Assembly (NCBI RefSeq): GCF_009914755.1
Contig: NC_060925.1
Source: the human T2T-CHM13v2.0 reference genome, Homo sapiens
DNA length: 64,000 nucleotides
Reading direction: 5' to 3' (one strand)
This document shows positions 1 through 64,000 of this stretch, piece by piece (the first letter of the stretch is position 1; each line of letters starts with the position of its first letter). The notes below the pieces were generated by a model. It was not told the origin of the DNA. It worked only from the letters and a program-made list of their open reading frames with translations, and made no database searches. A program made the translations under genes and the position numbers.

Positions 1-114
1 CAACATACAAGGACCCTCAAATGAAAGGCAAATAATAGCAGTAATTGTATGATCTTGGAAATGCACACAGCATGATTTGTGGTTTGTAAACCACTATTTT
101 ATCTTCTGTGTGTT

Positions 115-398
115 TGTTTTTTTGAGACAGGGTCTTGCTCTGTCACCTAGGCAGTAGTGCGCTCACAGGTCACTGTAGCCTCAACCTCCTGGGCTCAAGT
201 GATCCTTCCACCTCAGCCTCCTAAGTAGCTGGGACTACAGGTGTATGCTACGACATATGACTAATTTTTTTGTTTTCTTTGGAGATGGGGGTTTCACTGT
301 GTTGGCCACGCTGGTCTCAAACTCCTGACCTCGGATGATCTGCCTGCCTTGGCCTCCCAGAGTGCTGGGATTACAGGCGTGAGCCACCGCATCCGGCC
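115..398 (-). mobile_element. Alu
   Basis: Antisense Alu consensus (ttttgagacagggtcttgc...gagccaccgcatccggcc). Confidence 0.85.
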
Positions 399-799
399 CC
401 AAATTGATAATTTTAAAGGCTACATAATATACCATCATATAGATGTGTTGTAATTTAGCAATTTCCCTTTTGTTGAGCATAATATTGGGGAAAATTGGAA
501 GCAGTTGTAAGTAACATGCCATGAACATCCATATACTTAAGACTGTAGCCTCCATTTCTGTTTTCTCAGGATGAATTCTTAGATATGCAGTTGCCAGATC
601 AAAAGCATAAAGTCTTTGAAAGGTTTTTAGTAAATTTAGATTATACAAGTCAAATTGGCTATTACATGGGGTAGTATATGTAGATAACTTGGTAGATATT
701 GGGTATTTGATTAATGGTAATACTATTATGAAGCCATTCAGATGTAATTCCAAATGTTTTGTGGCCGGTTTATGGTCCTTATTTTATCTTTATTCTTTA

Positions 800-1035
800 T
801 ATTTTAGAGATGGGATCTCGCTCTCGCCCAGGCTGGAATGCAGTGTTGCAATCACAGCTCACTGTATCCTCAACATGTTGGGGTCAAGGGATCCTCCCAA
901 GTAGCTGCGACTTTTTTTTTTTTTTTTTGAGACGAGGTCTTGCCAGTGCTAGGCTTGAACTCCTAACCTCAAGCAGTTCTCCTGCCTCTGCCTCCCAGAG
1001 TGTTGGGATTACATGTGTGAGCCACTGCACCTGGC
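800..1035 (-). mobile_element. Alu (degenerate)
   Basis: Antisense Alu consensus. Confidence 0.8.
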
Positions 1036-2099
1036 CTACTAGTTTATGTTCTGTAATGCTAGAAATTTATTGTTAAGCTTTTTGTTAATAGAAGGCTCTC
1101 ATTCAGAGACCAGAAAACACCTGACCTCATGCTTAAAAGTTCTGAAGTTTTATTAATTAGTCTATTGTTAAATGTTGATTAAGATTATAATTCAGTCTCT
1201 GGGGTGCCTCCTCTGGAGTAAGTACCAGCAGTTGTGCCAGTTTTGCTGATTAAGACTCATAGCTGTATACATTTTCTTGTTGTATGTTCTTATAACTGGC
1301 AAAACTTGAATTTTGGGCTTTGTAGCTGTTGAGTTGGGTAACATGAATGGTGGAAGGATCAAGAATGCCGGCAGCGGATCCCCTTTTGTTTTTATTGGTA
1401 GAGATTTGAAGCCATGTCTAATAGATACTGAATGTTTGGTTGGAAGATCACATGGATTTATTTTGGGACTTTTGCTGCAAAATAATTGTCTTTCTTGGAC
1501 TCTTAAGCCTATTTAAACAAAAAGAAATCAGTTCTTTGTGGCAATTACAATTTTAGCTAAGCTTTAGTTGATCTCATTTATGTCCTTAGATTAAAATGGA
1601 GCACAGCTGCTGCTTCGTCAGTGTGAGGAACGTGTGCGCCTCACCCAGGTTCTTCAGTCTAGTGTTTCCAGGAAATTGGCGCTGAAGCAACATTTCATAT
1701 TTCATAGACATGCTCAATGTGGTGGTTATCTAGATTTTACATTTTTATTGTTAGATCATGCTGCCTTCCTTTAAAAAATGCTATTGTCTGCTGAGGAAAT
1801 ATTGTGGCAACTAAGCAGTGATGGAGTGAAGTATGGCATCTGTGAAGTGGGAGTCAGAGCGGGCAGTTGGTGGTGTTTCTTCATGTCCAGGGCATGGGGA
1901 TGCGTTGAGCAGTGGACAGTATTTTGATCCTCTTAGTGGATAGAGTCTCTTAGTGGCAATGGATGGCTTAGTAGTACTTGTTAAAATCACCCAGCTAATT
2001 CACCAGGCCACTTTAGGGTTATGTTCGGGAAAGCTGTATATGATACTCCTGGAGTAATGGGCTTTGAAATTAGACAGTTCCAATTGCAGTTTTCTTCTT

Positions 2100-2415
2100 C
2101 TTTTTTTTTTTTTTTTTTTTTTAAGAGACAAGATCTTATTCTGTTGCCCAGGCTGGAGTGCAGTGGTACAATCATAACTCACTGCAACCTCGAACTCCTG
2201 GGCTCAGGTGATCCTCCAGCTTCAGTCTCCCAAATAGTTGAGACTACAGGCATATGCTACCATGCCTGGCTTATTATTATTATTATTATTATTATTTTAG
2301 AGATGGGGTCTTGCTGTATTGCCCAGGCTGGCTTTGCATTCCTGGCCTCAAATGATCTTCCTACCTCATCCTCCCAAAGTTTTGGAATTAAGGCGTGAGC
2401 CATGGCACCCAGCCT
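2100..2415 (-). mobile_element. Alu (head-to-head with the next Alu)
   Basis: Poly-T plus antisense Alu with an (ATT)n linker. Confidence 0.85.
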
Positions 2416-2491
2416 GCATAGGATCATTTTGATTCTCCTGAGTTTGCTTCCTCCTTGTAAATAAATAAATTTTCTCTTATAAATAGTTAGT

Positions 2492-2787
2492 GGCCGGGCG
2501 CAGTGACTCACGTCTGTAATCCCAGCACTTTAGGAGGCCAAGGTGGGCAGATCACAAGGTTAGGAGATCGAGACCATCCTGGCTAACATGGTGAAACCCC
2601 GTCTCTACAAAAAATACAAAAAAAAAATTAGCCGCTTGTGGGGGCAGGTGCCTGTAGTCCCAGCTACTCAGGAGGCTGAAGCAGGAGAACCTGGGAGGCG
2701 GAGCTTACAGTGAGCCGAGATCCCGCCACTGCACCCCAGCCTGGGCGAGAGCGAGACTCCGTCTCAAAATAAATAAATAAATAAATA
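2492..2787 (+). mobile_element. Alu with (AAAT)n tail
   Basis: ggccgggcgcagtg...gagactccgtctcaaaataaata. Confidence 0.9.
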
Positions 2788-3174
2788 CCGTTAAAATGTG
2801 CCTCTGCTCCCAGGAGACTGTTCATGTATCTCTAAATATACTGATAGTTGAATTTCTGAAACTGGAAAATTAAAGAGTAGGTTGTTGACAGTGGCTTCAC
2901 AGTGTTGATGCTATGCTGTAAGAGCCTGCCTACCTGCCATTTCTCTTGACATACCTCTTTTTTCTTGTTGCACACCTCAACCTGTGACGCTCATCACTTC
3001 TGGTTTATGTGTTTTTTCCAAGCAGTCTCACAAGTTATAATATGACTCTCAGTTGTTTTGCTGAAATTCTGTGTTGATGGTGATGTACTTTTACTGTGAA
3101 ATTTGTGTTTAAATGAGGGTGTGTGAATGGGATGATGGGAGTGACAGTTGCAGTCTGTTGAAATGTGGTTCTTT

Positions 3175-3607
3175 TTTTGTTTGTTTTTGTTTTTTAAGAG
3201 ACAGGGTCTTACTCTGTTGCCCCAGGCTGGAGTGCAGTGGTGCAACCGCAGCTCACTACAGCCTGGACCTCCTGGGCTCAAGCAATCCTCCTGCCTCAGA
3301 CTCCTAAGTAGCTGAGACTACAGTCACATGCTACCATGGCTGGCTATTTAAAATTTTTTTTTTTTAGATATGCGGTCTCACTATGTTGCCCAGGCTGGTC
3401 TCAAACTCCAGGGCTTAACCCATTTGTGCTTAGCCTTCCAATGGAACGCTAAGCTTGTGGGAGTTATATCCTACTACTCAAGGTCATTGCCAAGGTATGA
3501 TTTTTTCACAAAAGAAAATTTGCAACCTCTGGCCTAAATGGGTTAAGTGATGCTCACACCTCAGCCTCCCCAAGTGCTAGGATTATAGGCATGAGCCATC
3601 ATACCAG
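3175..3607 (-). mobile_element. Alu hosting the MER85
   Basis: Alu sequence resumes (gtgatgctcacacctcagcc) after the second TTAA. Confidence 0.8.
3419..3542 (+). mobile_element. MER85 (non-autonomous piggyBac, PGBD3-derived) inserted in an antisense Alu
   Basis: TTAA duplicated at 3415-3418 and 3543-3546; terminal inverted repeats CCCATTT...AAATGGG; internal ggaacgctaagc...gggagtta...ctcaaggtcat...gccaagg...ttgcaacctc typical of MER85. Confidence 0.88.
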
Positions 3608-4355
3608 ATCTGAAATGTGTTTTAACTCAGCGAGTTGAGCATTAAGGACTTAATAGTATTTTTTTTCAAGTCATGCATAAAACTTGTATAATTGGGCCTA
3701 CAAATTTGCTCATATTCAGAAGAATTTGATTTTGGTAGGAACTCATTTTCCTGTTCTGTTCCTCATGTCTATAAATTCTGAGAGCAGATATGGCATAATC
3801 ACTTTTTTTCCAGTTTAAATGCTGTGTTTTCAGTTTTTATTTCAGGTAACCTTACTATGAAAGCTGTAAGGAAACATAGAATGATAATGTTAGCAGAGAG
3901 AACTGGAAGGGACAGCTGTAATGATGATCTAGCCCACCTGCTTGCTTGACACATGGGAAGGGTGAGGTCTGGACCTGCTGAGTGTCATGCCCCTCGCAGG
4001 GAGTTACTGGCAAGGATAGAACTCATGTTCCTCAGTTCGCATGTGGCCTGGTGAAAAATCATTAGGAGGAAAACCTTTCAAAGCCTGAGTTTGTTCTGAA
4101 TGCCTTTCTGGAGTATGTAATAATGCAGGGCAGATTTTATGTTTTTTCATGATAAAATTATAGTGTACCTTTGTTCTTTCTATCTGCAACACATTATTTC
4201 ATCTATTTGTGCTGTCAGGTTTTTTTCAGTTTGATTACACATCATAAAATATTTTTATTAGTAGTACATTCCTAATTCTTTTTTCCACTTGTATTTAGTT
4301 GTTATTTTCTTAGTTTCACTTTATTTTCCAGTCTCCCCCCTCCCACCACCCCACC

Positions 4356-4630
4356 AAGATGGAATCTTGCTTGCCCAGGCTAGGGTGCAGTGGTGCGATC
4401 TCAGCCCTGCAACCTTTGCCTCCCGGGTTTAAGCAATTCTCCTGCCACAGCCTCTGGAGTAGCTGGGATTACAGGCACGTGCCACGACACTGGGCTAATT
4501 TTTGTATTTTTAGTAGAGACGGAGTTTCACCATGTTGGCCAGGCTGGTCTCGAACCCCTGACCTCGTGATCCACCCGCCTTGGCCTCCCAAAGTGCTGGA
4601 ATTACAGGCGTGAGCCAGCGTGCCCGGCCC
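4356..4630 (-). mobile_element. Alu
   Basis: Antisense Alu consensus. Confidence 0.88.
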
Positions 4631-4839
4631 AGAGTGATAAAACTTTGGGGGTGGTAGAAGAGAAGGAAGATTGCAGTGCAGGAAGGATGATATTTGGGAC
4701 CCTTTTGCCAGTGTTCAAGATTATTTCAAAGTGCACACTTTATTTAATAGTACTGTAGTTAGTTAGCATACCCAGAATAAATCATTCCCTTTTCCTCCCT
4801 GCTAAAAATTAAATCTAAAATTATATCCATTTCCATAAA

Positions 4840-5320
4840 TTCATTCATTCTTTAGTTCAACAAATATTTGAGCATCAGTTATATAACAGGCCCTGTTCTA
4901 AGCATTTATGATCTCGTGAATGAAACAAAGTCTTTGTCCTCAAGTAGTTTACATTTAATGGGGCAGAAGGACAATAAGTAAATATATATTGTGTTAGTTG
5001 AGAGTACATTTTAAATAACATAGTAGGGAAGAACTCTAAAGAGTAATGTTTGATCAGAGACGTAAAAGGAAAAAAATGAGTGGAAAAAGAACATTCCTCA
5101 GGTAGAGAAAACAAGAGAAACAGCCCTGAAGGGGAAGTTGATCCCTGTTGTTTGAGGAACAGCAGTCATAGTGAAAGGCGAAGTCAGGAGAGCCAGGGAC
5201 CACATTGTTTGGTCCTGCTAGGTGACGGGAAGGACTGTGGGTTTTGTTCTGGATGTGGTGGGAATCCACTGGAGGGTTTGAAAGGAGGGTGACATCTGAT
5301 TCAGGGGAAAACTGGTCCTT
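4840..5320 (-). mobile_element. L2 LINE fragment just upstream of DDI2 exon 2
   Basis: ttcattcattc...caacaaatatttgagc tail and gggaatccactggagggtttg segment. Confidence 0.7.
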
Positions 5321-5381
5321 CTGCCTTGCGCTGTGTTACTTCTCAGTGCTTTATACTGTTGTATATCTTTTCTTGTTGTAG

Positions 5382-5511
5382 ATCGTCTATGCGGAAAGAC
5401 CTCTCACAGACAACCACAGATCATTGGCTTCTTATGGCTTGAAAGATGGGGACGTTGTGATTTTACGACAGAAGGAGAATGCAGACCCTCGACCTCCAGT
5501 GCAGTTCCCAA
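5382..5511 (+). CDS. DDI2: DDI2 coding exon 2 (C-terminal part of the UBL domain), IVYAERPLTDNHRSLASYGLKDGDVVILRQKENADPRPPVQFP
   Basis: Pyrimidine tract plus tag acceptor (5379-5381); donor A|gtaaga at 5512; 130 nt (43 codons + 1). Translation matches the known human DDI2 UBL. Exon 1 is upstream of the window. Confidence 0.96.
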
Positions 5512-5559
5512 GTAAGACATCTGGTGGTTGAGCATCCCCCAGCAGAACCATCAGCAGGT

Positions 5560-5792
5560 AGCAGAGCATAGCACCTCAGAGTTTTGGATTCGCTTTGGAT
5601 TCAGACTACAGAATACAGATCCTGACTCTGCCTTTTCCCTGCCGTGTAACCTTGAACAAGTATTTTAATGTCTCTAAATTGGTTTCCTCTTCTATAAGTT
5701 AGGTGCCATAATTAACCCCAACTCCTAAAGCTGACGTGAGGCTAATGCATGTAAAATCTTAGCACACAGCAAGCCCTCAATAAATGTTAGCT
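5560..5792 (+). mobile_element. MIR SINE
   Basis: gatcctgactctgcc...gtgtaaccttgaacaagt...gtttcctcttctataa...ctcaataaatgttagc core. Confidence 0.7.
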
Positions 5793-7417
5793 TCTGTTAT
5801 CAGTGATAATTATACAATAATCTTTATCCTTGGGAAGGACTTGAAAGAATACATAAGCCTATGATTTTGCTACTTTGTGTCTGTCCTTCAGTGGCCAGCC
5901 TTTCTGGAGCATTTTATAGCCAGCCAGGCACTTGGAGCTGCATTTCACATGATCTCATAACTTGGTTGTGGGGGGATTTACATACTAATTTGCATAATAA
6001 TTTATAATTATGAAGCTCAGATTTTAAATGGTGTCTTTAAAGTTACATAGCTATTAAGTGAGGGCACAGGAATTAAAATTTGATGCTTTTTCCATTATGC
6101 TGAACTTGATAAACATTAAGCAGCTTGACCACCAAGTTGTGGTTCTTTCCTACCAGCTGTGTTAATCACATACAAAGAAACGTTTATCTATCTTTGATGC
6201 TGCTTTTATAATAGATGTTTATAGTCTGAACTCTGTGCATTGGGATTTAGTAGGTTCTATGTCACTGAAATAATATGCAGAATTGTGTGGATGTGAATGT
6301 GTGTGTGCACTGGATAGAGAGAGGGTCATAGCTTTGTTCAGATACTTGAAGTGGCTCATGATCCACAAAATGATTATAAGGTCTTAATGTGAAACAGCTT
6401 GGTGAAATGTGTGGTTTTTTTCCATTCGCTGCCATATTCAGATAGATTTTCTTAAATAGTGTTTAGCCTGTAGGTCACCAGTTTTAAAGTTTATGGTGAC
6501 AGATGCTGGCAGAGTCTGGGTGATGACAGACTGACTGCAGTTTTAACCACAGTGTTTCCATTCAGCCTGAAACTGGAACTTACTGAGACCATCAAGGACC
6601 GGCTCCACCAGATCTGGAAGACATTAGTCCCTTGGGGCCACAGTTAAACTTTAGAAAGAAGTTAAAACTTCTTTCTGAAGAAGTTAAACGTATTTAAACA
6701 ACTATGACAATCAGTAAAAACCACATCTTCCTTTGGTTAATTTGATGAGATTATTAATTCCGGAATTTACTTCTTTTTTTTTTTCCTCTGCATTGTTGTT
6801 TATGGACAAGAGAGCCTGTAACAGGTTGGGGCAGGAGTGATCTGGTCTATTAAGTAAACATGTTTTTGAGAATTATTCTGAAGTGAATGGACTCTCAAGA
6901 TAATGTATAACAGGAGTGGAGATAAAATTTCTTGACCTGCAAAGAGGGCCCACCCATATATGTTTTTCTGGCTGGTATAGATTAACTACCTCACAGAGAT
7001 CATCCTCTTCACTTCACCATTTCCTTGGTTGGGAGTTGAAGAAAGTGGCTAGTTGAACCCCTGCTAAAGGGTAGAAATGTTACATCATGAGTTTAAGCAT
7101 TCTCTTTTTCTATCTGAGGTCCAAAAAGGCTTCAGGATAGTCCCAGACTTGAGACAAGTTTGTTTGTTTTTTGATTTTTTAGTTTATTTAAAATCCTTAA
7201 TAGTGCAAGGATTGTGCTATAATTCTGATCACTGTGGAATTGCTTAGTGTACTGTCATTTATAACATTAAGCACAGTTATCCTTAAGAAAAGTATTCAGT
7301 TGTTCAGACAAGTTTGACCATCAACTATATTTTTTGGAGTTGAAGGAATGTCGATTGACTCAGGCCTAGCCCCTCATTCTGGCTCTCCTTGTTTACTTTT
7401 CTCTTTTTCATTTTTCT

Positions 7418-7685
7418 TTTTTAAATAACAGTTTTATTGAGATAGAATTCATGCATTTAAATGATTTTTTTTACTATATTCATGAGTTGTGTAACCATCA
7501 CCACAATCCATTTTAGCGTATTTTCATTACCTTAAAAAGAAATCCTATACCCATTTATAGTCATTTCCCATTTCCCCCTAGTCTCCGCAGCCTAGACAAC
7601 TACAAGTCTACTTTCTGTCTCTATGTATTTACCTATTTGGAACATTTCATATAAATGGGGTCATACAATATGTGAGTCCGTTGTG
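7418..7685 (-). mobile_element. Old L1 (L1M) 3'-end fragment
   Basis: ttttattgagata...gttgtgtaaccatcaccacaatc...ctactttctgtctctatg...catttcatataaatgg. Confidence 0.7.
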
Positions 7686-7982
7686 TAAGGATTAAAATTC
7701 CCTTTTATCTTCCTTTCATTTTAGTAAGGTCAGTTCCACCTGGCATATAGAACCTGGGAGTTGTAGCTTCTAAACTGTGGTAGCTTTTGGTGTATTCAGC
7801 ACTGAGAACCTATGCAAGTCCCTTTTCTTCTTTCTTTTCTATAAAATGATGACACTGTTTAGCTCCCCAAGGGCATGAGAAGAGTTAGCAGAGATGCACA
7901 GATTAAAGTATAAATTCAGAGAACTATTAAGAACTTCCCTGAGCCAATACGTTTAGCACTGACTTGCAGAATTTAGCATCTA

Positions 7983-8364
<382 letters not shown>

Positions 8365-8438
8365 TCAGACCAGAGTAGGATTTTTCTCAAGAACAACATC
8401 CAGACTTATGCAATTATATTTATTGAAACTAGCTTTAA

Positions 8439-8747
<309 letters not shown>

Positions 8748-9036
8748 TAATGATTTAAAAACATAAATTAAAAACCTGATGTCTATTGTGAGATATTTTA
8801 TAAGCTAAAAATTTGGAGTTACTACCATCACCTTCCCCCTATTTTTCTTCTTCTATCGATTCACTCTCAGCCGGCAGTCTTTATATTCAGAGTCATCATG
8901 AGAAAGAACAAGGTTAAAGTCTACAGTTACCTTTGCTGCTGTCATATACCATGTATGAGCAAGTGTTCTGCTGTTTCCTTCAAGTGCTTGTTTTTGTAGA
9001 GTAATTTGAGTAAACTGAATTGATTTTCCCCAACAG

Positions 9037-9273
9037 ACTTACCCCGAATAGATTTCAGTAGTATAGCTGTGCCTGGCACATCAAGTCCCCGGCAGCGCCA
9101 GCCACCAGGAACACAGCAGTCCCACTCATCTCCTGGAGAAATAACTTCATCTCCTCAGGGCTTGGACAATCCAGCCTTGCTCCGAGATATGTTGCTGGCC
9201 AACCCGCATGAGCTGTCCTTGCTGAAGGAACGCAATCCACCCCTGGCAGAAGCTCTGCTCAGTGGAGACCTTG
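9037..9273 (+). CDS. DDI2: DDI2 coding exon 3 (linker and start of HDD helical domain)
   Basis: caacag| acceptor, G|gtaagc donor, 237 nt, phase 1/1; encodes [13 protein letters not shown]...[11 protein letters not shown] (overlaps ORF 9069..9302). Confidence 0.96.
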
Positions 9274-9538
9274 GTAAGCTTATAAATTTGGAAGGCTATT
9301 AGGCTGGCCTGAGGTGAAGAAGCTGTGTCATAGCAAATGTGAAGAGACTCAAGCGACACTGTGTCACATGATTTATTGAACATACCAGTTTTTTCTCTGT
9401 GAGAGGTAAATTAGTGCTAAAGTCAAAGGCTGAGTTACTTGGAAACAGCAATAGAGTTTTAGCAGTGAAATCCATCTAGGCCACCCCCCTTGGTTTACTT
9501 TTTGTTTTCCTCATTGTTTTTGGCAGCAGATAACCTAG

Positions 9539-9855
<317 letters not shown>

Positions 9856-10299
9856 GTACCGATATTTTAACCTTAGTTAGATCTTCAATTAAAGAGATCA
9901 TCAACAAGCCAGCTGATGCCAGCTGATGCCAGGAAGGTTCAGTGCCCTGTATGGCAAAATGGAATCACCATAACCTCAGTCCACTCCAAGTTATTTTTTG
10001 TATTTTTTGTAGAGATGGAGTTTTGCCATGTTGTCCAGGCTGCTTTCGAATTCTTGGGCTCAAGCAGTCTGCCTGCCTTGGCCTCCCAAAGTGCTGGGAT
10101 TACAGGCATGAGCAGTTGCACCCAGCTAACTTGTAGCCATCTTTATGAATCGAGTTTTCTCTGTAAATTACTCTCATTTTACTCTTGGGTTTATGAGTTA
10201 AATTGGGTTAAGTCTAAAAACATAACAGACACTTAATGACTCATTCCTCAATTGACTGTCTTTAAATTGGCAATCTTTACCTTAAGCGAAGTACTCAGA

Positions 10300-10880
<581 letters not shown>

Positions 10881-10991
10881 CAGATAACCATTGTCATAAT
10901 ATCTTTTAATCTCTTATATCAGCATATCTAATCACCAAAGATGGTGATGATGGGGCATTTAAGTTTGCACACTTAAATGTACCACCATTTA

Positions 10992-11253
<262 letters not shown>

Positions 11254-11624
11254 AGAAATTGCAAAATAGGTTCTTGTTGTAACATACATCTTATAGCAAG
11301 CAGTGTTTTCTCTACTAATTTTCCTGCCTATTAATTCATCAGAACACACACAAAATATAGGTAGACTAAAAATAGTTTATACTTAATGTATCTGGCTTAA
11401 GGCAGGGCATGTTATAAAAGAAATGAAACTAGAAGAGGAAAAGGAGATTATATAATGCTGTATTTTGTTTCTAGGTAGTAGGATAATGAGAACAATGAGG
11501 AATGGAGGAGTGGAGACATTGATCTGCCACATGGTCACTCCCCACCATTTTAAATTGGAAAGTTGTTACCTCTGAGTAGAAACAATATGATAGATAACTT
11601 CTTATAAAAAATTTTTGCAAATAC

Positions 11625-11656
<32 letters not shown>

Positions 11657-11941
11657 CAGGGTCTCACCATGTCACCCAGGCTGGAGTGTGTGGTGCGATC
11701 ACAGCTCACTGCATCCTCGACCTCCTGGGCTCAGGCCATCCCCCCACCCTTGAACCCCCATCCAACAGTAGCTGGGACTACAGGCATGCACCACCACGCC
11801 CAACTAATTTTTATATTTTTTGTAGAGACAAGGTCTTGCTATGTTGCCCAGGCTGGTCTCGAACTCCTAGGCTCAAACGGTCCTCCCACCTCAGCCTCCC
11901 AAAGTGTCGAGATTATAGGCATGAGCTACCACACCCAGCCA
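11625..11941 (-). mobile_element. Alu
   Basis: Antisense Alu, TSD caaatacttt. Confidence 0.85.
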
Positions 11942-12150
11942 CAAATACTTTCTTTACACTGAATTTAAATGATGAAATAGCCTTGACTCAGAGAACAGAA
12001 AGTAAATGTAATTGCTCATTTTAAATAAGCTTTAGGCATCCTCTCTGCATCTCTTACAGATGTAGTTTGATAAATTGTTTGGTGTGGAAAAGTACTGATA
12101 AACGTTGAAAATATAGTGATATTTAAGATTTTTCTCCCTTATTTTTGTAG

Positions 12151-12277
12151 AGAAATTTTCTAGAGTCCTGGTGGAGCAGCAGCAGGACCGAGCCCGGAGA
12201 GAGCAAGAAAGGATTCGTCTGTTTTCTGCTGATCCCTTTGACCTTGAAGCTCAGGCAAAGATAGAAGAAGATATAAG
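12151..12277 (+). CDS. DDI2: DDI2 coding exon 4 (HDD), [42 protein letters not shown]
   Basis: tttttgtag| acceptor, AG|gtaaag donor, 127 nt; phase fits both flanking exons; contains the Ddi1-family [14 protein letters not shown] motif. Confidence 0.96.
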
Positions 12278-12822
12278 GTAAAGACCTGTTCATCTAAAGA
12301 ACAAAACTTAGAGACTCCAGATTTCCCAGACTGCAGGTTATCTGACATTGGTTGGGCATCTGCTTGGAGGTAGCTTCTCTGTTTTGCAGTTGAGATAGTA
12401 ACCTCAGTCTTTTAGGTTAGTCTCTCCTCTTTCATTTTCTATGCATTTCGATTTGACATGACAAAGATATAGGTGCTTAGTTTAATGACTTTCTTTCTAA
12501 AATTTTAAGGAGGACTCCCTGACTAGCAGACAGAGCATCATAACACAGCTTTAGATAAATGACCCCCGGACTGAGCAGAAGCCACCATCTGGTGAGACCA
12601 CAAGGCTGGTTGCATATTACATGGGCTGATTTGACTCTCTTTCTTTAGACATATTGTATAAGTCCTGATTAAATCCAGGGCTTAAACATGATTGGATTAG
12701 AGAGGGCTCTGCGCCGATGGAACGTTGGTAGTCCTAAGTCTGTTTTCCTGCTGCATTTCTTGTACTGGCCTCAGTGGATAAACTGAATGCTGGACATGTT
12801 TCCAGCTCTCAGTTTCTGTAAT

Positions 12823-12935
12823 GCGGTGGTTCTCACCTGGGGCTATAGTAAAATCACATGAGAAACTTTTAAAAATGCAGATGCTTGGACTCTTCTCCCA
12901 AATCTGATGAATCAGAATTGTCGGGCATGGAGCTC
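12823..12935. mobile_element. MER5-like hAT fragment
   Basis: gtggttctca...aatcacatgagaaacttttaaaaatgcagatgc...gaatcagaat. Confidence 0.55.
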
Positions 12936-13251
12936 AAGCAAGGACAGTGACGCTGTTCCGGCCTCAGTCACACTGATAGTCACAAGCAAGATTCTGTTCA
13001 GTCATTCTCTGAAAAAAAGGACAGCTGCTTTTCCTGCCTCAAGTCAGTTTTTGTTGCTAATTGTGAAGAACTTAGTATAACTAAGAAGAAGATAACAGCA
13101 ACGATACTTACTACACTTAGACTGCTTGGCCTTTTAGGGACCGTGTCATCATTCCGGTTACTTAAATGAAGCCTAACTTGGTCATTGTATTACACTATCT
13201 ATCAACTTAGAAATTAAATCATGCTTTTTTAAACTTCTTATTCTTTTTATC

Positions 13252-14451
<1,200 letters not shown>

Positions 14452-14849
14452 TGAAAACCTTGTACCTCTGAAGAGACTCTCTACATATGGACCCCAGAAA
14501 AGCCAAAGTAGCTGGTGTTATTGCAGAGGATTTTTTGTTGAAACTCATTTGGGTTGGAGTCCATGCAAGATGAAGTATACAATTAATTTTAGGTTATTTC
14601 TATGTTTAATAATGTGCAATAGCATAAAACCTGTGTAATTATATAAAATGTCTATTAAAGTTTCATATGGCTTGCTACACCAGTGATTACACAGGGTAGG
14701 TGAACACAGGTTCGATAGCTTTCATATTTGCCTAAAGGAAGGTGCTTTTGACTTTCTGAGTTTAAATTTTGTTGCAAAATGACTGATAAAGCTATCAGTT
14801 CACTTGAGCTAGATGATTATTATGAAAAGAACAGAAACTGTAGTTAGAG

Positions 14850-15687
<838 letters not shown>

Positions 15688-15966
15688 GATTTACAGTGTA
15701 GGTTATCCCAAATCTTAGAAGCTGTTCTGTTAGTGTCTCAGTCTTCAGGTAAGTTGCCCAACCGCTGACCTAGTTTCCATTAATGTTGGTAGTATTTGAT
15801 AATGTTTTTAAAAGGAGATTGATTCATGCTGTTTTAAGGGAGTAGAAAAAAATTGGGAATAAACATGAGATGTTGGAGTAAGCAAGAACTCCCTTTTGTT
15901 GCTTTTCTCGTGTAAGAATTAGAGTTGTGTTGATTTTTTTGTTTTCTTTTCCTTCCTTTTGGTGGG

Positions 15967-16396
15967 GAGAGATGGGGTTTCACCATGTTGCCCGGGCTGG
16001 TTTGAAACTCCTGAGCTCAAACTCCTGAGCTCAAGGGATCCACCTACTTTGGCCTTCCAAAGAAAGTGCTGGGACTACAGGTGTGAACCACTGCACCTGG
16101 CATGTTGATTTTTTTTGTTTTTGGTGTCTCGCTCTGTCGCTCAGGCTGGAGTGTAGTCGTGCGATCTTGGCTGCAACCTCCGCCCCCCGGGTTCAAGCAG
16201 TTCTACTGCCTCAGCCTCCTGAGTAGCTGGGATTACAGGTGCATGCCACCATGCCCGGCTAGTTTTTGTATTATTAGTAGAGATGGGGTTTCACCATGTT
16301 GGCCAGACTGGTCTTGAACTCCTGACCTCCGGTGATCCACCCGCCTTGGCCTCCCAAAGTGTTGGGATTACAGGCGTGAGCCACCGTGTGCGGCCA
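15967..16396 (-). mobile_element. Tandem antisense Alus
   Basis: Alu consensus. Confidence 0.8.
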
Positions 16397-17034
16397 GCAT
16401 GTTGAATTTTTAAACAAATTATTTCATGGATCAAATGAACTATGAAACACATGTAGTTTTAAGTGATGGGTGCAATTTTTTTGTAGCATAAGCTGTTATA
16501 TGAGCACTGTATACTAGATGCTTTGTACCTCTTGGCAACCTAGGTAACAGTTATCCTTAGTGTACAGATTAGAAAACCCAGTCCTGGAGATGAAGCAGCA
16601 GATGCAGCACAAGACGTTGAAATATTTGTGTTTTCTGTTTGTGAACTTTTTGTAATGTTCTGGGCTTAGGAAATGTATTCAGATACCCAGTAAATCCTCA
16701 GTTAAAATTGGAACATTCCCGAAATTCTAACATTCTGCCAGAAAAATGGGGTTGTAACCCTTGCTCTCCAGTTTCTTATTTCTGAGCATAGAAAGGCGGC
16801 TTAGTGTTTTACAAAGGGTAATTTTTATGCCTTTAGATTTTCTGCCAGCTGTTCATCTTACTGCCTCTTTGGAAATGATCTCTTGCCCCATATAGCACCA
16901 ATTTTTCTATGACTCGGCTGCTGTGCTTGGGGCAAAAGATATGTACAAATCTGTTTTTTAATATTGTGACTTTGAAACTGATTTCTCTCCATGGAATTAA
17001 TGCTTTCAGTGTCCCTGGTCTTGTTCTGTTACAG

Positions 17035-17162
17035 GCAACAGAACATTGAGGAAAACATGACAATAGCTATGGAAGAGGCTCCGGAAAGTTTTGGCCAAGT
17101 AGTGATGCTTTATATTAACTGCAAAGTGAATGGACATCCTGTGAAAGCCTTTGTTGACTCAG
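17035..17162 (+). CDS. DDI2: DDI2 coding exon 5 (start of retroviral-like aspartyl protease, ends in catalytic D-S-G)
   Basis: ttacag| acceptor, G|gtgacg donor, 128 nt; encodes [42 protein letters not shown](G). Confidence 0.97.
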
Positions 17163-17214
17163 GTGACGTCTCTGTCTTTTATTTCTTGGTCTCCCCTCCA
17201 ACATCTTTACCTGA

Positions 17215-17518
<304 letters not shown>

Positions 17519-18204
17519 CAGATGGCTGTAGTTCTTTAGGCTGCTAACTCACTAGCGTGGGACTTACTGTTTCACTTGCGAGGCATTCTGTTGGTATTAG
17601 GTTTCTTTCTTTAATCATTTCTTAACCAGTTTTGTATTTTGTGGTGTCTCCTTTTTCTTCCTAACTCCCCTTATCTAGCATCCTGAATTTCTTGGATGTT
17701 TCTGTAAAAAACTGGGAATACATAGGTTTAGAAGAAGGAGCTATAAAAGGAGCTGTGTAGAGTATAGGTCAAACACATTTCAGCCTGGCCTGTGCACCAG
17801 CACTTTGCCAAGATTTGGGAGGAGTGTAAGGCTATCTGGGTATGGTTCTTACCCTTAAAGAACTTAACAACCAAGTAAGGAGACAGGGATTCTTCTGCTT
17901 GAGGGTTCAGTTAATTCACATACTAGTTGGCACCTTTTCTGTCAGTAACAACCGTTTGCTTTTTAGTAAGACTACACCATGCAGCATTTTGTGGGTGTAT
18001 GACTGAGTGGTCTCATACATCTTAATTCTGGGTTGTCTCACTCAAGGCTGTAAGATAGGTGAGTTCCTAGAGTAGAAAAATTCCTTGCTCAAATAATATT
18101 TTCCCCCTTCACTGTGTATTTCTATATAAAAAGAAAAAAAGTATTTTCTTTCATTTGTTCATCTACACATTCCTGAGCACATGCTGGGTTTCAGCTCTCT
18201 CTCT

Positions 18205-18760
18205 CTCATTTTTTAAAGAGAGGGTCTCTGTCACCCAGGCTAGAGTGCAGTGGTGCAGTCAGCTCACTTCAGCCTCCAACTCCTGGGCTCAAGTGATCCT
18301 CCAGCCTCAGCCTCTCAAGTAGCTGGAACCACAGGCATGTGCAACCATACCTGGCTGATTTTTTAACTTTTTGTAGAGACAGGGTTCCCCTGTATTGTGT
18401 AGGCTGATTGGGAACTCCTGGCCTCAACTCTCATTAAGAGTTTGTACCTTGAGACTGGGTGTAGTGGCTCATACCTGTAATTCCAGCATTTTGGGAGGGT
18501 GAGGTGGGAGAATTGCTTGAGCCCAGGAGTTTTGAGACCAGCCTAGGCAACATGGGGAAACCTCGCCTCTACAAAAAATACAAAAATTAGCCGGGTGTGG
18601 TGGTGCGTACCTATAGTCCCAGCTACGGGGGAGGCTGAGGTGGGAAGATCACCTGAGCCTGTGGTGACGGCAGAGGTCAGGGCTTGCAGTGAGCTGTGAT
18701 TGTGCCACTGTGCCCCAGCCTGGGTGAGTGAGACCCTGCCTTCGGGGGAAAAAAAAAAAA
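18205..18760. mobile_element. Inverted Alu pair (- 18205-18428, + 18452-18760)
   Basis: Alu consensus in opposite orientations. Confidence 0.82.
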
Positions 18761-18949
18761 GAGTTTGTATCTTGAGATACAGACATTCCTGGGAGTTTAA
18801 AAAAAAACTGAAATTATTCAGTTTAAAAAATATCTGTTGTGGGTAGGGCCTTGTGCTGAGTGCTTGGTGATAAGACTTAGTGACTGGAGCCTCAGAGGTC
18901 CCCGTGTGAGTGAGAGACAAATACATAGAAGACGCTAATAGAATACTCA

Positions 18950-19240
18950 GTGTGTATTGATTCCTTATTGTGTGCCAAGCACCATGCTAGGTGCTTAATA
19001 TAATCATCTTACTCAATTTTATTTCATCCTCAGAATATCTCTATGTACTTTGTTCTATAATTCCTGTTTTATCCATAAGAAAACTTAGATATAGAGAGGT
19101 CACATTCTCTACTCTGTCTTTTACACATAAGGAAACTTAGAGGGATCAAGTCACGCTTCCAGGTATACAGAGTTCGTGAGTGGTGGGCTTTGGATTCAGC
19201 CCCAGGTCCCCTTGATGCCAGAAATCTCAACCACTGTGCA
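18950..19240 (-). mobile_element. MIR SINE with a partial internal duplication
   Basis: tgtgccaagcaccatgctaggtgctt...cataagaaaacttaga / cataaggaaacttaga...ggattcagccccagg. Confidence 0.6.
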
Positions 19241-19917
19241 AAAATCAGGTGAATGTTGGATGGCTGTAGAGACCACATTCTCACTCTGACCGAGGTGCTC
19301 AGGAGAGTCTTTCCAGAAGACAGCATTTGAGCTGAGGCTTTGGAAAATGCAGGAGAGCAGTGAAAGGGGCCCTTCTCATCCTGGGTTGCTTACTTTAATA
19401 ACTTGGCTTTTGTAAATTAAGAAGGAGGAAGAAAAGAGAGAATTGCCTTTCCAAATTCCCTTTTCCTTCATTATTTCTGGGCCTTTTTGAATCTAATCTT
19501 TCTCAAATGCCAAGAACTTTTATTACTTATAAAGTGTAGGGTACCTGTGAGTAATATGAGCAGGAAGTGTTGGAATTGAGTGAGAGGCGAGGTCATTGCA
19601 AAAGGGCAGTCAGTTAGGGAGGAAGTGGGTCTTGAGCTAGATCTTGAAGCATCGGTGGAATTCAGGAAAAAAAGCAGGGCAGGGACCATTTTACAGGAGG
19701 GTCAAAGTGAGTGAATGGCAAAGGGGACATATTCCTCCTGCTGAAGCAGAGGGTTTAGAGTAGTTAGAATGTACGGCTGGAAAGAAATGGTGGAGCCAGG
19801 ATGGGGTGGGATCTGAAGCTGTGGTGATGGTGGTTTGAAACTAATCTCATAAGGAGTGGAAACCATTGAGGACTTTTAAGCAGATGAAGAAGTAAGTGAT
19901 TTGAAAATGGTGCTATT

Positions 19918-21900
<1,983 letters not shown>

Positions 21901-22249
21901 TAGAGATACTCGGTAAGAAGTGCAAAGTACTGCTAATTTAGCATTGCCATCTGTAGACGCAGGACATCACTGCTTTCTACTGGTAAAGTCTTAAAATGTC
22001 ATTTAATTATTGCATCGCTACAGAATATTCTTCCCTCAATGTCAAATTGTACATCATGTTTCAGATTACAGAGTAGAACTGAAAGTTGAATTAGGCAGGC
22101 AGGGCACTTGCTAGGTAGAAATGAGTTTATAGAGACCAAAGCCTTGGGGTGTGCTTGGTTTTCGCTTTGTTATTATTTAGTGCTATATTTTGAGTCTTCT
22201 CACAAAGTGGATTTTGTTTTTATTGTCTGATGTTTCTCTACTCCTCCAG

Positions 22250-22378
22250 GTGCCCAGATGACTATCATGAGCCAAGCTTGTGCAGAAAGGTGTAACATAA
22301 TGAGACTGGTGGACCGTCGGTGGGCAGGGATTGCCAAAGGAGTGGGCACCCAGAAGATTATTGGAAGGGTACATCTAG
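22250..22378 (+). CDS. DDI2: DDI2 coding exon 6 (RVP), [43 protein letters not shown]
   Basis: ctccag| acceptor, G|gtgagc donor, 129 nt; completes the DSGAQ active-site motif. Confidence 0.97.
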
Positions 22379-23299
22379 GTGAGCAAAAGGCACTGGGGCT
22401 TGCTGTCTTTCTGTAGGCTATTTGTAGGTAGGGTAGTCGATTTTCAAGTTTTTAGAGGGTCTTTTGTTGTTATTTTGTTGTTGTTGTTTTAAATTTCTTT
22501 TGTGTGGGTATGTCTGAGCTAGCAAGCCTAATTTCTAGAAGTTTTAAATCCTGTGTTCCGTCAAAGTTATGTGTTTCTGCTGGTTGCAAACAAGTAGTCT
22601 CCTCTACGTTTCTATTTCCTGAAAATATAATCCCTTTCCGTCATTTTAGCTGATTTATTTTTATACTTACCTCCATATTTCTAAATAACATGTTTATTTT
22701 GCTGTTTACTCATATGACTGTGTTTGAGAGCTGAGCTATCTAATTGAATGTGATTGCTTTTCTTTCATGGCTAGTATTATTTTCTCTTAGAATTAATAAT
22801 TGTCCTGTTTTTCTTACTTGGTTTCTTGCGTAGTATTCATCCCAGACATTTCCTAATTATGTAAATCTCCCTTCAAGCACATCCAATAGCCTCTACATTT
22901 CATCCTATCAAAGATACTTCTTGAGCCTGGACTGGCAGTTTCAGGCCTGCTTCAGAGCTGCTGTTTTGGAATTTAACTTGACTGAGTCCTACAGATTCCT
23001 TTCTCTTCTGTCTTGTGTTGGATTACATGAATCCCTTGTCTTCCTCTTTTTTATCTGCCCCTCAGTTTATTGGAGTGCATCATCCAGTAACTTTCTTAGA
23101 AGAGGTGCATGGGAGTAAATTGAGACTAATTATCAGACATGTCTTTTTTCCCTACATTATACTGGTCTGCCTAGGTTGGAAATCATTTTCCTTCACAATT
23201 TCGAGGCATTGCCCCTTAACCTTTTCACTGTCAGTGTTGCTGTAGTGAGGCTGGATTCTGTTCCGATTCTTGATCCTTTATGTGAAAGTTTTCTTTTTC

Positions 23300-23918
<619 letters not shown>

Positions 23919-24317
23919 CTTCTTTTTCTTCTTTGAAGCTTGTAGATCTTCCCTTTGACCTCAGTGTTTTGAATTTTCACAATGCATGCTTGGGTGTGGA
24001 TCTCTTCTCATATACTGTGCTAGGTACTTGGTAACCTGTGCAGTCTAGACGCTCACATCCCTCTGTTCTGGGGACTTTCTCTGAATTATTTTGACGATGA
24101 TTTTCTCCCCTCTGGAATGTCTGTTATTCAGGTAGGATAATCTCTCCTGGACTTGTCCTCTAGTTTTCTTCTCTTTTGTTTTTCTGTGGGATTTCTTCAA
24201 CTTTGTCTTCCAACCTTTGTGTTGGATTTTGTATTTGTTTGTATTTTACTTTAGATGGTTTTCATAAATGTCTTGTGATCCTTGGCATCAGCTCACATTG
24301 AAGAGTGGGCCACTGGC

Positions 24318-26700
<2,383 letters not shown>

Positions 26701-27099
26701 TTTTTTTTTACAAATAAAAGAGTGGTTTCTTATTGTAAGTTACTTTTCTTTCATTGTAAATGATAGTTTTTCTGCACATTTGCTCTTCCTTTCTTTTGAA
26801 ATATGTATGTCTGTTTATTAGGGTCTTTGTGTTTCTCTTATTGATTTGTGTAGGATAAAGATAGTTCAACTACCTTACACTTTCCTAAACACAGTAGGAC
26901 TAAGAGTTTTGCAGGAATACCATAAACTGGTTCCTTCAGGGGCTGAGTTCTCAGATTTTTGATGACTTTAAATGAGAAGATAATAGGAGGAGACAAAATA
27001 AGTACCAAGCTCTGTGGCCATCCTTGTGGATTTTACAACCGTGGCTATGATCAGCATGAAAAAACCCTTATAGCAATAGGGGAAACCTAAATAAAAGGA

Positions 27100-27660
27100 A
27101 AGCTTTACCATGGATTAGAGATTCAGTATGTTGGGGGTGGCAGTTCTCCCACATTAATCCACAGAACCATTGAGATGCCATCAAAATCCTGGTAGATTTT
27201 TTGTGAGACTGGATGTGCTCATTTTAAATTTGGCGTGGGCCCTATATTGTGAGAATGGGCAAAATACTCTAGAAAAACATTGCCTTCTAGATATCAAAGG
27301 ACTATCTAGAAGATATGAGTAGAAACAAACCCATGATTCTATGAACATTGATCAATGAGAGGAAGTCTTACAGAGCAATGGGGAAATGTTAGGAAATGTT
27401 GCTGGGACAAGAGGTATCCATGGGGAGAAATGAATTAGAAATCGGACCCTACCCACACCACACAAAAGCAAATTCAGAGTAAACACCTAGATGCAGGGGA
27501 GGGAGGATTGCTTGAGCCTAGGAGTTTGAGACCAGCCTGGGCAACGTAGCAGACCCTGTCTCAAAAAAAAAAAAAAAAAACAACCCTAAAACCTAGATGT
27601 GGAAAGGAAAATTAAAGATTTTAGCAGAAAATACACAATATCTTGTGTAAGGAAGGAGTT
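27100..27660 (+). mobile_element. Degraded L1 ORF2-region fragment
   Basis: cagttctcccacattaatc...ccatcaaaatcc...ctagatatcaaaggacta...ggaccctacccacaccacacaaaagcaaattc pattern. Confidence 0.5.
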
Positions 27661-27678
27661 CTTTAAAAATAGGTCATC

Positions 27679-28551
<873 letters not shown>

Positions 28552-29096
28552 GTAATTAAGAGCTTCACTTATTTTTTTTGCATCTGCTTTTTGTAATATG
28601 GTCATTATCACATTATTTTTATTGGTTACATATACTGGAAAACTAAGAAATAACGACTTTTCAAACCTGGAAATGTCCTTAAATTATGTTGCTATACAGA
28701 GGTTGAAATGATGTGTCGATATAGATAGAATCTGTTTTTGTGAAATCTCTCTGTGAATCTGTTAAATCTTGCCAAATGTTTTGAGATTGTAAAGGACAGT
28801 TTGGTTCCCTTGTATAATTTTCAGATTCTGGTTAGATCCTGATTAGTAGTTTTTTGATGACCTGACTAAAAAGTGTGAGTCAAGTAAGTCTTTAGCATTC
28901 TCTGATGCTGATCAAACAGTACTTGGGAAGAAGACCTTCAAGGTTAAGGAAGGTATATGTTGGGAGTGAAAGTGTTTATTTAGTACAGGGTGCATAATTA
29001 ATATATTAATTTGTGTTGATATTTATCTTTCTACTCTAAAGCACAATAATTTGAGATATACTGCCGTCGTTGAAGAAGCAGTTAGTCCACTGGGTA

Positions 29097-29139
29097 TTTA
29101 GATGAGATTAGGCATGCTCAGGGTGGTATGGCTGTAGAC
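29097..29139 (-). pseudogene. 5S rRNA 5' fragment (~nt 1-42), tailless retrocopy
   Basis: Reverse complement GTCTACAGCCATACCACCCTGAGCATGCCTAATCTCATC versus 5S GTCTACGGCCATACCACCCTGAACGCGCCCGATCTCGTC; flanking direct repeat CACTGGGTA at 29088-29096 and 29142-29150. Confidence 0.85.
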
Positions 29140-29191
29140 CTCACTGGGTACTTCACATTTTTCACAGTAGGGTTTTATATCCAGTCAACCT

Positions 29192-30346
<1,155 letters not shown>

Positions 30347-30433
30347 ATTTGTGATTGGAGTTTTAAATTAAGGAGCATAATTTTTCTGCATGGTGTTTTA
30401 TCTGCTATTATTCTTTGGTTTCTTTCTTCCAAG

Positions 30434-30623
30434 TGTTCCATCGACCTGAAGAAAAATGTACTCGTGATCGGCACCACAGGCTCCCAGACCACCTTTCTTC
30501 CTGAGGGAGAGCTACCAGAGTGTGCCCGGTTGGCATATGGGGCTGGAAGAGAGGATGTACGGCCAGAGGAGATTGCAGACCAAGAATTAGCAGAAGCCCT
30601 TCAAAAATCAGCAGAGGATGCAG
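30434..30623 (+). CDS. DDI2: DDI2 coding exon 8 (end of RVP plus [21 protein letters not shown])
   Basis: ttccaag| acceptor (less common AAG), CAG|gtattt donor, 190 nt (63 codons + 1, ends phase 1); overlaps ORF 30464..30700. Confidence 0.96.
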
Positions 30624-30785
30624 GTATTTGGGATGGCCAAACTCTTCAATACTTGTTATTGATGGGTAAGCCCGGGAAGTGTGGGCTTCAGAAGGGGTAG
30701 GAACCTTTCCAGTTTTTAATTAGTCTCATGGTCCAGTAGTAGATGTGTTCATTATTTGTCTTCTTAACCTCCTTCTTTGATCTTC

Positions 30786-34870
<4,085 letters not shown>

Positions 34871-35346
34871 TGATGTATTATTTAAAAACTGATGAAAAGA
34901 TAAGCTAGGATAGAATTTAATTAAGTGGTTTGTTTTCCTCTAAAATTGAATCTCAGCTGAGAAAGAAATTTGGAAAGGGACTGTTAGATATGTTCACTCA
35001 CCTTTACTCCATAAGATTTTTTTAATCACCTAATTCGATCAGGTGGATCTACTTTCTTCACCTGTCTCACATTTGCCCGTGAATTCTCTATGTGTAGAAA
35101 CAAAATTAATTTCTTTACAAGATCTATTAAAAATCTGTTGAAATTAACAGATTGCTGTGTGTATTGTGAGAGAATGGAAGCAACCAACAAATATTTTGGA
35201 TGTCCAAACTACAGAAACATCCCTCAACTTGGAATCTACCAGTTCCTGATTTTAAAGATGGCAAAAGAACGGAAACTATAACCCTGCATGCTGTGTGGTT
35301 TGCATTGTTAACCCAAGTTTGCTTGTCTGTTTCCTAATTCACACAG

Positions 35347-35363
35347 AGCGTCAGAAGCCATGA
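35347..35363 (+). CDS. DDI2: DDI2 exon 9 coding part (ERQKP-stop); whole exon 35347-35409
   Basis: cacag|AG CGT CAG AAG CCA TGA gives the known ERQKP C-terminus. In-window CDS is 1062 nt; with a 138-nt exon 1 this makes 399 aa plus stop. Donor CAG|gtattt at 35410. Confidence 0.93.
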
Positions 35364-36858
35364 TGCATGTAGTGTGTGTGTACTGCAGCTGGAGTGGGCC
35401 CCAGACCAGGTATTTATAGACACCATGTTAAGCCTTCCATCCAGTTGTCATCTGTGATCTGACAGTCTGTATCCGCAGCAGTTTGGGAAGTTAGCATTTG
35501 TCATTCACCATTTCACCTTGTTCAATCTGGTTACAACTAGCCTATATGCATTTGTATTTTGGCATGCATACATGGATATGTAACATAAACTCCTGTTTAA
35601 AAATGGATTCGTTATTAGAACCATCCAACAGGGAGAAAATCCCAGTTAAAACAGTGTCTATTATATCTACCCCATCTTGGCTACTATAAATATCACATCA
35701 AGAATATTGGCCTCACAACACTTTGTTGTTGGAGATAACTATGCTTTCATGGGTTTCATAAGTGCCTTTCCTCTGAAAAACTGAAAGCTGTTCTTTTACA
35801 TTACTGCATACAACTACCTGGAGTTATAGAGGGTTAGAAATTTTAATTTTGTTGAAGAAGAAATGGAAACTTAGGCCAGAGGACTTGTCAGGGGTGACTC
35901 TGAACAACAGGAACTAAGACTTTGCTTTTCCTTCTGTCTCTGGCCTGACAGATTTTCAGGAAGCACTCTGCTTCCATTTCCTCTGATGTAAATAATGGTA
36001 AACATCAGCTCGAATACATTGGCTGACTTACTAAGAGGAGGAAAGATGGTCTTTTAAACCAGCATCATAAGACTTTGTAGGAGTTTGCAAGCTGGTTGGA
36101 ATTAGATACATAGCATTTAGTTTCTCTTCTTTCTTTCCTTTTTCTTTTCCTTGTAAGGATAGGTTAAAAGCAGGCATAGTTGAATTATTCTTAATATCCA
36201 CTGTCCTCATCCTCTTCTCCTGTCATTCTGTAAACTGACCTAGTCCTCCCCTACGTTTAGGACTTAGGCTAGTGAAACTGACCTTCTCAGCTACAAGAGG
36301 ACTATATGCTACTTTTTTAGTACAAAATTCATTGAGGGTGTGTTCACCTTGACCTCACTTGTTTATAACTAACACACAAATACCAGAAGGCCCTTACCAT
36401 ACCTCTTTATGTTGCTTACATGGATATTTCACTACAGTGCATTGTTTCTGTTAACATTAGTTCAAAATTCAACCTCTTCCAGAGTCAGCCTTAGTTTTAA
36501 ATAAAACTAATAACTGTTAGACATCTGGTGGTATGAAAATAAAAAAACTAATAACTGTGTTTCTAGACTCTAATGGGTATAGCCTAAACTGAGATAAGTG
36601 CAGTTTTCCTTTTTACTCCTAAAGTGTAAGTAAGGTAAGATTGTTTCATGGGAAGTCAATAGCTTCCTGAAACAATGCTTTGTCTTCTCATGCTGTTAAC
36701 CAGTAGTTTATTAGAATGATTTAAAGCCTTTTGAATATAACTGCTTTGCTGCTTTTTAAGATCAAGCCCTCTTGTTGGATGTTAACATTTAGTACTGAGC
36801 ATTTGAGTTGCATCTGTCCTAATAATAGATTGTATTTTGAAGTCATTTTTGTTACTGA

Positions 36859-37500
<642 letters not shown>

Positions 37501-38061
37501 TTCTTACACTTACATGCGTAGAGGTCAATTTTTAACTGGATTGGTGGCAAAAGAAGAGCTGGAAATGATGTTTAATGATACTATGATGCTTACACTGAGC
37601 CGTCTTGTTTGGGTGGTCTAAGGTAGCAGTGAATCTAAATAGTCATTGCCAGTTGAAAAACTATTAATGAACCATCTCCCTCCACATTCCCCTTTCTTTA
37701 AAACATTTAAATATTCTTAACTTAGTTGCACACTATTGATGTGATAAAAACTTATAAGCCTTTTAAGTTTAGAGTTGTATTATTTGGTAGGATGATGATT
37801 GTGATTTAATCTGCTGATCATTAGTTTACTTTTGTTTTCTGAGTCAGATGCTCACCCAGTTTTACCATGATTTTTGGAAAGCTTGGCTAGAAATAAAATA
37901 GAACATTTGCTTCTCTGTCCCCAAGCATTATGTTATTTCTTATTTCTCTTTATAATTCCCTCTCTGTCCAGGTATACCTGGTTTAAGACTTCTCATTTGT
38001 AACCTCAGTGTTCACATTTGAAACAAGAAAAGTGCATTAACATGAGAATCATTCTGGTGCA

Positions 38062-38228
38062 AAGATTCTCAGGATTTGTAATATCCTTAAGAATCACCCA
38101 AGGAGCTTATTGAAAATGCACATTCCTGGATTTACTCTCAAGTATGGTACCCCAGGGTCTGCATACTTCACAAGCGTCCCTGGTGGTTTTAGGGCAAGTG
38201 GTGAAAAAAGTACACTTGGAGAAACTAT
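38062..38228. mobile_element. MER5-like hAT element in DDI2 intron 9
   Basis: gaatcacccaaggagcttattgaaaatgcacattcctgg...ctgcatacttcacaagcgtccctggtggtt...acacttggagaaac. Confidence 0.55.
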
Positions 38229-38599
38229 TCTAGAGTTGTAGACTAGACTAGGGAATAAAGAAACATAAATGTCCTTCATTCCTGAGCACTAACCCCGCCA
38301 TTATGTGAATGCATATTAATGGATACTTAATCACATTGAATTACAGTATGCAGATTTTATTAAGAACATGTCTACCTCTTATTCTGATGCTGTGAATGTC
38401 TACCACAATGAGAAAGTAATTTTAAAATCATTTCTATTTGTGTAAGAGAAACCCGAGTTTGAGGACCTTATTTTATTCTACGCTGTTTAGATTTGTATCC
38501 TCTGGTAATTTAGTGGCATTAGTCACCTGCTAATTAATCTTTTTCCTTTCCCCTGTGTTCCATATAGAGAAAAGTGGTAAAGAATCTACCTCACTGGGA

Positions 38600-40453
38600 A
38601 TGTCATCATTACCAACTTCAGATGGGTTTAACCATCCCGCCCGTTCTTCAGGACAGAGTCCTGATGTTGGTAATCCTATGAGTCTTGCTCGCTCTGTCTC
38701 TGCTTCAGTCTGCCCTATCAAGCCCAGTGACTCAGATCGCATTGAACCTAAAGCTGTGAAGGCTTTGAAGGCTTCAGCTGAATTCCAGCTAAACTCTGAA
38801 AAGAAAGAACATCTTTCTTTACAAGATCTTTCTGATCATGCTTCCTCAGCAGACCATGCTCCAACAGACCAGAGTCCAGCTATGCCTATGCAGAATTCAT
38901 CCGAAGAAATAACTGTTGCAGGTAATCTGGAGAAATCTGCTGAAAGAAGCACCCAGGGCCTCAAATTTCATCTCCATACAAGACAGGAAGCTAGTTTATC
39001 TGTCACATCTACTAGGATGCATGAACCACAGATGTTTCTAGGTGAAAAGGATTGGCATCCAGAAAATCAGAACCTGAGTCAAGTGAGTGACCCTCAGCAG
39101 CACGAAGAACCAGGGAATGAACAGTATGAGGTTGCACAACAAAAAGCTTCACATGACCAAGAATATCTTTGTAACATAGGGGACCTTGAGCTTCCTGAAG
39201 AAAGGCAACAGAATCAACACAAAATTGTTGATTTGGAAGCTACGATGAAAGGAAATGGGCTCCCACAGAATGTGGATCCTCCAAGTGCGAAGAAAAGTAT
39301 TCCATCTTCAGAATGCAGTGGCTGCTCAAATTCAGAAACATTTATGGAAATCGATACAGCTCAACAGTCCCTAGTTACTTTGCTTAATTCAACAGGCAGG
39401 CAGAATGCCAATGTCAAGAACATTGGTGCATTGGATCTCACTTTAGATAATCCCTTGATGGAAGTAGAAACATCAAAATGTAACCCTTCATCTGAAATTT
39501 TGAATGATTCCATTTCCACTCAGGATTTACAGCCCCCAGAAACTAATGTTGAAATACCTGGAACAAATAAAGAATATGGCCATTACTCCTCTCCAAGTCT
39601 CTGTGGCAGTTGTCAGCCTTCTGTGGAGTCAGCAGAAGAATCTTGCCCGTCTATAACGGCAGCCTTGAAAGAACTTCATGAACTTTTGGTTGTTAGCAGT
39701 AAACCAGCTTCAGAAAATACATCTGAAGAAGTAATCTGTCAATCAGAAACCATAGCTGAGGGCCAAACCAGTATTAAAGACCTTTCTGAAAGATGGACCC
39801 AAAATGAGCATCTTACCCAGAATGAACAGTGTCCACAAGTCTCCTTTCATCAGGCCATATCTGTATCAGTGGAGACAGAAAAATTAACAGGTACTTCATC
39901 TGACACTGGAAGAGAAGCTGTAGAAAATGTAAACTTCAGGAGTCTAGGTGATGGCCTGTCAACCGATAAGGAAGGTGTCCCCAAATCTAGGGAATCCATA
40001 AATAAGAACCGTTCTGTCACTGTAACCTCAGCTAAAACATCCAATCAGTTACACTGCACCTTAGGTGTAGAAATTTCACCCAAACTTTTAGCAGGTGAGG
40101 AGGATGCACTCAATCAGACTTCTGAGCAAACTAAGTCTTTGTCATCCAATTTCATATTGGTTAAAGACTTAGGTCAGGGCATACAGAATTCAGTAACAGA
40201 CAGGCCTGAAACCAGAGAAAATGTCTGTCCTGATGCTTCGAGGCCATTACTTGAATATGAACCACCTACCAGCCATCCATCATCAAGTCCTGCCATTCTT
40301 CCACCATTGATTTTTCCTGCCACAGATATTGACCGCATTCTCCGTGCTGGCTTTACTTTGCAGGAAGCTCTTGGAGCTTTGCATCGAGTTGGTGGGAATG
40401 CAGACCTTGCACTTCTTGTTTTGCTCGCAAAAAACATCGTAGTTCCTACATGA
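38600..40453 (+). CDS. RSC1A1: RSC1A1 (RS1, regulator of SGLT1), 617 aa, uninterrupted ORF with C-terminal UBA domain
   Basis: Within ORF 38555..40453 the first ATG is at 38600 (gggaATGt) and gives 617 aa, MSSLPTSDGFNHPARSSGQSP... It carries the known RS1 motifs QSP (x2), SDSDRIEP and QCP, an amphipathic LKELHELLV helix, and a UBA (TDIDRILRAGFTLQEALGALHRVGGNADLALLVLL, ~40322-40430). Confidence 0.96.
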   Translation: MSSLPTSDGFNHPARSSGQSPDVGNPMSLARSVSASVCPIKPSDSDRIEPKAVKALKASAEFQLNSEKKEHLSLQDLSDHASSADHAPTDQSPAMPMQNSSEEITVAGNLEKSAERSTQGLKFHLHTRQEASLSVTSTRMHEPQMFLGEKDWHPENQNLSQVSDPQQHEEPGNEQYEVAQQKASHDQEYLCNIGDLELPEERQQNQHKIVDLEATMKGNGLPQNVDPPSAKKSIPSSECSGCSNSETFMEIDTAQQSLVTLLNSTGRQNANVKNIGALDLTLDNPLMEVETSKCNPSSEILNDSISTQDLQPPETNVEIPGTNKEYGHYSSPSLCGSCQPSVESAEESCPSITAALKELHELLVVSSKPASENTSEEVICQSETIAEGQTSIKDLSERWTQNEHLTQNEQCPQVSFHQAISVSVETEKLTGTSSDTGREAVENVNFRSLGDGLSTDKEGVPKSRESINKNRSVTVTSAKTSNQLHCTLGVEISPKLLAGEEDALNQTSEQTKSLSSNFILVKDLGQGIQNSVTDRPETRENVCPDASRPLLEYEPPTSHPSSSPAILPPLIFPATDIDRILRAGFTLQEALGALHRVGGNADLALLVLLAKNIVVPT

Positions 40454-40736
40454 CTGTGGGAAAGTGGGCTAGACCGTTCTCCATTCCCTTTAAACAAAAG
40501 AAAGCTCTCTCTATATACACGCACACATACACACTCACCACATATACAGTATATATAGAAACCTGCAAGCAGAATGTTGAGCCAGATTTTTTTTAAAGAT
40601 TTTTTTCGGCCAAAGTAATTTATGATCTTTTGTCTGATGAATTTGTCTATCCTACTTGTTAAAATTTAGGCCTTTTTAAATGTATTGGCAGTATGTGCAT
40701 ACAGAAGCTTTTTATTCTCATTAAGATGTATCCTGG

Positions 40737-40742
40737 AATAAA
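40737..40742 (+). terminator. Proximal polyadenylation signal after the RSC1A1 ORF
   Basis: AATAAA ~285 nt after the stop, with TGTA elements upstream (40681, 40727) and GU-rich ttttgtgtgt downstream. Confidence 0.75.
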
Positions 40743-42809
40743 ATGGATGGTTTTGTGTGTAGCATACTGTTTTAGAATGAGAGTAAATGCTTTGAAAAGC
40801 AGAAGCCATGAGAAATCCCACTACCCATCCAGCTAAAAACAGATGAACTCTCCACACTGTGACTGTGTGTCTGTGCTGATGGCAAGGTATGGTTTGCTGG
40901 CTCAGTTGTCAATTTAGAAACTTTTGACCACATAATTTGGTGTTTGGAATTCTACCCAGTGCTCTGTGTATCATGATTCATTAATTATAACAGGAAATTG
41001 GAGAATAATTGAATATCTTATCGTAGAGTGGTATGTTTTTATTTGTGTGCTTAGGATTTGACATTTTAATAGGGCGAGCAGGAGGGTTTAAATCTTGGGC
41101 TACTTTGTGCATCACAGGCTGCTGCATGGATTGCCATGAATCCTTATTACATTGGATGGGATATTGTGGGGGAGTTACAATGCAAGTGAAACATGGTGCT
41201 ACCCAGATTCTTAAAAGAACAGAACAACCATAATTCCATTTGCAGATGTCAAGAACTGTGAGGGAAAAATAATGGCCTAAACACTGGAATTTGCTAGAGT
41301 TTGGGTTTGCTAGCATCTCACTGATAACACCTCAACCCTTAATGACTAATGGTGGAATTAAGTTCAGGAATGGATTCATTGCCAGCAGCTTATTTCCTTT
41401 CTAGACTCTTCTGCCAGGAAGTTCTTCAAACGCTCAGTGTGAGCTGTGATCTGAGTGAAATACTAAGTGTGATAACCTTGTCACTGGTTAATCTTGGTGC
41501 TTGGAACGGTCAGTCTATTTGGAGAGTGTCCTTTGTGGCAGTGGAAATAGTAATTACAGTTTCTGACTTAAGTGGCCTTGGTAGAGTTTTCCATCCTTTT
41601 CTTTCCTCAGGAGTTTCTTTTTTAAGCAAAATTCATCTTATTTGTGTTTACCATGTCAAGTTAGAGTGGGGCATAATATATAGATGTATTTATTGTGGCC
41701 TTTTTTTATATAAGGACTAGCCCTTGGAAATCATTGTCCTGTGGGCCCCACTGTGCAATAATCCTACTGGATAGGTTTTAGATAATTCTTTCCTGGCAAA
41801 CTGCTCTTTTGGGTACCTAGCAGGAATCTGAAGTCTTGGTTTTATTGAAAAGAATTTTGAGATTCATAATTTCTGATTCTAGATTATAGTTTGTAACATG
41901 TTTGAAACAGAAGCTTCGAAAGAGTGATTTCTCAACTTAGTGTTAAATGATTTTGTCTGAAGTCTGACTCTTTGTAAGCTTGTTTGTTTCATCAAATTTT
42001 AAGTCATTGAGCACAATCAAAATGGAGGCTCATATCTCAGGAGTTTTTGAAATTTTAATTTAGGGGCACTTAGAGACATTTTTTTCTACCCCATCCAACT
42101 TCTTTCTTTCCTTTTGCTATGATGTTTGTATGTATGTTATAAGACTTTAGTGATGGGATGGCGTGTCACGTAGATTCATCATGATCCTTTATGTAGTTAG
42201 GAAATGGTTGACAGAAGGAATTGTAGTTTACTGCTTTTCAGAGGGCGTGAAGAACAACAGGTCAGCCAGGTTGTCTTTAAGATGTTCTTTTAGACAGCTG
42301 CACATTGTAGACCCTTTCACCTGCCCTACACCAAAGATGTACGATGCACTAGGAAACTGCTCATAGGATTTCTGTCAGCTGACTTAAAGCTGTGATTGTA
42401 ATTAAATAGTTGGTGCTATGATTGATGCAAAATCTAGTAGCAATGCAATGGGACCCTGTATTTGCTTTATGGGTGGTGGTTTGGGAATGTATTCTAAGCT
42501 TATAAATCTTTGGAACCACGGGGTGGGAAGGGTGGGGGAACTTACTGATGACAATAGACTCCCTCCTAAAGGGCCTTCCATGTAAGCAGAACGAACCTTG
42601 GCACACAATTCAGTGTGGATATTTGGGAAACAGTTCCAAGTGGAATATATAATATCAGTCGGGAAAAGATTTCATTAGGATAGCTTTTTGTGTATGTATA
42701 TGTATATTTATTTTTAGGAATAGATCTATAGTTGTACATGAATTCCTGTTAGGAATACTCTGAATGAGCTTAACCCACTTGCCAAATATCCTTGTCCCTT
42801 CCATCATTT

Positions 42810-45949
<3,140 letters not shown>

Positions 45950-47754
45950 TTTTTTTTTAAATGGAATCAGAGAAACCAACAAAATATGTAACATGTATAA
46001 ATGCCTGAGGAGATCAGTTATTGAGAAATCCATTTACAATGCTGGAGGAGAGGGGATGGCCAGGAAAGAAGTGCAACAAATAAATGGAAGATGACCCTAA
46101 AAATGCACCAGTGACAGTCAGTCAATCCATCAGACCACCTCACATGCAGGGTAGAAACATGGAGTGTGCGGCAGCATCCTCCTCACATCCCTTTGTGAGC
46201 ACGGCTGCTCCGGAATACTGACCATCTGGGCTAGCACGACTTAGCAGAGGGTTCTGCAGGATGTGCTATTTTAAAGCAGCTGGGTGCAACTTGTGAAAAC
46301 GGGAATCTAGAGCAGAACATGTAATCAGCGATGGCTGGGATTGGTGGACAGGATTGACAGGAGTATTTGAGGCTCTACCAGGCCTGTCTACAGGACAGCT
46401 TCATCAAAGGGACATTTTTTAACCTGTTATTTTAAATGCCACATATATGTTGTAATGCTGAAGCATACAGGTAGAATTTCTGGATCGTAACTACTAGTGA
46501 CTTCTGAGGTTTACAGTTAGAAAATGTTCTCAAAGGTTTATCAGTTATGTATTGATGATTGGTAATCTAGACCCTCTGGAGGCTGTAGAATGTGAAAAGA
46601 TACAGCTGAGCTGACAAGTTTTAGGGCACTATCTTCTGGAATGAAATCGGCCAAGAAAATGGTTCAAGGGCATGGGGGTTAGAGAATGTTTCTTTTACCT
46701 AAAAATGTTAAGCCAACTATGGAAGATTGGGGTCGTGGGGGCATGAAATACAAAATTATGATAATTTATACAGAACTAGGTTTCTTTATGTTCTGCAAGA
46801 AGGTTTTTATTAGCTAATTTGGGGAGGGGGGCATGCTGCAGTATTTTTTTTCCTGGGAACATGCATTTCTGATGGGAAGTTATTTTGTTTACAAGAGTTG
46901 GTTTTACACACAACCCTGAATGAATGTGTCTATGGCCTAAAAATGGTAGACCTGTATTTCCTTCCCGAGGCAGGCTGATTCGTTTCCTGATTCCTTCTGT
47001 CTGAGATTACCTGATGCTGACCAGACTTATTTTTCCTTTCCTGAATCTTCACAGCTGAGTTTATGGCACCCATCCAAGACCTTCCCATTTGAATGACTAG
47101 ATTTCTATTCTATCCCCGATCATCCTTTTGAAATAGTTCTAGTGATAAACTCAGAGAAATTCAATATATTGATTGAATTTTATTTTTTCGCTTTGTATCT
47201 ACAACAGAAATTGATTTGTTCATTTTTATTTCAAATCTCTTCATGGCAAGTTGGGCTAATGGACTTTGCACTCAAGAAAGGTTTGTTTACCAGTTTTGTA
47301 GCCATGTTTGGCAAATCTTAGCAACTAGAAACCCCGTCCTTTCTTTTCCTTCTTTATATGTTCTTGCAGTTACTCTTGTATTGCAAGATTTTCTGACTTT
47401 AAGCTTTGAGACTACTGCATCTTAAAAGAAGAACTAGGCTGACTGGCAAAAAGTCTTGCCAGTGGCCCTGTCACTCCCATGATGCTTTGGTTTTGAGAGT
47501 TGGGAAAACTCTGAGAACTTAAGGGAACCAAACTCAGGAATCCCAAAATTGGTGGCATTGTGCCATTCGTTTAGGGGCTGAACATAGGACCTGTCTGAAA
47601 CTGAGTGAGCTAGATGCATTTGGGTTTGAATTTTTGTCACATACTGAAATGTAAGTCAGCCCTAAATAATCAAAACACTTTATTTTATTTTTCTTTTTTT
47701 AAATAGGAACTTTCTGAAGAAAAAGTGGTGTGTAAAACATTTGATATTTAAGAC

Positions 47755-47760
47755 AATAAA
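47755..47760 (+). terminator. Distal polyadenylation signal of DDI2
   Basis: AATAAA preceded by U-rich and TGTA elements and followed by a U/GU-rich tract; repeat-dense DNA resumes shortly after. Confidence 0.75.
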
Positions 47761-48066
47761 GTTTTTATCATAAGACTTCTGTTTGATCAATTTCTTTTAA
47801 ATTGAGGTGGTTACTTCAGTTAGACAAGGTGGTGTCCTTGTCTCTATCTCCCTACTCCTTTAAATAGCTTATACCCAGACATTGTAATTTATGGCGTGTA
47901 CCTGAACCCCAGAAGAAGTGGGCCTCTCAAAGCCATTAACTTCCAGATTAGTACTGCGGGAGGACAGCTCCCTGCTGATGTAAAAGATGCGCATTTTGGG
48001 CCAGGCACGATGGCTCACACCTGTATTCCCAGCACTTTGGGAGGCCGAGATGGGCGGATTACTTCA

Positions 48067-48261
<195 letters not shown>

Positions 48262-48279
48262 TTATAATAATAGCAATGG

Positions 48280-48500
48280 AGTATGGTGGCCAAGACTAGA
48301 TTCTAGAGCTAGGCTGATTGGGTTTGAGCTTTGCCACTTACTGGTTTATATGACTGGGTAAGTTACCTAACCTTTCTGTGCTTGAGTTTCCTCACCTGTT
48401 AAATGGGGACCATCAGAGAGATTATGGGGCTTAAATGAGTTAATCATATGAAGTGCTTAGAATACCTGGCACAAAGTAAGTGCTCATGAGATGTGAGCTG
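48280..48500 (+). mobile_element. MIR SINE
   Basis: gccacttact...gggtaagttacctaacctttctgtgcttgagtttcctcacctgttaaatgggg...gtgcttagaatacctggcaca. Confidence 0.75.
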
Positions 48501-48599
48501 GTATTCATTATGTCACTCAAGGGATTTGAGGATGCTACATGGAATTTCCAGAAGTCAAGTGCTTTGTCTAACAGACTGATGTGGGGGAAGGGCTTTGCC

Positions 48600-48810
48600 C
48601 CATGTAGGTTCCAGGCTACCAGGATTCTGTCTTTTTCAACATGTGGGTTCCAAGATTGCCTTGGACGTCAGCATCCAGCTGGCACACCAGGGAAAGGGGT
48701 GTTATGTACCAGGCCTGGAAGTGGTGTGCATGACTTTTCTGCCCACATTCACTGGCTGGAACTCAGTCACATGACCATGCCAGAAGCAAGCGGGGCTGTG
48801 AAATAGATGT
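48600..48810. mobile_element. MLT1-like MaLR LTR fragment
   Basis: aggcctggaagtgg...tgcccacattcactggctggaactcagtcacatgacc...ggggctgtgaaatag. Confidence 0.45.
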
Positions 48811-51195
48811 TCAGGCTGATGAGGGGTACAGCTAGTTGGTTGGCTAAGCAGTCCTCCAATGTTGACTTACACAGACAGAGACAACACATACCTTTTCACC
48901 AAAGGAGATGGCCCCAAATCCCACCCCAGGCAATCCATTGACCTCAACGTCCAGAGTTCCCTGATGCCACGTCTTTCAGGTCTTGATTGTGGCCCCTTAA
49001 GGTCTGGCAAACTCTGAACTTGGAAATGTTATCTGTTTCTACCCGATAGACAGTGATAGAGCTGGGATAGAATAACTGTAGTAGCAGATCTCAATTGGAA
49101 AAGGAAATGGGAAATGGAGGTGTCACTGGCCCCAACAATTAGAAAATCATGCTGAACAGGCTGAGTGTGGTGGCTCACGCCTATAATTCCAGCACTTTGG
49201 GAGGCCGAGATGGACGTATCATGAGGTCAGGAGATAAGACCATCCTGGCCAACATGGCAAAACCCCGTCTCTACTAAAAATACAAAAACTAGCTGGGCAT
49301 GGTGGAGCGTGCCTGTAATTCCAGCTACTTGGGAGGCTGAGGCAGAATTGCTTGAACCCGGGAGTCAGAGGTTGCAGTGAGCCGAGATTGTGCCACTGCA
49401 CTCCAGCCTGGTGACAGAGTGAGACTCCATCTCAAAAACAAAAACAAAAAAAAATCGTGCTGAACAGACATTGTGAAGAAGTTTATTAAAAATTCTGATT
49501 GCCTAGTTTGAAGGAAGTCCCTTGTCCATTGTCCATAGCCCCACCTGAATTGAGTCTGCTCTTGGGAGTTGGCGTGGCCTTCTTAGCTAGCTTACTGCTT
49601 GGTGCAAGCCTGGGGATCCGAGGGTTGTCTAAAGCCTTGGAAGAGTCAGTGGCTTTTAAAACCTGAGTGTGTGGTTAATTTGGGAAAACAATTTACTTGG
49701 TAGACTTCTGATTATTCACTTGCAGCCATTTCTGCATGCCAGTAACCACACTAGCAATTCTTGCCTCTACACAGTTTTCAGGTCTGATTAATTTTGCTTC
49801 TCACTTCTAGTTCGTTCTCAGTGACACCTGCCTTGACTTCATCTGAAGTATATTTGAATGGGAAAACCCGAATAGATGATTTTTGCTGCAGGCCTGAGTC
49901 TTACTGGGCCTTAGTATTCAAAGCCTGTTTCAAACTTAGCTCTTATCTGGGATCTAAAAGGAAATTTTTTTTTTTTTTTTGAGACGGAGTCTTGCTCTGT
50001 CACCCAGGCTGGAGTGCAGTGACATGATCTTGGCTCGCTGCAACCTCAGTCTCCCGAGTTCAAGCGATTCTCCTGCCTCAGCCTCCCAAGCAGCTAGGAC
50101 TACAGGCACGCGCCACCACACCCAACTAATTTTCGTATTTTTAGTAGAGACAAGGTTTCACCATATTGGCCAGGCTGGTCTCGAACTCCTGACCTCATGA
50201 TCCACCCGCCTCAGCCTCCCAAAGTGCTGGTATTACAGGCATGAGCCACCACACCCAGCCTATCCTAAAGCTTTCTAAATGATGTGTCTGTGCTTTAAGT
50301 GATTAAAAATTAACCATTTTCAGACTCTTAGAGATACCCTAGGGTGTTAACCAGTGTAGAGTCATTACTTTGTGTATAGATTTGTGCCATGGGGCCTTTA
50401 TTTGAGAGGATTTCTATGTACACAGACAAGGTAGTTTAAACAGGGAGTAGCTTAGACAAATCTCACCTTGTTCTGCTATTCTCACCTGTCTAAAAAGAAT
50501 TATGAGAACAAAGGCTATTACTAGTTGGAGGTAAGAAATAATTATTCTGTCATTCAGATCTCAATCTTTTGATATTCAGTTCCATTTGAAATGAGATTTC
50601 TAGTACTTCACAGAGCTCTTATTTACAGTACAATTATAGTAGGAATTGTGAGACATTAGTTATTAGTGGAAAGAATTAGTGGTCCTTGGCACAGAGAAAG
50701 GGGAATTCGCTGCATCTTTATTTTTAAAAAGACTAAAGGTATCAAGAGAATAAATGTATTTGGGGTTTTATGGCAGAAGTCTGTGTCTACAGCTTGGGGG
50801 AGGAAAAATCTAAGAAAAGAGAAGTGGGGCCGGGCACAGTTACTCACACCTGTAATCTCAGCACTTTGGGAAGGCTGAGGCAGGAGGATCTGATCACTTC
50901 AGCCCAGGGGTTCAAGGCTGCAGTGAGCTATGATGGCGCCACTGCACTCCAGCCTGGGTGACAGAGAGATACCCTCTCTCACAACAACAGAAAAAAAGGC
51001 CAGGCGCAGTGGCTCACGCCTATAATCCCAGAACTTTGGGAGGCCGAGGCAAGCAGATCACCTGAGGTCAGGAGTTTGAGAACAGCCTGGCCAACATGGT
51101 GAAACCTTGTCTCTACTAAAAATACAAAAATTGGCTGGACACGGTGGCTTATGTCTGTAATCCTAACACTTTGAAAGTCTGAGGTGGGCGGATCA

Positions 51196-53483
<2,288 letters not shown>

Positions 53484-53779
53484 TACATTTAAAAGTAAAA
53501 ATACAAGGGAATAGAATAAATGTTCAAGAAAAGAACATCATTCTAAATCTCTCAAAATATGTAGCAAGCAGAACATATTGTCATCTTATATAAAAACGCC
53601 AAATTGTCACGAGACACTGCTTCCTTGTTTAGAGCTGTTAGTGTTCTAATGGGATTAACCAACTACCAAGCCTTATCTATGGAACCAGTGTGGCTTGGTT
53701 CCTTCTAGAACGTTACCAAAGGCCAACATTTTCCCTGCTTGACCCCAGATGTGTGAAAGTGAAGTGCCCTGAGCCAGAA

Positions 53780-55658
<1,879 letters not shown>

Positions 55659-56218
55659 TCACAGAGCAGGAGCACCGTTGTCTTGGACAAACACCACTTT
55701 ACGTTCCAGCTCCCTTTCAAACCTCATGCGTCTTAAGGAAATCACTTCTCTTCTAATGACAAGCAGCCAGAAAGAGCAGACAGTAAGCACAGATAAGACA
55801 GCTCAGGCACAGAAGGAGGGAGAAAGTCTCGGGTAACCACCCAACTTCACACTCATACAATGAGCCCCAGTAAAACAGTGGGCCCTAATAAGCACATTCC
55901 TTTCCCTCTAGGTGCACTAAGATAAGGAAGCTAAAAGCAGACTCAGGGGGTGGGGGGATGCCTGCAGCTGCAGGAAGATGTATGGGAACAGACACACAAC
56001 TCTCCCTCCCAGGTAAGCAAGACAAAGAGACACAGAAACATTCCGAGCCTGTGATAAGCTCTCCCACCCTGAACTCTTAAATACTCATAGTCTGTAAGAG
56101 AAAAGGCTCCTGACCTAAGTTGGCCAGAAGCCCCTCTCAGGTTTATACTCCAAAATAAGCCCATGTTTGACTGTTAAGCCACTTTTCATGTTTCTTTCTT
56201 CTTTCTTCAACTCTTACA
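55659..56218 (+). mobile_element. Solo ERV LTR (~560 bp; family not assigned) inserted in the 3' end of an L2
   Basis: CCACT duplicated at 55654-55658 and 56219-56223; ends ...CTTACA; TATA-like cttaaata and polyA-like aataag in LTR order; the flanks rejoin as an L2 tail. Confidence 0.75.
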
Positions 56219-56479
56219 CCACTCAGATATGTTTTGAAAGAACAAATCCAGGAACACCATTTTGCTGCCTCAGTTTCCTGACTTCAAAGGCCCTGAGAGG
56301 CTGCCATAAGTGGGGTGACATAGCTAGTGGCAGAAGTGTGCCTGAAACCGAGACAGGTCAGTGAGGCCAGTTGAGAGATTCTAGCCCCAGTGACTGCTGA
56401 TGCTGAGTTTAATGTAGATTTAAGGCAGATTACATTCAGGGGGGTTAGTATGCTTGCGGACTTCTATGTGAGGTAGGTT

Positions 56480-61400
<4,921 letters not shown>

Positions 61401-62189
61401 CTATTTTGGGTCTCTCCTTGGGAAACTAAGGGGCTGGGGAGCGACCTTTGGAGGCTTGTGGGGTCCCTCTGAGATAAGCAATGAATCAGTATTTCAGATG
61501 CTAAGGGGACTTCAGGGATGGGGTGGCCTGAGCAGAGAAGAGGGAAGACCAGGGAACCAGAGTTGAGAACTGGGGTGTCTGAGAATAAAAAGGAGGGACT
61601 AATCTATGTGTCAGGATATATTTATTTGGGAACTTAAGGAGGGAAGAGAGCCAGGTAGGAGACTGACACCTCTAAGTGCAGGGGCTTTATGAGATGGTGG
61701 ATTTGAGGAGGGTGTGTGGGAAGAGAGTTGTTACGGTGGGTTTCAGGGGCTGAGGGAGTTGAGGCCCTTGGGATACGTGGGGCTGAAGAAGAGGGATAAG
61801 GATAAGGAGTGGGAATGGGGCATTGGGGCTGAAGGTGAGGAGGGTGTGTTTTGGGGGTGGGGAGGAACACCAGGGACCTCAAATGTAGGACTGGGCCTTG
61901 AGGGTGAGGCACTGAGGAGGGGAGGCTGTGGAGGGCCAGGGGGCCCAGGGAGGGTCTAGGGCTGGGGACTGGAGTCTAGGCTGACCCGGTGGGGGTGCTG
62001 GGTCCTCCAGGCTGCGAAAGCCAGGGGGCCTGGGTCTGCACATTGAGGGGGTGGCTGGGCTAAGGAAGGGGAGGAAGATAAGTGGGGCTTGCGGGCTAAG
62101 AGGGTCTTGGGGTCCCTGGCCAGAGTTAGTGGGGTGCACTGGGGTCTCCAAGGAGGGGTCTGTGGACTAAAGAGGGCCGGCGGGAGGGG

Positions 62190-62960
62190 GCCCAGGGTCT
62201 GTGGGTGTCTCGAGTCTCTGAGGAGGGCCGGGGTCTCAGGGTCTGTGGGGGTCTCTGGCCTGTGGGGTCGGAGTCTCCAGAGTCCTTGGGGCCTGTGGGA
62301 GTCTCTGGGGTTTTGTGGGGGGATCCTGTGGGCTGAGGAGGGCTGTGGGGAGGGTCTCAGGGTCTCTGGGGAGGGCCAGTGCCTCGGGGTCTTTGGGGGT
62401 CTCTGAGGAGGGCTGGGGGCCCAGGGTCTGTGGGGGTCCCCAGCAGGTGGGGTTGGGGTCTCCGGAGTCCCTGGAGTCTGAGGGTGTCTCTGAGGTCCCA
62501 GGGGGGAGTCTATGGCCTGAGGGCTGAGGGGGAGGGTCTCCAGGGTCTCTGAGGAGGGCCGGTGTCCCGGGCAGGCGGGGTCGGGGTCTCCGGAGTTCCT
62601 GGGGTCTGAGGGTGTCTCTGGGGTCCCTGAGGGAATCTGTGGGCTGACGAGGCCTGGGGGAGGGTCTCCGAGGAGGGCCGGGGTCCCAGGGTCTGTGGGG
62701 GTCTCTGGCAGGCGGGGTCGGGGTGTCCGGAGTCCCTGGGGTCTGAGGGTGTCTCTGGGGTCCCTGAAGGAATCTGTGGGCTGAGGAGGGCTTGGGGAGG
62801 GTCTCTGAGGAGCCCCGAGGTCCCCGGCAGGCGGGGTCGAGGTCTCTGGCGTCCCTGGGGTCTGAGGGTGTCTCTGGGGTGCCGGGGAGAGTCTGTGACT
62901 TGAGGAGGGCTGGGGGCGGGTCTCGGGGTCTCTGGGGAGGGCCGCGGCCAAGGGTCTGTG
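62190..62960 (+). repeat. Degenerate G-rich tandem repeat (~120-185-bp spacing, ~5 copies) upstream of PLEKHM2
   Basis: Core gcaggcggggtcggggtctccggagtccctggggtctgagggtgtctctggggtccc recurs at ~62258, 62443, 62571, 62708 and 62827. Confidence 0.8.
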
Positions 62961-63232
62961 CGGGTCTCCGGGTCCCCGGAGTCCCCAGGCGCAGGCGGGC
63001 CCTGGCGCCGCCCCGCCTGACATCAGTTCCTGCCGCCGCCGCCGCCGCGGCGCACAGCCCGCGGCCTCCTTCCCCGCCGGCCGCGCTCCGGAGCCTCCGG
63101 GCCGCGGTGGAGCGAGGGCCCAGGCGAGGCGAGGGCCGGGCGGCGGGCGCCGGGCCCCGCGGCCGGCACGACGGAGCCCCCGTACGGCCGGCGGCAGCGG
63201 TTGGCGGCGGCCCCCGGCCCCCGGCGCGGGAA

Positions 63233-63290
63233 GCGGCGGCGGGGCGGCGGCGGCGGCGGTGGCGGTGGCGGTGGCGGCGACGGTGGCAGC
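63233..63290 (+). repeat. Interrupted GGC/GGT trinucleotide repeat in the PLEKHM2 5'UTR
   Basis: gcggcggcggggcggcggcggcggcggtggcggtggcggtggcggcgacggtggc immediately 5' of the ATG. Confidence 0.85.
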
Positions 63291-63293
63291 GCC

Positions 63294-63353
63294 ATGGAGC
63301 CGGGGGAGGTGAAGGACCGGATCCTGGAGAACATCTCGCTGTCGGTGAAGAAG
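63294..63353 (+). CDS. PLEKHM2: PLEKHM2 (SKIP) first coding exon, MEPGEVKDRILENISLSVKK
   Basis: Optimal Kozak gccATGG, 20 codons, AAG|gtgagc donor (phase 0), inside a CpG island; matches the known SKIP N-terminus. Confidence 0.94.
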
Positions 63354-64000
63354 GTGAGCGCGGCCTCCCTCCCGGCCGGGGCCCCTTCCTCGCCGCGCCC
63401 CCCACGCCCTCCGGCGGCGCTCTCCCGGGCCGGGGCCCCCCGCCCTTCCCCTCCGCGACCCGGGGGGCGACGAGCGGCCGGGAGCCCCGGGCCGGTAGAG
63501 GGGAAGCGGCGCCGCTCACGTGAGCGCCGCGGCCTCGGAGCTATTTTTAAAGAACAAAGTTGAGGTCAGCATCCTCGGAGCTTCCCCAAACCTGGCCCGG
63601 GGCCCTGCCCTCCCGGAGAGGGGTCAGCGACCCTCCGGTCCCCCACTGGGGCAGCGGCGCCCCCGGGAGCTCCTGAAGGAACCCCATGCAGCCTCCTGTG
63701 GAATCCGCTGCATCCCCGGGTCCCCCCGCCAGGCTGGCGTCGCCCAGGGTCTGGCAGTCAGGGTGGAGGCCAGTGATAAGCAACTTCACTTTCCCATGGC
63801 CTGGGTCCCGGCGACATTGCCTCTGCTCCTGGGAAGTCCCCTGAATAATCTTGCTCAAGGATGGTAGCTTTGAAGAGGTTCACTAGGGGCTTTGATTATA
63901 AGAACCTGAAGTACATGGGGATTGCATTTTGGATGCTGATCCGGGGAACCGGGTGACACCACAGACACCTTGCTGTGGGGCTTGCCGCAGTAAACATCAC

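What the first reader, a model, noticed from the sequence alone, without database searches (positions are those of the whole stretch)
35347..35409. Exon 9 is a symmetric 63-nt stop cassette whose stop sits just inside the NMD-safe distance
Seen: the exon is 63 nt (a multiple of 3) and phase 1 at both ends. It encodes only ERQKP and then two in-frame stops (TGA 35361, TAG 35370). The first stop ends 46 nt before the last exon junction (35409). Its donor CAG|gtattt is weak and identical to that of exon 8, and exons 9 and 10 both start with AG. Known: stops more than 50-55 nt upstream of the last junction trigger NMD. Inference: it works as a truncation switch that yields stable short DDI2 rather than decay, and the double stop blocks read-through into RSC1A1.
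Basis: partly seen in the sequence, partly recalled or inferred. Interest (0 to 1): 0.75.

Follow-up and report, generated by a model that had tools for sequence, protein, structure and literature searches.

The report
DDI2 terminator exon before RSC1A1
This 63-base exon ends the ordinary 399-residue DDI2 protein, and leaving it out would join DDI2 in frame to the neighbouring RSC1A1 coding region, giving back the ubiquitin-binding tail that vertebrate DDI2 is said to have lost.

Summary
Exon 9 is 63 nt and phase 1 at both ends. It reads E-RQKP, then TGA, C, M, TAG. The first stop ends 46 nt before the last junction, and the donor 9-mer equals exon 8's.

The "short DDI2" is the canonical 399-aa protein. 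Almost any stop in a 63-nt penultimate exon is NMD-safe: 17-19 of 20 codon positions.

The important point is what lies behind the exon. Exon 8 joins exon 10 in frame with the whole RSC1A1 ORF. That junction appears in 57 of 120 listed mammalian RSC1A1 relatives. Long DDI2 forms with the same tail also occur among diverse unnamed vertebrate representatives, and the residue aligned to RSC1A1's Met is not Met in 9 of 17 aligned rows, mostly non-mammalian-like ones. A profile of the tail matches the yeast Ddi1 UBA best (E 2.7e-8).

The 5-residue tail and its stop are conserved across tetrapods. In two snakes the first stop is lost and the ORF ends at the second.

Exon 9 is therefore an ancient terminator cassette between DDI2-short and a UBA-bearing DDI2-long. 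Skipping in human is unproven, and every spliced ORF of this region from transcript-sized contigs that I saw includes exon 9.

The parts
30434..30623 (+). DDI2 exon 8. It encodes the C-terminal UIM and ends in phase 1 (last base G). Its donor is CAG|GTATTT.
   Evidence: sequence. (translation ending ..[13 protein letters not shown]). (Siva 2016: UIM at residues 376-396). (donor).
35347..35409 (+). DDI2 exon 9. It is 63 nt, phase 1 at both ends, and acts as the terminator cassette of the short (canonical) isoform.
   Evidence: and the hub annotation.
35347..35348 (+). AG at the start of the exon. It can serve as an acceptor 2 nt downstream, giving a 61-nt exon read in the +1 frame. The resulting tail ends at TAA at about 38578-38580 in exon 10.
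   Evidence: the translation of 35351-35407 is identical to the tail of P0167, a 418-aa protein named as human DDI2 (UniProt A0AA34QVV2). The TAA position is my own reading.
35361..35363 (+). First stop (TGA) of DDI2. It ends 46 nt upstream of the last exon junction.
   Evidence: The position after a 5-residue tail recurs in 48 of 120 listed short forms, from mammals to amphibians.
35370..35372 (+). Second in-frame stop (TAG), three codons after the first.
   Evidence: It is the stop actually used in two snake models, ECQKPRCM-stop.
35373..35409 (+). Part of exon 9 after the stops. It is open in the canonical frame and continuous with the exon 10 / RSC1A1 frame. It contains a short (TG)n run.
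   Evidence: In one search, 19 of 120 listed ORFs start inside this stretch and run across the exon 9/10 splice into RSC1A1. Seventeen of them have an identical 22-residue lead.
38531..38533 (+). In-frame TAA in intron 9, 23 codons upstream of the RSC1A1 ATG. It closes the frame on unspliced RSC1A1 mRNA, which starts at 38444.
38568..38599 (+). First 32 nt of exon 10 (AG plus 10 codons, KSGKESTSLG). It is annotated non-coding, but it is open and in frame between exon 8 and the RSC1A1 ATG.
   Evidence: Conserved as a K-E-T-T-S-L-type linker in long DDI2 forms down to fish-like representatives.
38600..40453 (+). RSC1A1 ORF (617 aa plus stop). It corresponds to the C-terminal half of the long DDI2 form.
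40307..40423 (+). UBA-type domain at the C-terminus of RSC1A1. The boundaries are approximate.
   Evidence: residues 13-51 of window:40271-40450 align to the NUB1 and Ddi1 UBA domains; a family profile hits the yeast Ddi1 UBA (2mr9) at E 2.7e-8.

Best explanation
Exon 9 is the conserved terminator exon of the short, canonical DDI2 isoform. It sits between exon 8 (UIM) and the 9.2-kb last exon.

The last exon's reading frame is continuous with exon 8. It encodes a long disordered region that ends in a Ddi1-type UBA domain. Mammalian annotation files that frame as a separate gene, RSC1A1.

When exon 9 is included, translation adds E-RQKP and stops. The stop is 46 nt from the last junction, so the terminating ribosome should clear the exon-junction complex. 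The mRNA is then not an EJC-dependent NMD target, even though it carries a spliced intron in its 3'UTR. A second stop three codons later catches read-through or loss of the first stop.

When exon 9 is skipped, the same pre-mRNA would encode UBL-HDD-RVP-UIM-linker-UBA, about 1,022 aa in human. This is the ancestral Ddi1 architecture.

Shown here: the anatomy, the frame continuity, the conservation of both endings, and the Ddi1-type UBA.

Inferred: that skipping happens at a useful level in human, and that exon length is held under the NMD limit by selection.
For: 1. Anatomy and frames.

2. Exon 8 to exon 10 junction. Of the 120 RSC1A1 relatives listed (out of 223 hits), 58 carry the DDI2 UIM and RSC1A1 in one chain. 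Of these, 57 have the junction ..DA-E-[KR][SG]G[KE]E[ST]TS[LP]G-M... One is named 'protein DDI1 homolog 2 isoform 2 [Bos taurus]' without the X prefix. A pangolin model of 1,101 aa turned up in the 'longer' search.

3. Wider spread. Of 87 representatives that match the last 90 aa of RSC1A1, 14 also carry the DDI aspartyl-protease domain PF09668. Their closest named DDI2 proteins are marsupial (99.7%), crocodilian (96.6%), frog (96%), caecilian (96%), lizard (95%) and bichir (83%).

4. No start codon in many lineages. In the junction alignment the linker is conserved. The residue aligned to human RSC1A1 Met1 is M in 8 of 17 rows and T, T, I, R, A, P, A, G, P or T in the rest. In those lineages the UBA region has no start codon at this position. 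Its C-terminus is nevertheless near-invariant in all 14.

5. UBA identity. A profile of 14 C-terminal tails gives the yeast Ddi1 UBA (2mr9) as best PDB hit at E 2.7e-8. The next hit is at 6.9e-4, and S. pombe Mud1 scores 0.048.

6. Short ending. Of 120 listed short DDI2 forms, 48 end in a 5-residue tail closing with P. These include ERQKP in eutherians, marsupials, lizards and pigeon, EHQKP in geckos, a turtle and a tinamou, and DQQKP in frogs. Two snakes end ECQKPRCM.

7. Published context. Siva et al. 2016 (passages read) already state that the ancestral UBA now lies in RSC1A1.
Against: - No human evidence of skipping. RefSeq has one DDI2 transcript (hub table).
- Among the 120 listed hits, the ORFs from transcript-sized contigs (sources 'lgn' and 'ena') fall into three kinds: exon 9 spliced to exon 10, a start at the RSC1A1 Met, or unspliced (P0090). 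The cluster identical to human, P0002, is listed with 208 contigs. None shows exon 8 joined to exon 10, and no fusion cluster lists such a source. A further 103 hits were not listed, so partial fusions could be hidden there.
- Most fusion proteins are automatic gene models. They may copy one another by homology projection, so their number is not a count of independent observations.
- Models exist only where the frame is open, which biases the 57 of 58 figure.
- Human RSC1A1 alone gives no Pfam UBA match at E <= 0.1. On its own it matches the Ddi1 UBA only at E 0.57.
- The long 3'UTR could still attract EJC-independent NMD.
- The representatives carry no names, so their taxa are inferred by similarity only.
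Confidence: 0.62

Rival explanations
1. Exon 9 is in practice constitutive in human and most mammals. RSC1A1 is made only from its own intron-9 promoter. The in-frame continuity of exon 8 with exon 10 is a relic of an old gene split, and the many 'DDI2 isoform X1' fusions are by-products of gene-model pipelines that prefer the longest ORF.
For: - Human RefSeq has a single DDI2 transcript (hub table).
- All spliced ORFs of this region from transcript-sized contigs include exon 9. None of the listed ones joins exon 8 to exon 10.
- RSC1A1 mRNA starts at 38444 and has its own in-frame upstream stop.
- The RS1 review treats the protein as standing alone. I read only its passages on RSC1A1. It is not among the 10 papers that hold both names.
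- No paper found or 23 describes a fusion isoform.
Against: - In 9 of 17 aligned rows the position of the RSC1A1 Met is not Met, while the UBA tail stays near-invariant. That is hard to explain unless the long form is translated in those lineages.
- The 10-codon linker upstream of the human ATG is conserved without indels in 57 of 58 fusion models, and in recognisable form in fish-like sequences.
- One bovine fusion carries a name without the X prefix.
Confidence: 0.3
2. The exon's length and stop position are tuned by selection to sit just under the NMD threshold, and the double stop is selected specifically to block read-through into RSC1A1.
For: - The 46-nt distance.
- The stop position is conserved after exactly five residues in 48 of 120 listed short forms.
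- The part of the exon after the second stop keeps its length in 17 of 19 exon 9/10 ORFs.
- Snakes use the second stop.
- The exon is symmetric, so read-through of both stops would indeed enter the RSC1A1 frame.
Against: - 17-19 of 20 codon positions in a 63-nt exon are NMD-safe, so no tuning is needed.
- A second stop within three codons is expected about 13% of the time.
- TGA followed by T is not, as far as I recall, a leaky context.
- Predicted Cebus and Sciurus proteins imply exon lengths of about 64 and 61 nt, and Sciurus has lost the TAG.
- Conservation of the 3' part of the exon could equally reflect splicing signals or the alternative +1 frame used by the 418-aa isoform.
Confidence: 0.2
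3. The exon's main role is to make DDI2 mRNA bicistronic. After termination at the exon 9 stops, ribosomes reinitiate 78 nt downstream at the RSC1A1 ATG.
For: - Spliced mRNAs carrying exon 9, exon 10 and the whole RSC1A1 ORF are common among the listed ORFs (19 of 120).
- The distance from the stop to the ATG in the mature mRNA is 46 + 32 = 78 nt.
Against: - By general knowledge, reinitiation after a 399-codon ORF is very inefficient in eukaryotes.
- RSC1A1 has an annotated transcript start of its own (hub table).
- Nothing in my calls tests this idea.
Confidence: 0.04

Closest known systems
Stop codon in the penultimate exon within 50-55 nt of the last exon junction (the NMD '50-55 nt rule')
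   Same: The stop lies in the penultimate exon, 46 nt from the junction. PMC8555832 (introduction passages) says the stop lies in the last exon or the last 55 nt of the penultimate exon in nearly all mRNAs.
   Different: Nothing differs in kind. The unusual feature is what lies after the junction: a complete, in-frame 617-codon ORF.
Poison (NMD-triggering) cassette exons
   Same: A short cassette that brings an in-frame stop into the message.
   Different: The stop is too close to the last junction to trigger EJC-dependent NMD. The included form is also the main protein-coding mRNA, not a decay substrate.
Yeast Ddi1, fly Rngo and other non-vertebrate Ddi1-like proteins (UBL-RVP-UBA shuttle proteases)
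   Same: The exon-9-skipped product would have UBL, HDD, RVP and a C-terminal UBA. A profile of that UBA matches the yeast Ddi1 UBA best.
   Different: A spacer of roughly 570 residues and a UIM lie between the RVP and the UBA. The common vertebrate product lacks the UBA.
The Siva et al. 2016 account of the DDI2/RSC1A1 locus (PMC4962041)
   Same: [quoted passage not shown]
   Different: They describe RSC1A1 as a new gene inserted into the locus and say all vertebrate Ddi1-like proteins lack a UBA. The data here fit an uninterrupted terminal coding exon plus an alternative stop exon, with long UBA-bearing forms still modelled across vertebrates.
Tandem (back-up) stop codons
   Same: There is a second in-frame stop three codons after the first, and it is used when the first is lost in snakes.
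   Different: Enrichment of tandem stops has been argued for ciliates (PMC6879139, listing only), and for yeast as far as I recall. Here it is a single case with a chance expectation of about 13%.

Membership tests
NMD-immune penultimate-exon stop (50-55 nt rule) | [quoted passage not shown] | tested here: met
   35409 - 35363 = 46 nt.
NMD-immune penultimate-exon stop (50-55 nt rule) | The mRNA level is insensitive to UPF1/SMG1 inhibition. | not testable with these tools
   No expression data were available. The search 'DDI2' plus 'nonsense-mediated' gave 124 papers, and none of the 12 listed addresses this.
Alternatively spliced cassette exon | Transcripts with the exon are observed. | tested here: met
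   RefSeq NM_032341.5 (hub table). ORFs from transcript-sized contigs cross the exon 9/10 splice in 19 of 120 listed hits and the exon 8/9 splice (for example P0131 and P0124).
Alternatively spliced cassette exon | Transcripts without the exon are observed in the same species. | tested here: inconclusive
   The exon 8/10 junction is present in 57 of 120 listed mammalian proteins. These are mostly gene models, none is human, and none comes from the transcript-sized contig sources.
Alternatively spliced cassette exon | Symmetric length (a multiple of 3), so that skipping keeps the frame. | tested here: met
   The exon is 63 nt in human and the frame into exon 10 is open. Length may differ by +1 in Cebus and -2 in Sciurus, as inferred from predicted proteins. 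Skipping keeps the frame whatever the exon length.
Poison exon | Inclusion places a stop more than 50-55 nt upstream of a downstream junction and leads to decay. | tested here: not met
   The distance is 46 nt, and the included form is the annotated coding mRNA.
UBA domain of the Ddi1 type (C-terminus of the exon 10 ORF) | Significant sequence match to a solved Ddi1 UBA. | tested here: met
   Profile A1 against the PDB: 2mr9 'DNA damage-inducible protein 1', E 2.7e-8, covering residues 3-42 of 44. Human sequence alone: E 0.57. Pfam UBA is not found on the human sequence at E <= 0.1, but it is found on orthologous tails such as P0293 at E 5.7e-6.
UBA domain of the Ddi1 type (C-terminus of the exon 10 ORF) | Three-helix fold and ubiquitin binding. 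| not tested
   No structure prediction or binding assay was run.
Tandem back-up stop | A second in-frame stop within a few codons, kept across species. | tested here: inconclusive
   Present in human. The position is matched in 2 snake models, where it is the functional stop. It is lost in the Sciurus model. Chance expectation is about 13%.

The most novel reading that the evidence does not exclude
Vertebrate DDI2 never lost its UBA domain. The full-length, ancestral-type protease is the exon-9-skipped isoform (UBL-HDD-RVP-UIM-spacer-UBA). 'RSC1A1/RS1' is its C-terminal half, which gained a start codon and a promoter of its own in mammals. Exon 9 is a tetrapod-wide splice switch that sets the ratio of UBA-less to UBA-bearing DDI2. 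If the long form is made in human cells, it could account for DDI2's unexplained preference for long ubiquitin chains. It would also mean that Rsc1a1 knock-outs and RS1 antibodies touch DDI2 as well.
Probability: 0.3. Interest if true: 0.72.

Novelty: new member of a known kind. Interest (0 to 1): 0.5.

Why it matters
DDI2 activates NRF1 (NFE2L1), which drives the proteasome bounce-back response. A long-standing puzzle is how DDI2 reads polyubiquitin with only a millimolar-affinity UIM while still preferring longer chains.

If a UBA-bearing long isoform exists, it is an obvious candidate for that activity, and exon 9 would be its on/off switch. A splice-switching oligonucleotide could then target it.

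It would also change how RSC1A1/RS1 is read. RS1 is currently treated as a free-standing, mammal-type regulator of SGLT1.

If skipping proves negligible in human, the locus is still a clean example of a gene split by a stop-bearing exon placed inside the NMD-safe zone.

Tried and rejected
- Pfam on the exon 10 ORF gave nothing at E <= 0.1. The UBA had to be reached with a family profile instead.
- Osswald 2005 (PMC538757) is not held, so I could not read how the Rsc1a1 knock-out relates to Ddi2.
- 'RSC1A1' plus 'intronless' found no paper.
- 'DDI2' plus 'UBA domain' plus 'isoform' found 20 papers, of which 15 were listed. I read passages from two, and neither mentions a long isoform.
- 'DDI2' plus 'RSC1A1' found 10 papers. 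By their titles and abstract openings (listing only), all but Siva 2016 are on unrelated topics, and I read passages from Siva 2016 alone.
- Invertebrate Ddi1 proteins did not appear among the 88 representative hits to the RSC1A1 tail. Hits of 400-520 aa carried no protease domain. The link to Ddi1 therefore rests on the PDB profile hit and on position, not on a direct chain of homologues.
- I considered that exon 9 might be a recent repeat-derived exon. I rejected this because its coded tail is conserved down to amphibians.
- I considered the identity of the exon 8 and exon 9 donors as a mechanistic clue. I dropped it because one shared 9-mer among eight donors is not remarkable, and the choice in skipping is between acceptors.
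- No vertebrate genome or RNA-seq resource was available. Exon length in other species, PSI and NMD sensitivity could therefore not be measured.
Full report
**Observation**

I read the three splice regions directly.
- Exon 9 runs from 35347 to 35409 and is 63 nt. Its acceptor is cacacag|AG and its donor is CAG|gtattt.
- Exon 8 ends in phase 1. Its last G plus the AG of exon 9 makes GAG (E).
- The frame then reads R-Q-K-P, TGA (35361-35363), C, M, TAG (35370-35372). It stays open to the exon end.
- The first stop ends 46 nt before the junction.
- The donor 9-mer is identical to that of exon 8.
- Exons 9 and 10 both begin with AG.

Every factual item in the finding is therefore correct. One adjective is not supported. 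By a crude count of matches to the consensus, the donor scores 7 of 9. The gene's eight donors in the window score 7, 6, 6, 6, 6, 8, 7, 7. I had no better splice-site scorer.

**How much is chance**

- A stop at in-frame codons 4-20 of this exon (17 of 20) lies within 50 nt of the junction. A stop at codons 2-20 (19 of 20) lies within 55 nt. "Just inside the safe distance" is thus mostly a property of a short exon.
- A second stop within three codons is expected about 13% of the time.
- Ten open codons are expected about 62% of the time.
- A matching phase is expected one time in three.
- The sequence alone therefore proves little. Comparison with other species carries the argument.

**What lies behind the exon**

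- Exon 10 entered in phase 1 reads E, then KSGKESTSLG, then the Met of RSC1A1. It continues through the whole 617-codon RSC1A1 ORF without a stop.
- Skipping exon 9, or reading through both stops, would therefore fuse DDI2 to RSC1A1.
- On unspliced RSC1A1 mRNA, which starts at 38444 according to the hub table, the same frame is closed by TAA at 38531-38533.

**What is published**

- Siva et al. 2016 (PMC4962041, passages read) give DDI2 as 399 aa, with a UIM at residues 376-396.
- They say that Ddi1-like proteins of all vertebrates lack a UBA. [quoted passage not shown]
- I found no paper describing an exon-9-skipped or fused isoform:
  - 10 papers hold both gene names. By their titles and abstract openings all but Siva 2016 are on unrelated topics, and I read only Siva 2016.
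  - 20 papers, passages read from two.
  - none.
  - two versions of an unrelated paper.
- The RS1 review treats RS1 as a separate protein in the passages I read (PMC7462918). It does not hold the name DDI2 (it is absent).
- Supplements were not consulted.

**Relatives of the RSC1A1 ORF**

- The 'longer' search found one pangolin protein of 1,101 aa with DDI2 domains and full RSC1A1 coverage.
- The 'near' search found 223 hits, of which 120 were listed. All named entries are mammals. My tally of the 120 is:
  - 58 have the DDI2 UIM and RSC1A1 in one chain. Of these, 57 have the exact exon 8 to exon 10 junction. The exception is a Camelus model.
  - 2 more fusions lack exons 7-9.
  - 19 start inside exon 9, after the second stop, and cross the exon 9/10 splice.
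  - 38 start at the RSC1A1 Met.
  - 3 are other cases: Cebus in another frame of exon 9, one unspliced, and one with a different upstream exon.
- One fusion is named "protein DDI1 homolog 2 isoform 2 [Bos taurus]". As far as I recall, NCBI puts an X before model-only isoforms, so this name suggests a reviewed record. I could not check it.
- Seven fusions were read in full.

**Transcript-like evidence, which cuts the other way**

- The ORFs that start M-CTAAGVGPRP-E-KSGKE.. come from sources marked 'lgn', from contigs of 1-6 kb. They join exon 9 to exon 10 across a 3.1-kb intron, so they must derive from spliced RNA.
- The cluster identical to human (P0002) stands for 208 contigs.
- Seventeen of the 19 have the same 22-residue lead. 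This shows that the part of the exon after the TAG keeps its length in those species.
- No listed ORF from these sources joins exon 8 to exon 10, and no fusion cluster lists such a source.
- This argues that inclusion dominates, at least in primates. The 103 unlisted hits could hide partial fusions.

**Beyond mammals**

- The last 90 aa of RSC1A1 matched 88 of 1.84 billion representatives at E <= 0.001.
- I scanned 87 of them with Pfam. The 88th, P0109, was already known. Fourteen carry the DDI protease domain PF09668, with the RSC1A1-type tail at their C-terminus. Their lengths are 831-1,082 aa.
By blastp of their first 420 residues, the closest named DDI2 proteins are:
  - Sarcophilus, 99.7%
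  - Gavialis, 96.6%
  - Eleutherodactylus, 96%
  - Rhinatrema, 96%
  - Pogona, 95%
  - Euleptes, 95%
  - Spea, 91%
  - Erpetoichthys, 83%
  - One is about 78% identical to all of them.
- In the junction alignment the linker after the UIM is recognisably conserved, in a K-E-T-T-S-L pattern.
- The residue aligned to human RSC1A1 Met1 is M in 8 of 17 rows and another residue in 9.
- The C-terminal end is near-invariant in all 14.
- A strongly conserved domain with no start codon at this position is best explained by translation as part of a long DDI2.

**Identity of the tail**

- Human sequence alone gives weak hits: NUB1 UBA at E 0.016 and yeast Ddi1 UBA at E 0.57.
- A profile of 14 tails gives the yeast Ddi1 UBA (2mr9) as by far the best solved match, at E 2.7e-8. 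The next hit is at 6.9e-4, and the S. pombe Ddi1 orthologue Mud1 scores 0.048.
- This supports the claim of Siva et al. that this is the ancestral Ddi1 UBA.

**The short ending**

A search with the exon 8 region of a bovine fusion against shorter proteins gave 316 hits, of which 120 were listed. My tally is:
- 48 end in a five-residue tail closing with P. These are ERQKP, ERQRP, ERPKP, EHQKP, DQQKP, DQRKP, EQRKP, DTPKP, EDERP and one odd GRPWP. They run from eutherians and marsupials to lizards, birds, turtles, frogs and a caecilian.
- 2 snakes (Thamnophis, Ahaetulla) end ECQKPRCM.
- 41 run on with G. Most look like read-in to intron 8 from genomic contigs. The bichir is one of them and may be genuine.
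- 23 have other tails.
- 3 have other five-residue tails.
- 2 end at exon 8.
- 1 lacks the anchor.

The stop position is thus held across tetrapods. The snake tail equals the human stop-C-M-stop with the first stop replaced by R, so the second stop is old and does act as a back-up.

Against strict conservation, a Sciurus model has lost the TAG, and the Sciurus and Cebus models imply small indels in the exon. A short (TG)n run in the exon may favour such slips.

**A third product**

P0167, named as human (UniProt A0AA34QVV2, 418 aa), has a tail whose exon 9 part equals the translation of 35351-35407. This means the AG at 35347-35348 is used as the acceptor and the exon is read in the +1 frame. 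By my reading, that frame ends at a TAA twelve bases into exon 10. All three products (399 aa, 418 aa, and about 1,022 aa) place their stop where an EJC cannot trigger NMD.

**Mechanism proposed**

- Including exon 9 ends DDI2 after the UIM.
- At 46 nt from the junction, the stop is close enough for the terminating ribosome to displace the last EJC. The mRNA is therefore stable despite its 3'UTR intron. The rule is stated in the PMC1854916 abstract (listing) and in PMC8555832 passages.
- Skipping exon 9 restores the UBL-HDD-RVP-UIM-spacer-UBA protein.
- The anatomy, the frames, the conservation and the UBA identity are shown here.
- Use of the switch in human, its regulation, and selection on exon length are inferred.

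**Verdict**

The NMD point is an ordinary instance of a known rule.

The more interesting content is that this small exon is the hinge between canonical DDI2 and an ancestral-type long form. The other half of that long form is annotated as RSC1A1. Databases already hold many such models, and one paper has noted the UBA link. No paper I could find describes the splice switch.

I rate interest at 0.5, and give a 0.3 probability that the long form is a working human protein.

Noticed in passing
Related proteins P0172, P0173, P0181, P0184, P0185, P0190, P0191, P0193, P0194, P0196, P0198, P0204, P0205, P0209, P0215, P0168, P0175: Birds, turtles, crocodilians, tuatara, lizards and snakes have a further alternative DDI2 tail of about 30-45 residues after exon 8. 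It ends in a CaaX-like box (CVLS, CALL, CVLL, CILL, CILA, CVIF, CTLL, CVLQ), which suggests a prenylated isoform. In the crocodilian-like long form P0255, the first part of this tail is spliced in frame ahead of the exon 10 linker.
   Followed up: no
window 35347-35348 and about 38578-38580: The AG that opens exon 9 doubles as an acceptor 2 nt downstream. It gives a 418-aa protein named as human (UniProt A0AA34QVV2, P0167) that reads exon 9 in the +1 frame and stops at a TAA early in exon 10.
   Followed up: partly
window 35371-35381: A short (TG)n run lies inside exon 9, right after the second stop. Predicted Cebus (P0010) and Sciurus (P0087, also P0092) proteins imply 1-2 nt length changes in this exon, and Sciurus has TGG in place of the TAG.
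   Followed up: partly
P0082 (Castor) and P0102 (Octodon): Rodent models join ..GRVHL directly to the exon 10 linker. Exons 7-9 (104 + 190 + 63 = 357 nt, in frame) are skipped together, which removes half of the protease domain while keeping the RSC1A1 part.
   Followed up: no
P0146 (Trichechus, 420 aa; cluster of 235 members): Another tail follows exon 8 (E-K-TPHFNRL..., 26 residues). Its exon I did not locate in the window.
   Followed up: no
window 38444-38567: The annotated RSC1A1 mRNA starts 124 nt inside DDI2 intron 9 and contains the unspliced exon 10 acceptor. One 'ena' ORF (P0090) shows the same unspliced boundary in another mammal.
   Followed up: no
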